From: an uncultured Candidatus Saccharibacteria bacterium
GTDB lineage: Bacteria > Patescibacteriota > Saccharimonadia > CAILAD01 > CAZGYV01
Reading direction: 5' to 3'
DNA length: 55,235 nt
Assembly: GCA_964530725.1 (NCBI GenBank)
Contig: CAZGYV010000004.1
Span: forward strand, 1-55,235
Shown: positions 1 through 55,235 of the stretch, one piece after another
How positions within the stretch are numbered: the stretch's first letter is position 1
Layout of the letters: every line of letters begins with the position of its first letter
Translations under genes and position numbers: made by a program
The notes under the pieces: generated by a model
Databases searched by the model: none
What the model saw: only the letters and a program-made list of their open reading frames with translations
What the model was told of the DNA's origin: nothing

Positions 1-268
1 TAACGTGGAACTTATTATAAATCAAGCTTGTTAAATATAACATAAAAGCGTTAATAAACAAGGTGAAAAGCCCCAAGGTCAAAACAATTGCCGGTAGCGA
101 CAGAATGATCACTAGCGGGCGGATAAAAGCATTCACCAAACCAAAAATCAATGAGGCTATAATCAAAACCCTTGCCTGATCGCCGTATGAAATCCCGGAA
201 AACAACTGGGCTGCTACCCACAAACCTGCGAAGTTAACCAGCCAACTTACTAATAGATGTCTTAACAC
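1..268 (-). CDS. phage-holin-family-4 / YvlD-like (DUF360-type) small membrane protein, C-terminus cut by window edge
   Basis: Not in the ORF track because it is partial. Hand translation from GTG at 268 gives VLRHLLVSWLVNFAGLWVAAQLFSGISYGDQARVLIIASLIFGLVNAFIRPLVIILSLPAIVLTLGLFTLFINAFMLYL... The LVNAFIRP...LSLP..LTLGLF..N pattern matches my recollection of this family. There is an in-frame stop at 278-280. Confidence 0.5.
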   Translation of the reverse strand, partial: MLRHLLVSWLVNFAGLWVAAQLFSGISYGDQARVLIIASLIFGLVNAFIRPLVIILSLPAIVLTLGLFTLFINAFMLYLTSLIYNKFHV

Positions 269-337
269 CCAGCTAGTTTAGCACGCTTGACTATATTTTT
301 CCAGTCAACAACAGGTAGAACCGCTCTTGAATCAAAG

Positions 338-481
338 CTATTTACGTTTTGTTTTTGGACGATCGACCAGACGAGCAACGGTAAAAACGCTCTTACCACT
401 GACTTTCATCTTGGTATGACGCTTTTTGTCACGATAATTCGCTTTTTTAATGGCCTGATCTAGCTTGCGCCTCGCGCTCAT
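338..481 (-). CDS. hypothetical small basic protein (47 aa)
   Basis: Below the ORF-track cutoff. ATG at 479-481 overlaps the uvrC stop (ATGA). Translation is MSARRKLDQAIKKANYRDKKRHTKMKVSGKSVFTVARLVDRPKTKRK, with stop at 338-340. No family recognised. Confidence 0.35.
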   Translation of the reverse strand: MSARRKLDQAIKKANYRDKKRHTKMKVSGKSVFTVARLVDRPKTKRK

Positions 482-1941
482 CCGATATGCTCCTTGATTA
501 TTTTAGCTTTTTTACCCACCACCCTAGCGAGCTCGGCTTCGCTGGCTTGACGCACACCCACCACGCTACCAAAATTACGTATCAACCGCTGACGAGTCAT
601 CGGCCCAACGCCCGGAATACTGTCTAAAATAGAAGATTTAATACGCTTATCGCGCACTCCTGTGTGATAGGTCACGGCAAAACGATGGGCTTCGTCACGA
701 ATGCGCTGCAGCAAGGCTATGGCTTGCGAATTTTTGGGCAGCTCTAAAATACTAAATTTCCCATCCTGCCACTCAAAACCATCCTTGCCATCACTCGATA
801 GTTCCTGGCCATTGCTCTCTGGCAATAAACGAACTATTTGTTCGCGTTTTTTGGCCAAACCAAAAGCCGGAATACTAATTCCTAATTCGGCCATGCTATC
901 TAGTGCCGCCGATAACTGCCCTTTGCCACCGTCAATCAAAATTAAATCAGGCTTCGGCCAGTCGTCATGGCTCTTGCCAAACCGCCGGCGCAACACCTCA
1001 CGCATCATCGCGAAATCATCAGGCCCAATGCTGCGCATCTTAAAGCGCCGATACTGCGCCTGATGAGGAATGCCATCGGTGAACACCACCATGCTGGCGA
1101 CCGCGTCGGCGCCGCTAAAATTGGAAATGTCATAAGCCTCGATCCGCCTTGGAACTCCTTTTAGGCTCAATCGACTAGCTAAGCCACTGAGAGCCTGGTC
1201 GACCGAAATATCACGTGACTCTTGAGCGCCAAAGATTACCTTTTGTGATAAAGCCTTGAGAGCCAAGTACTCATCGCGAATCGAGGCAGCTTGCTCATAG
1301 TTTTTCTTGGCGGCCGCTCTTTTCAATTGCCGCTCAAGCGAAGTAATCAAAGTCTGACTCTTGCCCCGCAGTATAAGGCTAAGCTTGCGAATGGTCGCTT
1401 TGTACTCCGCAGCCGAGGTACCTGGCTTTGGCGAAACACCAATCTGGTATTCAAGCGAGCTTTGGCGACTATAGCCCGTCTGGGTAGTGTAGTAAGGATA
1501 AATCCGCCGTAAATAACGCATGGCGGTCTTAACGCTATAGGCCGAAACGAAGGGGCCAAAGTACTGCGAATGATCATCGTTTGGCCGCCGGACATATGAT
1601 ATGACTGGGAATTCATCATCCGAAATTTTGATATACAAAAAGTTCTTATCGTCTTTGTCGCGCACGTTATAAAAAGGCTTATGGCGTTTTATAAACTCGG
1701 CTTCTAGGAACAGAGCTTCAATTTCCGAGCCGGCCACCAGCCAGTCAATCCGCGCGATCTGCTCGACTAAAAGCTTAGTCTTGATATCACGATTAGCCTG
1801 GTTCTGAAAATATGAAGCCACTCGCCGCCTTAGGATCGAGGCTTTGCCGACATACACAAGTTGATTTTGCTTGTCATAGAAAAAATATACACCGGGCGTG
1901 GTCGGGACTTCTTTTAATCGCTGCTTGAGCTGCTCTTGCAT
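478..1941 (-). CDS. uvrC: excinuclease ABC subunit C (UvrC), compact 487-aa form
   Basis: N-terminal GIY-YIG (GVYFFYDKQNQLVYVGKA), a UVR motif (YEQAASIRDEYLALK), an endonuclease region (RIEAYDISNF) and a C-terminal (HhH)2 (GVGPMTRQRLIRNFGS). Confidence 0.9.
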   Translation of the reverse strand: MQEQLKQRLKEVPTTPGVYFFYDKQNQLVYVGKASILRRRVASYFQNQANRDIKTKLLVEQIARIDWLVAGSEIEALFLEAEFIKRHKPFYNVRDKDDKNFLYIKISDDEFPVISYVRRPNDDHSQYFGPFVSAYSVKTAMRYLRRIYPYYTTQTGYSRQSSLEYQIGVSPKPGTSAAEYKATIRKLSLILRGKSQTLITSLERQLKRAAAKKNYEQAASIRDEYLALKALSQKVIFGAQESRDISVDQALSGLASRLSLKGVPRRIEAYDISNFSGADAVASMVVFTDGIPHQAQYRRFKMRSIGPDDFAMMREVLRRRFGKSHDDWPKPDLILIDGGKGQLSAALDSMAELGISIPAFGLAKKREQIVRLLPESNGQELSSDGKDGFEWQDGKFSILELPKNSQAIALLQRIRDEAHRFAVTYHTGVRDKRIKSSILDSIPGVGPMTRQRLIRNFGSVVGVRQASEAELARVVGKKAKIIKEHIG

Positions 1942-1975
1942 GCCTGTATTATAGCAAGCTATGGAAGCTAAGCTT

Positions 1976-4357
1976 CTACCAACACCACCACATGAAGCGT
2001 TTGCAGGTCGTGGTAAATCTAACAGAAGCTGGATCGGACATATTGCCGGCTACGTCACGCGCCCTGACAGTTAGTGTGTACTGCGTTTTTGACGTCAGGC
2101 CAATGATACTGTATTGCAACATGGGGGTAGTTAAAGTTTGTTCGCCAATCGACAAGACATAATCAACTACCCCGCTATCATCGCTAGAAGCTGACCAATT
2201 GGCCAGTGCGCTAGTCGTACTAGGTGCAACTTTTAAGCCAGTCGGCGCACTTGGCTTGGAGGTGTCAGCTGCCTTTGACGTAGTAACGACCACTTCATTG
2301 CTCAACTGACTTGTAGCCTGATCGCTGTCATAGGCTTGTACTTGATACTTGTATGTCGTAGCTGGCTGAACAGTGGAATCACTGAATCCAGGGGAGCTGA
2401 CATTGGCAATTTTCACGCCATCACGCAATACGACATAACCGCCAACCGACTTATCATCTTGGCTGGCCTGCCAACTTAGATTGACTTGGTTAGCACTGGT
2501 GGCCGTAGCACTCAACTCGCCAGGCGCTGTCGGCGGGGCGTTCGTTGGTGTTGGTACTGGAGTGGATGTGGCAGTTGGAGTCGGGGCTGGTGAAGAACCC
2601 ATTGTTGTCGCATGGAATAAAAAGGCCGCGTCCCGAGCTCCAATCGTGACAGACTGGACCAGAGTTGGATTGCCAGCCACATCCAACTTGTAATAACTTT
2701 TGTCTAAGTTGTAAGTCACAGGGCTAGCGGACGCATTAACAAGTACGAAACCATTTTTAAAATCTCTTCTGTATAAGCCTGCCTGCCCAGCCACAGATCC
2801 TTGTTCAACATTATTTAGTGTCGTCTGCGGAGCGCCGAAATCATAGAAATAAAGTGGGTCGGGGCTGTTCTTGCCCCAGGCGCCACCGTATTGATAACGG
2901 TCGGCGGCTGGATTATAAGCCAACAAGAGTGCGCCATAAGTAAAGCGTTTGTATTGATTAATATCACCCGCATAGTCATAGTTCCACCGTATCCAATATT
3001 GTGCCGGCCAATTGTTCTGCTGTATTTTAAAGTTCTGATCCATTGCCTGCGCCCAATCATAGTTGTAGCCATCCGAGCCTTTTAGCCAGTGCTCCAATAC
3101 CCCACCATCAAAATTTGCCAATAAATTATCCGTGCAAGCATTGTTGCGCGCGGCGTCAGCACCAAACAAACTATTAGCAGTAAATTTTACGTTTGGTAAT
3201 TGCCCGCGTAAGCCAGCCAGCTTTTGCAGCTGGGCATTACCCCAGCTATCCCGTGTTAGCTTAATGCTGGCCGCGTCATTCCAACCCCAGACCTGCGTGC
3301 CATCGTAGGCAGCATTGTTGTACTGGTTGCAGCTTGAGACATCCAGCCAAGTCGTGTTATAGCCCTGCATGTCCGGACCAAAGGTGGACTTGATGCGTCC
3401 GGCAATCCAATTAATGCCGTCAGCCTGCCAAATCTTGATGCCATAGCGCAGCGGCTTGGAAGAATTATTAAGACCAGGGATACCCGACAAGACTTGGTCG
3501 GAGGCGACCGCTTGAGAACTGCCAATGTAGAGCGGCGCCATAACTCGTTCCTGAGCGCTGTGAGCACTGGCTACCGTTCCTAAAAAAGCACGTTTAACCG
3601 GCATAGTGATGGTGCCACCAGTCTCGCTGGGATTGCCAGTAATCTGCATGATTTCATTACCGATCCTTAGCCATGACACGTAATCAGCCGTGCTGTTCGA
3701 ATAACCATCGCTATTCACGTCCTGAGAGTTGATAAAAGGCCACGTTGCAGGTTTACCAGCCGGTCTAAGCGATGATACGTTGACGCTAATAGTAGCATCG
3801 CTATTACTAACCACCCCCACCAAGCGCGCACCTGCGCCAGTATTGCTGCCAGGCTGATATGGCGCGTAATTGCCTGGCCAGTAAGTCGCGATCGCCAGCG
3901 GCGCATTATGCTCAATATCATTGGCTTCACCAAACAACGGTTCGCCGCTATTGGACTGGCTAACATAAGAACCATTACGATACTGACTCGACCAAACGCC
4001 AGCATCGCTAAGCTTTTTAGCTAGCGTTGTGTCGCTCGCCGAAGTCTTAGTGGTATTGCCAAGCGAAAATGAATTTGGGCTAGATGCTTCGCCGTGAACA
4101 TGTTTGTACCAAGTTTTTAACTGCTCTACGCCAGTCGCGTTATTGACAGACTTAGCCTCGCTAGCGTTATTAAGCTCGCTAAATAACCTTATGTAGGGTG
4201 TAGCAGCCGGTGTCGGTGACTGCGGCGTACCGGCCTTAGACGACATAATGTAATAGCCCAAAATACTCAGCCCTACAACCAGTGCTAATACTATTACGAC
4301 ATTGTAGGCGGGCAATCCGGCTATGTATTTATTTTTCTGAGCTTTTCTATTGATCAT
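1976..4357 (-). CDS. membrane-anchored surface protein with a large uncharacterised (possibly glycan-active) domain, a Pro/Thr linker and two FN3 domains
   Basis: The ORF runs to GTG at 4387. I prefer ATG at 4357 (MINRKAQKNK followed by a TM helix). Linker is SSPAPTPTATSTPVPTPTNAPPTAPG. Two FN3-like repeats (LSWQAS...YKYQVQAYD; ANWSAS...YTLTVRARD). C-terminal tail is CKRFMWWCW. Confidence 0.75.
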   Translation of the reverse strand: MINRKAQKNKYIAGLPAYNVVIVLALVVGLSILGYYIMSSKAGTPQSPTPAATPYIRLFSELNNASEAKSVNNATGVEQLKTWYKHVHGEASSPNSFSLGNTTKTSASDTTLAKKLSDAGVWSSQYRNGSYVSQSNSGEPLFGEANDIEHNAPLAIATYWPGNYAPYQPGSNTGAGARLVGVVSNSDATISVNVSSLRPAGKPATWPFINSQDVNSDGYSNSTADYVSWLRIGNEIMQITGNPSETGGTITMPVKRAFLGTVASAHSAQERVMAPLYIGSSQAVASDQVLSGIPGLNNSSKPLRYGIKIWQADGINWIAGRIKSTFGPDMQGYNTTWLDVSSCNQYNNAAYDGTQVWGWNDAASIKLTRDSWGNAQLQKLAGLRGQLPNVKFTANSLFGADAARNNACTDNLLANFDGGVLEHWLKGSDGYNYDWAQAMDQNFKIQQNNWPAQYWIRWNYDYAGDINQYKRFTYGALLLAYNPAADRYQYGGAWGKNSPDPLYFYDFGAPQTTLNNVEQGSVAGQAGLYRRDFKNGFVLVNASASPVTYNLDKSYYKLDVAGNPTLVQSVTIGARDAAFLFHATTMGSSPAPTPTATSTPVPTPTNAPPTAPGELSATATSANQVNLSWQASQDDKSVGGYVVLRDGVKIANVSSPGFSDSTVQPATTYKYQVQAYDSDQATSQLSNEVVVTTSKAADTSKPSAPTGLKVAPSTTSALANWSASSDDSGVVDYVLSIGEQTLTTPMLQYSIIGLTSKTQYTLTVRARDVAGNMSDPASVRFTTTCKRFMWWCW
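2520..2598 (-). repeat. low-complexity Pro/Thr-linker coding tract
   Basis: The ggtgttggt/ggagtcgggg-type reiteration encodes PAPTPTATSTPVPTPTNAPPTAP. Confidence 0.6.
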
Positions 4358-4461
4358 AAAATCCAACACTAATACCACGGGGCACACTATAAAACATGCT
4401 TATGTTTAAGTATTGCCAAGCCAAAGCAATAAGTCAATGACTGTGGCCTTTAAAGCACGTC

Positions 4462-7386
4462 CTATTTAATCGAGCAAAAAATCATGAAGCACTGAGTGGT
4501 GGCCGTAGTAATTGCCGGAGCTGTCGCATTGCCGTTCTGACTGATACCTACGATACTCATAGTGTATGTAGTGTCGTTCTTTAGACCTCCAGGTTGAGGG
4601 CCGTAATATTTATAATTAGTGCCGCTGCCATTCGTGCTGCCCACCAAGCTTTCAATCGAGTTAAGCTTATTATCTCTAGCAAACACCAAGTAATTGTTGG
4701 CCTGAACGCCGCCGCTCTGCCAGGATAGATCGAGATAGTATTTACCTTGTATCCAGTCAAAGGCTAGGACGCGCTGCAAGCCACTGACGGTCAATGGCGG
4801 TTCGACTGGTGGTGGCGTTGGTGTAGGTAAAGGAGTAGGAGCGACTGTTGGGGTCGGGGTCGGAGCAGGAGTCGACGAAGGCGTAGCTGTTGGTGTTGGA
4901 GTTGGAGTCGACTGCGCCTTAGGGCATTGATTAGCGAAATTGGTGATCTGCGCAGCCAACATATCTTTGTGCGCACCTGAGAAGCTAGGTAAATATACTT
5001 CCACGAAAGTAGCTTTTGGCTCGGTCAATAGATGATCATAAACCTCATCCCAATTATCCCGATCGCCGACGTCAAACATTTGCATACCATGTGGCAACGG
5101 CTGGCTGACAGTCACCGGCTTGCCAAATCCATAGCTGGGATTACCCAAACCATTACCTTGAACGAATATCTTTTGGGTGCGGTTGGCTGCGGTCGAGCCT
5201 GATTTTTGAATCATGTAATTAATTAACTCGCCACCACGATAGTCCCGATTAGTGCCCTCGCCCCAGTGACCTGACATCGGAAATTCAACCGCCAGATCAT
5301 CACCTGCGTATTTTAGAGCAATATCAACCAGTCTTTTGTGCCCCTCCAACCACGCATCGCGATTATAGCCAGGCGCACTGCGGACGTATTGGTTGTCAAT
5401 TTCATCCCACAAATAGCCATACCACGACATGTGCATCATGCGCACGCCATTGGCCCTTGACCAAGCGGCCAATTTAGCGACATGTTGCTCGTAAGCTTTC
5501 TCAAACTCTGGATTGCCGGCCGCACCAGCCGGACTAAATGGCACTGGCACTCTTTCGCTTGACTCAACCGTGCCGTTTTTGTTCAGATCGGACAAGTAGT
5601 AATAGCCGCCATTATTGTAAACTGACTGCGGTGTATAGCGAGCTGCCATAAAGCGCGGTGTAAATGATTTATTTTTTGCTTTGGCCATAGCCATACCTTG
5701 ATCGTACGGCGTCATAGTGGTCTCGACGTCACGCCACGGATAGCGCAGCGATAGTCCACGCACGCTGGTAGTGCTGAGGGCAGAATTCAAACCTGTTGAG
5801 ACATCGGCTAGCTTCTTACCGCCATCGCCGCCACCTGTGCTAATCTGCTGGAGCACCCAAGTGCCGCAAAGCAGATCGCTATTTGTCTGACTACTTGGTT
5901 TAGGTGTTGGAGTCGGGGTCGAAGTCGGCGTTGGGGTTGGGGTTGGCGTAGTTGTAGTCGTTGAAACAGTAGAAACAAGCTGGGGTTTGTATTTTGCCAA
6001 AGTATCATAAATCACTTTAGCGCCGTCTTTCTTGTCTTGGGTGTAGTTATTATAAGCGGCAGTTTTGCGATCATAATTTATGGCCGCGCTGAAGTCTGTG
6101 TTATAAACCTCAACATAAGAAGCCTTGAGGTCAACCGCGTTTTTTATCGTCTGATCAAAATTAGCGTTAGAAATACACGAAGCGCTGTTGCAAAACGGCT
6201 CGGTTCCACCCACCGTCTGATAGCCAATCACGCCACGATTCGCGCTATTAGCGGCTTTCTCGCTCCAATTGTCGCTAATCCACTTGATCATTTTATTGGT
6301 ATAAACGGCATCGTTGGCATAGGATGGGCCTAAACCATTGAATTGAATAAACCAGCCTCGCTTATTAGGTGTCATGTTGCCGTAGCCACCGTAATTTTGG
6401 CGGGCATGAGCATAAAACTTCGTGTTTTCGGTATTATCATTATCACAAGCACCGAGACCGGTACCGACAGCCATCGGCTGAGTGTCGCCGAAGCTATTGG
6501 CAAAAGTGCTTAGCAGATAGCCTTTCAAGAATTTGGTATATTCATCCTGTAAAATTTGGGTTGAGGCAGCATTATTGCCATCCGTCGCGATCGATTTGCC
6601 AAAATCTCGATTATATAGCTCAAACCATTTACTTTTTTGATTGGTCGGACAAAACGGCAAGAAATTCTCACCAAACACCTTGTATGGCCCGGTCAACATG
6701 GCCGTAACATTGGCTCGGTTGCCATAGCGAGCACCCATGGCGCTGACAAAATCTTTCCAGTCGGCTTGGAATGACTGATCCCAGAAAAGCGGAATAAAGG
6801 CTTGATACTGAGTGCCAGTTTTATTATCGGAATCCTGCCAGGTGTAGAATTTTGCCCCAGGTCGGCTCTGTCCGTTGGGGCGCGTGCCGCCACACCAAAC
6901 GTTTAGCGGTATCTGGTCTTTCACCCCATCACTATCAGTTGTTTGGGTGCAATTTATCGGACTAGCCGCCCCGACCGGAGCTCTAGACTGGCCGATAATT
7001 ACGCGCATCAGCAAATTTTTCGGTTTGCCGCCATTGGCATTTTTGACCTCAGCCGATTCGAGCGCTGCTAATGTCTGATCAATTTTAGTCCAATTATAAG
7101 TACCGTCATCATTCTGGACATCGTTCCAATAAAGTCCGGCCATACCCCAGCCAGCCACAAGCGGGTGAGTAATGTTACTCTTGTCAGTCGCATTCGGTAC
7201 GCCGCCGAACATATAATAGCCCTTAAACTCAGTCGGTGTCGCCGAGGCACGACTAAATAGTATGACAAACCCAAGTACCACCAAGCCAACAGCCAACACC
7301 AGCGTGGCAGCTAGACTAAACTTGGGGTTATTTTTAATCTTTTGCAGTGAACCGACCCGCGCCTTCTTAGTCTTTGTATTTGCCAT
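4462..7386 (-). CDS. membrane-anchored giant surface protein (974 aa) with two TIM-barrel-glycosidase-like domains, Pro/Thr linkers and a C-terminal FN3-like domain
   Basis: MANTKTKKAR followed by a TM anchor. Each large domain opens with a W-x-D/V-E...Y-D/NW string (LYWNDVQNDDGTYNWTKID; LRYPWRDVETTMTPYD), as in GH42/GH35-like barrels; this functional call is weak. There are two PT linkers. Tail is QCFMIFCSIK. Confidence 0.75.
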   Translation of the reverse strand: MANTKTKKARVGSLQKIKNNPKFSLAATLVLAVGLVVLGFVILFSRASATPTEFKGYYMFGGVPNATDKSNITHPLVAGWGMAGLYWNDVQNDDGTYNWTKIDQTLAALESAEVKNANGGKPKNLLMRVIIGQSRAPVGAASPINCTQTTDSDGVKDQIPLNVWCGGTRPNGQSRPGAKFYTWQDSDNKTGTQYQAFIPLFWDQSFQADWKDFVSAMGARYGNRANVTAMLTGPYKVFGENFLPFCPTNQKSKWFELYNRDFGKSIATDGNNAASTQILQDEYTKFLKGYLLSTFANSFGDTQPMAVGTGLGACDNDNTENTKFYAHARQNYGGYGNMTPNKRGWFIQFNGLGPSYANDAVYTNKMIKWISDNWSEKAANSANRGVIGYQTVGGTEPFCNSASCISNANFDQTIKNAVDLKASYVEVYNTDFSAAINYDRKTAAYNNYTQDKKDGAKVIYDTLAKYKPQLVSTVSTTTTTPTPTPTPTSTPTPTPKPSSQTNSDLLCGTWVLQQISTGGGDGGKKLADVSTGLNSALSTTSVRGLSLRYPWRDVETTMTPYDQGMAMAKAKNKSFTPRFMAARYTPQSVYNNGGYYYLSDLNKNGTVESSERVPVPFSPAGAAGNPEFEKAYEQHVAKLAAWSRANGVRMMHMSWYGYLWDEIDNQYVRSAPGYNRDAWLEGHKRLVDIALKYAGDDLAVEFPMSGHWGEGTNRDYRGGELINYMIQKSGSTAANRTQKIFVQGNGLGNPSYGFGKPVTVSQPLPHGMQMFDVGDRDNWDEVYDHLLTEPKATFVEVYLPSFSGAHKDMLAAQITNFANQCPKAQSTPTPTPTATPSSTPAPTPTPTVAPTPLPTPTPPPVEPPLTVSGLQRVLAFDWIQGKYYLDLSWQSGGVQANNYLVFARDNKLNSIESLVGSTNGSGTNYKYYGPQPGGLKNDTTYTMSIVGISQNGNATAPAITTATTQCFMIFCSIK
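4795..4913 (-). repeat. low-complexity Pro/Thr-linker coding tract
   Basis: Encodes STPTPTPTATPSSTPAPTPTPTVAPTPLPTPTPPPVEPP. Confidence 0.6.
5890..5975 (-). repeat. low-complexity Thr/Pro-linker coding tract
   Basis: Encodes STVSTTTTTPTPTPTPTSTPTPTPKPSS. Confidence 0.6.
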
Positions 7387-7488
7387 TTGTTATAGATTAG
7401 CCTTAGGTCGTTAATTATTATTCTTATGTTAATTTTATCGACTTTAAGTATTAAGTCAACTAAACCATAATAATTAAGCCCATCCGTA

Positions 7489-10302
7489 TTATTTCAAAAT
7501 TCGCTTGAGATATTTGCCGGTGTGGCTTTTAGCTACTTTGGCGACTTGCTCCGGCGTACCCTCGGCCACAATCATGCCGCCGCCACCGCCGCCCTCGGGC
7601 CCCAAGTCAATTACCCAGTCAGCACACTTAATCACATCAAGATTGTGCTCGATAATCAAAACACTATTACCAACCGACACCAAGGTATTTAACACCTCTA
7701 GTAACTTCGCCACATCTTCAAAATGCAAACCAGTGGTTGGTTCATCTAATATATAAAGTGTTTTGCCGGTAGCACGGCGAGCCAGCTCGGTCGAGAGCTT
7801 AATCCGTTGGGCTTCACCGCCCGATAAAGTGGTGGCTGGCTGGCCGAGCTTGATGTAGCCGAGCCCGACCGACTGCAGAGTTTCGAGCTTACGGCTGACA
7901 GTCGGAATATTAGCGAAAAACGCGCAGGCCGTCTCGACCGTCATTGCCAAGACATCGGCAATCGTCTTGCCTTTGTAAAGAATTTCCAGAGCTTCACGGT
8001 TGTATCGTTTGCCGTGGCAGCTCTCGCAGGTCACATAAACATCCGGCAAGAAATGCATCTCAATCTTAATAATGCCATCACCGCGGCAGGTCTCACAGCG
8101 GCCGCCCTTGACATTGAAGCTGAATCGGCCAGCCGAATAGCCACGAATCTTGGCCTCGGGAACCTGTGCAAAGAGCTCACGAATATCGGTAAATGCGCCG
8201 GTGTAAGTCGCCGGATTCGAACGAGGCGTGCGGCCAATTGGCGACTGATCGATATCAATCACCTTGTCCAGATTTTCGACACCAACTATTTCCTTGTGCT
8301 TACCGGCCGGCTCCTGAGCGCGATGATATTCCATTGACAATTTCTTGGCTAAAATATCATTAATTAGGCTGGATTTACCACTGCCTGAGACACCAGTCAC
8401 GACCGTCATGACGCCGAGTGGAATTTTTACATCGATATTTTTAAGATTATTTTCAGCCGCACCAATAATGCTCAGTGATTTGCCGTTAGATTTGCGGCGC
8501 GTCTTAGGCACAGCAATCACTTTGGTGCCGACCAAATACTGGCCGGTCAATGAGTCTTTGGCTTTTTCAATTACCTCGGGAGTCCCGACCGCTACCACCT
8601 CACCACCATGCTCACCAGCAAGCGGCCCAATATCGACGACGTAATCACTCGCCCTGATAGTATCTTCGTCATGCTCGACCACAATCACAGTATTACCTAA
8701 ATCACGAAGCCGCTTTAATGTAGCGATCAAACGATCATTATCACGCTGATGTAAACCAATTGAAGGCTCATCTAGGATATAAAGCACCCCCATCAGGCTC
8801 GAGCCGATCTGAGTCGCCAGACGAATCCGCTGAGCTTCACCACCAGCTAATGTATTAGCTGCCCGGTCGAGCGTCAGGTAGTTCAAACCAACGTCATTGA
8901 GAAACTTCAGCCTGGCTTGAATCTCTTTTAGGATCTGATTGGCAATTTTCATCTCAACTTCTGAAAGCTTGAGCGAGGCAAAATAGGTCAGCGACTCCTC
9001 AACCGATAGGCTTGTTACTTGAGCGATTGATTTGTCGTGAACCGTGATTGCCAGCACCTCCGGCTTAAGCCGTTTACCCCCACAGACCGGGCAAATATTG
9101 GTTGTCATATAGCGCTCAATCTCAGACTTAACAAAATCACTCTCACTCTCGCGATAACGACGTTCTAAATTAGGAATGATGCCTTCGAACTTGGTCTTGT
9201 AGACTCGCCCGCCTGGCCCACGAACACCAATCTCTTTGTCATCAGCTCCATGCATTAAAATTCGCAAATCTGATTCGCTTAGCTTCTCAACTGGCACGTT
9301 AAGACTAAATTTATATTTATCAGCCACCGCCTCAAGTAGCTTTGAGTACCATGTCATGCGACTAGTCGTGCGACTCCAAGGTCTAATCGCTCCCTCAGCA
9401 ATGGACAGGCGTGGGTTTGGAATAACCAGCTCTTCATCAACAACCAGCAAATTGCCAAGGCCAGTGCAATTTGGGCAAGCTCCGTGAGGAGCGTTAAAAG
9501 AAAAAAGCCGCGGCTCAATTTCTGGTAAGCTAAAGCCAGAATCAGCCGTGGTGTAATGTTCACTAAAAGTCTTCTCGGCATTACTATCATGCTCAAGAAT
9601 AGTAATAACTCCCTCACCCAGATGAAGAGCCTGCTCGATTGACTCGGTAATACGTTGGTGTACGCTAGAATCGACGCTCAATCGATCGACCGCGATTTCG
9701 ATGGTGTGCTTTTTATAGCGGTCAAGCTCAGGTACGTCCTCAATATCCATCATCTGGCCATTGACCCGAACTCGCGAATAACCGGCTTTGCGAGCTTCTT
9801 CGACGACATGTCTGTGCTCACCTTTTTTGTCCTTGATGACCGGTGCTAAAATAATTATTCGCGTTCCCGACGGATAATTCTCAACCGCATCGACGATCTG
9901 AGCAGGAGTCTGCCGTTTTAATTCTTCGCCGGTCGCCGGATCATGCGGTACACCGATACGAGCAAAAAGCAAGCGCAAATAATCATAAATCTCCGTCACC
10001 GTCGCTACAGTACTGCGCGGATTGCGGCTGGATGATTTTTGATCGATCGAAATGGCTGGCGAGAGGCCGTCGATTTGATCGACGTCCGGCTTTTCCATTA
10101 GAGCTAAGAACTGGCGGGCGTAGGCCGACAAGCTCTCGACGTAGCGACGTTGACCCTCGGCGTAAATCGTGTCAAAAGCCAGCGAGCTCTTACCAGAACC
10201 GGACAGACCGGTAATGACTACTAGCTTGTCGCGCGGTATTTCTAAGTCAATGTTTTTTAAATTATGCTCACGCGCGCCCTTAATAACTATCTTGTCGTGC
10301 AA
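7489..10302 (-). CDS. uvrA: excinuclease ABC subunit A (UvrA)
   Basis: Two ABC modules ([20 protein letters not shown]; LSGGEAQR twice) and CxxC zinc modules. The ORF extends to 10359, but the conserved N-terminus ([17 protein letters not shown]) begins at the in-frame TTG at 10300-10302. Confidence 0.93.
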
Positions 10303-10397
10303 AATTACCGCCTCACAAATAAGAATAAAAACTGCCATCCATTTTACATCTGCTGTCAAGCTCGGTCAAGGTATGGAATGTGTGGTAAAATCTAGCT

Positions 10398-10889
10398 ATG
10401 AACGAAGTTGACAAGCCGCAACCAGAAACAAATAGCAGCGAAAACTCAAGCCCACTAAGTCGCGAACTTGAAGAGATCGCCAGTGCCGCCAATAGTCGGC
10501 CGGAGAAAGACCCTAAGCCCGAAGAAAACATAGATACGGACAGAGGTAAATCCGAAAAGCTTACTGAGTCTCTCAATCTACCCGACTGGACCCGCCATGT
10601 CGCGATAAATCTAGACGCAACCCTCAAAGAAAAAGAGACAGCCCTCAAAGAAAAAAACCAAATTGATGGTGAAAAAGGCCAAATTGATGGTGAAGTGTTT
10701 GAGAATTTGGTAATTCGAAATATGCACAATATACCAAAGGAGGATCAGAGAATTGCCCTGGTGAGCGCACTCTCAGCATTCATTAGCCATCCAAACACCG
10801 AGCAGGGTTTAAGAGGATATTTGCTCAGCCAACTAGACAAAGTATCAAAAGGCGATGATATCAGCCATTTAACTAACAAACAACTTTAA
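10398..10889 (+). CDS. hypothetical acidic protein with short internal tandem repeats
   Basis: 163-aa ORF. A TGgTAAAAT extended -10-like element lies at 10381-10389, just upstream, implying a very short leader. Internal repeats are KEKETALKEK and NQIDGEKGQIDGE. No family recognised. Confidence 0.5.
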   Translation: MNEVDKPQPETNSSENSSPLSRELEEIASAANSRPEKDPKPEENIDTDRGKSEKLTESLNLPDWTRHVAINLDATLKEKETALKEKNQIDGEKGQIDGEVFENLVIRNMHNIPKEDQRIALVSALSAFISHPNTEQGLRGYLLSQLDKVSKGDDISHLTNKQL

Positions 10890-10939
10890 TATGCTGCCCC
10901 GGGTTACTTAGTGCTTAGGTAGAGCAAGCCAAAGACTAT

Positions 10940-12928
10940 TTACTTCCCAATCCTCTTAGACTTTGTGATATCCTTAATCTCCTCAATCTGGTCACGTAAG
11001 ACGGCGGCTTTTTCGAATTGCAAGTTAGCCGCGGCCAGCTCCATTTGCTCGGTCAGCTGGCGCGTCAGATAAGCGAGTTCGTCTTTAGGCACTTTTTTAA
11101 AGTCAACCTCGCGCACGTCAGCCGTCTCGACCTCCGTCTCTTCGCGCAGCCGCTCGGCCACAGCCTTTTGGACACTACGAGGGGTAATGCCATGCTTCTT
11201 ATTATATTCTTCTTGAATTTTACGGCGCCGCTCGGTCTCGTCAATCGCCCGCTTCATCGAGCCGGTCATGTTATCAGCATACATGATCACCATACCTTCT
11301 TCGTGCCGGGCCGCCCGGCCAATCGTTTGGATCAAGCTCGACTCCGACCGCAAGAATCCCTCTTTGTCAGCATCAATAATTGCCACCATACTCACCTCGG
11401 GTAGATCCAAGCCTTCACGCAGCAGATTGATCCCCACCACGACGTCATAAACGCCCAGGCGCAGATCGCGTAAAATATCCGTCCGCTCAAAAGTATCCAC
11501 CTCGGAGTGCAAATACTGCACCTTGATGCCAATATCGCGCAGGTATTCTGTCAAATCCTCGGCCATCCGCTTGGTCAGGGTTGTCACCAGCGCACGCTGG
11601 CCCTTGCCCACTCGAATCCGTATCTCAGCGATCAAGTCATCGACCTGGTGCGTACTCGGCCGGACTTCGATCCTGGGATCAAGCAAGCCAGTCGGGCGAA
11701 TAATCTGCTCCGCCACCGCGCCTGATCGGGACAGTTCGTACTCACCCGGTGTCGCCGAAACGTAAACCACTTGACCGATATGACGATCAAATTCAGTATA
11801 AGTCAGCGGTCGATTATCTAGCGCGCTGGGCAAGCGAAAACCATGATCGATCAAAACCTGTTTCCTAGCCCGATCACCGTTGAACATACCTCGCACCTGC
11901 GGCAACGTCATGTGGCTTTCATCGACAAACATCAAAAAATCATCCGGGAAATAATCAAGCAACGTGGCCGGCTGCTCGCCCGGCTCGCGGTTGGTCAAGT
12001 AGCGAGCGTAATTTTCAATACCCTTAACATAGCCGGTTTGCTCCATAATCTCAGTGTCATAGCCGATCCGCTGCTCCAAGCGCTGGGCCTCTAGGAGCAT
12101 ATTCTGCCCCTTAAACCACTTCACTCGCTCGTGCGCCTCCGTCTTGATGCTCGAGATCGTACGCAACACTTGTTCGCGCGGCGTTACAAAGTGTTTGGCT
12201 GGAAAAATCGATAGCTTTTCCAGCCGCTCAACCACTTCACCGGTCAGAGGATCAATCCGTGTAATGCGCGTTAAGCTATCACCAAAAAATTCCAACCGGT
12301 AGGCAGATTCATCACCAATCGGAAAAACATCAACGTTTTCACCCCTAACCCGAAAAGTACCACGCTCAAAGCTTACGTCATTGCGCGAATATTGAATATC
12401 GGCCAGGTGGCGCAATAGCTTGTCACGCTTGCGAGTCTCGCCAATTATCAAGTGGATAGTCATGTCAGTATAGTCTTGAATGCTGCCAATGCCATAGATA
12501 CAGCTGACACTAGCTACAATCACGACGTCGCGGCGGCTCAATAGCGAGCTGGTAGCGGCGTGACGCAAACGGTCAATTTCCTCATTGATCGAGCTGTCTT
12601 TTTCGATGTAAGTATCACTGCGCGGGATGTAAGCTTCCGGCTGATAATAATCAAAATAGCTGACGAAATAATGTACCGCCGCGTCAGGAAAATATTCACG
12701 GAACTCACCGTAGAGCTGAGCCGCCAGAGTTTTGTTGTGCGACAGGACCAACGTCGGCCGGTCAAGCTGCTTGATGATATTGGCCATCGTAAAAGTCTTG
12801 CCCGAGCCAGTCACACCCAGCAGCGTCTGTTCGCGGTCGCCGCTACGCAAACCTTGAGCCAGCTGCTCGATGGCGGCTGGCTGATCGCCCGCCGGCGGGT
12901 ATTTGGAAATGAGTTTAGTCAAGCTCAT
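10940..12928 (-). CDS. uvrB: excinuclease ABC subunit B (UvrB)
   Basis: Walker [10 protein letters not shown], DExH-type box VDESHMT, helicase C region and a C-terminal UVR motif ([16 protein letters not shown]). ATG at 12926-12928 ([17 protein letters not shown]) is preferred over the ORF extension to 13024. Confidence 0.93.
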
Positions 12929-13055
12929 GGCTACATTATACCTTAATCTACCGATGATAATCCTTGACAATAAAATTAAATAGTAGCAGAATGTGATGGC
13001 CTTTTGACAATTCACATCTGTCAAGCAGACAGCCTTCCAGAGAAAGCGGCGATCA

Positions 13056-13553
13056 ATGCAAGTGGCTCAAGTTATCTCCAGCAATGGAGTAGAGATAGAG
13101 ATCACCGAAGAGTTGTGCTATATGCGTTTCGTGGCCAACTCGCACCTCACTCTTCTCGAAGCTGAGAACATCCAAAAGCTGGCTGGCTACCCGCCCATCA
13201 ACCATGGTTTGTGGGGACATGAGCACACGCAAGATGAAGCTGGAGAGATCGACTGTACTTGGTGGTACTGCCGGAAGAAAATCAACTCCGTCTCGGTCGA
13301 ATACCTTGAGACGAAATTCGAAACTCAAGGTGAAAAGCAAATCGTCAGATTCTTAGTTACGTCAAGAAAGCCTTTCAATGAATGGAAAGCGCGGCAGGTC
13401 CAGCGCTTACTTGGCTGCACCAAGAAGAATGCTAAGCCAAATGACCTGCAAGTAGTGCGGATGACCAAGACGGTCTGGTACGCTAGCTGGTGGGCATTGG
13501 CGCTTAAGCACTGCGACCCTGCTCAGCTCGTTGATCAAGGGAGTACGTCATGA
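13056..13553 (+). CDS. hypothetical protein (165 aa, Cys/Trp-rich)
   Basis: The ORF is translationally coupled (ATGA at 13550-13553) to the next ORF. No family recognised. Confidence 0.5.
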
Positions 13554-13834
13554 TCAACGAGATACCACTACTTGAGCTCAGCGATCATCAATTAGCAGCT
13601 ATCCAAGTGGTAGCCGCTCAGGTCATCGCCTGCGAGGAAGCGACCGACATGCAAGAAGCCTTGGAATACGCCCTCTCGGCGATAATCAACGCCTTCTTGT
13701 CAACGAACTACTTCGAGCTGAAGATCTTCATTAAAAGGTTTTTGACCGAGCTCGATGGCGCTCACGCTGGACTGGTGCAAACATTTTGGCTAGCCGATGA
13801 CTACCTGGATCACATCCACAGTATTACCGGTTAG
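13550..13834 (+). CDS. hypothetical acidic helical protein (94 aa)
   Basis: Overlaps the upstream stop by 4 nt and is followed directly by a 15-bp hairpin. Confidence 0.5.
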   Translation: MINEIPLLELSDHQLAAIQVVAAQVIACEEATDMQEALEYALSAIINAFLSTNYFELKIFIKRFLTELDGAHAGLVQTFWLADDYLDHIHSITG

Positions 13835-13835
13835 C

Positions 13836-13877
13836 AATGTAGCCTTGTTCGTCGTCAGAGATGAACAAGGCTACATT
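13836..13877 (+). terminator. hairpin terminator candidate
   Basis: Perfect 15-bp stem, aatgtagccttgttc (13836-13850) with gaacaaggctacatt (13863-13877), and a 12-nt loop. The T-tract is weak. Confidence 0.55.
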
Positions 13878-13904
13878 TAGATTAGAACGCCGCCATCAAT
13901 TATC

Positions 13905-13933
13905 TTGACAAACTCTTTAATTTATTCTATTAT
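13905..13933 (+). promoter_or_regulatory. sigma70-like promoter for the 13973 gene
   Basis: TTGACA (13905-13910), a 17-nt spacer, then TATTAT (13928-13933). AAGGAAG Shine-Dalgarno lies before ATG 13973. Confidence 0.5.
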
Positions 13934-13972
13934 TAGCCTGCTTAGTCGTCAAATCAAAAAGAAGGAAGTGAC

Positions 13973-14293
13973 ATGACTGAAGCTAAGCTCAGCCGGCCAG
14001 AGACCACCCTGACAGAGGAGGGCCTTGCCAGAGTGGCCTATCGAGTGCTTAATCTCTTGAAATTGACCGTCGCGACTATGATCTTCGGGAGTGGGGGAGT
14101 CACTTTTGGCGTTCTCCTATCGGAGGCTCTCGCAATGGAGCTTTGGGGCTCAGTGATTTCCCTGATCGCGCTTACTTTCCTAGCGTTTCTAGCCCTTGGG
14201 AAGACCATCGCCAAGCTGATGCGCACCTGGAGCAATCTCAAAAAGTACGCTTTCGGCAAAGAAGACGCGATGAAGGAGGAGACTGGAAGCTAA
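13973..14293 (+). CDS. hypothetical small membrane protein (2 predicted TM helices)
   Basis: 106-aa ORF with hydrophobic segments ATMIFGSGGVTFGVLLSEALAM and VISLIALTFLAFLALG. It has its own promoter and terminator. Confidence 0.55.
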   Translation: MTEAKLSRPETTLTEEGLARVAYRVLNLLKLTVATMIFGSGGVTFGVLLSEALAMELWGSVISLIALTFLAFLALGKTIAKLMRTWSNLKKYAFGKEDAMKEETGS

Positions 14294-14297
14294 AACC

Positions 14298-14362
14298 GCG
14301 GGGTGGGACTATCCCACCCCGCCCCGACCAAAGATTTTAATATTTTAAAGTTTTTGGTCGGG
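14298..14362. terminator. tandem hairpins between convergent genes (bidirectional terminator candidate)
   Basis: An 11-bp GC-rich stem, gcggggtggga/tcccaccccgc (14298-14322), followed by a 10-bp stem, cccgaccaaa/tttggtcggg (14323-14362), with A/T runs on both sides. Confidence 0.65.
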
Positions 14363-14364
14363 TT

Positions 14365-14880
14365 TTAATAAATCAATACGTAGATTGCCAATACAAAAGC
14401 CACTAGCTGCCAAACATCGGTCGGGCGCATTGGCCGCGCGCCGTGCGGCAAGGGGCTAGACGGCTCATCATGCCAGTGCACCGCCTCATGTAAAGCCATT
14501 TCCTGCCTTACAACGGCAGTCTTTGGGATAAACTTCAATTTAATAAGCGTCTCGAACATATCCGGCGCCAGCGAACCAAACATGGCAGCGGCAATAACCA
14601 CAAGCTCCGCGCTCAAGCCATACTTACCCCAAGCCAGCCATACCAATAGTAGCGCGCCAATGATAAAATCAACGAACAAAGTGCCAACCGATCTAATAGT
14701 CAAGTGCTTGTCATCGATACAATAATGGCCATGGGGAATAAAATCGCAAGCATAGTGCAGCCCAGCAGCCAAGACAAAAGCCAGCGCCGCTACTGCCCAA
14801 CCTGGGCTTGAAGGGGCGCTGACGGCCACTATTCCTACACCAATTAGGATACCAATGCTACTATGTCCGACCGCGATCAT
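14365..14880 (-). CDS. membrane protein, YdjM/DUF457-like metal-dependent hydrolase (tentative)
   Basis: 171 aa, multi-TM, His-rich motif HYACDFIPHGHY. The family assignment is from memory and is weak. Confidence 0.55.
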   Translation of the reverse strand: MIAVGHSSIGILIGVGIVAVSAPSSPGWAVAALAFVLAAGLHYACDFIPHGHYCIDDKHLTIRSVGTLFVDFIIGALLLVWLAWGKYGLSAELVVIAAAMFGSLAPDMFETLIKLKFIPKTAVVRQEMALHEAVHWHDEPSSPLPHGARPMRPTDVWQLVAFVLAIYVLIY

Positions 14881-15091
14881 TGGTGTTAATTATAGCAAAT
14901 ATTCACCGGCTTACTTATAGTGCTGACATAAAAAAATTATCAATAAAAATCAAGCGAGGCTTAAGTTAACAAACAAGGCTCTGCCAGGCAATCATCGGCT
15001 CTGTTTGACATGTGACCCACCTAAATCTCAACCCTACTCTTGATTACTATTCTAGCAGTCATCAACAGAAGAAAATATTGCCCAAACATAC

Positions 15092-15120
15092 AAATAGTCC
15101 CAACTCATATGGGACTATTT
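15092..15120 (-). terminator. hairpin downstream of the glutaredoxin-like gene
   Basis: aaatagtccc / gggactattt stem of about 10 bp with a 9-nt loop, flanked by T-rich sequence. Confidence 0.45.
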
Positions 15121-15224
15121 GCGTATAGATTTATTGTTTATTTTACGATAATGACGGCTGCTGTTAGTGCTGTTTTAGTTAAAACGTTGTGTTTTTTACA
15201 GCATAAGCGCATTAGTAAAAGCTG

Positions 15225-15461
15225 TCAAGCTTTTTTCAGCAAACTTTCGAGCTTAGCTTCATCAAAACCAACGACTATCTCACCATTAAAATCAATCACC
15301 GGTACGCCCATCTGGCCGCTTTTAGCAATCATCTCCTGAGCCGCCGATGGATCGGTCGTCACGTCAATCGCTTGAAAATCAACGCCTTTTTCTTTGAGGA
15401 AATCCTTGGTAGCACTACAGAAATGGCAAGTTGGAGTTGTGTAAACCTTGATTTGGGACAT
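15225..15461 (-). CDS. glutaredoxin-like / NrdH-like small redoxin
   Basis: 78 aa. VYTTPTCHFCSATKDFLKEKGV contains a CxxC motif, and GVPVI lies near the C-terminus, consistent with a thioredoxin fold. Confidence 0.8.
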   Translation of the reverse strand: MSQIKVYTTPTCHFCSATKDFLKEKGVDFQAIDVTTDPSAAQEMIAKSGQMGVPVIDFNGEIVVGFDEAKLESLLKKA

Positions 15462-15500
15462 ATCTACTCCTTGAATTATGCTCTTATTATAGCATAAAAA

Positions 15501-16433
15501 TTACTTTTTCGCTAGCCATCTTGAGGCCGCAATGGCTGCCTTAGCCCCCTCGCCGGCCGCCACGATAATTTGCTTTTCAATCACTTCAGTCACATCACCA
15601 GCCGCGAAAATCCCGGCGATATTGGTCATGTTATTTTTGTCTATCAATATCTCGCCGTCCTGATTACACTTGACTAAACCGCGCAAATAATCCGTCGCCG
15701 CCACGCTGCCAACTTCGATAAAAACCCCGGTGACCGGTAAGTCTTTTTCAATACCGGCGGTATTATCCAAGATCGTTATACTATTAACAAACTTAGCACC
15801 CTCTATTTTTTTGAGCTCGGCTTGATTAATAATGCGGATGTTGTGCGCTTGCTTGGCCTTATCCACCATCAGCTTTTCAGCCGTCAGCTCAGTATCGATA
15901 TTGATCACGTAAATTTGTTTAGCGATTTTTGCCGCACTAAGTGCCGCGTCAACCGCCGAATTGCCGCCACCGATGATCGCTACGTCACGACCGGCGAACA
16001 ACGGCCCATCACACCAGGCACAATAAGTCACGCCGCGATTCAAAAACTTTTCCTCGCCCTCAACGCCGAGCTGGCGCGGTACGCGTCCGCTGGCAATAAT
16101 AACCGCACGCGCGACTTCGCGCTCACCACCATCAAGCCGCACCTCAAAACCTAAATCCACTTTTTCAATCGACTCAACGCCGCCGGTCAGGCGCAACTCG
16201 ACATCATCTTTGAATTCTTCAAGATGTTGTTCAAATTTGCCGGTTAAATCAGCCCCACTCACCATCGCGAAGCCAGTGTAGTTTTCAATATCGCTGCTCA
16301 AAGCCGCCTGACCGCCAATCGAGCGAGTTAAAATCAATGTCTTGAGCTTTTTTCGAGCGGCGTAAATACCGGCCGTCATGCCAGCCGGGCCGCCGCCGAT
16401 AATTATCAAGTCATATTCTCGCGCAGGCGACAC
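15501..16433 (-). CDS. trxB: thioredoxin-disulfide reductase
   Basis: IIGGGPAGMTAG FAD motif, redox-active CAWCDG, IIGGGNSAVD NADPH motif, FAAGDV. Confidence 0.88.
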   Translation of the reverse strand: MSPAREYDLIIIGGGPAGMTAGIYAARKKLKTLILTRSIGGQAALSSDIENYTGFAMVSGADLTGKFEQHLEEFKDDVELRLTGGVESIEKVDLGFEVRLDGGEREVARAVIIASGRVPRQLGVEGEEKFLNRGVTYCAWCDGPLFAGRDVAIIGGGNSAVDAALSAAKIAKQIYVINIDTELTAEKLMVDKAKQAHNIRIINQAELKKIEGAKFVNSITILDNTAGIEKDLPVTGVFIEVGSVAATDYLRGLVKCNQDGEILIDKNNMTNIAGIFAAGDVTEVIEKQIIVAAGEGAKAAIAASRWLAKK

Positions 16434-17440
16434 TAAAACTCCTTCGGCTTATAGTCGGCCGGGGCGTTTTTGAGCAAGTCAAGCAAGGCGGGTTTTTTCA
16501 GTAGTCCAGCTTGCGCACCGACATTTTGGACGACGTTCATCGAATTAATTGGTGCCCACCGCATGGCTGTTTCGATCGACTCACCCATCGCAACAGCCGC
16601 TGTGAAGGTTGAGGAATAGGCGTCACCGGCACCGGTTCGCTCTAGCGGCGGCTTGGGATCGGGGTAGTTGCGCATTGACAAAACCTTTGTGCCATCCGAA
16701 ACGTAACTACCATGCGGACCGTCCGTGATACAAACCACCCGCGGACCCAACTCGTGCAAGGCCCGTGCCAATTTTTTGATATCCACTTCCTTAACACCCG
16801 TGATCAGCTGAGCCTCTTCTTTGTTGCAGAAGAAAAGTTCAGTCCGCTTGTAGATACCTGTCAGCGCGTCAGTACCGAATTTCATCTGAAAAGTGCCCGG
16901 CTGAAAAGCAACTTTGACATCGGCGTGATCGTTGAGATAATCAATCAATTGACGGTGAAACGCAAGCGAGTTCTCGCCTAGTGAGCTGAGATAGATCCAA
17001 CGTGGTTTTTTATGAGCATTAAATCTTGGTAAACGATAGGCGTATTCTTCATGCTTGATAAGGATTGTGCGATCATCCTTGTACCAGAGCACGTAATGAT
17101 AATTGGTCTTCTTGCCGGGATTAATATGTATAAACTCAGTCGACACTTGCTCGCTTTTCATCGCCGCTAACACGTCGTGGCCATAACTATCCACCCCGAT
17201 ATTGCTCGCCAAGCCAGACTTAAGGCCTAGCCGCGCGAAGCTCACGGCCGCGTTCGGACTGTTGCCCACGCCAGAAATAATAGTCACGCTTTTAAAAGGC
17301 AGCTTCGAGCCATAGGTCATACACAAAAGTGGATGGTGATCTTTTGGCGACGGGTCAATTTCAGCCTCTTTTGGCAATAGCTCGATAAAAGCATCGATTA
17401 CCACATCTCCGATCGCCACAATATCTGGTTGGTTTGTCAT
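16433..17440 (-). CDS. PfkB-family carbohydrate/nucleoside kinase
   Basis: 335 aa. N-terminal IGDVVIDAF and C-terminal TGAGDAYSSTF PfkB signature. Substrate not inferable. Confidence 0.8.
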   Translation of the reverse strand: MTNQPDIVAIGDVVIDAFIELLPKEAEIDPSPKDHHPLLCMTYGSKLPFKSVTIISGVGNSPNAAVSFARLGLKSGLASNIGVDSYGHDVLAAMKSEQVSTEFIHINPGKKTNYHYVLWYKDDRTILIKHEEYAYRLPRFNAHKKPRWIYLSSLGENSLAFHRQLIDYLNDHADVKVAFQPGTFQMKFGTDALTGIYKRTELFFCNKEEAQLITGVKEVDIKKLARALHELGPRVVCITDGPHGSYVSDGTKVLSMRNYPDPKPPLERTGAGDAYSSTFTAAVAMGESIETAMRWAPINSMNVVQNVGAQAGLLKKPALLDLLKNAPADYKPKEF

Positions 17441-17450
17441 TTTTACCCTC

Positions 17451-18422
17451 CTAAATAAACCGTTTATTTATTTTAAAATTATTCAAAGCCGAGTTACACA
17501 GCAATCCAGCTTTAGCGCCAATGTAGCCGATCACTGAAGTGGCATTGGCCGAGCCCAGTGTCAGCCCCTGCTCAATATCGCCGCCTCGCATGATAGCGGC
17601 AACAAAACCGGAGCAGAACGCGTCGCCAGCACCAGTGCGGTCAATCACTCGCACTTTTTTATAAATACCACAGCGATAAGTGAAGCCGGCCTGCACCGCC
17701 CAAGCGCCATTTGGCCCATCCGTCATAACCAATGTACCAATGCCGCTATCGCGAGCCCGCAGCAGCAGCGTGTCAGGATCATTATACCCCATCAGCAACT
17801 CAGCTTCATCGCGATTCATAATCACGATGTCGGCTTGCGACAGTATCTTGAGCAGGCGCCGGGGTTTTTTGATCTCCGCGCTCCCGGGATTAATAATTAG
17901 CTTGGCACCATTTTTCTTGGCCCACGACGCGAGAGTGGACAGGGATTTCAGATCACCATTCAAAGAAGTCAGCAAGAGCCAATCTGCTCGCACGCTTGTC
18001 AGCTTAAAATCAGCCGTGTCAAAAAACATCGCCGCACCGCGATGCGCTAAGATCGTCCGATCGCCCGAGTAGGGCTTTAGCAGTGCCGAGTAGCCAGTGT
18101 GGTATTTTTGGTTTTTTTTGACCAGCGCGGTACTAACGCCTTCTTGCTCGAGCTGGTGCAACACCTCGCGACCGGCACTGTCCAAACCAACCTTAGTCAA
18201 GCAAGCCGCCTTAAAACCTTGGCGAGCAAAAGTCGTAGCCGTATTGGTCGCACTACCGCCAGTCTCATAAACGATATCATCGACATCTATCTTGCTGCCG
18301 AATTCAAAAATATTATATTTAGCCCGATCAATAGTTTGCGGTTTAAAGGCCTTGCTAAATAAAAAAACGTCTTGAGTCGCCGAGCCGACAGTGATAACAT
18401 CAAACTTCAATTTTGAGCCCAC
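17451..18422 (-). CDS. PfkB-family (ribokinase-like) kinase
   Basis: VITVGSATQD and TGAGDAFCSGF signatures. The ORF extends to 18488, overlapping the upstream gene. GTG at 18420-18422 sits one nt after the upstream stop, so I prefer it. Confidence 0.8.
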   Translation of the reverse strand: MGSKLKFDVITVGSATQDVFLFSKAFKPQTIDRAKYNIFEFGSKIDVDDIVYETGGSATNTATTFARQGFKAACLTKVGLDSAGREVLHQLEQEGVSTALVKKNQKYHTGYSALLKPYSGDRTILAHRGAAMFFDTADFKLTSVRADWLLLTSLNGDLKSLSTLASWAKKNGAKLIINPGSAEIKKPRRLLKILSQADIVIMNRDEAELLMGYNDPDTLLLRARDSGIGTLVMTDGPNGAWAVQAGFTYRCGIYKKVRVIDRTGAGDAFCSGFVAAIMRGGDIEQGLTLGSANATSVIGYIGAKAGLLCNSALNNFKINKRFI

Positions 18423-18423
18423 G

Positions 18424-19413
18424 TCAATGCGCCTTTCTCTTGATAACTGACTCGATAGCATCGGTGATGTGTGGCGCTGACAATCCATAGCTATCCCATA
18501 GCTCCGTTATCGAACCTGATTGACCGAATCGATCTTGGATGCCAACGAAACTCACCGGTACGGGATGACGGGCGGCCAGCATTTCGGCTACCACGCCTCC
18601 CAACCCACCTGAGACTTGAGCTTCTTCGACCGTCACCACGGCGCCGGTCTTTTCGACACTGGCGAGAATGGTTTTTTCGTCAAGCGGCTTGATGGTGGCG
18701 CAATTAATAATTTCTACCGACACACCTTCTTCCTCGAGCCCACGAGCTGCCAACATGACTTCGTAGAGCAATGGGCCGCAGGCCACCACTGTGACATCGT
18801 GTCCCTCGCGCAGAATATTCGCCCTACCAATCTCAAATGGTGTCTTTTCAGTCGTTACAACTGGGGTTTTTTCGCGTGCTAGGCGCAAATAAGACGGTGT
18901 TTTAGTCTTGGCCAGAGCAATGGTGGCTTTGCGAGCTTCGTGGATGTCGGCTGGTACCACAACCGTCATATGCGGCAAGACTCGCATCAGGGCGATATCC
19001 TCGAGCATCTGATGGGTGGCGCCATCCGGGCCAACTGACACCCCGGCGTGACTACCGACTATTTTGACTGGCTGTTCGTTCAAGCAAACTGTAGTCCTGA
19101 TTTGCTCCCAGTTGCGGCCCGGCGAAAAAGCCGCATAGCTAGTGGCAAAGGGGATTTTCCCCACCGCCGCTAGTCCTGCCGCGACAGTGACAAGGTTTTG
19201 CTCGGCCACCCCAATTTCGATAAAACGCTCAGGAAATTCCTTGGCAAAAGCCGCCATCTGCGTCGACCCGGTCACGTCAGCTGCTAGCGCGACGATGCTT
19301 TTGTTGTCGCGGCCAGCCTCAACCAAGCCTTCGCCGAAGCCTTTTCGAATCGGCGCGTACTCTAGCGAATCAATGAATAGATTTGGATTAAGATGTTGGG
19401 ATTTGACTAACAT
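18424..19413 (-). CDS. transketolase, C-terminal (pyrimidine-binding) subunit
   Basis: 329 aa. GVAEQNLV and GPDGATHQMLEDIALMR motifs. Shares nt 19413 with the N-terminal subunit gene. Confidence 0.9.
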   Translation of the reverse strand: MLVKSQHLNPNLFIDSLEYAPIRKGFGEGLVEAGRDNKSIVALAADVTGSTQMAAFAKEFPERFIEIGVAEQNLVTVAAGLAAVGKIPFATSYAAFSPGRNWEQIRTTVCLNEQPVKIVGSHAGVSVGPDGATHQMLEDIALMRVLPHMTVVVPADIHEARKATIALAKTKTPSYLRLAREKTPVVTTEKTPFEIGRANILREGHDVTVVACGPLLYEVMLAARGLEEEGVSVEIINCATIKPLDEKTILASVEKTGAVVTVEEAQVSGGLGGVVAEMLAARHPVPVSFVGIQDRFGQSGSITELWDSYGLSAPHITDAIESVIKRKAH

Positions 19414-20288
19414 TACTCGTGCTCACTCCTAATTCTGCCGCGCAATGTCCGCAGCTCGGCCAAAGCGACCTTGGTCTGCTCGCCTTTGGGCGGCGCTCCC
19501 GGGTGATCGGCTAAGTTTGGCGGTACGCCATGCCAGTAAAAATCATGTTCCATATAGTCAACGCCGCGACCCGGAATTGTGTGTGCGATTATACAAGTCG
19601 GCTTTTCGAAAATTGCCTTGCTCTGTTCGCAAGCAGCGATTATTTCTTCAATATTATGCCCATCAATCTCGATAACATGCCAATTAAACGCCTGCCACTT
19701 CATCGCCAGCGGCTCTAACGGCATAACCTCTTCTGTCACGCCGTCAATTTGGATGTTGTTGCGATCAATGATGACCGTCAGATTCGACAGCTTGTTCTTG
19801 CCGATAAACATCGCCGCCTCCCAGATATTACCCTCATTGAGCTCGCCATCACCAGTCAAACACCAAACCCGCTCTTGCTTGCGCCCATCCATCCGCAGGC
19901 CATACGCCATGCCGGCCGCCTGTGACAAGCCACTGCCTAGTGGCCCGGAAGTCGTTTCCAATCCCGGTAAGCGCACCCTCTCCGGGTGCCCCTGCAAACG
20001 GCTACCATATTGGCGCAGAGTCGATAGTTCCTTTTTGTCAAAAAACCCAGCTTCGGCCATCGTAACATACAGCACTGGATTGATATGGCCGTTAGAGAGC
20101 ACTATGCGATCTCGCTCGCTCCAATCAGGACGCGCGGGATTGATTCGAGCGACCTTAAAAAATAAAGCCGTGAAAACATCTACCATGCCCAGCGGGCCAG
20201 CCGAATGTCCACTCTTCGCCGTCGTCAACATTTTGATAATTTCCTGGCGGATGGCATTGGCTTTGAGCTCGAGCTGCTTGGTGGTCAT
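19413..20288 (-). CDS. transketolase, N-terminal (TPP-binding) subunit
   Basis: 291 aa. SGHSAGPLGMVDV, SNGH and LTGDGELNEGNIWEA motifs typical of split transketolase. Confidence 0.9.
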   Translation of the reverse strand: MTTKQLELKANAIRQEIIKMLTTAKSGHSAGPLGMVDVFTALFFKVARINPARPDWSERDRIVLSNGHINPVLYVTMAEAGFFDKKELSTLRQYGSRLQGHPERVRLPGLETTSGPLGSGLSQAAGMAYGLRMDGRKQERVWCLTGDGELNEGNIWEAAMFIGKNKLSNLTVIIDRNNIQIDGVTEEVMPLEPLAMKWQAFNWHVIEIDGHNIEEIIAACEQSKAIFEKPTCIIAHTIPGRGVDYMEHDFYWHGVPPNLADHPGAPPKGEQTKVALAELRTLRGRIRSEHE

Positions 20289-20914
20289 TTGAGCGCCTCC
20301 ATCAGCTCACTATAGCGGCTAGCCGGATCGTCGGCCGCAAACAAATAAGTATTAACGCTAATAACATCAAAGTCGGCCGCCGCTATTTTAGATAGGCTAT
20401 CGGCACTAACTCCGCCATCAAGCCCGATCTCAAGTTCCGGCCTAATTTTTCTTGCTTGGCTAGCCTTTTCAAGCACTGCGGGAATTAATTTTTGACCACC
20501 AAAACCTGGCTCAACTCCCATGATCAACAAGTGATCGATCGTGGGCAACAAGTTTTCTACCTCGGCAACTGGCGTTTTGGGGGCGATCGCAAGCCCAGCT
20601 TTGCTGCCAGTCTGCTTGATTTGCGCCAATAGCGGTTCAAGATTTTCTTGGCACTCGAACTCGATAATTACCAAATGTGGCCTCAGCGCCAGAGTCCGTG
20701 GCAGATACTCACTCGGCCGAGCAACCATTAGCTGAATGTCCGCCTTAAGATCGGTTGGCCGGCTGATTTGCGATGGATCGACAGTGCGATTGTCAGCAAA
20801 CTCGCCATCAACGATATCAAGCTGAAAGCGACCAGTCAGCTGGCGCACGATGGCAAGCTTTTTGTCGTATTCTTCTTTACTGCTAACCAAAATTGCCGGC
20901 GTAATCTTTGTCAT
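20285..20914 (-). CDS. rpe: ribulose-phosphate 3-epimerase
   Basis: 209 aa. QLDIVDGEFA, LLIMGVEPGFGGQK and GLDGGV motifs. Confidence 0.85.
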   Translation of the reverse strand: MTKITPAILVSSKEEYDKKLAIVRQLTGRFQLDIVDGEFADNRTVDPSQISRPTDLKADIQLMVARPSEYLPRTLALRPHLVIIEFECQENLEPLLAQIKQTGSKAGLAIAPKTPVAEVENLLPTIDHLLIMGVEPGFGGQKLIPAVLEKASQARKIRPELEIGLDGGVSADSLSKIAAADFDVISVNTYLFAADDPASRYSELMEALK

Positions 20915-21369
20915 GAACGCTTCTCGATTTGACTAATTTCATTGATTCGCCGGCGGTGTCTTTCTTGGCCAGAAAAAGGAGTTTTGAGCCACTTTTTAGC
21001 AACCGCCAGCAACTGCTGTTCATTCAAAAATCGTGATGGCAAGCTTAAAATATTGCTATCATTATCGGCCCGCGTTTCTGCGGCAACTTCCTCGTTCCAC
21101 GCCACTGCCGCCCTGATGCCGACGAGCTTGTTCGCCGCGATCGCCATGCCCTGGCCACTACCACAAACCAACAAGCCTAATGTGCCGGGCGCACCGGTGA
21201 CAGCTTTGGCGACCTTATCAGCATAAACGGGATAGTCATCGGCTGGGTCGAGCTCGCCCGGCCCTAAATCTTCAACTGAATACTCATCACCCAAGGCTTG
21301 CTTGAGAGCATTTTTAGCCTCGAAACCAGCATGATCGCTCGCAATGTAAACTTTCATTTTATTGCTCAC
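20911..21369 (-). CDS. rpiB: ribose-5-phosphate isomerase B
   Basis: 152 aa. IASDHAGFEAK and LVCGSGQGMAIAANK motifs. Confidence 0.88.
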   Translation of the reverse strand: MSNKMKVYIASDHAGFEAKNALKQALGDEYSVEDLGPGELDPADDYPVYADKVAKAVTGAPGTLGLLVCGSGQGMAIAANKLVGIRAAVAWNEEVAAETRADNDSNILSLPSRFLNEQQLLAVAKKWLKTPFSGQERHRRRINEISQIEKRS

Positions 21370-22388
21370 TACTTTTTTATATTTACTGATTGCCCCGCCA
21401 ACGCCACCATTTCAACCAAGCGGTTAGAATAGCCCCATTCGTTGTCGTACCAAGCTACCACCTTTACCATGTTACCACCAACGACATTGGTCAATCTCAG
21501 ATCGGCGATAGACGAATGCGGATCGCCAACAAAGTCTTTGCTCACCAGTTCTTCGTCAGTCCATGCCAAAACACCTTCGAAGCGTTTTTCTTTGGCGGCC
21601 TTTTTAATGGCCTCGTTGACCTGCTCAATAGTGGTGTTTTTCTTAGTCAGGAAAGTAAAATCCGACAGCGATACCACTGGCGACGGCACTCGGATCGAGA
21701 GACCACCGAAGACACCTTTGAGAGCTGGCAGAGCTTTAGCAGCCGCGATTGTCGCGCCAGTCGTCGTCGGTACTATATTCTCAGCCGCCGCGCGCGCCTC
21801 GCGTTTATCTTTGGCCGGACCATCCTGCAGAACCTGACTAGCCGTATAACTGTGCACGGTTGTCATCATAGCTTTTTCGATGCCAAACTGACGCTCGATC
21901 ACGGCTGCTACCGGCGTAATGCAATTGGTCGTACAAGAAGCGTTCGAAATAATTTTAGCGCCAGCCAGCTTGTCTTCATTAACCCCGATCACGTGAGTGG
22001 CCACCTGAGAGTCGTCCCCTTTGGCCGGTGCTGAAATCACCACTCGCTTTGCACCAGCCTTAAGGTGTAGGGCCGCCAGCTCGCCTTTAACAAACCGGCC
22101 GGTCGATTCGATCACCACATCAACACCAAGCTTTTTCCACGGCAACTTATCGGGTTCTTTTTCGGACGTTACCGTAATAGTCTTACCATCAACGATAAGA
22201 CTATTACTATCAAACCCGACTTCATGGCCATAGTGACCGTAGCTCGAATCATACTTTAGTAAATGAGCCAGCATCTCGGTGCTAGTCAAGTCATTAATGG
22301 CAACAATTTCGAGCGCTGGGTTGGCAAAAGCTATTTTAAAAGCATTGCGGCCGATTCGTCCAAAACCATTAATAGCAATACGGGTCAT
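21369..22388 (-). CDS. gap: type I glyceraldehyde-3-phosphate dehydrogenase
   Basis: 339 aa. INGFGRIGRN, active-site SNASCTTNC, WYDNEWGYS. Confidence 0.93.
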   Translation of the reverse strand: MTRIAINGFGRIGRNAFKIAFANPALEIVAINDLTSTEMLAHLLKYDSSYGHYGHEVGFDSNSLIVDGKTITVTSEKEPDKLPWKKLGVDVVIESTGRFVKGELAALHLKAGAKRVVISAPAKGDDSQVATHVIGVNEDKLAGAKIISNASCTTNCITPVAAVIERQFGIEKAMMTTVHSYTASQVLQDGPAKDKREARAAAENIVPTTTGATIAAAKALPALKGVFGGLSIRVPSPVVSLSDFTFLTKKNTTIEQVNEAIKKAAKEKRFEGVLAWTDEELVSKDFVGDPHSSIADLRLTNVVGGNMVKVVAWYDNEWGYSNRLVEMVALAGQSVNIKK

Positions 22389-22499
22389 AAGATGATCCCT
22401 CCTAAATTCTTATGTTATCAGTATAGCTAGTTTCTAGCCCCGCCTCAAGAGTAGCCTTTAGCGCTTTTATTGCAGCTGCCCGCAATAACTAGATAGTTT

Positions 22500-22964
22500 T
22501 TAAGCTTCTTCGGCGTCAAGCTGGCCTTTAAGTTTTTTCGACACCAAGAATAATGCCATTACGAAAATCGCAGTCGACGTAAGTGCCGACAGTAAGCAAT
22601 ACTGACACCAAGCCCTAATCACAAAAGCCTGCAAATACAACAAGTATAATGTTGGTATGAAGCCAGCTAGCCCCAATAGCAGCATCAATTTAGGTCCAGG
22701 TTTATTTGTGAGAAAATATACGCTTGTCAGCAAAACGGTGGCATAAAATAGCACCCCCAGCAGCGCTACTGGCACCCCAGCAACGACAGCGTATTGGCTA
22801 GTCAAAACCTGTTCACAGCCCTGTGAGATGTTACACATCAAGCTACTGCCGCTATAGTGCTTGTAGGTCAAATAAGCCGCGTCAACCAAGCCGATCACGG
22901 CCAGCATCATGATTATTAAATATGGTTTTTTATTGGCCAAGGGCTTTGTCAATTGCGCTCTCAA
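22500..22964 (-). CDS. vitamin K epoxide reductase (VKOR) family membrane protein
   Basis: 154 aa, 4 TM helices. Loop cysteines CNISQGC and a CxxC in the last TM (WCQYC). Overlaps the DsbA-like gene end. Confidence 0.8.
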   Translation of the reverse strand: MRAQLTKPLANKKPYLIIMMLAVIGLVDAAYLTYKHYSGSSLMCNISQGCEQVLTSQYAVVAGVPVALLGVLFYATVLLTSVYFLTNKPGPKLMLLLGLAGFIPTLYLLYLQAFVIRAWCQYCLLSALTSTAIFVMALFLVSKKLKGQLDAEEA

Positions 22965-23616
22965 TATCTTTTATACCGCTCTGCAGATCAACTGGCTGAC
23001 CATTAACATAAAAGCTTGGAGTGCCAGGTATGTTAAGCGATTTACCTAGGTCTAGGTCGGCCTGAATTCTATCTTTGAAGCGCTTAGCCTCGATATCAGA
23101 CCGAAATTTATCGACGTTAAGCCCCAATTCTTGGGCGTAGGCAATAAATTTGTCGTTCGGGCTAGCTGATTCTGACCATTCGTTTTGCTTTTCGTAAATC
23201 AAATCATGCATTGGCCAATACTGCCCTTGTGCTCCGGCAGCCTCAGCAGCTTGAGCAGCCGGCCAAGAATTTTTGTGCATTTCAAGTGGAAAGTTTTTAA
23301 AAACAAATAATATTTTATCGCCATACTTGGGCAACAATTGCTCATTAATTTGCGGACTAATCCGCGCGCAAGCCGGGCACTGAAAATCACCAAATTCAGT
23401 CACTACCACCTTAGCCTGATCATTGCCGCGGCTCCAGCCGGTTTTGAGAGCTTTTTGCTGCTCTTCGGTAGCAGCCGAGCTATCCTGATCGGTTTCAGTC
23501 GATTGCGTCGATTGTTGCGACCCGTCATTTTTCGGTGATGAAGCTGCCCAAATCACGAATCCAATTATGATTGCGACAGCCGCGCCAACGATTATGGTCG
23601 GTAAATACTTTTTCAT
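22930..23616 (-). CDS. DsbA-family thiol:disulfide oxidoreductase (anchored/secreted)
   Basis: 228 aa. N-terminal TM helix and FGDFQCPAC active site. Confidence 0.85.
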   Translation of the reverse strand: MKKYLPTIIVGAAVAIIIGFVIWAASSPKNDGSQQSTQSTETDQDSSAATEEQQKALKTGWSRGNDQAKVVVTEFGDFQCPACARISPQINEQLLPKYGDKILFVFKNFPLEMHKNSWPAAQAAEAAGAQGQYWPMHDLIYEKQNEWSESASPNDKFIAYAQELGLNVDKFRSDIEAKRFKDRIQADLDLGKSLNIPGTPSFYVNGQPVDLQSGIKDIESAIDKALGQ

Positions 23617-23647
23617 GAATAGTATTGTATCAGATGGGAAGCGCGAA

Positions 23648-23926
23648 TTAAAGACTGTTCAAGTCCGCGTCAATAGCGTTTAAGTCGCTGTCGAGCTGAG
23701 CGGTCGACTCGCTGTCCAGTTCTTTTATACTAGTATCAACATCGGAGGCCGAGGTGATCTGGCTAACTTGGGGAGCCGCAGCGACACTCGGCGTAGCCTG
23801 AGTGTTGACCGCCGTCTGATTGCTACTAGGCTTTTGCCGGGCATACCAAACCGCGCCGGCGACGAACAAAAGTATGACGGAGACAAGCACCAGTTCGATA
23901 ATCATTGAGCCTTGTTGTTTTTTCAT
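23648..23926 (-). CDS. small protein with a type IV prepilin-like N-terminus
   Basis: MKKQQG|SMIIELVLVSVILLFV has Gly at -1 and Glu at +5, followed by a hydrophobic helix. The remainder is S/T/A/Q-rich and acidic. Confidence 0.55.
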   Translation of the reverse strand: MKKQQGSMIIELVLVSVILLFVAGAVWYARQKPSSNQTAVNTQATPSVAAAPQVSQITSASDVDTSIKELDSESTAQLDSDLNAIDADLNSL

Positions 23927-23943
23927 CGCATCTTCTCCTTAAA

Positions 23944-24618
23944 CTACCTATTACTCGAGTTTTGACCGACTGACTCTGACTGAAGTTGATCCTGAGCGGC
24001 TGTTTTGACGGCTCGCAAAAAAGTTTTGACTGAATCCCGATAAGCTTTTATTGCCGCCTTATATGCCTCAACCTGTTCACGAACCGCCGCTTGCTGTACC
24101 TTACGCCCCTCGCTCTCGCAATCAAAGCCAGAAACCGCGCTGGCTATTTGTTCGCGTGCGGTAGCGACGGATTGCTTGCGGCTGGCGATATCGGACAAGA
24201 GACCGTCGTAGCCCGCGACTGTCAAATTATTCTTCGCAACGAAGCTTTTGGCATTCTCAACCCTCCTATCGATGCGGCTCGATATCTGTTCGGCAACGGT
24301 TTTAATATGCTCATGGCGAGTTTTAAATTTTTCACGGTAACGTTCGCAGATCTTTTGCTTGGCTTCAGCCTGTTTTGTCTCAGCTGCCTGCTTGGCCTCA
24401 TCGAGCTTTTTCTGGTTTTGCTGGATCTTTTCCTGACGCTTCTTTTCAAGCTCGCGTTGCTTTTCTTGTGCCTGCTTCTGTGTCTCTTGCTGTACTTCTA
24501 GTGCTGAATGACTATCGGCCTCGTGAGCCTGTGCTAAAGTAGTGCCGGTGGTCACCACCGCGGCAAGCGTAACAATGAATAACAGTGTTAATGCAAGCCA
24601 TTTTTTACCGCCAATCAT
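23944..24618 (-). CDS. secreted coiled-coil protein (K/Q/E-rich), function unknown
   Basis: 224 aa. Signal-peptide-like N-terminus (...TTLAQAHEAD) and long charged heptad-like stretches. Confidence 0.6.
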   Translation of the reverse strand: MIGGKKWLALTLLFIVTLAAVVTTGTTLAQAHEADSHSALEVQQETQKQAQEKQRELEKKRQEKIQQNQKKLDEAKQAAETKQAEAKQKICERYREKFKTRHEHIKTVAEQISSRIDRRVENAKSFVAKNNLTVAGYDGLLSDIASRKQSVATAREQIASAVSGFDCESEGRKVQQAAVREQVEAYKAAIKAYRDSVKTFLRAVKTAAQDQLQSESVGQNSSNR

Positions 24619-24673
24619 AAAAAAACACCTTAATTTATAAGGCTTATTATAATTGCTTATGCTTGATAGTCAA

Positions 24674-24847
24674 CTAACCAAGTTTTACTTTGGATTCGAC
24701 AAAAGTTCCAATCTTGCGCGTCACGCGATCGTATTTTTTAAGCTTGATCGGATCAGGACTTTGGATAGAATTCTTACGCGTATAATAAAGCGTACCTGTG
24801 TCAGGGTTTTTGAGTACTATTAGCTGTCGGTTGCTTTTCTTTGCCAT
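24674..24847 (-). CDS. rpmG: 50S ribosomal protein L33
   Basis: Below the ORF-track cutoff. Hand translation gives MAKKSNRQLIVLKNPDTGTLYYTRKNSIQSPDPIKLKKYDRVTRKIGTFVESKVKLG, which fits the L33 pattern (G..YYT.KN......KL.LKKYD...RK...F.E.K). Confidence 0.85.
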   Translation of the reverse strand: MAKKSNRQLIVLKNPDTGTLYYTRKNSIQSPDPIKLKKYDRVTRKIGTFVESKVKLG

Positions 24848-24874
24848 AATCTGTTTATACTAGCAGAAATCACC

Positions 24875-25681
24875 TCAGACTTCAAGAGTGATAGATACCG
24901 GACAGTGATCTGAGCCCATGACCTCAGGATGAATATCGGCTGAGATCACCTTGTCGGCCAATGAACTCGATACCAACACATAATCAATGCGCCAGCCGAC
25001 GTTGCGCGCCCGAGCATTGGCCCAATGCGTCCACCAGGTGTAAAAGCCCGGCCCTTGGTGAAAAAGCCGCAGCGTGTCCACAAAGCCAGCCTTGATGAAA
25101 TTGTCAAACCCTTGCCGCTCTTCGGCGGTGAAGCCTTTTTTACCAACGTTTTCCTTCGGTCGTGCCAAATCGTCCTCGGTATGCGCGACATTGAGATCAC
25201 CGCAGAAAACAACCGGTTTTCGTTTTTCCAAAGCCTTACAATAGTCCAAAAAAGCCGGATCCCAGTGTTCAGACCGCAATGGTATACGCGACAAATCATC
25301 CTTAGCATTAGGCGTGTAGACGGTCACGACGAAAAATTTCTCATACTCGGCCGTTATGACTCGGCCCTCACTAGCCGCGTCACGAGTCTGCTCGTCAATA
25401 AAATTATATTTGCCGCTGAGCTCAATCGAAAAACCATTGGTTACTTCAATTGGCTCGGGACGAGTAAAAATTGCCGTGCCTGAATAGCCTTTTTTATCGG
25501 CCGAATGCCAGTATTCACGGTACTGCGGCAGGTCTATCTCAGCCTGCCCCTGCTCGGCCTTGGTCTCTTGCAAGCACAGTATATCCGGAGCATGCTGCTC
25601 GACAAAGGGCAAAAACGCTTCTTTGCGAATTACCGCTCGAATACCGTTAACATTCCATGAGTAAATTTTAATCCTTGACAT
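24875..25681 (-). CDS. xth: exodeoxyribonuclease III (AP endonuclease)
   Basis: 268 aa. SWNVNGIRA, LCLQETK, GDLNVAH and SDHCPV motifs. Confidence 0.9.
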   Translation of the reverse strand: MSRIKIYSWNVNGIRAVIRKEAFLPFVEQHAPDILCLQETKAEQGQAEIDLPQYREYWHSADKKGYSGTAIFTRPEPIEVTNGFSIELSGKYNFIDEQTRDAASEGRVITAEYEKFFVVTVYTPNAKDDLSRIPLRSEHWDPAFLDYCKALEKRKPVVFCGDLNVAHTEDDLARPKENVGKKGFTAEERQGFDNFIKAGFVDTLRLFHQGPGFYTWWTHWANARARNVGWRIDYVLVSSSLADKVISADIHPEVMGSDHCPVSITLEV

Positions 25682-25815
25682 AGCTACCTAATATTATATC
25701 TCAAGTCACGAAGTATAGGCACAAAAAAACAGATGGTCCGCTTAAAATTTATTTCGACCACCTGTTTTATAAAGTATCTGAACTGTTCAAAACATCATCC
25801 TTTCTGTTTATATTT

Positions 25816-25965
25816 TTACTTTTTTAATGCCAAGTCCTTAGTGCTGGTTTTTTCCGCCTTTAGGGCCCATTTGATAGCCATTTCGTCCAATATTTCGTCC
25901 AATGTCCTCGCGCTGTATACTCGGTTCTTTGGTCCGTGCTTATCTTTCTTAAGGTGACGACGCAT
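25816..25965 (-). CDS. hypothetical small basic protein (49 aa)
   Basis: Hand-found. GGAGGTGA Shine-Dalgarno lies about 8-10 nt before ATG 25963-25965. Translation is MRRHLKKDKHGPKNRVYSARTLDEILDEMAIKWALKAEKTSTKDLALKK. Confidence 0.4.
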   Translation of the reverse strand: MRRHLKKDKHGPKNRVYSARTLDEILDEMAIKWALKAEKTSTKDLALKK

Positions 25966-26081
25966 TCACTTATCACCTCCCCTCTCATGTTATGACTTCA
26001 CTATACGTTCTAACTCATACATAACGCAGTAATTTTTCTCACATAACTAGTTTTATATTTGAGACCAAAAAATAACTAGTG

Positions 26082-26130
26082 AAAAACAAAAAAGCCTTCG
26101 GCGCGCCCGCTATCCCTCGCTCCGAAAGCT
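26082..26130 (-). terminator. rho-independent terminator of the 26183 gene
   Basis: On the minus strand: aagctttcgg...ccgaaggctt, a 9-bp stem with one G-U (it would be C-A on the plus strand), followed by TTTTTTGTTTTT. Confidence 0.7.
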
Positions 26131-26182
26131 TATGTCTCGCATGATACATCACTTCAAGCCTTACGCGCAGTTAAATTTTTAA

Positions 26183-26521
26183 CTACTTAGGCTCTTTTTC
26201 GGTCGAATTATTATTAGCTACCGACTTGGCAAATAGCTTACGGAGTAAAGTAGCCAAGTATAGACCAACGGTCAACAATAATGCGTAAATCGCAAAGTAA
26301 ACGGCTGTAAATATATTGATGGGGCATTTATTCGCCATACTAGCACCATGCAGTGCCTTTACCAGCTCTTGATCAGCTGGCGTGATATAGCCAAATGGAT
26401 TAATTAAATCATAGCGGCACAAGCTTATCGAGCCCTTACCACGCATAGCAATCACGGTTAACACTGCCACCAGGACAATTTCTAAACCAATCAAGAAGTA
26501 GAAAAATTTTCGAGCGGTCAT
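26183..26521 (-). CDS. hypothetical membrane protein (112 aa)
   Basis: Two or three hydrophobic helices. No family recognised. Confidence 0.55.
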   Translation of the reverse strand: MTARKFFYFLIGLEIVLVAVLTVIAMRGKGSISLCRYDLINPFGYITPADQELVKALHGASMANKCPINIFTAVYFAIYALLLTVGLYLATLLRKLFAKSVANNNSTEKEPK

Positions 26522-26563
26522 TTATTTAATGATACGGGCTCTCGAAAGAAAAACCAAATAAAC

Positions 26564-27598
26564 TTATTGGATCCAGACTGGATTAAACTGGGAAAAATTG
26601 TTGTTACTAGAAAAAGCCGGATTAGTCGGGATCAAATCGACTAACACTTTAAACTCTTCCCCGGCGCTATTGATTTGATACATAACCTCGCCATACTTAT
26701 CACCCTTGACTACAGCCCCGCTCATGATCAAATACTTACCGTCCGGCGAAAAAGTACCATCGAGCATATAAACCCCCGTGTTCATCGAGCCCGGAAAGCG
26801 GATGTCAGGGCTATAGCCAGCCGCGCCAAGTCGTGCCACAATATTATCTTTTAGATCGGCTTCTTGCTTGCCAGACTCTAAATTAAATATCTTGTGACGT
26901 TCAAAACTAGCCACCCGGCGACCGTCTGATGTCAGGGCTATATGCAAACTACCGGAGTCTTTGATTGTTTTAATCTCTTTTTTCTGGTCAAGATCATAAA
27001 TGTGCACGTCCACGCTACCTTTGGCCGGAAATGAGCTGTAGGCTATTTTATTAGCGTGATCAAACCACTCTGGCGAACCCTCATTTTCGTTCGATGGACT
27101 AATGCGAGTGAATTTACCAGTACCGAGATCGACAACATACACGTTCAGGTCTTTGGGCGGATTATCGGCCGATTGACTGGCTTGCACCGCGACTTTCTTG
27201 CCATCCGGTGAGAATGTTGGCCGACTGATCGAATACAAACCCGCCACCGCTATTGTCTTTTTATCACCATTACTATTTACCAACGTCAATTCATTGCCGT
27301 TTGGATAAATTGCCCGATCAGCTCTTACGTCGAAGCCGCCTGGATTTAGGATAATCTCGCGCGGCAGTTGCCCATTATACTTGGCGAGCTTAGCACGGGC
27401 ATTGTCCATATTGGGCAAACGATAGTAGACGCCACCACTAAAAGGCTTGGCTTTTTTCAGGAAGCGGTCGCTCGCCACATTCGTGGGTGACATATTATTA
27501 ATCTGCCAAACCGCGAAACTTATCAGGGCGACAAAAGCAGCTAGCCCTGCCACGACTACTATTAATTTCTTCTTGCCGAGTTTTTTTAAGATCTGCAA
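26564..27598 (-). CDS. anchored TolB-like beta-propeller (PD40/WD40-like repeat) protein
   Basis: 344 aa. N-terminal TM helix and repeated FSPDGKK/FSPDGKY, TSDGRR strings typical of PD40 repeats. Confidence 0.7.
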   Translation of the reverse strand: MQILKKLGKKKLIVVVAGLAAFVALISFAVWQINNMSPTNVASDRFLKKAKPFSGGVYYRLPNMDNARAKLAKYNGQLPREIILNPGGFDVRADRAIYPNGNELTLVNSNGDKKTIAVAGLYSISRPTFSPDGKKVAVQASQSADNPPKDLNVYVVDLGTGKFTRISPSNENEGSPEWFDHANKIAYSSFPAKGSVDVHIYDLDQKKEIKTIKDSGSLHIALTSDGRRVASFERHKIFNLESGKQEADLKDNIVARLGAAGYSPDIRFPGSMNTGVYMLDGTFSPDGKYLIMSGAVVKGDKYGEVMYQINSAGEEFKVLVDLIPTNPAFSSNNNFSQFNPVWIQ

Positions 27599-27705
27599 AA
27601 CACATCCTTTCCTGTATAACTAACTCAAAAAGGCAACTACAAAAACTTCGTCTGATTATAGGGCATCTGGTTTACTTTGAGAACCTTGAGCTTTTTAGAG
27701 GCTGG

Positions 27706-27963
27706 CTATTTGATAGCGCCCTCGTCAATCAGCAGCTGGCGCTTTTTCGCTTCGCCACCGCGGTTGTATGCACCGAGCGAGCCGTCGGCGCGAATCACCC
27801 GATGGCAAGGCACAGAAGCGTCGAAATTGTTCGCCATCAGCGTGCCGACCGCCCGCGCCGCGCCAGGATGTCCAGTGGCGGCAGCCACCTCGCCGTAGCT
27901 CATCGTCTGGCCACGCGGTATAGCCCGCACGACTTCGTGTACTCTATTGGCAAATTCACTCAT
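27706..27963 (-). CDS. ogt: methylated-DNA-protein-cysteine methyltransferase, catalytic domain only (85 aa)
   Basis: IPRGQTMSYGEVA and active-site PCHRVI motifs. No N-terminal domain. Confidence 0.85.
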   Translation of the reverse strand: MSEFANRVHEVVRAIPRGQTMSYGEVAAATGHPGAARAVGTLMANNFDASVPCHRVIRADGSLGAYNRGGEAKKRQLLIDEGAIK

Positions 27964-28532
27964 ATTTTTACCCCAATACTTGCTAAATCTTTCCTCAACT
28001 CTTCTATCCCATTATATACCACACCCCTCATGCCAAGCTTTCGGGCAGGCGCCACATTGGCAGGATTGTCGTCGATGAAGACAATCTGATCAGGTCTTAC
28101 GCCGAGCCTATCAATCGCGATCTGGTATATCTGCGGCTGCGGCTTGATAAAGCCGACCTCACCTGAGACGACCACCTCATCAAAAATATGACGAATATGA
28201 AATTGATCAAATGCTATTTCGAGCCAATCAGTACTCGAATTTGTCACTAGTCCAATCTTGTAATACTTTTTGAGCCGAATAATATAATCCAAAAGCTCAG
28301 CATCAAGATCGGTATTTTGGCGAAAGTCACGCTCGATTTTACTTGCGGGTTGACCCGACAATTCGGCAAGACCGGTGAAAAAATCCGCCATGTTAATCTT
28401 GCCGCTATCGGTCCGACGGCCCAAATCAGCAAATTTTCCGACCCGTTTGAACTTGTTGTCACTCAACCAATGCTGATACTGGTCGACACAAATCACACCG
28501 AAAAAATCAAACAGGATCGCGGATATTCGCAC
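27960..28532 (-). CDS. HAD-superfamily hydrolase
   Basis: 190 aa. Motif I-like ILFDFFGV, LVTNS and FIDDNPANV. The second Asp of DxD is Phe. Confidence 0.75.
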   Translation of the reverse strand: MRISAILFDFFGVICVDQYQHWLSDNKFKRVGKFADLGRRTDSGKINMADFFTGLAELSGQPASKIERDFRQNTDLDAELLDYIIRLKKYYKIGLVTNSSTDWLEIAFDQFHIRHIFDEVVVSGEVGFIKPQPQIYQIAIDRLGVRPDQIVFIDDNPANVAPARKLGMRGVVYNGIEELRKDLASIGVKI

Positions 28533-28539
28533 GTAGATT

Positions 28540-28947
28540 TTACATCCAAGTAGCTAAAATAGCTGCCATCACCACAATCGCCACTAGATTGTAAGTCATA
28601 TTCAAAACATACAGCTTACCTGGGCGGCCAGCAAATATTGTCTCACCAACACCGGTCGTAATTGAAAACCCAGCCCACAGCCAGAAGCCAAGCTGCGCGC
28701 CAGCCAAAACTGTATCGGCTCCGAGATAATCGACGAAGTGAGCCAGCACATAAGCAATCAAAAGGGCAGCGACAAATGTCAAGCCATAGCCATTAGCGGC
28801 ATTGCCGCGTAAATTATCGCGATGCGGACCAACTAGCTTTTGCCAAGTTCTGCCAAACAAAACTGGTGAATACCACAGCGCGCCTATCACCATGTAAACA
28901 ACGGCCGCCACAAAGACCGCCAGATAATTAATATTTGCTTGTAGCAT
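28540..28947 (-). CDS. DUF1761-like membrane protein
   Basis: 135 aa, 4 TM helices. GALWYSPVLFGRTWQKL string as recalled for DUF1761. Confidence 0.6.
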   Translation of the reverse strand: MLQANINYLAVFVAAVVYMVIGALWYSPVLFGRTWQKLVGPHRDNLRGNAANGYGLTFVAALLIAYVLAHFVDYLGADTVLAGAQLGFWLWAGFSITTGVGETIFAGRPGKLYVLNMTYNLVAIVVMAAILATWM

Positions 28948-29017
28948 GCGAAGTCTCCTTAATATAACTTAGTTGAATAATACGGCTAAAACGCTTATGT
29001 TGGCAAGCAAAATAACC

Positions 29018-30268
29018 TTATTTTTTAATGTGTTGATTGATATTTTTAACCTCTCCGAGCTTGACACGAAATGTCTCAAAACTGCCGCCGCGGCTAATCA
29101 CTTCGACCTCCCCAGCCTCGAGCGTCTTCTTGCTGACCACGATTTGGGTCGGGATGCCAATAAGGTCCGCATCGGCGAATTTCTCGCCCGGACTAGAATC
29201 GGCACGGTCATCGAGCAAGCAATTATCCGCACCCAAGGCCTCGTAAATATCGCCAGCGGCCCGCCCGCATTCTTCGCCCGGCAGCACAACGATGTGGTAA
29301 TCAAACGGCGCCACTGCTTCGGGCCAGACAAGCCCGCGCTCGTCGCTATGGTGCTCGACGATGACACCCATCACCCGAGAAATACCAATGCCGTAGCAGC
29401 CCATGATCGGGTATTGTTTTTGCCCCCTCTCGTCCGCGTAAGTCAGCTCAAAATCCTTCGCGAATTTCTGCCCCAGATCAAACACATTGCCGACCTCGGC
29501 CGATTTGGCCTCACGCAAGTTCCCTTTGCCGCAGCGCGGACATTTCTCGCCCGGTTTGACCTTGGCGATCTCATCCTCGACGCAAAAGTCGCATTTCTGA
29601 CAATAATAAATCACGTCCTCGCCAGCCTCGGTCAAGACCTCAAACTCATACGATACTTTGTCGGAGAAATTCCCGCCCGAGGCTTCGGTGACTTTGGCCA
29701 CTAAGCCAAGTCGGGCAAATATCTCGATATAAGCCTCTTTGACCCGCTCATAATAGGCATCAAAATCAGCCTGCGTGGCGTGAAAAGAATACATATCCTT
29801 CATATAAAATTCCCGCCCGCGCATGATGCCGGATTTGGCCCGCAGCTCGTCACGGTATTTCCAGTGGATTTGATAGACGCTCATCGGCAGCTGCTTGTAG
29901 CTTTGGATGCGGTTCAGCACCAGCGGCGTCACCACCTCTTCCTCGCTTTGCCCCAGGGCGTAATCGTGCCCAGTGCGGCTCTTGATCTTGAAGAGTACGT
30001 CGATCGAGTCCCAGCCGCCGGTGATTTGCCAGATGGATTTGGGGTGAAGAGCCGGCATCAACACCTCCGAAGAGCCCAGCTCGTTCATGCTCTCACGTAC
30101 GACGTTTTCGATCCGGCGCAGCACTCGCAGACCGAGCGGCAAGTAGCTATAGACGCCGGCCATCAGCTGATCAACATAACCAGCACGGGTTAAGAGCTGG
30201 GCATTGACCGACTCGAGGTCTTTGGCAGTAGTTTTACTGGGACGCGTGAAAAGCTCGGTGAATTTCAT
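29018..30268 (-). CDS. proS: proline--tRNA ligase, short form without INS editing domain
   Basis: 416 aa. LLTRAGYV..AGVYSYLPLG, class II motif 2 (YRDELRAKSGIMRGREFYMKD), motif 3 (GCYGIGISR), a CxxC...CxxC ribbon (CQKCDF...CPRCG) and a C-terminal anticodon-binding domain. Confidence 0.88.
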   Translation of the reverse strand: MKFTELFTRPSKTTAKDLESVNAQLLTRAGYVDQLMAGVYSYLPLGLRVLRRIENVVRESMNELGSSEVLMPALHPKSIWQITGGWDSIDVLFKIKSRTGHDYALGQSEEEVVTPLVLNRIQSYKQLPMSVYQIHWKYRDELRAKSGIMRGREFYMKDMYSFHATQADFDAYYERVKEAYIEIFARLGLVAKVTEASGGNFSDKVSYEFEVLTEAGEDVIYYCQKCDFCVEDEIAKVKPGEKCPRCGKGNLREAKSAEVGNVFDLGQKFAKDFELTYADERGQKQYPIMGCYGIGISRVMGVIVEHHSDERGLVWPEAVAPFDYHIVVLPGEECGRAAGDIYEALGADNCLLDDRADSSPGEKFADADLIGIPTQIVVSKKTLEAGEVEVISRGGSFETFRVKLGEVKNINQHIKK

Positions 30269-30368
30269 AGCCCTATTATGACAGATAGGAGGGGGATTTG
30301 GCTAGGATTAGATTAGCACTCAAACGCCCGAAGAAACTCACAAGGCTGTTTTTTGATATACTTTCATA

Positions 30369-30854
30369 ATGAAGGTAAAAATTCGACTGGCCAGAGAGAA
30401 TGAGCTAAAGGCTATCCAAGATTTAAACTATCAGCTGTTCGTACACGACAAAGAGCACGACCCACTTCTTAATATGGACTGGCCATACGAGAGTGAAGGA
30501 ACGAAGTACTTCAAAAGTCGCATTAGCGAAAAAGAAGGAGTCTGTTTTGTTGCGATAGTTGATAATAAAGTAGTCGGATATTTAGCCGGTTCAGTCACAC
30601 CGTCATACCCATATAGAATTATCAAGAAGCAGACCGAGCTAGAAAACACATTGGTACTCGCTGAATATCGGAGTCAGCGAATAGGTGAACAGCTATTTGA
30701 GCAATTTATTCACTGGAGTGAAGAACAAGGAGCCGAGCGAATTAAGGTGAGTACAGCCGCTGGCAATACCCGGGCGATTAGCTTCTACCACCGAGTTGGT
30801 TTTGAAGATTATGGGCTAGAGTTAGAATATCCAATCGGTAAAAACCAGTTCTAA
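30369..30854 (+). CDS. GNAT-family N-acetyltransferase
   Basis: 161 aa. RSQRIGEQLFEQF (Q/RxxGxG/A-like) and NTRAISFYHRVGF motifs. Confidence 0.8.
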   Translation: MKVKIRLARENELKAIQDLNYQLFVHDKEHDPLLNMDWPYESEGTKYFKSRISEKEGVCFVAIVDNKVVGYLAGSVTPSYPYRIIKKQTELENTLVLAEYRSQRIGEQLFEQFIHWSEEQGAERIKVSTAAGNTRAISFYHRVGFEDYGLELEYPIGKNQF

Positions 30855-31004
30855 ATCCCACCGCTCCCCCCTGCACACCTCAATCAGCAACCTATCTTTT
30901 GAGCACCAAGTTGATGGTAGTTACCTTAAAGACTTGGCCGGCAGAATTGCCTTACATCGTCCGATGTTGCTCAATTCGGCTCGCTAAAGTGCTATGATTG
31001 ACGC

Positions 31005-31886
31005 ATGACTGGCTACTTGCTCGCTTTTATTAGTTCGCTTTTCTTTAGTATTTACGTTGCACCTCGTAAGCTATCCAAGCTGAAACCTATTGAGTTTAGC
31101 CAACTAATGGCTATTGGTTATTTTACCAGCACGGTTATTCTTTACTTATTTAAGCCTGTGTTGGGCTTCCACGAAACCCTGTCGCCCACCCTTCTATTAG
31201 CAGTGCTTGGCGGTGCAATATGGGCAGCTTCTTTTGTAACCTTTGTTAAAGCCATTGATGTACTCGGACTTTCTCGCTCCAACCAATGGAAAAATCTACA
31301 AGGTCCAGTTGCGGCAATTGGTGGCTTGATTGTACTCAATGAAGTTCAAACTACTCAACCCGTTTTTGTTTTATTAGCAGCTTTGGCAATCTTTGCTTCG
31401 GCGGCTACGCTTACAATCTCTACTAGCAAGCAAGAAGCTCGTGCCAACTTACGAGGCGTTTATATGGCTGCACTTGCTGGGCTAGGATTTGGTACGACTG
31501 CTGTTATACAAAAACATGTAACTACGAATGTCGGCGTATATTCTCAGCAGGTTGTTTTGAGCTTCTCAATTATGGCAAGCATTGCCTTGTATCTGCTTAT
31601 TACAAGACAGAAGCTGCCTCGAATTAAGCCTAGTGATAGGCAAACCCGACTAGGATTATTGGCTGGCATATTATACTTAGGAGCAAGTTTCTTTCAGCTA
31701 CAATCCTATCGGTTTCTTCCAGCGTCTATCGCTTTTACAATCATTCAACTAAATGCTGTTTGGACAATTGGAATAGGCATTCTGTACTTCAAGGAAATAC
31801 CGTTCAAAGAAAATCGCAACAGAATACTTCTTGGCTTAATACTCGCTATTGCTGGTATTCTCTTGCTCGGCTTAGCTCGCAAGTAG
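31005..31886 (+). CDS. DMT-superfamily (EamA/GRP sugar-transporter-like) permease
   Basis: 293 aa, about 10 TM helices in two similar halves. Confidence 0.65.
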   Translation: MTGYLLAFISSLFFSIYVAPRKLSKLKPIEFSQLMAIGYFTSTVILYLFKPVLGFHETLSPTLLLAVLGGAIWAASFVTFVKAIDVLGLSRSNQWKNLQGPVAAIGGLIVLNEVQTTQPVFVLLAALAIFASAATLTISTSKQEARANLRGVYMAALAGLGFGTTAVIQKHVTTNVGVYSQQVVLSFSIMASIALYLLITRQKLPRIKPSDRQTRLGLLAGILYLGASFFQLQSYRFLPASIAFTIIQLNAVWTIGIGILYFKEIPFKENRNRILLGLILAIAGILLLGLARK

Positions 31887-32039
31887 CTAGATACTATAAG
31901 CTTTTGAACAGCTGATCTAAGGTCATGCCAAGCGACTTGGCAATCTTGAATAGTGTATTACCCAAGCAGAATATTACCAAAAGCATACTAACTGGCGTAA
32001 GCAACTCGAACGATAAATTACCAGCTCAAGGCGTCAACA

Positions 32040-32280
32040 TTCGTGTGCACTACTAGGCACATCCGAGAAACGGGATAAGACGTACTAAAATGTACGTCGA
32101 ATGAGTATCGGAGGATGTAACGACGTAGGGTACATGAAGTTGGTGCCTCCAGAGATGTTAAGACCTATTTTCAAGAGTAAAGTACAAGGAAGCAGTGAGG
32201 AGCGGAATAAGTCGTAGTAGGAGCTACGATGAATGAGTACCGCAGCTGATGACTAAGTAATTTGCCTTGAAAATAGGCCG
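32040..32280 (+). ncRNA. candidate structured RNA, unclassified (duplicated hairpin module inside a long-range helix)
   Basis: Lies in the 408-nt gap between convergent genes. Module 1 (32071-32110) and module 2 (32203-32242) share CGG[G/A]ATAA-stem-loop-stem-GAATGAGTA[T/C]CG, with compensatory stem changes. A GGAGG/CCTCC plus ATGTA/TACAT helix spans 32110-32150. A 12-bp helix pairs 32164-32175 with 32266-32277. The strand call rests on one G-U pair. Confidence 0.3.
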
Positions 32281-32294
32281 AAGTCAGGCGAGGC

Positions 32295-33197
32295 TCAGGC
32301 TTTCTTAGCCCGTGACGAAGCCCCCAACTTCTCATCCCCCACCCAGATCGCCACACCAAGACCAATGATAAAGAGGTGGCCGGCTACTTCGGTCGGACCG
32401 AGCAGCAGCGCCGTTAAGCCCATCAGCCCGGCCAGCATGGCCGCCACCAGGCGCGTACCAATTCGCAGCGCCAGCAGCACGCCAAAGAGCAATTCCATCG
32501 ACCCGGCAAAAATGATAAACCATAGGTCGCTGACACCGAAAACCGCCAACAAATTCCAATGATGGGTCTGCAAAAACTTCTCAGCCAGCGCGAGATTGAA
32601 TAATTTCTCCGTAAATGCCAGCACAGCCAGGCTCAGGCCGGTCAGGAAGCACCACGCCGGCAGGGCATAAGACTGATATTTTTTCAACGGCGCCTGAGCA
32701 GATCGCAAAAGCGCGTCCAAGCTCCACGCCCCGCTTCCCACTATAATCAAAAACACCGCCGCACCGGCGTACTCGAGATGCTCAAATAGGCCAAGCGGCG
32801 GACCATACAGACCGCTAGCCGCGTAAAGCAAAAGCAGGCCGATGGCGCTATAGCGAGTCGCCAGCCCCAGCGTCAGAAGCACGCCGAGGATGAATTCAGC
32901 CGCCAGTAAGCCGGTATTATCGACCGGCAGGTTGGGCGCGAAGAGTTGCCCTTGGAGCGAGAAAATCACCAAGCTCAAGCCGATCGTGGCACCAACGACG
33001 CTGGGCACAAACGGCCGCTTGGCCGCCAGCCGCTCGGCAATCGCCAGATTCAAGCCCTTAGCCCGCTTATCGACAAGCACGAAAAATGCCGCCCCGCCCA
33101 GGACAATCGCCAGCGACACCAGCCACTGCACGCCCGTGATCGCCACCGGCGCCACACTCTCGGCGTGCTCAAACCATTTCAAATGCGCCAGATACAA
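32295..33197 (-). CDS. polytopic membrane protein, DoxX-like (tentative)
   Basis: 300 aa, about 8 TM helices, GC-rich coding. The family call is weak. Confidence 0.6.
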   Translation of the reverse strand: MYLAHLKWFEHAESVAPVAITGVQWLVSLAIVLGGAAFFVLVDKRAKGLNLAIAERLAAKRPFVPSVVGATIGLSLVIFSLQGQLFAPNLPVDNTGLLAAEFILGVLLTLGLATRYSAIGLLLLYAASGLYGPPLGLFEHLEYAGAAVFLIIVGSGAWSLDALLRSAQAPLKKYQSYALPAWCFLTGLSLAVLAFTEKLFNLALAEKFLQTHHWNLLAVFGVSDLWFIIFAGSMELLFGVLLALRIGTRLVAAMLAGLMGLTALLLGPTEVAGHLFIIGLGVAIWVGDEKLGASSRAKKA

Positions 33198-33213
33198 TTG
33201 ATTCTCGCTCCAG

Positions 33214-33699
33214 TTATTTTTTGACTAAAGTCTTGGCGTAGAATCCCGCCAAGATCGCCTGCACCAGCCCCATCAGGACATTGATCCCAGCCGTCGATGG
33301 ACTGCTCCAGCCGGCCGCGAGGTAAAAATTGATATTCAAGATCACGCCGCAAACCAGCGCCGCCACTAGCAAGCTGCGGTAAGCTGGCTCGAGCCGCTTT
33401 TGCAGCAAATAATAAGCCCCGAAGACCACCAGCGCCACGCCGATCAACACTTCGCCGACTCGCACGAGATTGGCATAAAAATCAGGATTGGCCAGCACCG
33501 TGCCGCGCAGATAGTCAGCGTAAAAGCCGTGCGGCGTTTTAGCAGCAAATGCCCCGACCGTTTTCTCAAATCCGGTCACGAATTTATCCGAGGCGAATTT
33601 GCCCCAGCCGCTCATCAGCCACTCCACCGCCACCGCCCACTGGATCAGCACCAGCCAGCCGACATTGGCCCAATTTGTTGATACTTTTTTCTTCGCCAT
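33214..33699 (-). CDS. DoxX-family membrane protein
   Basis: The ORF runs to 33729. ATG at 33697-33699 (MAKKKVSTNW) has a GAGGA Shine-Dalgarno. 4 TM helices and GWGKF..DKF strings. Confidence 0.6.
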   Translation of the reverse strand: MAKKKVSTNWANVGWLVLIQWAVAVEWLMSGWGKFASDKFVTGFEKTVGAFAAKTPHGFYADYLRGTVLANPDFYANLVRVGEVLIGVALVVFGAYYLLQKRLEPAYRSLLVAALVCGVILNINFYLAAGWSSPSTAGINVLMGLVQAILAGFYAKTLVKK

Positions 33700-33787
33700 T
33701 TTGATAAGTCCTCGCTTATTTATCGTCATCTCTATTTTAATACAAGCATAAACGTTTTAGAATAGTATTATTAATCTCGGAGCGCCA

Positions 33788-35434
33788 GTGTCAGACAAAA
33801 TTGAACAAATCAAAAGTTTTTTCCAGGGCGAAGTCCTAACCGATCAGAAGACCCGCTCGACCTACAGCCACGACACCAGCCTGTTTGAGGTCACGCCCGA
33901 GGCAGTGCTTTTCCCCAAGGACATCACCGATGTCAAAGAGCTGGTCAAATTCGTCGCCAAAAATAAAACTGACAACCCCGATCTGTCGATCACAGCTCGA
34001 TCGGGTGGCACTGACATGTCCGGCGGCGCGATCAACGACTCGCTGATCTTGGTCTTTGAGCGCCATTTCAAGCACATCGGACCTGTCCGCGGCGATCGGA
34101 TCAACGCCCAGCCGGGTGTCTATTACCGAGATTTTGAGCCGGTCACGCTGCGGCACAAAAGACTGATGCCTTCTTACCCGGCCTCGCGCGGCATTTGTGC
34201 TCTCGGCGGCATCGTGGCTAATAATTCGGGGGGCGAGAAATCCTTAGCTTATGGCAAGACGGAGAATTATGTCGCTAGTCTGAAAGTCGTGCTCGCAGAC
34301 GGCGAGGAGTACAAAGTCAAGCCGCTCAAAGGCGAGGCATTGCAGAAAAAATTAGCCCAAAAAGATTTCGAAGGTAAAATCTACCGCCAGATTTTCGACC
34401 TAGTCGATAAAAATTATGATTTGCTAAAATCCTCCAAGCCGCGAGTCAGCAAAAACTCGACCGGCTACCTGCTCTGGGATATCTACGATCGCGAAACTGG
34501 CGTCTTTGATCTGACCAAGCTTTTCATCGGCGCTCAAGGCACGCTGGGGCTTGTCACCGATATCGAATTCAAGCTGGTCGAGGCCCAGCCGCACTCCGGG
34601 CTGCTGGTCGCGTATCTACCTAATCTCGACCACCTCGGCGACATCATCAAGACGGTCGTGGCCACGAGACCAACAAGTTTTGAGACCTTCGACGATCACA
34701 CTTTCGGCCTGGCGATTCGCTTCTTCCCGACTTTCCGCAAGACGCTTGGCTGGCGCGAATTTATCAAGCTGGCGCTGTCGCTGATTCCCGACGTGTTGAT
34801 GCTGTATAAAGGCATGCCCAAGCTCATCATGCTGGTCGAATACGAGGGCAAAAACACCGCCGAGATCAAAGTCAAGCTCGACAGCTTGCGCGAAGTGCTC
34901 GAGCCCTTTGACATGGCCACCCAAGAGGCCGAGACCGAGGCCAAGAGCAAGAAATACTGGCTGATGCGTCGTGAGAGCTTTAATCTGCTGCGCAAAAATG
35001 TCAAAAACAAGCACACCGCGCCGTTCATCGACGATCTGGTGGTGCCGCCCGAGCACATGCCCGAATTCCTGCCCAAATTACGTCCGATCCTCGAAAAATA
35101 CGACCTGCTCTATACCATCGCCGGCCACATGGGCGATGGCAATTTCCACATCATCCCCTTGATGGATCTGACCAAAAAATCAGAGCGCGACAAGATCACC
35201 AAGTGCATGGAGGAAGTCGATGATCTGGTGATTTCATTCAAGGGCAGCTTGTCGGGCGAGCACAACGACGGACTGATTCGCGGGCCGTTTCTCTCGCACA
35301 TGTACCCGCCCAAAGTGATTAAATTATTCCGTGACGCCAAGCACATCCTCGATCCGCACAATATTTTCAATCCGCACAAGAAAGTCGACGCCCGCTGGGA
35401 CTGGTCGTACCGCCACATGCGCGACCATTTTTAG
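33788..35434 (+). CDS. FAD-binding (PCMH-type) oxidase, GlcD/D-lactate dehydrogenase-like
   Basis: 548 aa. GTG start. RSGGTDMSGG FAD-binding string and C-terminal GSLSGEHNDG, typical of FAD-linked oxidases. Confidence 0.75.
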   Translation: MSDKIEQIKSFFQGEVLTDQKTRSTYSHDTSLFEVTPEAVLFPKDITDVKELVKFVAKNKTDNPDLSITARSGGTDMSGGAINDSLILVFERHFKHIGPVRGDRINAQPGVYYRDFEPVTLRHKRLMPSYPASRGICALGGIVANNSGGEKSLAYGKTENYVASLKVVLADGEEYKVKPLKGEALQKKLAQKDFEGKIYRQIFDLVDKNYDLLKSSKPRVSKNSTGYLLWDIYDRETGVFDLTKLFIGAQGTLGLVTDIEFKLVEAQPHSGLLVAYLPNLDHLGDIIKTVVATRPTSFETFDDHTFGLAIRFFPTFRKTLGWREFIKLALSLIPDVLMLYKGMPKLIMLVEYEGKNTAEIKVKLDSLREVLEPFDMATQEAETEAKSKKYWLMRRESFNLLRKNVKNKHTAPFIDDLVVPPEHMPEFLPKLRPILEKYDLLYTIAGHMGDGNFHIIPLMDLTKKSERDKITKCMEEVDDLVISFKGSLSGEHNDGLIRGPFLSHMYPPKVIKLFRDAKHILDPHNIFNPHKKVDARWDWSYRHMRDHF

Positions 35435-35477
35435 AGAAAGACTTTCTAAACTCCCCTCTTCGTAATACTATTAAATT

Positions 35478-37067
35478 ATGAAGAAATGGCTGCCGGTCAT
35501 CATCCTAGCTTGTGCGCAGTTTATCATGGTGCTCGATAGCACGGTGATGAATGTCTCGATCTCGGCCGTCGTCAAAGACCTGAACACATCCGTGTCGGCT
35601 CTGCAGGCCGCCATCACTTTTTACACCCTGACGATGGCCGCGCTGATGCTAACAGGCGGCAAACTGGGCGATATCTTAGGTCGCCGCCGAGCTTTTGTGA
35701 TCGGCTCGATCATCTACGCGGTCGGCTCGTTTATCACTGCCATTAGCCCCAATATCGGCACGCTTTTTGCTGGCTGGTCGATCGTCGAAGCCCTGGGCGC
35801 TATCTTGGTCATCCCGGCCATCGCGGCTTTGGTGGCGATGAATTACACCGGTCGTGATCGAGTGGTGGCTTACGCCATAATCGGTGGCATTTCCGGCGCG
35901 GCAGCGGCCGCCGGACCTCTGATCGGCGGCGCTATGACGACGTATTTGTCGTGGCGCTACGTCTTCTTGGCCGAGACCGTCATCATGGCAATCGTGCTTT
36001 TATTCGTCAAATTGATCGCCGACAAAAGCAAGCCGTCGAGTCTTGCGATCGACTGGCCAAGCGTCGGGCTCTCAGTCGTCGGCATGACGATGCTGGTCTT
36101 TGGCCTTTTGCAAAGCAAGACTTGGGGCTGGATCACACCGATCAACACGCCGCAAATCAATGGCCGGGCGATCGCACCGCTAGGGATATCGCTGGTGGCC
36201 TATCTTCTGATCGGCGGGGCGGCGATCCTGTGGCTGTTTTACCGCCGCTGTCAAAAGCTCGAGGCGACGGGGCGTAATCCACTGCTTTCCGTCTCGATGC
36301 TCTCAATCCCCAGTCTGCGCTCGGGTGTCTCATCTCTAGCCGGCCAATACCTGATCACGGCGGCGATTTTCTTCGTCATCCCGATCTATCTGCAGATGCT
36401 GCTCGGACTCGATGCCCTTGAGACTGGCATGAAGATCTTGCCGCTGTCGATCGCTGTCATCATCGCCTCGATGGGCGGCTCGCGGCTGATCAACAAATAT
36501 TCGCCCAAGCAAGTCGTCCGGCTCGGCCAGCTCGCCCTGGTGGCGGGAGCTTTCTTGCTGATCGGCGCTATCAATCCGCAGCTTAAGGGTTTTGCATTTG
36601 GCCTTGGCATGTTCATCGTCGGCACCGGGCTGGGGCTGCTGGCATCGCAGCTCGGCAACGTCATCATGTCCTCGGTACCGGAGAAATTATCCAGTGAAGC
36701 GGGCGGCACTTCGGGAACAGCTCAGAACCTCGGCTCTTCGCTCGGCACGGCTCTCATCGGCTCGATCATGCTCGCCAGTCTAGCCGGCCAATTCGCGGCG
36801 ACCGTCAATGCCAGCCCCGACATTCCGCAAAATGTCAAAACTACCATTAGTCAAAATGCCAAAGCCAAGATCCAAATCGTGCCAATCGCGGAAGTCCCGG
36901 CCATCGCTCAAGAAGCCGGCCTTGACCTTGATCAAGCTCAAGCCGTAGCCGATGCCTATGCCACCGCCCAGGTCGGAGCCTTGAAAAAATCAATGTTTTT
37001 TATCGCCGTTTTGGCCCTACTGATGATCGGCGTGTCGCGCTTTATCCCCAATAAAAAACTCACCTAA
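35478..37067 (+). CDS. MFS transporter, DHA2 (EmrB/QacA, 14-TM) type
   Basis: 529 aa. LDSTVMNVSI.., GKLGDILGRRR motif A, about 14 TM helices. Confidence 0.8.
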   Translation: MKKWLPVIILACAQFIMVLDSTVMNVSISAVVKDLNTSVSALQAAITFYTLTMAALMLTGGKLGDILGRRRAFVIGSIIYAVGSFITAISPNIGTLFAGWSIVEALGAILVIPAIAALVAMNYTGRDRVVAYAIIGGISGAAAAAGPLIGGAMTTYLSWRYVFLAETVIMAIVLLFVKLIADKSKPSSLAIDWPSVGLSVVGMTMLVFGLLQSKTWGWITPINTPQINGRAIAPLGISLVAYLLIGGAAILWLFYRRCQKLEATGRNPLLSVSMLSIPSLRSGVSSLAGQYLITAAIFFVIPIYLQMLLGLDALETGMKILPLSIAVIIASMGGSRLINKYSPKQVVRLGQLALVAGAFLLIGAINPQLKGFAFGLGMFIVGTGLGLLASQLGNVIMSSVPEKLSSEAGGTSGTAQNLGSSLGTALIGSIMLASLAGQFAATVNASPDIPQNVKTTISQNAKAKIQIVPIAEVPAIAQEAGLDLDQAQAVADAYATAQVGALKKSMFFIAVLALLMIGVSRFIPNKKLT

Positions 37068-37098
37068 GACCTGCCAGGTAAGTTTTTTAATTTACTAA

Positions 37099-37353
37099 CT
37101 AGCCGAGTAGCTTGGCTTTTTGAGCCGCGAACTCTTCCTCGGTCAAGATGCCTTGATCGCGAAGACCGGCTAGCTTTTGCAATTGCTCGACCATGTCATC
37201 GCCGCCAGCAGCGGGCGCGGCCGGAGCGGGGGCTTGAGCTTGCTCCTCGGCCGCCCAGCGATTGGCTTGACGACGTGAGACTCGATTTGATACAGCAGTG
37301 GCGGTACCGGCTACAACAGCCGTTCGCGCCATACCTCGTAAAAGTCCTGGCAT
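37099..37353 (-). CDS. SHOCT-domain protein
   Basis: 84 aa. C-terminal LQKLAGLRDQGILTEEEFAAQKAKLL is the SHOCT signature. Confidence 0.75.
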   Translation of the reverse strand: MPGLLRGMARTAVVAGTATAVSNRVSRRQANRWAAEEQAQAPAPAAPAAGGDDMVEQLQKLAGLRDQGILTEEEFAAQKAKLLG

Positions 37354-37355
37354 GA

Positions 37356-37775
37356 TTATTCTCCTTTCTCGTTATCTAACTCAGCAGTAGCGTCGGGGTG
37401 GATCCGCCCTTCGGCCACCAGCACGCCATTGGCATCCAAGATGGCTTTTTTGAGTGGTTTCGCCCAGAGCTGCTCGACCGCCAAAAGGCCAGCCGCAGTG
37501 TTGTTTTCCAGCAGCTCCGCCATCTCATCGATGTCATCCGCGTCTACCAGATCCGAATCGCCTTTGTATTTTTTCACAAACGTGGCAGCGTACTCATCGC
37601 CCAGATCGGCAATATTTAATTTTTCGACATTGCCGTCTTTGTCTTTGACGATCGCAGCCAAGGCCACTAGGGCAATAACACCGTCATCTATCGCTCCGGC
37701 GATCGCCTTTAAGATACTGCCATCGAATTTATTGCCTTCGAAGCCAACAATAATATAATCAATCGGTCCGCGCAT
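37356..37775 (-). CDS. hypothetical protein (DUF6325-like partner of SHOCT genes, tentative)
   Basis: 139 aa, acidic. Lies 2 nt upstream of the SHOCT gene, with GAGGAGG before the ATG. Confidence 0.6.
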   Translation of the reverse strand: MRGPIDYIIVGFEGNKFDGSILKAIAGAIDDGVIALVALAAIVKDKDGNVEKLNIADLGDEYAATFVKKYKGDSDLVDADDIDEMAELLENNTAAGLLAVEQLWAKPLKKAILDANGVLVAEGRIHPDATAELDNEKGE

Positions 37776-37859
37776 AACCTGCCTCCTCTGTTATTAATAC
37801 TACCCACTTGATGTTATTATCTCACGCAACAGCCATCCGCGCGAGTTATCGTCGCTAGT

Positions 37860-38450
37860 GCCCCTCGAACGGTAACGGGGCGTTAGAACACAAGCTTTAT
37901 CGTTCGAGCATACATGAGAATCTCCCTCCCCATCACCCTTAACTCGTTTCAGTATCTACTTCTTTTCTTTCTGAAAGGCTTCGCCTTTCATGGGTTTGAC
38001 ACTTTTGATGAGCAAAAGTGTCGCAAAACTCACGACCAGGACACAAACACTGAGTAAGAATAGCTGCTTGGCAGTCTAGTTCTCACAAACTCATCCCGAT
38101 AAATCGGGATTCAAACATGTTCGAACTTTCGCTTACAGCGAACCGACTGCCAAGCAGCTATTCTCTTCCGGTTTGCTTTATGGTCGAAATAATAAATTCA
38201 ATAATGTATTTATTCCGAGCCTTGGAGTGAGATAGAAAGGCAGGAGTAGGATTGGTAGCGGTCCGCTGCAAGAGCGGACGGCGAGGACTGTTTGAAGCTC
38301 GATTTGTTAAAATCGAGCGAGTTCCGCAGCCGAACTGTCAATTCTAACTCTTGCCGCTTCTCACTCGAACGACGGCTCGAGGCTTTGGCGCCACCTTTCT
38401 AGAAAGGTGGCAAATGAATTGAAAGGCGAAGCCTTTCAAAGGAAAGCAGT
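37860..38450. ncRNA. candidate large ornate structured RNA or palindrome-rich DNA element, unclassified
   Basis: Sits in a 730-nt ORF-free gap. At least 9 perfect helices, including a 19-bp long-range stem (38058-38076/38145-38163) that forms a three-way junction. Recurring CTCGAACG octamers. Details are in the findings. Two possible G-U pairs favour the plus strand. Confidence 0.3.
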
Positions 38451-38505
38451 TCTCGTCGATCTACGGCCTCCTCGAACGGCACGGGACTCTCGAATTATAC
38501 CGTCA

Positions 38506-39786
38506 TTAGTACGGGCTGTGGGCCGGTGTATGCGAGCTGGCAGGATCTTTGCCGGAATCACCCAGTGGCTTGATTATATCCGGCTGCTTATCACCCTCGA
38601 CTTCAAGAATGGCCCACGCGCCTTTGTTCATGCGCGCTAAGGCGTGATCGACCAGGGTGTATTTGCCGGGTGCGTCGAGCCTGAACTCGACGATGGTCGC
38701 CCCGCCGGCTGGCACGATCGTCGACTGGACATTTTTGAATACCGCCGAGCCGGGGCCCATGGCCGCCTCTGGATAAACGGTGTCGAATATTTCGCCAATG
38801 ACGTGGAAGCTGGAGATGAGATTGACCCCGCCATTGCCGACATACATGCGCACCCTATCCCCCACTTTGGCCTTCATGCGCGGCGTGGTTTCGATTCGAC
38901 CATTAAACGTCACATAAGTCGGATTGCCGTCCAAAAGCGCCTGCGGATCAAAAGCCAGCAGACCCTTTTTGCCAATACCACCGCTTGTGTAGAGCTCGCC
39001 CTGGACGATGTAGAATTCTTTGTCGACTTTGGCCATGCCCTCTTTGGGCTCGACCAAGATCAGGCCGTACTGGCCGTGCGAATTGTGCACTGAGACATTT
39101 GACGTGGCGCAGTGATAGATGTAGAGCCCCGGCGCGAGCGCTTTCCACGCAAAGCCCTTGGTCTCGCCAGGTGCGACGTTGGTCAACACCGCCCCGCCGC
39201 CCGGTCCGGTGACCGAGTGGAGATCGATGTTGTGGCTATGCAGGCTAGATTTGTCATTGGTGATCGTCGCCTCGACCATGTCCCCTTCGCGCACCCGCAG
39301 CATTGGTCCGGGCACTTGATCGTTAAACGTCCAGTAATTGTTATAAATGCCCTTGGCCACCTCGGCGATGACTTCTTTGGTAGTAAATGAAATCTTCACC
39401 GTCTCAGGCGTTTTGCGGGTGATCGGAGCGGGCACGGCATTGGGATCAGCGCCGATATCATCAATGCGCTCGAATTTCTTAGACTGGGTCAGAAAATCCC
39501 ATAGATTAACCAGCGGTAGTGAGGGCGGATTTTGATCGGAAGCGGCCGAGTGCATAGTCGGCGGCATGGCAAAATGCAACGGATACGGGAAGCGGCCATA
39601 GATGACTAGACCAGCCGCCACAAGCAGCAGTACGACCAGCCCGACACCCAGGAAAGCCTTTTTGCCGGTAAATAATTTTTTCCGCACCCAGCGCCAGGCG
39701 CCCAGCCGAAAGAGTATCAATACCGCCGCGCCGGCTAGCAAAGCCCAGCCGATTATTTCCAATATTAAATATTTGTACATACCCAC
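38506..39786 (-). CDS. nirK: copper-containing nitrite reductase (NirK-like) with an N-terminal membrane anchor
   Basis: 426 aa. HSHNIDLHSVTGPGGGA, YIYHCATSNVSVHNSHGQYGLILVEP and SSFHVIGEIFD align by eye with the canonical NirK HNIDFH / YHCAP..H....M / FHVIG motifs. Two TM helices in the first ~70 aa. Confidence 0.8.
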   Translation of the reverse strand: MGMYKYLILEIIGWALLAGAAVLILFRLGAWRWVRKKLFTGKKAFLGVGLVVLLLVAAGLVIYGRFPYPLHFAMPPTMHSAASDQNPPSLPLVNLWDFLTQSKKFERIDDIGADPNAVPAPITRKTPETVKISFTTKEVIAEVAKGIYNNYWTFNDQVPGPMLRVREGDMVEATITNDKSSLHSHNIDLHSVTGPGGGAVLTNVAPGETKGFAWKALAPGLYIYHCATSNVSVHNSHGQYGLILVEPKEGMAKVDKEFYIVQGELYTSGGIGKKGLLAFDPQALLDGNPTYVTFNGRIETTPRMKAKVGDRVRMYVGNGGVNLISSFHVIGEIFDTVYPEAAMGPGSAVFKNVQSTIVPAGGATIVEFRLDAPGKYTLVDHALARMNKGAWAILEVEGDKQPDIIKPLGDSGKDPASSHTPAHSPY

Positions 39787-39915
39787 TCCCTGAATAATAA
39801 AATGCTTATGTATTTATTATAGCACTTGGCCCAAAACTTTATTTAATCCTTTTCTTTTGATCACAAATCTGATATATATAAGTCGGCACTTTGAGCCCAC
39901 AACAAAAGGAGCAGG

Positions 39916-40272
39916 ATGAATGTGCGTGTGACCTGTCCGGACTGTGGCGACCTAATAATCAATGCCCGTGACATGCTTGTGACCACCAACACTGACACCG
40001 GGCAAGCCAGTGTTAGCTTCAAGTGCAATCAATGTGGTTGCCGCTCAACCCGCGAGATCGCAGAAAAGATACTGCGAAATCTAATCAAGGCGGGTACGCC
40101 TTCTCGTACCTGGCACTGGCCGGCAGAACTGTCAGAACCGCGACCAGAGGGCAAGCCACTCAACCGAGCTGATCTCATCGACTTCCACCAAGCACTGTTA
40201 AGCGAGAGGTGGGTCGAGGCAAGTATGCGTGAATGTCGCGCCACTGCTAAGAAGTTCGAAACCAAACAATGA
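39916..40272 (+). CDS. hypothetical zinc-ribbon protein (118 aa)
   Basis: CPDCGD...CNQCGC four-Cys ribbon, AAGGAG Shine-Dalgarno, own terminator. Confidence 0.55.
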   Translation: MNVRVTCPDCGDLIINARDMLVTTNTDTGQASVSFKCNQCGCRSTREIAEKILRNLIKAGTPSRTWHWPAELSEPRPEGKPLNRADLIDFHQALLSERWVEASMRECRATAKKFETKQ

Positions 40273-40299
40273 CTGCGGGCTTACCGCGGTCACGTCTTA

Positions 40300-40333
40300 A
40301 AGGGCCTGGGGAAATCCAGGCCCTTGCCTTTTA
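40300..40333 (+). terminator. rho-independent terminator
   Basis: aagggcctgg / ccaggccctt 10-bp stem with a 6-nt loop, followed by gccTTTTa. Confidence 0.65.
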
Positions 40334-40363
40334 TGTAGTTGCCACAAAAAATAGTAAACTCGA

Positions 40364-41362
40364 CTAGCCAAATATAATCATAAAGGTCGAGCCTTTATTG
40401 ACCGTGCTCTTAACTTGCAATTGCGCCTTGTGCAGCTTGGCGATTTTTTGCGCGATCGACAAACCCAAACCGTGCCCATCAATATCATTTTTCGAACGCG
40501 ACCTATCGGAGCGGTAAAAACGCTCAAAAATATGTGCCCGATCAGCCTCTGCAATCCCAACACCCTCATCACGCACCGATATGACAACTTTGCGCGCGTT
40601 AGTACCAGCATGGATAAAAACTTTTCCGCCCGGCGGCGAGTATTTTATGGCATTATCAAGCAAAATCACTACTAGCTCCACCAGGCTAACTAAATTACCC
40701 GTCACAACATGTGAGCGCTTGGAAGTATTAGTCAGCTCTACTCCCTTGTGCTTAGCAACGGCAGCCACCTGACTGAGCGCTCGTGCTAAAATCTGGTCCG
40801 TTTGTACCGACTCCAATGGCAGCTCACCATCGATTCGGGCAAGTTTGAGTAAGCCGTCAGACAGGGCGGTCAACTTACTCAGTTCCTCCAGGTTGCTTTT
40901 CAATAAATCGAGAGCCTGCGCCCGACTAAGCTTGGGGTCACGCAAAGCCACCTCAATCTCGGTTTGCATAGCAGCGATTGGTGTACGCAGCTCATGGCTA
41001 GCATCGGCGCTAAAACGCGACTGAGCATCGTGAGCTTCTTCGATCGGTTGTAAAGTTTTGCGAGCCAGCAGATAGCTAGCAAGACCGCCAATAACTAAAA
41101 TCACTATATTGGTGTTAATCAGGTTAAAAACAATATGCGCTCTGGCCTCAGACAATTGCTGCTCGCGCATTTTGATAGTCTGCGGGTCGTGCATGATACC
41201 GCGAAAACGTGGCGTGTTATCGAGCAAGGCAATCTGACCCATCATGGTATTGGTAATTTCACTATTAGCCGCCCGATAAATATTGAGGCTAAAAAACAGG
41301 CTAATAACCATGATGATTACCAAGTATATGCCAGTCAACTTTAAAGTGGCCGAAGTAAACAT
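40364..41362 (-). CDS. sensor histidine kinase
   Basis: 332 aa. Two TM helices, H-box FSADASHELRTPI, and a HATPase region with DNAIKYS, DEGVGI, GHGLGLSI. Confidence 0.88.
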   Translation of the reverse strand: MFTSATLKLTGIYLVIIMVISLFFSLNIYRAANSEITNTMMGQIALLDNTPRFRGIMHDPQTIKMREQQLSEARAHIVFNLINTNIVILVIGGLASYLLARKTLQPIEEAHDAQSRFSADASHELRTPIAAMQTEIEVALRDPKLSRAQALDLLKSNLEELSKLTALSDGLLKLARIDGELPLESVQTDQILARALSQVAAVAKHKGVELTNTSKRSHVVTGNLVSLVELVVILLDNAIKYSPPGGKVFIHAGTNARKVVISVRDEGVGIAEADRAHIFERFYRSDRSRSKNDIDGHGLGLSIAQKIAKLHKAQLQVKSTVNKGSTFMIIFG

Positions 41363-41365
41363 AAT

Positions 41366-42043
41366 CTATTTTGTTCCAAATTTATAGCCAAAACCACGCT
41401 GGGTGCGAATGAGCGCCGGACCTTCGAATGGTTTGTCTATTTTGCCGCGTAAGTAGCCGATGTAGACCTCGACCGTATTGGGCAATATATCGGCGTCATA
41501 ATCCCAGACATGGGCGATAATATTTTCTTTTGTTAAAATCCGATCGGGATTGCGCATCATGTACTCGAGTAGCGCGAATTCTTTGCTGGTCAAATTGACT
41601 AATCGACCGGACCGCTTAACGGTAAAATTCACCGGGTCGAGCACAAGATCGGCGTATTGCAGTTCGCTTCCTTGGCTCTCCGGCGCGCGGCGCAAGAGAG
41701 CCCGGATACGTGCCAACAGCTCGGTAAAGGCGAATGGCTTGACTAAGTAATCATCAGCCCCCATATTAAGCCCCTCCACGCGATCGACAATCTGATCTTT
41801 GGCCGTCAGAAAAAGTACCGGCGTGTGAATGTTCGCTAGGCGCATCCGCTTCAAAATACCAACCCCATTCACTTCGCCGGGCAGCATGCGGTCAAGCACC
41901 ACCACGTCATATTCTTCATCTAGCGCCATAGCCAGCCCCTCATCTCCATCATAAGCCACGTCAACGGCGAATTTTTCCTGGACAAGACCCTTCTTGATGG
42001 CATTAGCGATCTTGTGCTCATCCTCCACGACTAAGATTCTCAT
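41366..42043 (-). CDS. OmpR-family response regulator
   Basis: 225 aa. Receiver domain (MRILVVEDE..., VVLDRMLPG, KPF) and winged-helix domain (LTSKEFALLEYMM, RGFGYKF). Confidence 0.9.
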   Translation of the reverse strand: MRILVVEDEHKIANAIKKGLVQEKFAVDVAYDGDEGLAMALDEEYDVVVLDRMLPGEVNGVGILKRMRLANIHTPVLFLTAKDQIVDRVEGLNMGADDYLVKPFAFTELLARIRALLRRAPESQGSELQYADLVLDPVNFTVKRSGRLVNLTSKEFALLEYMMRNPDRILTKENIIAHVWDYDADILPNTVEVYIGYLRGKIDKPFEGPALIRTQRGFGYKFGTK

Positions 42044-42086
42044 AACTTAAAATATACACTATTTAGGCTGATAAATAGCTTAAAAA

Positions 42087-42902
42087 TCAAACCGATATAT
42101 CGCGCCGACTGAATGCAACTGCCCCAACAACAGCCGATGCGATAGCCAGCCCACCCAATACCGCCATCGAGACCATATCTAGCTCGCCCTTGACCAACGC
42201 GTCGCTAGGTACGTAGTAATTAAAAATCGAAGCGTATTTGAGCTTTTCAGCCGACTCGACCAGGCCAGAGACTACATTGATCACGTACATCGCCAAAAGT
42301 CCGCCGCCAATCACAAAGTAAACTGTACTGCGCTCACTGACGAAACTCGCTACCATAAACCCGACCGATACGATGGCCCAGCCGAACAAAAAGCTCAAAA
42401 AACCCACCCGCCAGAAATTAGCCGCGTTAAAATCTACGTCAGTAATCTGGGCAATCGGAAAAACCACCAAGATCGAGGCAACGCAAAACAGCAGCAATAT
42501 AACCAATCCGGCCGTGTACTTCGACCAATACAACTTCAGTCGAGTCAGCGGCAACGATAATAGTACGGCCATCGTGCCCTTCTCGATCTCGCCGGCAATA
42601 GTTGAGCCAGCGTAAGACAGCATCAAAAGTATCACCATGATTGGCCAAACAAAACTAAAATGTTCAGCCGCGATGTAGCCCTCGAGAGTGCTAATCTGCA
42701 GCTCCTCGATATTAAAAGCCTCGAGCAAGGCCTTAGGGTAAGCCTCTAAAAGTTCGTTGAATTTAGCCGATTCCTTCTGAAAACTTGGAAAGATGCCAAT
42801 ATACATCCAGACAAAAGCCGCTGCTATTACACAGTAAGCCAAGATCGACCAGCGTTTGATGCGTAGCTCTTTGCGAATGGCCGCTAAATACTGCTGGTTC
42901 AT
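42087..42902 (-). CDS. ABC-2-type exporter permease
   Basis: 271 aa, 6 TM helices. 4-nt overlap with the ATPase gene. Confidence 0.7.
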   Translation of the reverse strand: MNQQYLAAIRKELRIKRWSILAYCVIAAAFVWMYIGIFPSFQKESAKFNELLEAYPKALLEAFNIEELQISTLEGYIAAEHFSFVWPIMVILLMLSYAGSTIAGEIEKGTMAVLLSLPLTRLKLYWSKYTAGLVILLLFCVASILVVFPIAQITDVDFNAANFWRVGFLSFLFGWAIVSVGFMVASFVSERSTVYFVIGGGLLAMYVINVVSGLVESAEKLKYASIFNYYVPSDALVKGELDMVSMAVLGGLAIASAVVGAVAFSRRDISV

Positions 42903-43774
42903 TGGTAGAACCTCATAAATACGTCCTCCAAACTAGCGTGACTAATATCTATGTCACGTATCGGATGGCGCAGCAGACGCGTGAGCAGAACGTTCAAGTC
43001 GCCATGGACATGCAATTCCAACTCCTTCTTAGAGCTGCTTTTGATGTCAACTTTGTCAATTTGGTAGTCACGGATATTATAAGTGGTCGCGAAAACAACT
43101 TTGACAATATGCATTTGCATACCACGTACACTTTGCATGCTTTCACTGGCAACAATCTTACCTTCACGAATTATTCCCACCCGATCGCAAATCTGCTCCA
43201 CTTCGGCCAAATTGTGCGACGACATAAAAACAGTCTTACCCTCACGACGTAATTCGCGTAGAATCGAGTAAATTTCTTGCTGTAAGATTGGGTCAAGGCC
43301 GCGCGTTGGCTCGTCAAGGACCAAAAGATCAGGCTCGTGCATCAGCGCCAACACCAGGGCGAGCTTCTGCTTGTTGCCAGAAGACAAATGGCGAACCTTG
43401 GGCCGCAAGTCCAGATCAAATCGACTGACTAATTGATCGGCCACGCCGCGACTGCCGTGCATCGTCGCGATGAACTTAATGTGCGCATTGCCACTCCAAT
43501 TGCCATACAGCACACTATCGGCCGAGAGAAAACCGATCTTATTTTTGTAGTTAATATCAAGTCGGTCAAGCGGCTTACCGAATAATTTCACCGCCCCGCC
43601 AGTGGGCCGTATAAAATCCATCAGGCAGCGAATCGTAGTTGTCTTACCGGCCCCGTTTGGCCCCAGAAATCCGAAAATCTGACCTTTTTCAACCACCATC
43701 GAGACATTATCGAGTGCCAATTTGCTACCAAATTGTTTGGAAACTTTTTTTAGCTCGATGATCGCGGCTGCCAT
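42899..43774 (-). CDS. ABC transporter ATP-binding protein
   Basis: Walker A GPNGAGKTT, signature LSSGNKQK, Walker B LLVLDEPT. Confidence 0.9.
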   Translation of the reverse strand: MAAAIIELKKVSKQFGSKLALDNVSMVVEKGQIFGFLGPNGAGKTTTIRCLMDFIRPTGGAVKLFGKPLDRLDINYKNKIGFLSADSVLYGNWSGNAHIKFIATMHGSRGVADQLVSRFDLDLRPKVRHLSSGNKQKLALVLALMHEPDLLVLDEPTRGLDPILQQEIYSILRELRREGKTVFMSSHNLAEVEQICDRVGIIREGKIVASESMQSVRGMQMHIVKVVFATTYNIRDYQIDKVDIKSSSKKELELHVHGDLNVLLTRLLRHPIRDIDISHASLEDVFMRFYQ

Positions 43775-43844
43775 ACTATCTCAATGATAGTCCCCCGCGC
43801 TAACTATCACAAGTGCCAACTGCGACCCGGTGCAACTAGATAAT

Positions 43845-44213
43845 TTAGTCTTCCCAAGGACTCATCAGCTGCAAATAATTCCCATCCGGATCGGCCAGGG
43901 TCGCCAGCCAAGTCTTGGCATCATTGGCCATCTCCGGCTGATACGGCTTGGCCACGACCACCGCTCCGGCGGACACAAGCCGCTCAAATTCAGCCTTAAC
44001 GTCGTCAGCCGCAAAGCTAATCATCATCCGCTGCGGCTGCGCACTTTGGCCGCTGACCTCCGAGTGCGGACCGATCACGATATTAAATTCTTTCTCGCCA
44101 AAGCCGTACCAATCGCCATCATGCCAGCCTGGCTCACCCAATATTTTTGTATAAAACTCGGCCAATTTTTTCGAATCAGCCGTCCCTAGTATTACACCGC
44201 TTAATTTCATCAC
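43845..44213 (-). CDS. VOC/glyoxalase-family protein
   Basis: 122 aa. A beta-alpha-beta-beta-beta style sequence ending LADPDGNYLQL. Confidence 0.7.
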   Translation of the reverse strand: MMKLSGVILGTADSKKLAEFYTKILGEPGWHDGDWYGFGEKEFNIVIGPHSEVSGQSAQPQRMMISFAADDVKAEFERLVSAGAVVVAKPYQPEMANDAKTWLATLADPDGNYLQLMSPWED

Positions 44214-44291
44214 CCGCTCCTTTCACTTAATTTAAATAAGGGCAATAGTAGTCTTTTTTGCTTGTTCCTCGCCGCGCCCGCTAACAAAATC

Positions 44292-44795
44292 TTAAGCTAC
44301 TTGCGCCAGGCCGATGACGTAATTTTTACCATAATGCTTGGCGCACTTCGGGCAGGTGGTGTAGAAAAAGTAGGTTTGCTGGCTAGTTTTACCTTGAGAT
44401 TTGACGTAATCAAGCAGGCTCTGATGCCACTGCTTGGCGTTAGCAAACGGTCCTTCAAAAACTTTGCTCAAGTATTCGCCACTCAGCTCGACATTGTCCG
44501 CGCCCTCGACCGGCTTACTGACGGCGTACAGCTGCTCGGCTTTCCAGGGTGAAATCTCGCAGCTCAATATCATGACCTCTTGCGGCGGCATCTGGGCGCC
44601 GGCTGCCTCGGCCGCCTTTTGCAGCTGCGTCATGACACTGCTCATATTCAGCGGAATATGCATCAGACTACGAGTATAGAGCCGAATAAAGCGTTTATCC
44701 TCGAATTTGACCGCCGTTTCGTCCCAATTTTTGGTGTCCGGTACGGCGCAGCAACCAGTTTCGTTTCTGTCCGTATAAGTGGCAGGTAGGCTCAT
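44292..44795 (-). CDS. conserved hypothetical protein with a C-terminal CPKC motif
   Basis: 167-aa ORF. N-terminal GCC and C-terminal FFYTTCPKCAKHYGKNYV. No family name recalled. Confidence 0.6.
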   Translation of the reverse strand: MSLPATYTDRNETGCCAVPDTKNWDETAVKFEDKRFIRLYTRSLMHIPLNMSSVMTQLQKAAEAAGAQMPPQEVMILSCEISPWKAEQLYAVSKPVEGADNVELSGEYLSKVFEGPFANAKQWHQSLLDYVKSQGKTSQQTYFFYTTCPKCAKHYGKNYVIGLAQVA

Positions 44796-44900
44796 TATAC
44801 TTACTCCTTCTTATACTTCTATTATACTCCCCTCTGTAAAGAGCCGCTTGCAAACCCTAGCTTCACCGCGGACGGCTGAAGTTAAAATTTTCAAGACAAA

Positions 44901-44937
44901 CTAAAAAACGAGGTGCTTATATAAACTACCTCGTTTT
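44901..44937 (-). terminator. rho-independent terminator of the small membrane ORF
   Basis: aaaacgaggt / acctcgtttt 10-bp stem with a 13-nt loop. There is a T-run on the minus strand (rc of ctaaaaaa). Confidence 0.65.
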
Positions 44938-44950
44938 CTAGAGCCAGGAT

Positions 44951-45112
44951 CTAGAAAACCTGGGCGAGAATCCAGATTACCACCGCGACGCTGAGCAAGA
45001 AAATACTCAAGCCGACCGGCGAGCCCCAGCTAAACCACGAGCCCCACGAACGCCAGTGTTTTTGCGACCGTTCGTACCAGTCGAGCTGTTCTTCTGATGT
45101 CATTTTTGCCAT
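44951..45112 (-). CDS. hypothetical small membrane protein (53 aa)
   Basis: Hand-found. Translation is MAKMTSEEQLDWYERSQKHWRSWGSWFSWGSPVGLSIFLLSVAVVIWILAQVF, a Trp-rich head plus one TM helix. A terminator follows immediately. Confidence 0.45.
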   Translation of the reverse strand: MAKMTSEEQLDWYERSQKHWRSWGSWFSWGSPVGLSIFLLSVAVVIWILAQVF

Positions 45113-45348
45113 AGCATGACTCCTTCATTAGTTGATGTGAGTCTCTATAGTATGTTGGCCAGCTGGTAGTTGTTCTATGGAGTTAGGCTACCGTGATCGC
45201 TGGACTTAATAACTATCGTTATTATAGCAAAATAGCAGCTAAAAATCCTTGCAAGTTTTATCGCTCCGGCGGGCGATTGAACCACTATCACTGATGGTGA
45301 AGTTAAAATTTTTACACAAATTCGGCTACCATGTAGTATTATTGAGTA

Positions 45349-46317
45349 ATGTCAAAAGATAAAAATACTGTCATCGATGTCAAAGGCCTCAAAAAATCCT
45401 ACGGTAAGACCGAGGTCCTGCGCGGCATCAGCTTTCAGGTGAAGCGCGGCACCATGCTGGCACTGCTTGGACCTAACGGCGCCGGCAAAACCACCACCGT
45501 TCGCATCCTAAGTACGCTACTGAAATTCGATAAGGGTACGGTAACGATTGAGAATCATGACGTTAAAACCGAAGCTGACAAAATCCGCAAAATTATCGGC
45601 TTAACCGGCCAGTCCGCCGCTGTCGACGAGCTGCTAACTGGCCGAGAAAATTTAATTATGATGGGGCAGCTATATCGTCTGACCCGTAAAAGTGCCAAGG
45701 AGCGGGCTCAAGAACTACTAGAAGATTTCGATCTCGTCCAAGCCGCCGACCGAACGGCCAAAACGTATTCTGGCGGTATGCGTCGACGACTGGATCTGGC
45801 AGTTAGCCTAATCGCCGCGCCACCGATTATTTTCTTAGACGAGCCGACAACCGGCCTTGACCCGCGGTCGCGACTAGCGATGTGGGATATTATTCGACGG
45901 CTATTGGACGTTGGCACGACCATTTTATTAACGACTCAATATTTAGAAGAAGCTGACCAGCTAGCCGATCAAATCGTGCTGATCGACGGCGGCAAGGTAA
46001 TCGCTGATGGCACCGCCAAAGAGCTCAAAAGCAAGCTTGGCCAAGATAGGCTTGAAATAACATTTGGCGACACGGCGGCACTGAGTAGAGCCAAAGAGTT
46101 GCTAAGTAAACGCGTCATTAGTACCGATGAAAAAGAAAACTCAGTTCAAATCATCATTCGAAACACTAATAAAGACGTTAAAGATGTACTTAATACCCTG
46201 GGTGAGCACAAAATCCATCTTGAATCGCTGGCCGTTCATAAGCCGACGCTTGACGATGTGTTTTTATCACTAACCGGCAAACATTCTGGCACAACCAACG
46301 AGGAGACTAAAAAATAA
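45349..46317 (+). CDS. ABC transporter ATP-binding protein (DrrA-like)
   Basis: Walker A GPNGAGKTT, signature YSGGMRRR, Walker B IIFLDEPT. Confidence 0.9.
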   Translation: MSKDKNTVIDVKGLKKSYGKTEVLRGISFQVKRGTMLALLGPNGAGKTTTVRILSTLLKFDKGTVTIENHDVKTEADKIRKIIGLTGQSAAVDELLTGRENLIMMGQLYRLTRKSAKERAQELLEDFDLVQAADRTAKTYSGGMRRRLDLAVSLIAAPPIIFLDEPTTGLDPRSRLAMWDIIRRLLDVGTTILLTTQYLEEADQLADQIVLIDGGKVIADGTAKELKSKLGQDRLEITFGDTAALSRAKELLSKRVISTDEKENSVQIIIRNTNKDVKDVLNTLGEHKIHLESLAVHKPTLDDVFLSLTGKHSGTTNEETKK

Positions 46318-47123
46318 TGTCCGCTAAATTACAGTTCAGCAAAAAGCCGGTGTTTATCACGTCGATTAGTGATTCTTTGATCATGGTAAGACGCAGCAGC
46401 CTGCACATCATCCGCAACACCGACCAGCTGCTGGGGACATTTTTTCAACCGATTATGTTCTTGGTTTTGTTCGCGTCAGTCTTTGGTGGCGCGATCGAAA
46501 AAGCCTTGCCGCCAGGTGTGAATTATCTAGACTACCTAATGGCTGGTATCATTGTGCAAACCGTCGCCTTTGGCTCGACAACGACCGCGCTCGCCATTTG
46601 CAATGACCTGCAAAAGGGCATTGTCGACCGCTTTCGCTCGCTGCCGATGAGCAATATCGCCGTGCTCAACGGCCATGTGATATCCGATTTATTCAGAAAT
46701 ACGATCTCGACAGTCGTTATGCTTTTGGCCGGACTGGTCATTGGCTTTCGATCGAGCGCCAGCTTGGCAGACTGGCTGGCAATCGCCGGCATACTACTGC
46801 TTTTTACATTCGCTTTTTCCTGGCTAGCCGCTATTATGGGCGTGCTGGCCAAGAGTATCGAGGGCGTGCAATGGTTATCATTCGTGATCATTTTTCCGCT
46901 GACATTCGCCAGTAGCGCGTTCGTACCAGTCGAGGGCATGAATTCGGTCTTACGCGCTTTTGCCGAGAATCAGCCGATTACTCAGGTGGTCAACGCCGTC
47001 CGGGCATTAATTCTAGGTACACCGATTGGTAATTACGGCTGGTTGTCGGTAGCCTGGAGTCTGGGCATTCTCGCCGTATCAATGCCAATCGCCACCTATT
47101 TGTATAATCGCAAGACAAGCTAA
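46317..47123 (+). CDS. ABC-2-type exporter permease
   Basis: 268 aa, 6 TM helices. Start overlaps the ATPase stop (ATAATG). Confidence 0.75.
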   Translation: MSAKLQFSKKPVFITSISDSLIMVRRSSLHIIRNTDQLLGTFFQPIMFLVLFASVFGGAIEKALPPGVNYLDYLMAGIIVQTVAFGSTTTALAICNDLQKGIVDRFRSLPMSNIAVLNGHVISDLFRNTISTVVMLLAGLVIGFRSSASLADWLAIAGILLLFTFAFSWLAAIMGVLAKSIEGVQWLSFVIIFPLTFASSAFVPVEGMNSVLRAFAENQPITQVVNAVRALILGTPIGNYGWLSVAWSLGILAVSMPIATYLYNRKTS

Positions 47124-47153
47124 GCAGCCTTGTTGAAGTCAAAAACTAAAAAC

Positions 47154-47192
47154 AAAACTACCCCGCTTAACTCGTTACGGGGTAGTTTTTGT
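47154..47192. terminator. bidirectional rho-independent terminator between convergent genes
   Basis: aaaactaccccg / cggggtagtttt 12-bp stem with a 12-nt loop. An A-run lies 5' and a T-run 3'. Confidence 0.75.
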
Positions 47193-47227
47193 GAGTATCG
47201 AAACCTCAACTTTTAAAAAGTAGCGGC

Positions 47228-47767
47228 CTAGCGCATCATGCCACCTGGGCCATGATGACCACCCGGGCCACCGTGTCCCATACCACCTCCGCCAAACATC
47301 AGATATCCAGATGGGATGTTATTGTCCTTTTCCCAAGTCGCAAGCTCGCTTTTGAGCTTATCCATTTCAGCCTTGCGTTCTTCCATTAGCTTTTGCCATT
47401 CGGCCTCAGTTTTGTCCTTCAGCTCATCACGCTTGTCCTTATTGGCTGCTCGCTTAGCTTCGAATTTAGCCGCCAGTTCTTTGTGCTTGGCTAAAATCTT
47501 CGACTTCTGCTCTTCGGTCAGCTTGCCATCTTTGACCGCTTGAGTCAGTTTATCTTCATAGCGAGCCTCCATTTCGGCCTTACGCTCAGTTTTGTCCTGA
47601 TCAAACACCTTCTGGACATCATCTTTATTTAGATTGAATTGCTTAGCGATTTTATCAACCAGCGTATTGCCATCGGTGGTCGAATTGGCCAGAGCCGAGG
47701 TTCCAACCGCGCTTAGGCCGACTACGCCAATGGCGCTAGCGATTAAGATTGATTTTTTGACTTGCAT
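47228..47767 (-). CDS. secreted helical protein with a Gly/His/Pro/Met-rich C-terminal tail
   Basis: 179 aa. Signal peptide (...TSALANS), K/E-rich helices with LTEEQKSKIL-type repeats, and tail MFGGGGMGHGGPGGHHGPGGMMR. Confidence 0.65.
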   Translation of the reverse strand: MQVKKSILIASAIGVVGLSAVGTSALANSTTDGNTLVDKIAKQFNLNKDDVQKVFDQDKTERKAEMEARYEDKLTQAVKDGKLTEEQKSKILAKHKELAAKFEAKRAANKDKRDELKDKTEAEWQKLMEERKAEMDKLKSELATWEKDNNIPSGYLMFGGGGMGHGGPGGHHGPGGMMR

Positions 47768-47895
47768 GCGTTACTCCTACTTATTAACAACTACGTCATC
47801 AATATAATGATGTAGTCTGAGTAAATGCTTAAAAGCAAAGTGCCTCGCAATATGGAGGCACCATGGCTTCGAAGACTCTAGATTAATTTAAGGCC

Positions 47896-48297
47896 TTAGG
47901 CTTCTTTGAGTTCACCACCGTGGACAGTGAGAGCGTAGATTACTAGTATATCAATGACGATTATGATAATTGACCAAACCGGATACGTGTTCATATAGGC
48001 AAGGTTAGCAATGGCACTAATAGTAGCGATCAGGATTCCGACTATCCTAGCCCACATTGAGCCGTGCATAACAGAAAAGCCAGCCACCAGCACGATAATG
48101 CCAATTAAGAGATGAATCCAGCCCCAGGTGGTGAAATTGAGCATCAATAAATTGTGCTCAGTCACAACCAGCCACTTGTTATTAATTAATGCGGTTAGCC
48201 CAGCAATTGCCTGGAAGATGCCAAGTATTATCATCATAAAACCGGCAAAGAACACCCAGCCAGTCCAGCTAGATACCTCATTATTTTTCGTTGGCAT
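47896..48297 (-). CDS. hypothetical 4-TM membrane protein (DUF7144-like, tentative)
   Basis: 133 aa. WTGWVFFAGFMMIILGIFQ and GWIHLLIGIIVLVAG strings. Confidence 0.6.
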   Translation of the reverse strand: MPTKNNEVSSWTGWVFFAGFMMIILGIFQAIAGLTALINNKWLVVTEHNLLMLNFTTWGWIHLLIGIIVLVAGFSVMHGSMWARIVGILIATISAIANLAYMNTYPVWSIIIIVIDILVIYALTVHGGELKEA

Positions 48298-48420
48298 TTT
48301 TAAGACCCCCTTATCTTATAATCTTAAGTTCATTATCTTCCCGGTCTACAGGAGTGTCAATATACAATTAATACACTGGGTTCTAATTAATTTGTAAGTT
48401 ATTACAATGACAGTAATGCT

Positions 48421-48495
48421 TGGCTGGGACGGAAGGGGTCGAACCTTCGATCTCCTGAGCCAGAATCAGGCGCCTTACCACTTGGCCACGTCCCA
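48421..48495 (-). tRNA. tRNA-Gln (anticodon CUG), CCA encoded
   Basis: Reverse complement is TGGGACG-TG-GCCA-AGTGGTAA-GGCG-CCTGA-TTCTGGC-TCAGG-AGATC-GAAGG-TTCGACC-CCTTC-CGTCCCA-G-CCA. It folds as a full cloverleaf and is very similar in layout to E. coli tRNA-Gln. Confidence 0.92.
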
Positions 48496-48721
48496 TCGTC
48501 CAAGTCAGCTGCAGCTTATCGCAATAATTGATACAATTATTACTCACAGCTTACGCTGACTTCTCCTCTCAAATTAATAAACGGCTGCCTTATGGCCAGC
48601 CTCGGTTTATTAATTTGGATTATCGATTTAAACTCAACAACCCCGCCCATTTTAGCAAATTTGACCTGAAATATCCAGACTAGTCGGCTCGAATCTACAA
48701 AAAATAAATGATTAAAAAATG

Positions 48722-48767
48722 ATTAAAACGGGAAGCACCCCCGGAAGTCTTGCTCCCGGGGGTGCTT
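48722..48767 (-). terminator. rho-independent terminator of nrdJ
   Basis: aagcacccccgg / ccgggggtgctt 12-bp stem with an 11-nt loop. The minus strand continues cccgTTTTaat. Confidence 0.7.
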
Positions 48768-48845
48768 TGATGCCGAGGATTACTCCTCAGCTATCGAAGC
48801 CCAGTCTCAACTGGACAGTTGACTGCTAACCAGTCACGATGCTGA

Positions 48846-51170
48846 TCAGCACTTGGAAAAGCCACAAGCGTGGCAGTTCATGCAGCCCTCCTGAATGGCC
48901 AAGGCGGCTGCACCACACTCGGGGCAGAGATCGGTATCGATCGAGTCGAGAATCTCACGCTGCTTGACAACCTCGGCCACGTCCGAGTCGCTGGGAACGA
49001 ACTCGTCTTCGATGGCCAAGTAGTCACTTGAGGAAAGTAGCTTCTCCAGGACCTTGGCCAGCGCGTCAGGAACCGAGGATACCCGGTTTGGACCGAAGCC
49101 AATCGACTCACGACCACCGATTCCCCTGAGCTGTTCGATCACTTCCGGCAACGGCGTACCGCGCCGGAAGTGGAGTGAAGCCAGACGCCCAATGGCCTCA
49201 GCCATCGAGGTGATATCACTTCCCGCCTTGCCGATCACCAGGAAAACATCGAAGATGTTGCCCCCTTGATCGATACTGGGAAAGACCGTCATCGTGCCAT
49301 GCGGAGTCTTGATCGACATCCGGCGCGCAGGCATATCATCCGACGGAATGGGCTGAGATCCTTCTGGTCGAAGTTCGTCCAGCGCCTCGCTCGAGATGCC
49401 TGCTTTGAGCACCTGCTTCTGGTTCTTGCTCTGCTTGGAGCCATCGCGGTAAACCGTGATACCCTTACAGCCAAGCTCGATTGCCAGTTCGTAGACCTCA
49501 CGTACGTCCTCCACCGAGGCCGACTTCCTGAGGTTGACCGTCTTGGAAACAGCATTGTCAGTGAAGGCCTGGAAAGCAGCCTGCATCTGAACATGACCCT
49601 TCGGTGAGACATCGTGAGCACCCACGAAGAGGTTGCGCATTTCCACTGGCACGTCAGGGTGCTGAGCATTACCAGTCTGGCGCAGATGACCCTGCAGATC
49701 TTCCGTCCACCAACCGCCACGCTCGGCAGCCTCGACGAACATGGGATTCGTCTCCAGATGCTCGAAGCCTGCCTGATCACGCTTGATGGCCAGAGCATAT
49801 AGCGGTTCGATCCCACCAGAGCAGCCGGCGAAGATCGAAATCGTACCGGTCGGAGCAATGGTGGTCCGAGTGGCGTTGCGCATCGGCCGACCCTCCGGCC
49901 TGCCCTCTGCCAGTTCGCCACCAGGCCCGTAGACACTCCGCTCCCAATTGGGGAAGTTGCCACGCTCGAGCGCCAGGCTTTCTGACGCGTTGTCGGCCTC
50001 GGTCTGTACGAACTGCATCAGCTCACCCGCCAGCCGCAGTGCCGCCTCGCTCTCGTAGGGAATGCCCAGCTTGATCAAGGCATCAGCCCAACCCATGACA
50101 CCGAGGCCAATCTTGCGATTGCCGTCACGTACCATGGCAGCGATCTCCGGGATTGGATAATCGCAGTACTCAACTGCGTTGTCGAGCACCCGCACAGCGA
50201 AGTGCACCAACTCGCGCAATCTCTTCCAGCGAAAAGCCTTGCCCGGCTTTGCCGAAACGAACTTGCTCAGGTTGATCGAGCCGAGTACGCAAGCCTCGTA
50301 CGGCAGCAAAGGCTGCTCACCGCAGGGGTTGGTGGCTTCGATGTTGCCGTGTTGAGCCCTGGTCGGATTGGTGCGCGGAGCGTTCATCTCCTCATAGAAA
50401 ATGAGCCCCGGGTCACCATTCTTCAAAGCCGACTCTGTGATCAAGTTGTAGGTCTCTCTGGTGTTGAGACGCCCTACCACCTTGTTGGTCACCGGGTCGA
50501 TCAGGTCGTAGTCTTCATCGCGGCTCAGCTTGTCGAGCCAGGCAGCATCGACCTTGACCGAGATGTTGAAGTTCTCGATCGTCTCATCGCTCTCCTGCTT
50601 GCAGGTGAGGAAGTCAAGGGCGTCGGGGTGGTAGATCCAGATGATGGCCATATTCGCGCCACGCCTGGCACCACCCTGCTTGACCTGCTCGGTGGAGTTG
50701 TTGTAGACCCGAAGAAACGAGATCGGGCCAGAAGCCACACCGGAAGTACTACGCACTCGAGCGTTGGCCGGGCGCACCGGTGAGAAGTCGAAGCCTGTCC
50801 CTCCGCCTGTCTTGTGGATCAGGGCGGTGTTCTTGAGCGTCTCGAAGATTCCCTCCATGTTGTCTGGGATGGGAAGTACGAAACAGGCGTGCAACATCTC
50901 GTTGCCATCACCACGACCGGCGTTGACCATCGTCGGCGTGTTGCAGAAGAACTCGTTGTTGGCAAAGTAGCTGTAGAGCTGTCGAGCCATCTCTTCGTCG
51001 CCGCTGTCAGCCATCGCCGAAGCGACACGCCACAGCCACTCTTCGATCGACTCGAGACTGTCATCTTCATACTTGATGACGTAGCGCTTCTGCGCGATCT
51101 TGACTGCGTTCTCGCTCGCCCGAACGGGCGGCAGGTTCAATTCCTCGCTGAACTGCTGCACTGCTGCCAT
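48846..51170 (-). CDS. nrdJ: adenosylcobalamin-dependent (class II) ribonucleotide reductase
   Basis: About 774 aa from ATG 51168-51170 (MAAVQQF...); the ORF begins at TTG 51191. NPCGEQPL active-site string, class I/II core motifs, and a C-terminal Cys cluster CPECG...CMNCHACG. Confidence 0.88.
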   Translation of the reverse strand: MAAVQQFSEELNLPPVRASENAVKIAQKRYVIKYEDDSLESIEEWLWRVASAMADSGDEEMARQLYSYFANNEFFCNTPTMVNAGRGDGNEMLHACFVLPIPDNMEGIFETLKNTALIHKTGGGTGFDFSPVRPANARVRSTSGVASGPISFLRVYNNSTEQVKQGGARRGANMAIIWIYHPDALDFLTCKQESDETIENFNISVKVDAAWLDKLSRDEDYDLIDPVTNKVVGRLNTRETYNLITESALKNGDPGLIFYEEMNAPRTNPTRAQHGNIEATNPCGEQPLLPYEACVLGSINLSKFVSAKPGKAFRWKRLRELVHFAVRVLDNAVEYCDYPIPEIAAMVRDGNRKIGLGVMGWADALIKLGIPYESEAALRLAGELMQFVQTEADNASESLALERGNFPNWERSVYGPGGELAEGRPEGRPMRNATRTTIAPTGTISIFAGCSGGIEPLYALAIKRDQAGFEHLETNPMFVEAAERGGWWTEDLQGHLRQTGNAQHPDVPVEMRNLFVGAHDVSPKGHVQMQAAFQAFTDNAVSKTVNLRKSASVEDVREVYELAIELGCKGITVYRDGSKQSKNQKQVLKAGISSEALDELRPEGSQPIPSDDMPARRMSIKTPHGTMTVFPSIDQGGNIFDVFLVIGKAGSDITSMAEAIGRLASLHFRRGTPLPEVIEQLRGIGGRESIGFGPNRVSSVPDALAKVLEKLLSSSDYLAIEDEFVPSDSDVAEVVKQREILDSIDTDLCPECGAAALAIQEGCMNCHACGFSKC

Positions 51171-51305
51171 GTTGACACCTTTCTGTCTCAATAGCGTTTG
51201 GATTTACGTCTTTTGCTTATGCAACACCCGAACATACTTACTCACCCTCCTGGTGGGTCAATATGCTCGTCAGGTCGCATAAGCGTTGTTTCAAAGTACT
51301 CTCTA

Positions 51306-51355
51306 ACGCTACATGTAGCGTAAGTGCTATCTATTATACACACTACATGTAGTGG
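51306..51355. promoter_or_regulatory. two NrdR boxes upstream of nrdJ
   Basis: ACGCTACATGTAGCGT (51306-51321, a perfect palindrome) and ACACTACATGTAGTGG (51340-51355), compared with the remembered consensus acaCwAtATaTwGtgt. Their centres are 34 bp apart. Confidence 0.6.
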
Positions 51356-51360
51356 TGCAA
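51333..51360 (-). promoter_or_regulatory. candidate nrdJ promoter overlapped by the NrdR boxes
   Basis: On the minus strand: TTGCAC (51355-51360), a 16-nt spacer, then TATAAT (51333-51338). Confidence 0.45.
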
Positions 51361-51477
51361 TAGTATTTTACTTCTCCCTCACAAGGAGTGTTTCTCTAAA
51401 ATACTACAAAATGATCAGATTTTCCAGCCCACACTACGCACTTGCCCTAATCATAAGTTGTTTGCAATAATCTATAT

Positions 51478-52359
51478 ATGAGAAAGCCCCGTCATGGCCA
51501 AAGCGGTATCGCACACCTTGGCCTCATAGCAATAGTCTTGATTGCCATGATCGCGGCCATGGTGTGGTTTGCCTTTCACAAAAAAACAAGCCCGGCCGAG
51601 CCTACCAATACTCAACCGTCCGCCAGCACAACCAAAAGCAGTCCGCCGCCAGACAGCCCATCAACACTGGCGAGTCCGAGCAAAGTCACTGCCGCCGATG
51701 GCAAAACTTATTTCTATTACGGTGCGCCGGCTGGTCAAAACAACGCCGAACCGAAGCGCATCATAGTCGATCTGCCAGGACATGGCACGAAAGCCGAAGA
51801 CGCCTACGCGGTTTGGCAGCCTTATGTCAAAGATACGAAATACGCCCTAGCTGTGATGAACTGGTGGGACGGCGAAGGAGAGCGCAAGGAAGATTATTAT
51901 TCACCGGCCGATGTCGCGACTCAAATGAAAGCTTTCTTAAAAGCTCAATCCTACGAGGCGAATGACATTATTATTTTGTCCGGCTTTTCCCGGGGCAGCG
52001 CCAACACTTACGCCGTGGCGGCCAATGACCGAGAGGGCGGCAACGGCATATTTGACGCCGTCATATCAATCTCAGGCGGCTACCAGTCTGACTTCCCCTT
52101 GACCAACAACCAATTGAACAGCAGCGCCAGCGCTAGCTTGTACGAAGGAGTGGTGTGGGTACTGGCCTGTGGCGGCAAGGATTCTAACCCAAATCGCGAC
52201 GGCTGCCCGGCGATGAATAAGACCAAGACTTGGCTGAGTCAGCACGGCGCGGACGTAGTCGGCGTACTCGAAGATCCGAATCAAGGTCACGGCGCTTTTC
52301 ATCGGAGTAGTCTGAATCTACCGGCAAAGGCCTTCGAGCTGATAGAAGCTAATCTCTAG
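51478..52359 (+). CDS. anchored/secreted alpha/beta-hydrolase (esterase-like) protein
   Basis: 293 aa. TM anchor, S/P/T-rich spacer, nucleophile-elbow-like SGFSRGS (GxSxG) and late His (QGHGAFH). Confidence 0.65.
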   Translation: MRKPRHGQSGIAHLGLIAIVLIAMIAAMVWFAFHKKTSPAEPTNTQPSASTTKSSPPPDSPSTLASPSKVTAADGKTYFYYGAPAGQNNAEPKRIIVDLPGHGTKAEDAYAVWQPYVKDTKYALAVMNWWDGEGERKEDYYSPADVATQMKAFLKAQSYEANDIIILSGFSRGSANTYAVAANDREGGNGIFDAVISISGGYQSDFPLTNNQLNSSASASLYEGVVWVLACGGKDSNPNRDGCPAMNKTKTWLSQHGADVVGVLEDPNQGHGAFHRSSLNLPAKAFELIEANL

Positions 52360-52373
52360 CCTCAAAGCCGCGG

Positions 52374-53054
52374 CTAAAATTCTAATAGTTCGGGGCGATT
52401 GGCCTGGGTTTTTCGCACTGCTTGCTCGCGCCGCCAAGCTTCGATCTTGGCGTGATTGCCGCCTTTTAAGACCTCGGGTACTTTTTGGCCGCGGAATTCA
52501 TCAGGCCGGGTATAGTGCGGGTATTCGAGCACGCCGCGCGAGAACGATTCGTCATGGGCGCTGGTCTCATCTCCCAGCACGCCGGGGATCAGCCGGGCCA
52601 CGGCGTCGACGACGGCCATAGCCGGGATCTCGCCGCCGGTCAGCACGAAGTCGCCGAGCGATATTTCCATGTCCACCAGCTCCATGATCCGCTCGTCAAA
52701 GCCCTCGTAGTGGCCGCAAATGACAATCAAACTGTCTTCTTGGACTAGCTGGCGGGCTTGGATTTGATCGAATTGCTTGCCGCGTGGTGTCATCAGCACT
52801 ACTTTAGGGCGAAGATCCTTATTGTTTGCTTTGATATGTTCCGTAGCCGCGAATATCGGCTCGCATTTTAGCACCATCCCCGCTCCGCCTCCATAGGGAG
52901 AATCATCGACTTGTTTTCGCGGACCAATACCAAACCTGCGCAGATTCACTAGCTCAATCTCGAGTAAATCCTTCTCTTTGGCCTTCCACAGCATCGAGTG
53001 ATCAAACGGACCCTCGAACATCTCCGGGAAAAGAGTGATAATAAATATTTTCAT
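52374..53054 (-). CDS. trmD: tRNA (guanine37-N1)-methyltransferase
   Basis: 226 aa. IITLFPEMF, YGGGAGMVLK, VICGHYEGFDERI and LTGGEIPA motifs. Confidence 0.92.
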   Translation of the reverse strand: MKIFIITLFPEMFEGPFDHSMLWKAKEKDLLEIELVNLRRFGIGPRKQVDDSPYGGGAGMVLKCEPIFAATEHIKANNKDLRPKVVLMTPRGKQFDQIQARQLVQEDSLIVICGHYEGFDERIMELVDMEISLGDFVLTGGEIPAMAVVDAVARLIPGVLGDETSAHDESFSRGVLEYPHYTRPDEFRGQKVPEVLKGGNHAKIEAWRREQAVRKTQANRPELLEF

Positions 53055-53161
53055 GAAGTGAATTATAGTTTATCCCGCCAGTATTGACAAGGATTATTTT
53101 TTATGTCATCAAATAGCTAAATGCCGCCCGCAACCTAGCCTCCAGATCGCGCTACGAACTA

Positions 53162-53190
53162 TTGACGTAATAACGAGAATCGGTTAAGAT
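53162..53190 (+). promoter_or_regulatory. sigma70-like promoter for the 53234 gene
   Basis: TTGACG (53162-53167), a 17-nt spacer, then TAAGAT (53185-53190). AAGGAGA lies before the TTG start. Confidence 0.4.
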
Positions 53191-53233
53191 ATGCCTTCGT
53201 GCGTCCGATTTATCCAACAAAAAGGAGAAAATA

Positions 53234-53746
53234 TTGACCACGAAAAGGTGTGACTGCGCGACAGATGTCACCCGCCAGACAATCGCCATCTACGCTCATT
53301 TGGAGCCGCAGCTACGTAGCCTGGCAAGCTACAGCCAATACCTTCACGACACCTGTCTCCATCAGGCAGTCATAAGGCTGATAGGTGAAGTCCGCTACGG
53401 CATGAAGGTTTCCCAAATAAAGCAAGTTTGGGAGCGCCCAGATACCTACCGCGCGCTCAAATCAGCCCCCGACGTAGGCTGGAGATGGCATACCGATGTC
53501 AAAAACCTGACTCAGATGGTATATCCATGGCTCGACGCTGAGCTGCAAGATACCATCGATGAGGCTTGGCAAAGACTCGGCCGCAGCAACCACCACACAC
53601 TCGTACTGAGTGTTGTGGGTGCTTTCTCCGAGACAGATTCCGGAACGATCGCAAGAGCCTTCCGCGACCCTGGAGGCCAAAGCGTTCCGTATGAGACCGC
53701 GGACAGCATCCGCAGACCCCGCCGCCAACTGCTTCGAGCAGGCTGA
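53234..53746 (+). CDS. hypothetical protein (170 aa)
   Basis: TTG start with an AAGGAG Shine-Dalgarno. Strong terminator downstream. No family recognised. Confidence 0.5.
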   Translation: MTTKRCDCATDVTRQTIAIYAHLEPQLRSLASYSQYLHDTCLHQAVIRLIGEVRYGMKVSQIKQVWERPDTYRALKSAPDVGWRWHTDVKNLTQMVYPWLDAELQDTIDEAWQRLGRSNHHTLVLSVVGAFSETDSGTIARAFRDPGGQSVPYETADSIRRPRRQLLRAG

Positions 53747-53760
53747 AGGCTTTCCACCCG

Positions 53761-53810
53761 CCCGTCCTTGGCATTCACCACTGGCTGCCAAGGACGGGCT
53801 TTAGTTTTTA
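53761..53810 (+). terminator. rho-independent terminator
   Basis: cccgtccttggca / tgccaaggacggg 13-bp stem (53761-53798) followed by ctTTagTTTTTa. Confidence 0.75.
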
Positions 53811-53879
53811 TAAGCAAAATTAAACACCCTTTTCGCTCTATCCTGCTCGCGCGGGATGGGGCGATCCTCTTTTTAACTC

Positions 53880-53904
53880 AAAACCGGGCTCGTCGCCCGG
53901 TTTT
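53880..53904. terminator. bidirectional hairpin terminator (serves the KH gene on the minus strand)
   Basis: aaaaccgggc / gcccggtttt 10-bp stem with a 5-nt loop. Confidence 0.7.
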
Positions 53905-53932
53905 ATGCATTCTTTAGTTAATCCTGGTCCGT

Positions 53933-54337
53933 CTAAACCTCCAAATCATCGAGGTCTTCAAGACCTTCTTTGGCCTTGGCTCGAATATTCTCAACCTCAT
54001 TGTCAGCCTCATCGCCAGCATCTTTTTCGGTTGGCTCGGGAGCATTATCTTCTTCAGCCACCACCCGGCCGCCTGGCTCGACGATCTTGAGATTAAAACG
54101 TGCGTCACTCTTAGCGCCAAGCACGCGCAGCAGGGTGCGAATCGACTTAGCAGTCGCGCCCGCTTTACCGATAATCTTGCCCATATCCTCGGGGTCGACT
54201 TCCAGCTCCAGCAGCACCCCGCGCTCATCGACAGATCTGTTAATTTTTACTTTTTCTGGCTTTTCAACGATTGCCTTAACAACATATTCAACAAATTCTT
54301 GGTCCTGTTCGGCCATATCATCCTCCTTATTTTTCAA
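53933..54337 (-). CDS. KH-domain RNA-binding protein (YlqC/UPF0109-like) with an acidic C-terminal extension
   Basis: 134 aa. VEKPEKVKI...LELEVDPEDMGKIIGKAGATAKSIRTLL contains a GxxG KH motif. Confidence 0.85.
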   Translation of the reverse strand: MKNKEDDMAEQDQEFVEYVVKAIVEKPEKVKINRSVDERGVLLELEVDPEDMGKIIGKAGATAKSIRTLLRVLGAKSDARFNLKIVEPGGRVVAEEDNAPEPTEKDAGDEADNEVENIRAKAKEGLEDLDDLEV

Positions 54338-54454
54338 GCCTTATCGCATAAGCTTATGCTTATTGTAAAACGTAGCAGTTTTTTTTGCCACTCTTTAAAA
54401 TGCATATACAAAGACCGCTGCCACAAAATCAACCAATTATTTTAGTAAATTCTG

Positions 54455-54946
54455 CTAGGCCTGTTTGGCTTCGTCTGATTTGGCATCAGCCTGAGCCTGT
54501 CTGATGACTTCTTCGGCCACTGCTTCTTGCTGCTCAACCGCGACTGCCTCTTTGTCAGCTTCCGCTGCAGTGCCGCTAGCATCATCCACCGAGGTCGCGT
54601 CCTCGGCCTTGACTGCGGCAGCTTCCGAGGCTACTTCAGCAGTTTTCTCTTCGACCGCTTCAGGCTCGCTCTTTGGCTTGCGATCACGGGTTGCAATCTG
54701 CGCCCACTTGGGTAAAGTAATTTTTTCCTGCTTCATAAGCTTGAGCACGGCATTGCTAGGCTGGGCACCATTGGACACATACTGCGCCAATTCTTCTTTT
54801 TTGACCACCAAGTCCTTGGTGTGTGGGTTGTAATGCCCAAGTACAGCCACAAATTTGCCTGTCGCGGCGCGGCGCTGGTCAGCAGCGACGATGCGATAGA
54901 CCGGATATTTCTTTCGACCACCACGGGCCAAACGAATAACGAGCAT
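54455..54946 (-). CDS. rpsP: 30S ribosomal protein S16 with an Ala/Glu-rich C-terminal extension
   Basis: MLVIRLARGGRKKYPVYRIVAADQRRAATGKFVAVLGHYNP is the canonical S16 N-terminus. Confidence 0.92.
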   Translation of the reverse strand: MLVIRLARGGRKKYPVYRIVAADQRRAATGKFVAVLGHYNPHTKDLVVKKEELAQYVSNGAQPSNAVLKLMKQEKITLPKWAQIATRDRKPKSEPEAVEEKTAEVASEAAAVKAEDATSVDDASGTAAEADKEAVAVEQQEAVAEEVIRQAQADAKSDEAKQA

Positions 54947-54987
54947 TTATCCTTTTCCTTAATTAGATTTATTTGACAATAGGGGTA

Positions 54988-55016
54988 ATTATATCTGAAA
55001 AGTGGACTTTGGTCAA
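54988..55016 (-). promoter_or_regulatory. sigma70 promoter of the rpsP operon
   Basis: On the minus strand: TTGACC (55011-55016), a 17-nt spacer, then TATAAT (54988-54993). The leader of about 40 nt carries AAGGAAAAGG before the ATG. Confidence 0.6.
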
Positions 55017-55235
55017 GGAGGGAACAAGATGTCGGATGCGAATTTGAGTGAAGGTTCATTTGCATTAAACCATAATAACGCTTCGCAAAATACTTAACTT
55101 GCTTGGGGCAAGCTGGTCTAAGCGTAATATATACTTCCACTTTTATCAAAGTATACAAATTTTTTATCTACTACTTTTGTATTACGGCCAAAAGTAGACA
55201 AAAGCCTTTTCGCGCCTCGGGCTCAAAACAAGAAA

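Follow-up and report, generated by a model that had tools for sequence, protein, structure and literature searches.

What occupies the 408-nt gap at positions 31887–32294 of the window, the 55,235-nt stretch of Candidatus Saccharibacteria DNA analyzed here in full, and does it hold an RNA gene? A sequence-only reading had described the gap as ORF-free, as lying between a DMT transporter gene and a DoxX-like gene, and as containing a candidate novel structured RNA. The gap sequence matched the one quoted in that reading, it has no long ORFs, and its setting was confirmed, with a RhaT/GlcU-like DMT transporter gene on one side (31005–31886, plus strand) and the DoxX-like gene on the other (32295–33197, minus strand; TGA stop codon at 32295–32297). 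Of the proposed RNA, the selected fold, the plus strand, and the absence of an Rfam family were upheld, but an RNA gene confined to the gap was not. The two modules that had been taken for a single-locus RNA are two of 20 copies in this genome and belong to a family that is spread in Patescibacteria. We consider it probable that the gap holds, in tandem, two copies of a palindromic insertion element that is dispersed in the genome, resembles by description the Rickettsia palindromic elements (RPEs), and has a strand-specific fold under selection. The element is about 115–150 nt long.

Two hairpins in the gap

The plus strand of the gap folded at −125.5 kcal/mol (z = −5.55 against dinucleotide shuffles, with 0 of 100 shuffles as good), and the minus strand gave a z of −4.12 against such shuffles. 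The MFE fold consisted of two neighboring long hairpins at 32029–32150 and 32164–32277. A covariance model of the family (R1, described below) found exactly two matches in the whole window, copy 1 at 32029–32150 (plus strand; 91.8 bits, E = 2.6e-24) and copy 2 at 32164–32277 (plus strand; 92.8 bits, E = 1.3e-24). Copy 1 has a copy-specific outer helix of approximately 19 bp (32030–32049 with 32129–32148) and a conserved 88-nt core at 32047–32134 (plus strand), as defined by R1 and the structure of alignment A4. From base to tip, this core begins with CUAGG, followed by helix P2 (CAUCC/GGAUG), the purine-rich internal loops GA/GNA, A/A, GNA/GA, and tandem GA/GA, and the apical stem GACGUAC/GUACGUC with the loop UAAAAU. 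Copy 2 has an outer helix of 12 bp (CCTATTTTCAAG/CTTGAAAATAGG), and its conserved 88-nt core (32179–32266, plus strand; R1) carries the apical stem GUCGUAG/CUACGAU with the loop UAGGAG. The MFE folds of 32020–32160 (copy 1) and 32155–32290 (copy 2) were −56.1 and −43.6 kcal/mol, respectively.

Most of the structural details noticed by eye hold within these two copies. The stems quoted for the modules, GACGTAC (32079–32085) with GTACGTC (32092–32098) and GTCGTAG (32211–32217) with CTACGAT (32224–32230), were found as described, and the flanks of both modules are nearly identical. The 12-bp long-range helix reported around the second module (32164–32175 with 32266–32277) is real and constitutes the outer helix of copy 2; it is also present in an 84% paralogue at C3:361–504. 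A nested helix proposed between the modules (GGAGG-ATGTA...TACAT...CCTCC, 32110–32150) was abandoned because its bases pair elsewhere in the family structure: GGATG forms a helix with the preceding CATCC (32061–32065), and GTACAT is part of the outer helix of copy 1.

The statement that the gap could not be matched to a familiar RNA class was tested with Rfam and stood at both gathering and permissive thresholds. At gathering thresholds, the only match in the window was a tRNA at 48424–48495, and none lay in the gap. At E values up to 10 over 31700–32500, two chance matches of 16.9 and 14.6 bits were obtained, far below the cut-offs. SRP RNA, the hairpin ribozyme, and box C/D RNA, each suggested by short motif likenesses, were rejected on mismatching registers and on the lack of an Rfam match. 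A search of the window for promoters and terminators gave nothing above chance.

According to the covariance-model scan and the fold, the left part of the gap (31887–32028) lies outside the element. It contains a small hairpin, TGCCAAG-CGA-CTTGGCA, near 31926–31944. Similarity of this part elsewhere was limited to short BLAST matches in two places: the hairpin region (31900–31967) showed 83% similarity over 53 nt to G026:C6:3232–3284, and a 30-nt match was located on contig C1 of the window's own genome. The hairpin region may mark where the DMT transcript ends, or it may belong to a further small repeat.

The family, its fold, and its folding strand

A BLAST search with the gap detected further partial copies on other contigs of the 816.8-kb genome. 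Eight copies were aligned (alignment A3) and gave a consensus hairpin with covarying helices, from which the covariance model R1 was built (88 positions, 25 pairs). With R1, 20 copies were found in the window's own genome (G000, 0.82 Mb), among them three tandem pairs with members approximately 130 nt apart. Homologues were also present in relatives, with R1 matches in 33 of 61 genomes and 15 of 25 genera of the order, where the number of copies per genome ranged from 0 to 22. Among 301 genomes sampled evenly across the phylum Patescibacteria, 30 had matches, belonging to many families and classes, and the internal loops and the apical stem were conserved across the phylum.

Several smaller observations concern the arrangement of copies. 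In a genome of another class (G152:C1:165–218 kb; L154–L156), at least eight copies lie on one strand within approximately 52 kb, and two of these copies have cores that are 91% identical and share almost nothing outside the core. Orphan 5′ halves adjoin full copies at C2:88438–88475 and C6:2611–2648 of the window's genome and are probably remnants of further tandem copies. A second small repeat, AGATCCTGAA-NNN-AGTTCAGGATGAC, forms a hairpin (C3:343–365 and C2:23713–23735 of the same genome) and at two loci stands immediately 5′ of an element copy.

The copies are old. Mean pairwise identity of the cores was 53%, and the best pair in the window's genome, copy 2 of the window and C3:406–492, was 85% identical and also had the outer helix in common. 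Consequently, no recent mobility is seen in this genome. A terminal inverted repeat common to all copies was not found; the outer helix is specific to each copy and is shared by this one paralogous pair only.

The element is a rod-like hairpin composed of the copy-specific outer helix P1 at its basal end (12.7 bp on average) and the 88-nt core. Above P1 stand the CAAGG.../...RACG loop and helix P2; above P2, a GA/GNA loop, 2 bp, an A/A mismatch, 2 bp, and a GNA/GA loop; and above these, an RY/RY helix of 2 bp, a tandem GA/GA loop, and the conserved apical stem CGUAS/SUACG. Five purine-rich internal loops are thus conserved (GA/GNA, A/A, GNA/GA, tandem GA/GA, and CAAGG.../...RACG). The core helices P2 and P3 are free to vary in sequence while pairing is kept, and the apical loop varies in sequence and in length (5–8 nt in 103 copies).

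Covariation was assessed in alignment A4, an order-level set of 103 distinct copies, and in A5, an independent set whose 36 copies were taken mostly from outside the class. In A4, which was aligned to the model and is thus biased towards its structure, standard pairs were present in 92.7% of pair cells. The three compensatory stem changes seen by eye in the gap turned out to be part of a family-wide pattern, in which all 25 pairs of A4 showed changes on both sides (0 of 500 shuffles reached the observed values). The covariation score of A4 was 0.736, compared with 0.227 for shuffled alignments and 0.06–0.09 for slid partners. A5, subject to the same bias, was 96.3% paired, with a score of 0.734 against 0.196 when shuffled. 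In a model-free check with a MAFFT alignment that predated any model, 12 of 23 pairs had compensatory changes. The covariation scores support the earlier suggestion that the structure is under selection. No frame was open through the core in every copy (the three frames were open in 49, 40, and 41 of 103), and coding therefore does not explain the conservation; a conserved coding frame, or 'relay ORF', was rejected as a family feature on the same ground.

The strand on which the fold is kept could also be identified. In A4, the modelled strand had 174 G-U/U-G pairs against 51 A-C/C-A pairs, and the excess extended to P1 (58 against 36), which is mostly outside the model and scored neutrally. 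Folding energies also favored the modelled strand: of 102 copies, 89 were more stable on it under RNA parameters and 100 under DNA parameters; the reverse complement folds too, at a mean of −37.3 kcal/mol across copies. The choice of the plus strand as the folding strand in the gap was confirmed by the wobble excess and by strand stability. G-U exceeded A-C both in copies antisense to local genes (163:43) and in sense copies (30:14), which argues that the selected fold is that of the element's own strand and not of the host mRNA.

Placement, filled and empty sites, and copies inside genes

The placement of the copies follows a pattern. Of 102 cases, 85 have an antisense gene as the nearest neighbor 3′ of the model, and in these the 3′ end of the core is 15–21 nt (mode 16–18) from the stop codon of the neighbor, with P1 filling the interval. 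The neighbors are housekeeping genes without relation to one another, and different genera and families repeat the same placement, as at ftsE|ftsX, mreB|mreC, pnp|udg, after groEL, rpsI, ssb, and rplL, and ahead of efp. The antisense position behind the DoxX-like stop codon in the window is the usual one of the family; the core of copy 2 ends 29 nt from that stop codon, on the opposite strand, against the modal distance of 16–18 nt. The pair of copies in the window is simply behind the DoxX-like gene, with nothing to tie it functionally to either neighboring gene.

In one family (f5), a sense copy is located in the leader of a yebC-like gene (L076:1430–1620, L099, and L104). It lies downstream of a promoter-like box, GAAAAATGCTATAAT, and the 3′ strand of its outer helix overlaps an AAGGAG ribosome-binding site, so that this copy may influence translation.

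Orientation was also compared with the replication strand. In the window's genome, all 20 copies, including those in tsaD, are on the negative-GC-skew strand, which is the minority coding strand of the respective contig, and the local GC skew on the model strand was negative in 97 of 103 copies. Relative to genes, copies run in both orientations in two complete genomes, and an orientation fixed by the replication strand was therefore rejected: the bias is strong, but it is not a rule.

Comparison of the same site among relatives revealed filled and empty states, with copies standing as insertions between operon genes that in relatives abut or overlap. Of the 30 genomes compared at ftsE|ftsX, 20 show overlapping stop and start codons (ATGA/GTGA); the genes are separated by 20–31 nt in five others and by 151–166 nt containing the element in the remaining five. 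The site is filled in G011 and empty in its four congeners, and it is empty in G001, which belongs to the same family as the window's genome. Filled ftsE|ftsX sites are bracketed by (A/G)TGA...ATGA, with the result that stop and start are both kept, and the flanking repeat is perfect in G011. A possible target-site duplication was discernible at ftsE|ftsX only, and none was at lepA or mreB|mreC. The mreB|mreC site is filled in three of 29 genomes (G000, G002, and G006), the other 26 having 0–67 nt; the insert begins there directly after TAG, so that TGA is not required. In two ftsE|ftsX copies (C1:57134–57284 in G000, and L111 in G002), we read a frame of 51–52 codons on the mRNA strand, bounded exactly by the ftsE stop (TGATG in G000, GTGA in G002) and by the ATGA of the ftsX start. 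This frame could carry ribosomes across the insert, but it is not general in the family.

Copies were also found in frame inside genes, within loops of essential proteins. In the window's genome, polA has one such copy (residues 386–415 of 958), lepA has one (residues 68–97 of 640), and tsaD has two in tandem, with the modelled strand as the coding strand. PolA, LepA, and TsaD are intact, and the insert interrupts the family profile. In other genomes, the in-frame hosts include LeuRS, TrmD, RarA, PolA, TsaD, MnmA, MutM, and ValRS, and copies inside ORFs occur in both orientations. LeuRS, TrmD, RarA, MnmA, MutM, and ValRS are likewise intact, their family profiles being interrupted by the insert. 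A free-standing or cis-regulatory RNA would not be expected to lie in frame within essential genes, and in either orientation, as these copies do. The lepA site comprises 6 nt, and is empty, in 25 relatives, and it is filled with an additional 141 nt in G000 and 138 nt in G018, both multiples of three. In G002 (L175), 54 nt separate the anchor motifs of lepA, corresponding to a 48-nt in-frame remnant that retains the outer ends only, the core having been deleted; such copies thus decay by internal deletion.

Origin of the element and comparison with known systems

Taken as an insertion element, the family would be explained as follows. The element would be, or would have been, copied as a unit into new sites. 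Selection would act on the fold of one strand, the plus strand in the window, whichever way the host gene runs, and the G-U wobble and G-A-rich loops would favor that strand. The selected form would then be one of the element's own strands, as ssDNA or as an RNA of the element, rather than host mRNA. A putative trans-acting factor presumably recognizes this single-stranded form, which would be what is recognized and copied. Copies would persist where they are harmless, that is, at gene ends and at stop/start junctions with both signals kept, and copies in surface loops would persist when their length is a multiple of three.

An alternative that we regard as unlikely is that the host has selected a structured module (RNA or ssDNA) with its own function at each locus, for example as the binding site of a putative Patescibacteria protein under purifying selection per locus, and that insertion was only its route there. 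Phrased for the fold itself, and viewed with comparable doubt, the element might be a strand-specific single-stranded module whose fold is selected per locus and which repeatedly colonized the same essential-gene codons and stop/start junctions; the codons in question would be the LepA turn before DTPGH, one TsaD loop, and one PolA loop. Copies at the same locus bear on this alternative. Between G000 and G002, same-locus copies were 78–89% identical. In nine pairs of same-locus copies from different genera, 21 double changes kept the pair and five broke it, and among single changes nine were pair-keeping against 16 pair-breaking. Compensatory double changes between same-locus copies of different genera and families occur even in polA and tsaD, and polA copies of two families were 59% identical, with 24–25 of 25 pairs forming in both. 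Copies at pnp|udg persist across families with an identity of 0.60–0.70 against a background of 0.53; same-site copies across families were overall at most slightly more alike than random pairs. The phylum-wide conservation of internal loops and apical stem also agrees with a host-selected module. The compensatory changes within loci suggest that the fold is being selected where it sits, a constraint that would be superfluous for a purely selfish relic, and the same-locus pattern may reflect either such selection or the filling of the same sites more than once.

Other observations weigh against a module maintained by the host. Close relatives carry anywhere from 0 to 22 copies, congeners differ in which sites are filled, lepA of G002 holds a decayed remnant, and copies occur in both orientations and inside ORFs. 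Template-switch mutation in quasi-palindromes could produce double changes without selection. A partner protein was not found either. A K-turn bound by L7Ae had been suspected from the tandem G-A loops and was rejected because L7Ae/YbxF (PF01248) was detected in 0 of 61 genomes, the search being positive in seven control genomes; CsrA, discussed below, was likewise detected in 0 of 61. If the strand-specific module, found in many lineages of Patescibacteria, were nevertheless the true explanation, an undescribed structure-guided copying or docking system with a partner protein would be implied, and if the fold is truly selected in place, a nucleic-acid-binding system is still to be found.

The insertion element, which remains our preferred explanation, was also searched for a mobilizing partner. 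No transposase or autonomous version of the element was found, and half-element HMMs detected no autonomous copy split by an ORF in the window's genome. A REP/RAYT model was rejected: the Y1 transposase (PF01797) is present in five of 61 genomes and does not track copy number, being absent from G000, G002, G016, and G037 (9–22 copies) and present in G004 and G053, both of which lack copies. A retroelement partner was rejected as well, with reverse transcriptase in 14 of 61 genomes and no tracking of copy number. The window's genome contains a reverse-transcriptase gene at C6:15815–16567 (RVT_1, 51 bits), which shows no tie to the element.

It is very unlikely that the copies form hairpins at the 3′ end of the mRNA of the upstream gene, where they would terminate transcription or shield the message from 3′ exonucleases in the manner of REP or ERIC. 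Copies do lie 0–20 nt past the stop codons of the highly expressed genes groEL, rpsI, rplL, ssb, mreB, and pnp, and the reverse complement folds well both in the window (z = −4.12) and across copies (mean −37.3 kcal/mol), but the mRNA strand of antisense copies has 43 G-U against 163 A-C pairs, the purine-rich loops also oppose this explanation, no terminator-like site was found in the window, and copies are located in ORFs, in 5′ leaders, and in sense orientation as well. Least credible of all is the free-standing small RNA first proposed for the gap, a sponge for a GGA-binding protein such as CsrA/RsmA: the strong fold, the covariation, and several GGA motifs in the gap agree with it, but none of the 61 genomes has a CsrA (PF02599) match in a search that recovered the controls E. 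coli, B. subtilis, and T. maritima, the apical-loop GGA is peculiar to copy 2 (TAGGAG; TAAAAT in copy 1) and is not conserved in the loops of the family, the window has no promoter or terminator above chance, and the genome carries 20 copies, some of them in coding sequence.

These results have consequences beyond the gap. The genomes of Patescibacteria are tiny, with almost no spare DNA, yet the fold is conserved from class to class and occurs in approximately one tenth of the sampled genomes. The inserts lengthen essential proteins by 30–95 residues and split genes that were once translationally coupled, which makes the copies a visible force in the evolution of reduced genomes. The family also gives reason for caution in RNA discovery, since very strong covariation alone does not indicate an RNA gene; here, the covariation signal stems from an insertion element that is also found inside coding sequence. 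No specific description of the element was found in the literature on Saccharibacteria and CPR or in Rfam, and this strongly covarying structure appears to be undescribed so far.

The element shares features with several known systems. The attC site of integrons is an imperfect hairpin in which structure is conserved over sequence; its folding strand is antisense to the gene upstream, and it lies directly behind the stop codon of that gene. In this general outline of attC, the conserved structure, the antisense folding strand, and the position after a stop codon are alike; in contrast to attC, RYYYAAC/GTTRRRY boxes are not visible in the element, there are no cassette arrays, and copies are located inside essential operons and ORFs. 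REP/REPIN sequences with RAYT are also extragenic palindromes placed after genes, sometimes in tandem, and are thought to act as single-stranded hairpins (PMC2817692). The element differs from them in being three times longer, in its conserved internal loops, and in the absence of a Y1 transposase from the window's genome. MITEs such as Correia/NEMIS, ERIC, RUP, and Nezha resemble the element as short, non-autonomous long stem-loops with filled and empty sites in relatives and a frequent position at gene 3′ ends (PMC3184786). Unlike these MITEs, the element has no universal terminal inverted repeats, no cognate insertion sequence was found for it, a possible duplication is seen at one site only, and its copies are phylum-wide, ancient, and highly diverged.

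The closest description is that of the RPEs. According to the passages on RPEs in PMC10969869 and PMC3184786, which refer to Ogata et al. (2000), these are dispersed hairpin repeats of small reduced genomes that lie between genes and in frame inside housekeeping genes and have no transposase of their own; RPE families are described in the corresponding passage of PMC10969869 as encoding a conserved peptide. The element differs from RPEs in belonging to another phylum, in that only the 88-nt core is conserved, with helices covarying down to the mean identity of 53%, in the strand specificity of its fold, and in that no single frame is open in all copies. The likeness noted here lies in the description: both are dispersed hairpin repeats of approximately 100–150 bp in reduced genomes, intergenic as well as in frame, and without a transposase. 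The element thus shows the behavior characteristic of RPEs, that of a palindromic repeat residing in frame inside unrelated protein genes.

Follow-up and report, generated by a model that had tools for sequence, protein, structure and literature searches.

The non-coding island between nirK and the DUF6325-SHOCT operon is an old, diverged inverted duplication of a unit of about 235 nt, centred on an AT-rich hairpin at 38191-38214. This duplication, together with the compensatory upkeep of its helices, is a new finding beyond the first-pass annotation, which had marked positions 37776-38505 of the window (the whole 55,235-nt stretch analysed here) as a hairpin-dense region and had suggested either a large structured RNA or a young palindromic DNA element. 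As the best explanation, we tentatively regard the island as a horizontally acquired, dyad-symmetric, non-coding foldback DNA element, the hairpins of which act in single-stranded form.

Locus and strain-specific occurrence

According to a Pfam scan, the window is core chromosome of a Saccharibacteria (CPR) bacterium, the phylum being indicated by the names of the sources of DUF6325 homologues, and carries uvrA/B/C, pentose-phosphate and glycolytic genes, ribonucleotide reductase, trmD and rpsP. On one side, the island is bounded by the end of a gene for a nirK-type multicopper oxidase (stop codon at 38506, minus strand), and on the other by the start of the DUF6325-SHOCT pair (37775, minus strand); as annotated before, it contains no ORF of at least 60 aa. 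Two parts have to be distinguished:

37826..38505, no strand: strain-specific non-coding segment of 680 nt, taking the place of a 35-nt spacer of same-species contigs
37776..37825, minus strand: conserved DUF6325 leader and promoter outside the element, with the extended -10-like TGAGATAAT and a GGAGG ribosome-binding site

The closest homologue of the DUF6325 gene (98% identity) was found on four contigs, L001-L004, which display the gene order nirK, DUF6325, SHOCT, MFS and a gap of only 85 nt between nirK and DUF6325. Homology to these contigs halts at the nirK stop codon (38506) and restarts at 37825, just upstream of the conserved TGAGATAAT and the ribosome-binding site, and the 35 nt of L001-L004 that the 680 nt replace are unrelated to them. 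The segment is thus a strain-specific indel at a recombination junction, and the earlier suggestion of an insertion is borne out by the same-species contigs lacking it. Its GC content of about 46% is some ten points below the 55-58% of the flanks. The limits first assigned to the island hold for 37826-38505, but not for the leader, which shows 96% identity over 50 nt in L001-L004 (blastn) and reads TGAGATAAT on the minus strand directly upstream of DUF6325. Likewise, the plus-strand extended -10 element TGtTATTAT noted before is present, but sits inside this conserved leader.

Towards nirK, the flank is 98.8% identical to that of L001, and towards DUF6325/MFS it is 94.8% identical. L003 shares the DUF6325-side allele with L001 and has 91.7% identity towards nirK, L004 having 95.8% there; the DUF6325/MFS side is uniform (94.4-94.8%) across the same-species contigs. 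Because identity shifts across it, the nirK/DUF6325 junction is a recombination breakpoint in the population. Homology to L001 ends again at 35477, where the window has a FAD-linked oxidase gene (33788-35434) and L001 a different minus-strand gene. A mosaic of identities was noted over 35477-43420 of the window against L001-L004 and L034-L036, and from these sequence comparisons recombination among strains appears frequent there. No target-site duplication was detected at the flanks, the nirK end included, the best flank-to-flank match not being significant (p ~0.06). Nothing of the relatives' 35-nt spacer survives, so that the event was not a simple transposition into that site.

Remoter relatives (L005-L008, L029-L033) carry no nirK at this position and reveal a 127-130-aa membrane-like hypothetical gene instead; we rejected the segment as a decayed remnant of that gene, as tblastn gave no similarity. 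In this species, a response regulator, a histidine kinase, a 118-aa gene and nirK lie between an ABC-2 permease gene and DUF6325 (38506-42043), the remoter relatives having their two-component pair downstream of DUF6325-SHOCT. Since the placement of this block differs among relatives, nirK is part of a lineage-specific rearrangement or acquisition. Between the convergent 118-aa and histidine kinase genes, a perfect 10-bp hairpin (40300-40325) is kept in relatives (L001 3096-3121); it falls inside a 32-aa ORF annotated by gene callers, which is thus probably no gene but a bidirectional terminator. Elsewhere in the window, a 974-aa ORF without Pfam match (4462-7386, minus strand) adjoins an 803-aa protein with a fibronectin-III domain, and both may be large surface proteins.

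Architecture of the element

The element comprises two arms about a short AT-rich centre, with further repeats at the flanks:

37863..37908, no strand: left-flank hairpin, CTCGAACGGTAA with TTATCGTTCGAG, 12 bp, one G.T, 21-nt loop
37959..38190, no strand: left arm U_L, consisting of hairpin a, hairpin b and T-shaped domain D1
37972..37990, no strand: hairpin a, TGAAAGGC-TTC-GCCTTTCA, exact reverse complement of hairpin i
37991..38032, no strand: hairpin b, 10 bp at 37998-38022 plus a 7-bp extension with one G.T
38033..38186, no strand: domain D1, a T-shaped three-way junction, outer stems starting with 38033-38 paired to 38181-86
38057-38076 with 38145-38164: long stem of D1, 20 bp, 100% complementary
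38093-38110 and 38128-38142: inner hairpins c and d of D1
38191..38214, no strand: AT-rich hairpin e, dyad centre of the whole element
38215..38449, no strand: right arm U_R, inverted paralogue of U_L, consisting of domain D2, hairpin h and hairpin i
38216..38379: domain D2, a T-shaped junction with stems 38216-21/38374-79 and 38225-32/38359-66
38239-57 with 38336-55: main stem of D2, 19 bp, four G.T on the plus strand
38258-38282 and 38297-38318: inner hairpins f and g of D2
38390..38411, no strand: hairpin h, perfect 22-nt palindrome, paralogue of b with three compensatory pair changes
38419..38439, no strand: hairpin i, 9 bp, GAA loop, core GCGAAGC
38470..38487, no strand: right-flank repeat CCTCGAACGGCACGGGAC, direct repeat of 37863-37880

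Every helix of the first-pass annotation was found where it had been placed, including the palindrome at 38390-38411 and the exact reverse complements 37972-37990 and 38420-38438. A long-range stem described as 19 bp exists as well, its true length being 20 bp (38057-38076 with 38145-38164). A pseudoknot proposed in addition could not be upheld, its partner 38348-54 being already engaged in the 19-bp helix with 38239-38257.

At the outer edges, the octamer CTCGAACG does occur in three direct copies and one inverted copy. CCTCGAACGGTAACGGGG forms the first 17-18 nt of the left-flank hairpin and is a direct repeat of 38470-38487; as the CTCGAACG core of CCTCGAACGGCACGGGAC is the inverted partner of 37901-37908, 38470-38487 marks the outer edge of the dyad. 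Four of the five copies of CTCGAACGR in the whole window fall inside the island, with 0.75 expected. The terminal inverted repeat, fully complementary at 37972-37990 and 38420-38438, extends with mismatches to 37959 and 38449 (~30 nt). On the minus strand, hairpin a reads GCGAAGC, a DNA mini-hairpin of unusually high stability that has been reported from sites of ssDNA priming and from the vicinity of IncQ ssiA (PMC13037366). Hairpin i read on the same strand (38439-38419) gives a 9-bp stem followed by TTCATTTG / TTCATTTGCC, a terminator-like arrangement 67 nt past the nirK stop codon, which resembles an intrinsic terminator as a consensus match only.

At 37884-37916 on the minus strand, a strong Shine-Dalgarno-like GGGGAGGGAG stands 6 nt ahead of an ATG, which starts a 10-codon mini-ORF (MYARTIKLVF) ending in a stop codon and crossing the 5' arm of the CTCGAACGR hairpin (37864-37908). 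It could be a leader-peptide-like arrangement or chance.

Inverted duplication and upkeep of the helices

For the pairs a/i, b/h and D1/D2 alike, the midpoint is located at 38203-38205, within hairpin e. Aligned semi-globally with the reverse complement of U_R, U_L scored 111, compared with 20.6 ± 7.0 (maximum 49) for shuffled sequences (z ~13) and 16 for the two arms in direct orientation. Folded separately, the arms share one architecture, namely a terminal hairpin of 8-9 bp, a second hairpin of 10-11 bp and a T-shaped domain with an outer and a long stem and a pair of inner hairpins. About 55% of the aligned arm columns are identical (~45% diverged), with no real difference between unpaired (57%) and paired (54%) positions.

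Among 51 homologous base pairs, 37 are unchanged, 11 differ in both partners with pairing retained, and three differ in one partner, in each case giving a G.T on the plus strand of U_R; neither arm has a broken pair. Seven of the 11 double-sided changes are of transversion type, so that a bias towards wobble intermediates is absent, and the main stems of D1 and D2 differ by insertions and deletions of whole pairs (register set by hand, helix by helix). Helices were matched by explicit coordinates; RNAalifold on a MAFFT alignment of the arms was set aside, the alignment being inconsistent with the structure. If the 14 changed pairs were random, each with a chance of about 0.375 of being canonical, the odds would be in the order of 1e-6; this is a rough inference, and the structure had been taken into account in choosing the register. 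Hairpins a and i at the two ends have remained perfect reverse complements of each other, even in their loops; set against the drift elsewhere, this suggests a conserved terminal repeat or a closing helix.

A diverged duplication with compensatory upkeep of its helices means that the structure was maintained and is not a chance pile-up of hairpins. As the arms are ~45% diverged and the host strains only 1-5%, the duplication must be far older than the presence of the segment here, and the segment therefore came from elsewhere. Of the earlier idea of a young palindromic element at the DNA level, the evidence leans towards the DNA part, but not towards its youth. An assembly artefact was rejected on account of the divergence of the arms and the collinearity of the flanks with relatives. 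Its two internal paralogues provide the island with built-in covariation evidence, normally missing in an orphan sequence, and with a seed for profile searches.

The same pattern might have arisen without selection, the island being a functionless relic of palindromic duplication by fold-back repair at a short AT-rich repeat, with stems tidied by template-switch (quasi-palindrome) correction and with transcriptional insulation or termination between nirK and DUF6325 as its sole present effect. A dyad centred on a short hairpin is expected for fold-back priming and is what we see; double changes without transition bias are the expected outcome if one stem arm is copied from its partner; and a single-copy, dispensable segment with no partner gene and a terminator-like hairpin after nirK would agree as well. 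Nevertheless, we consider such a relic unlikely, as mutation alone would have to keep some 50 pairs over ~45% divergence in two arms with none broken, along with the paired indels inside the main stem. The 19-nt end hairpins, exact even in the loop amid this drift, suggest constraint, and the origin of the first multi-hairpin unit would be left unexplained.

Folding strength and the case for RNA

The unusual hairpin density seen at first pass was confirmed by several measures. Six of the 16 perfect hairpins with a stem of at least 8 bp in the 55-kb window lie within 37972-38439 (~470 nt), and four of the five top windows in a GC-corrected scan of minimum free energy (MFE; 688 windows of 240 nt across 55 kb) belong to the island. 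The RNA MFE of the region is -278 kcal/mol on the plus strand (shuffles -197, z = -12.4) and -283 kcal/mol on the minus strand (shuffles -215, z = -11.5), with dinucleotide shuffles as the null, and the core folded as ssDNA reached z values of -13.2 and -13.9 for the two strands. Related loci from Saccharibacteria, about 100 kb in total, contain no comparable hairpin cluster. Next to the island, the scan ranks 13550-14365 as most structured. This stretch consists of two small ORFs (94 and 106 aa) followed by two tandem hairpins (14298-14322 and 14323-14362) and a convergent gene; it resembles ordinary terminators and has no sequence in common with the island.

A fold of this strength, found for the whole and for each arm separately (z of -12.5 and -10.1 for U_L, -8.6 and -6.8 for U_R), could belong to a structured RNA carried on a small acquired cassette, either as one multi-branched transcript of ~500-600 nt or as two ~235-nt paralogues on opposite strands (U_L minus, U_R plus) that diverge from the AT-rich centre. 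The multi-branched layout with three-way junctions would suit an RNA, as would the 11 compensatory pair changes with no pair broken and the restriction of all three one-sided changes to G.T on the plus strand of U_R. Situated between two same-strand genes, the island is probably transcribed, at least by read-through. Raw energies also point to the strands of the two-RNA arrangement, clearly for U_R (plus strand, -110.6 vs -93.8) and slightly for U_L (minus strand, -100.8 vs -98.9). However, the composition-corrected z-scores are better on the plus strand for both arms, which fits neither a divergent nor a convergent pair of genes, and with raw energies and z-scores in conflict, the strand assignment from G.U pairs and z-scores is contradictory.

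Further features speak against an RNA. Neither a U-tract terminator nor a convincing promoter bounds the element or either arm, and the island shows no surplus of promoter-like or terminator-like sites. Its helices are nearly devoid of wobble pairs or bulges and include a perfect 20-bp duplex and a loop-less palindrome; GNRA and UNCG loops, typical of RNA, are missing from its hairpins; unpaired positions are no better conserved than paired ones; and same-species strains dispense with it altogether. Against Rfam 15 at gathering thresholds, the whole window gave only a tRNA at 48424-48495, and with permissive filters (E up to 10) the region gave one spurious match of 11 bits (gathering score 86). 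ROOL, GOLLD, OLE, raiA and HEARO, some of which had been named as possible likenesses, did not reach their gathering scores in the region, and no match to group I/II introns, RNase P, tmRNA or tRNA was obtained there with Rfam models and ARAGORN, so that a known large RNA, as suggested before, was rejected. Taken together, we see a structured RNA as possible, though rather unlikely.

Searches for further copies and known sites

No second copy was found in the 55-kb window, whether by blastn (word size 7) or by an nhmmer profile of the two arms, and no further copy in ~100 kb of related loci. Plasmid and phage records showed no similarity (blastn, distant mode), and six exact patterns searched in IMG/VR viral contigs gave zero matches or chance 17-mers. 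The exact 19-mer of the end hairpin matched 17 times among GTDB representative genomes, in unrelated taxa and with the hairpin alone matching, and is therefore a generic hairpin word. An exact 20-mer of the stem matched two identical contigs in the JGI metagenomes by chance, within a coding gene. Such exact 19- and 20-mer scans detect near-identical copies and miss those below ~95% identity; with this sensitivity and a scope of 55 kb, 'single copy' has to be read as 'not shown to be repeated'. To this extent, the multi-copy occurrence predicted for a MITE or REP element was not observed, the tests made seeing near-identical copies only.

At the protein level, a 56-aa ORF and then the six-frame ORFs joined to 970 aa were compared with 5.8 billion protein clusters, giving nothing at E up to 10. 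Among the 50 ORFs of the window scanned against Pfam, no transposase, integrase, recombinase, HUH, RAYT, rep or primase gene was found. The island could be assigned to none of the families tested.

The 19-mer TGAAAGGCTTCGCCTTTCA also lies in a ~100-nt repeat of Natronomonas (L017 3542-3603, L023 90-149, L024 5410-5471), a haloarchaeal repeat family that is conserved in two scaffolds from the same genome and in a further Natronomonas MAG. Similarity to the window covers ~29 nt (93%) and is most likely a coincidence.

These searches also bear on a site of known type recognised by protein, such as the remnant of a plasmid or phage origin with paired ssi signals (cf. IncQ oriV ssiA/ssiB) or an invertible promoter flanked by hairpins a and i. 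Inverted hairpin modules on opposite strands about an AT-rich centre would fit an origin, the mini-hairpins with their GAA loop are similar to ssiA and to priming sites of the G4 type (PMC13037366), and the 19-nt perfect inverted repeat encloses 429 nt just upstream of an operon. Yet no tandem direct repeats (iterons) were found in the region, nor any gene for a Rep protein, primase or recombinase in the 55-kb window; the surroundings are core chromosome, and plasmid and phage records show no similarity, for which reasons we hold a site of known type to be very unlikely. A dif/Xer site in the AT-rich centre was considered separately and dropped, the XerD arm being missing by eye.

A proposed acquired foldback DNA element

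Returning to the foldback DNA element that we favour, an ancestral unit of ~235-290 nt, composed of two hairpins and a T-shaped three-way junction, gave rise to an inverted pair of copies on either side of a short AT-rich palindrome. These copies have since drifted to ~55% identity, paired substitutions keeping every helix. The hairpins presumably work in single-stranded nucleic acid, most likely ssDNA arising during replication, repair or natural transformation, and the end hairpins together with CTCGAACGR may be recognised by an enzyme whose gene lies elsewhere, for instance a transposase, HUH nuclease, recombinase or primase. Arrival at the locus would have occurred by recombination from a related donor and not by clean cut-and-paste transposition. 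As a side effect, the terminator-like hairpin after nirK may set this gene apart from the DUF6325-SHOCT operon.

Owing to the two-fold symmetry, both strands present the same hairpin series. Near-equal fold strength on both strands, the perfect 20-bp helix, the loop-less 22-nt palindrome, the seven transversion-type cases among the 11 double-sided changes, the lack of RNA-typical loops and the GCGAAGC of the end hairpins are signs of action at the DNA level; we lean towards this reading on the strength of the dyad symmetry, the equal strand energies and the loop-less perfect palindromes, which are compatible with RNA, too. Some observations do not sit easily with foldback DNA. The four G.T pairs of the U_R main stem all lie on the plus strand, which would suit an RNA or a single functional strand, and compensatory change suits RNA equally well as DNA. 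Moreover, one copy is known, without a significant target-site duplication and without a transposase-type gene in the window, and the ~45% divergence of the arms is unlike that of typical MITE copies.

A bolder view would take the ~235-nt unit as an undescribed class of structured nucleic acid in Patescibacteria, either an RNA pair on a mobile cassette or an ssDNA foldback spread by transformation and recognised by its structure, as integron attC sites are recognised by structure and not by sequence; this we offer as a doubtful proposal. To our knowledge, hardly any mobile or structured non-coding element has been described from Saccharibacteria or other CPR bacteria, which have tiny genomes and rely on DNA uptake. 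Helices preserved over ~45% drift in a segment that is nevertheless optional between strains point to an element that is selfish or accessory and whose function depends on its structure. If relatives exist, the choice between RNA and ssDNA and the partner enzyme become directly testable; if not, the island stays a curiosity at a recombination hot spot.

Comparison with known systems

T-shaped terminal hairpins are known from parvovirus ITRs and the telomere folds of Streptomyces, and the island resembles them in having a long stem around two small hairpins, in two inverted copies. In contrast to them, it is internal to a circular-type chromosome with no replicon between the copies, and the likeness is one of analogy only. 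With the ssiA/ssiB signals of IncQ oriV and with G4-type hairpins (PMC13037366), it shares inverted hairpins on opposite strands, a GAA-loop core and an AT-rich neighbour. Unlike the IncQ signals, it has neither iterons nor rep genes, is chromosomal, far larger and branched, and the resemblance comes without sequence similarity. Large ornate RNAs (ROOL, GOLLD, OLE, raiA, HEARO) are of the same size class, ORF-free, multi-branched and sometimes located on mobile DNA, whereas for the island neither a covariance-model match nor homologues were found, and it shows near-perfect helices, two-fold pseudo-symmetry and equal stability of its strands.

In kind, the island is closest to MITE- or REPIN-like palindromic elements. 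Bacterial MITEs and foldback palindromic repeats, e.g., Correia/CREE, ERIC and RUP, are matched in its being ORF-free and, by the gene ends, intergenic, in the conserved terminal inverted repeat, in the hairpins and in its presence or absence between strains. Unlike MITEs, it is single copy within the searches made, lacks a target-site duplication and a known parent IS, measures 490-680 nt as opposed to ~100-300 nt, and has arms that are ~45% diverged with local hairpins kept by compensation. REPINs and BIMEs are inverted REP doublets mobilised by RAYT HUH transposases. The island differs from them in a unit of ~235 nt with three helical modules (~25-40 nt for REPIN), not repeated in the window, and in the lack of a RAYT gene in the 55 kb, but it corresponds to them in being an inverted doublet of hairpin units, with a structure kept by paired changes and a presumed action as ssDNA.
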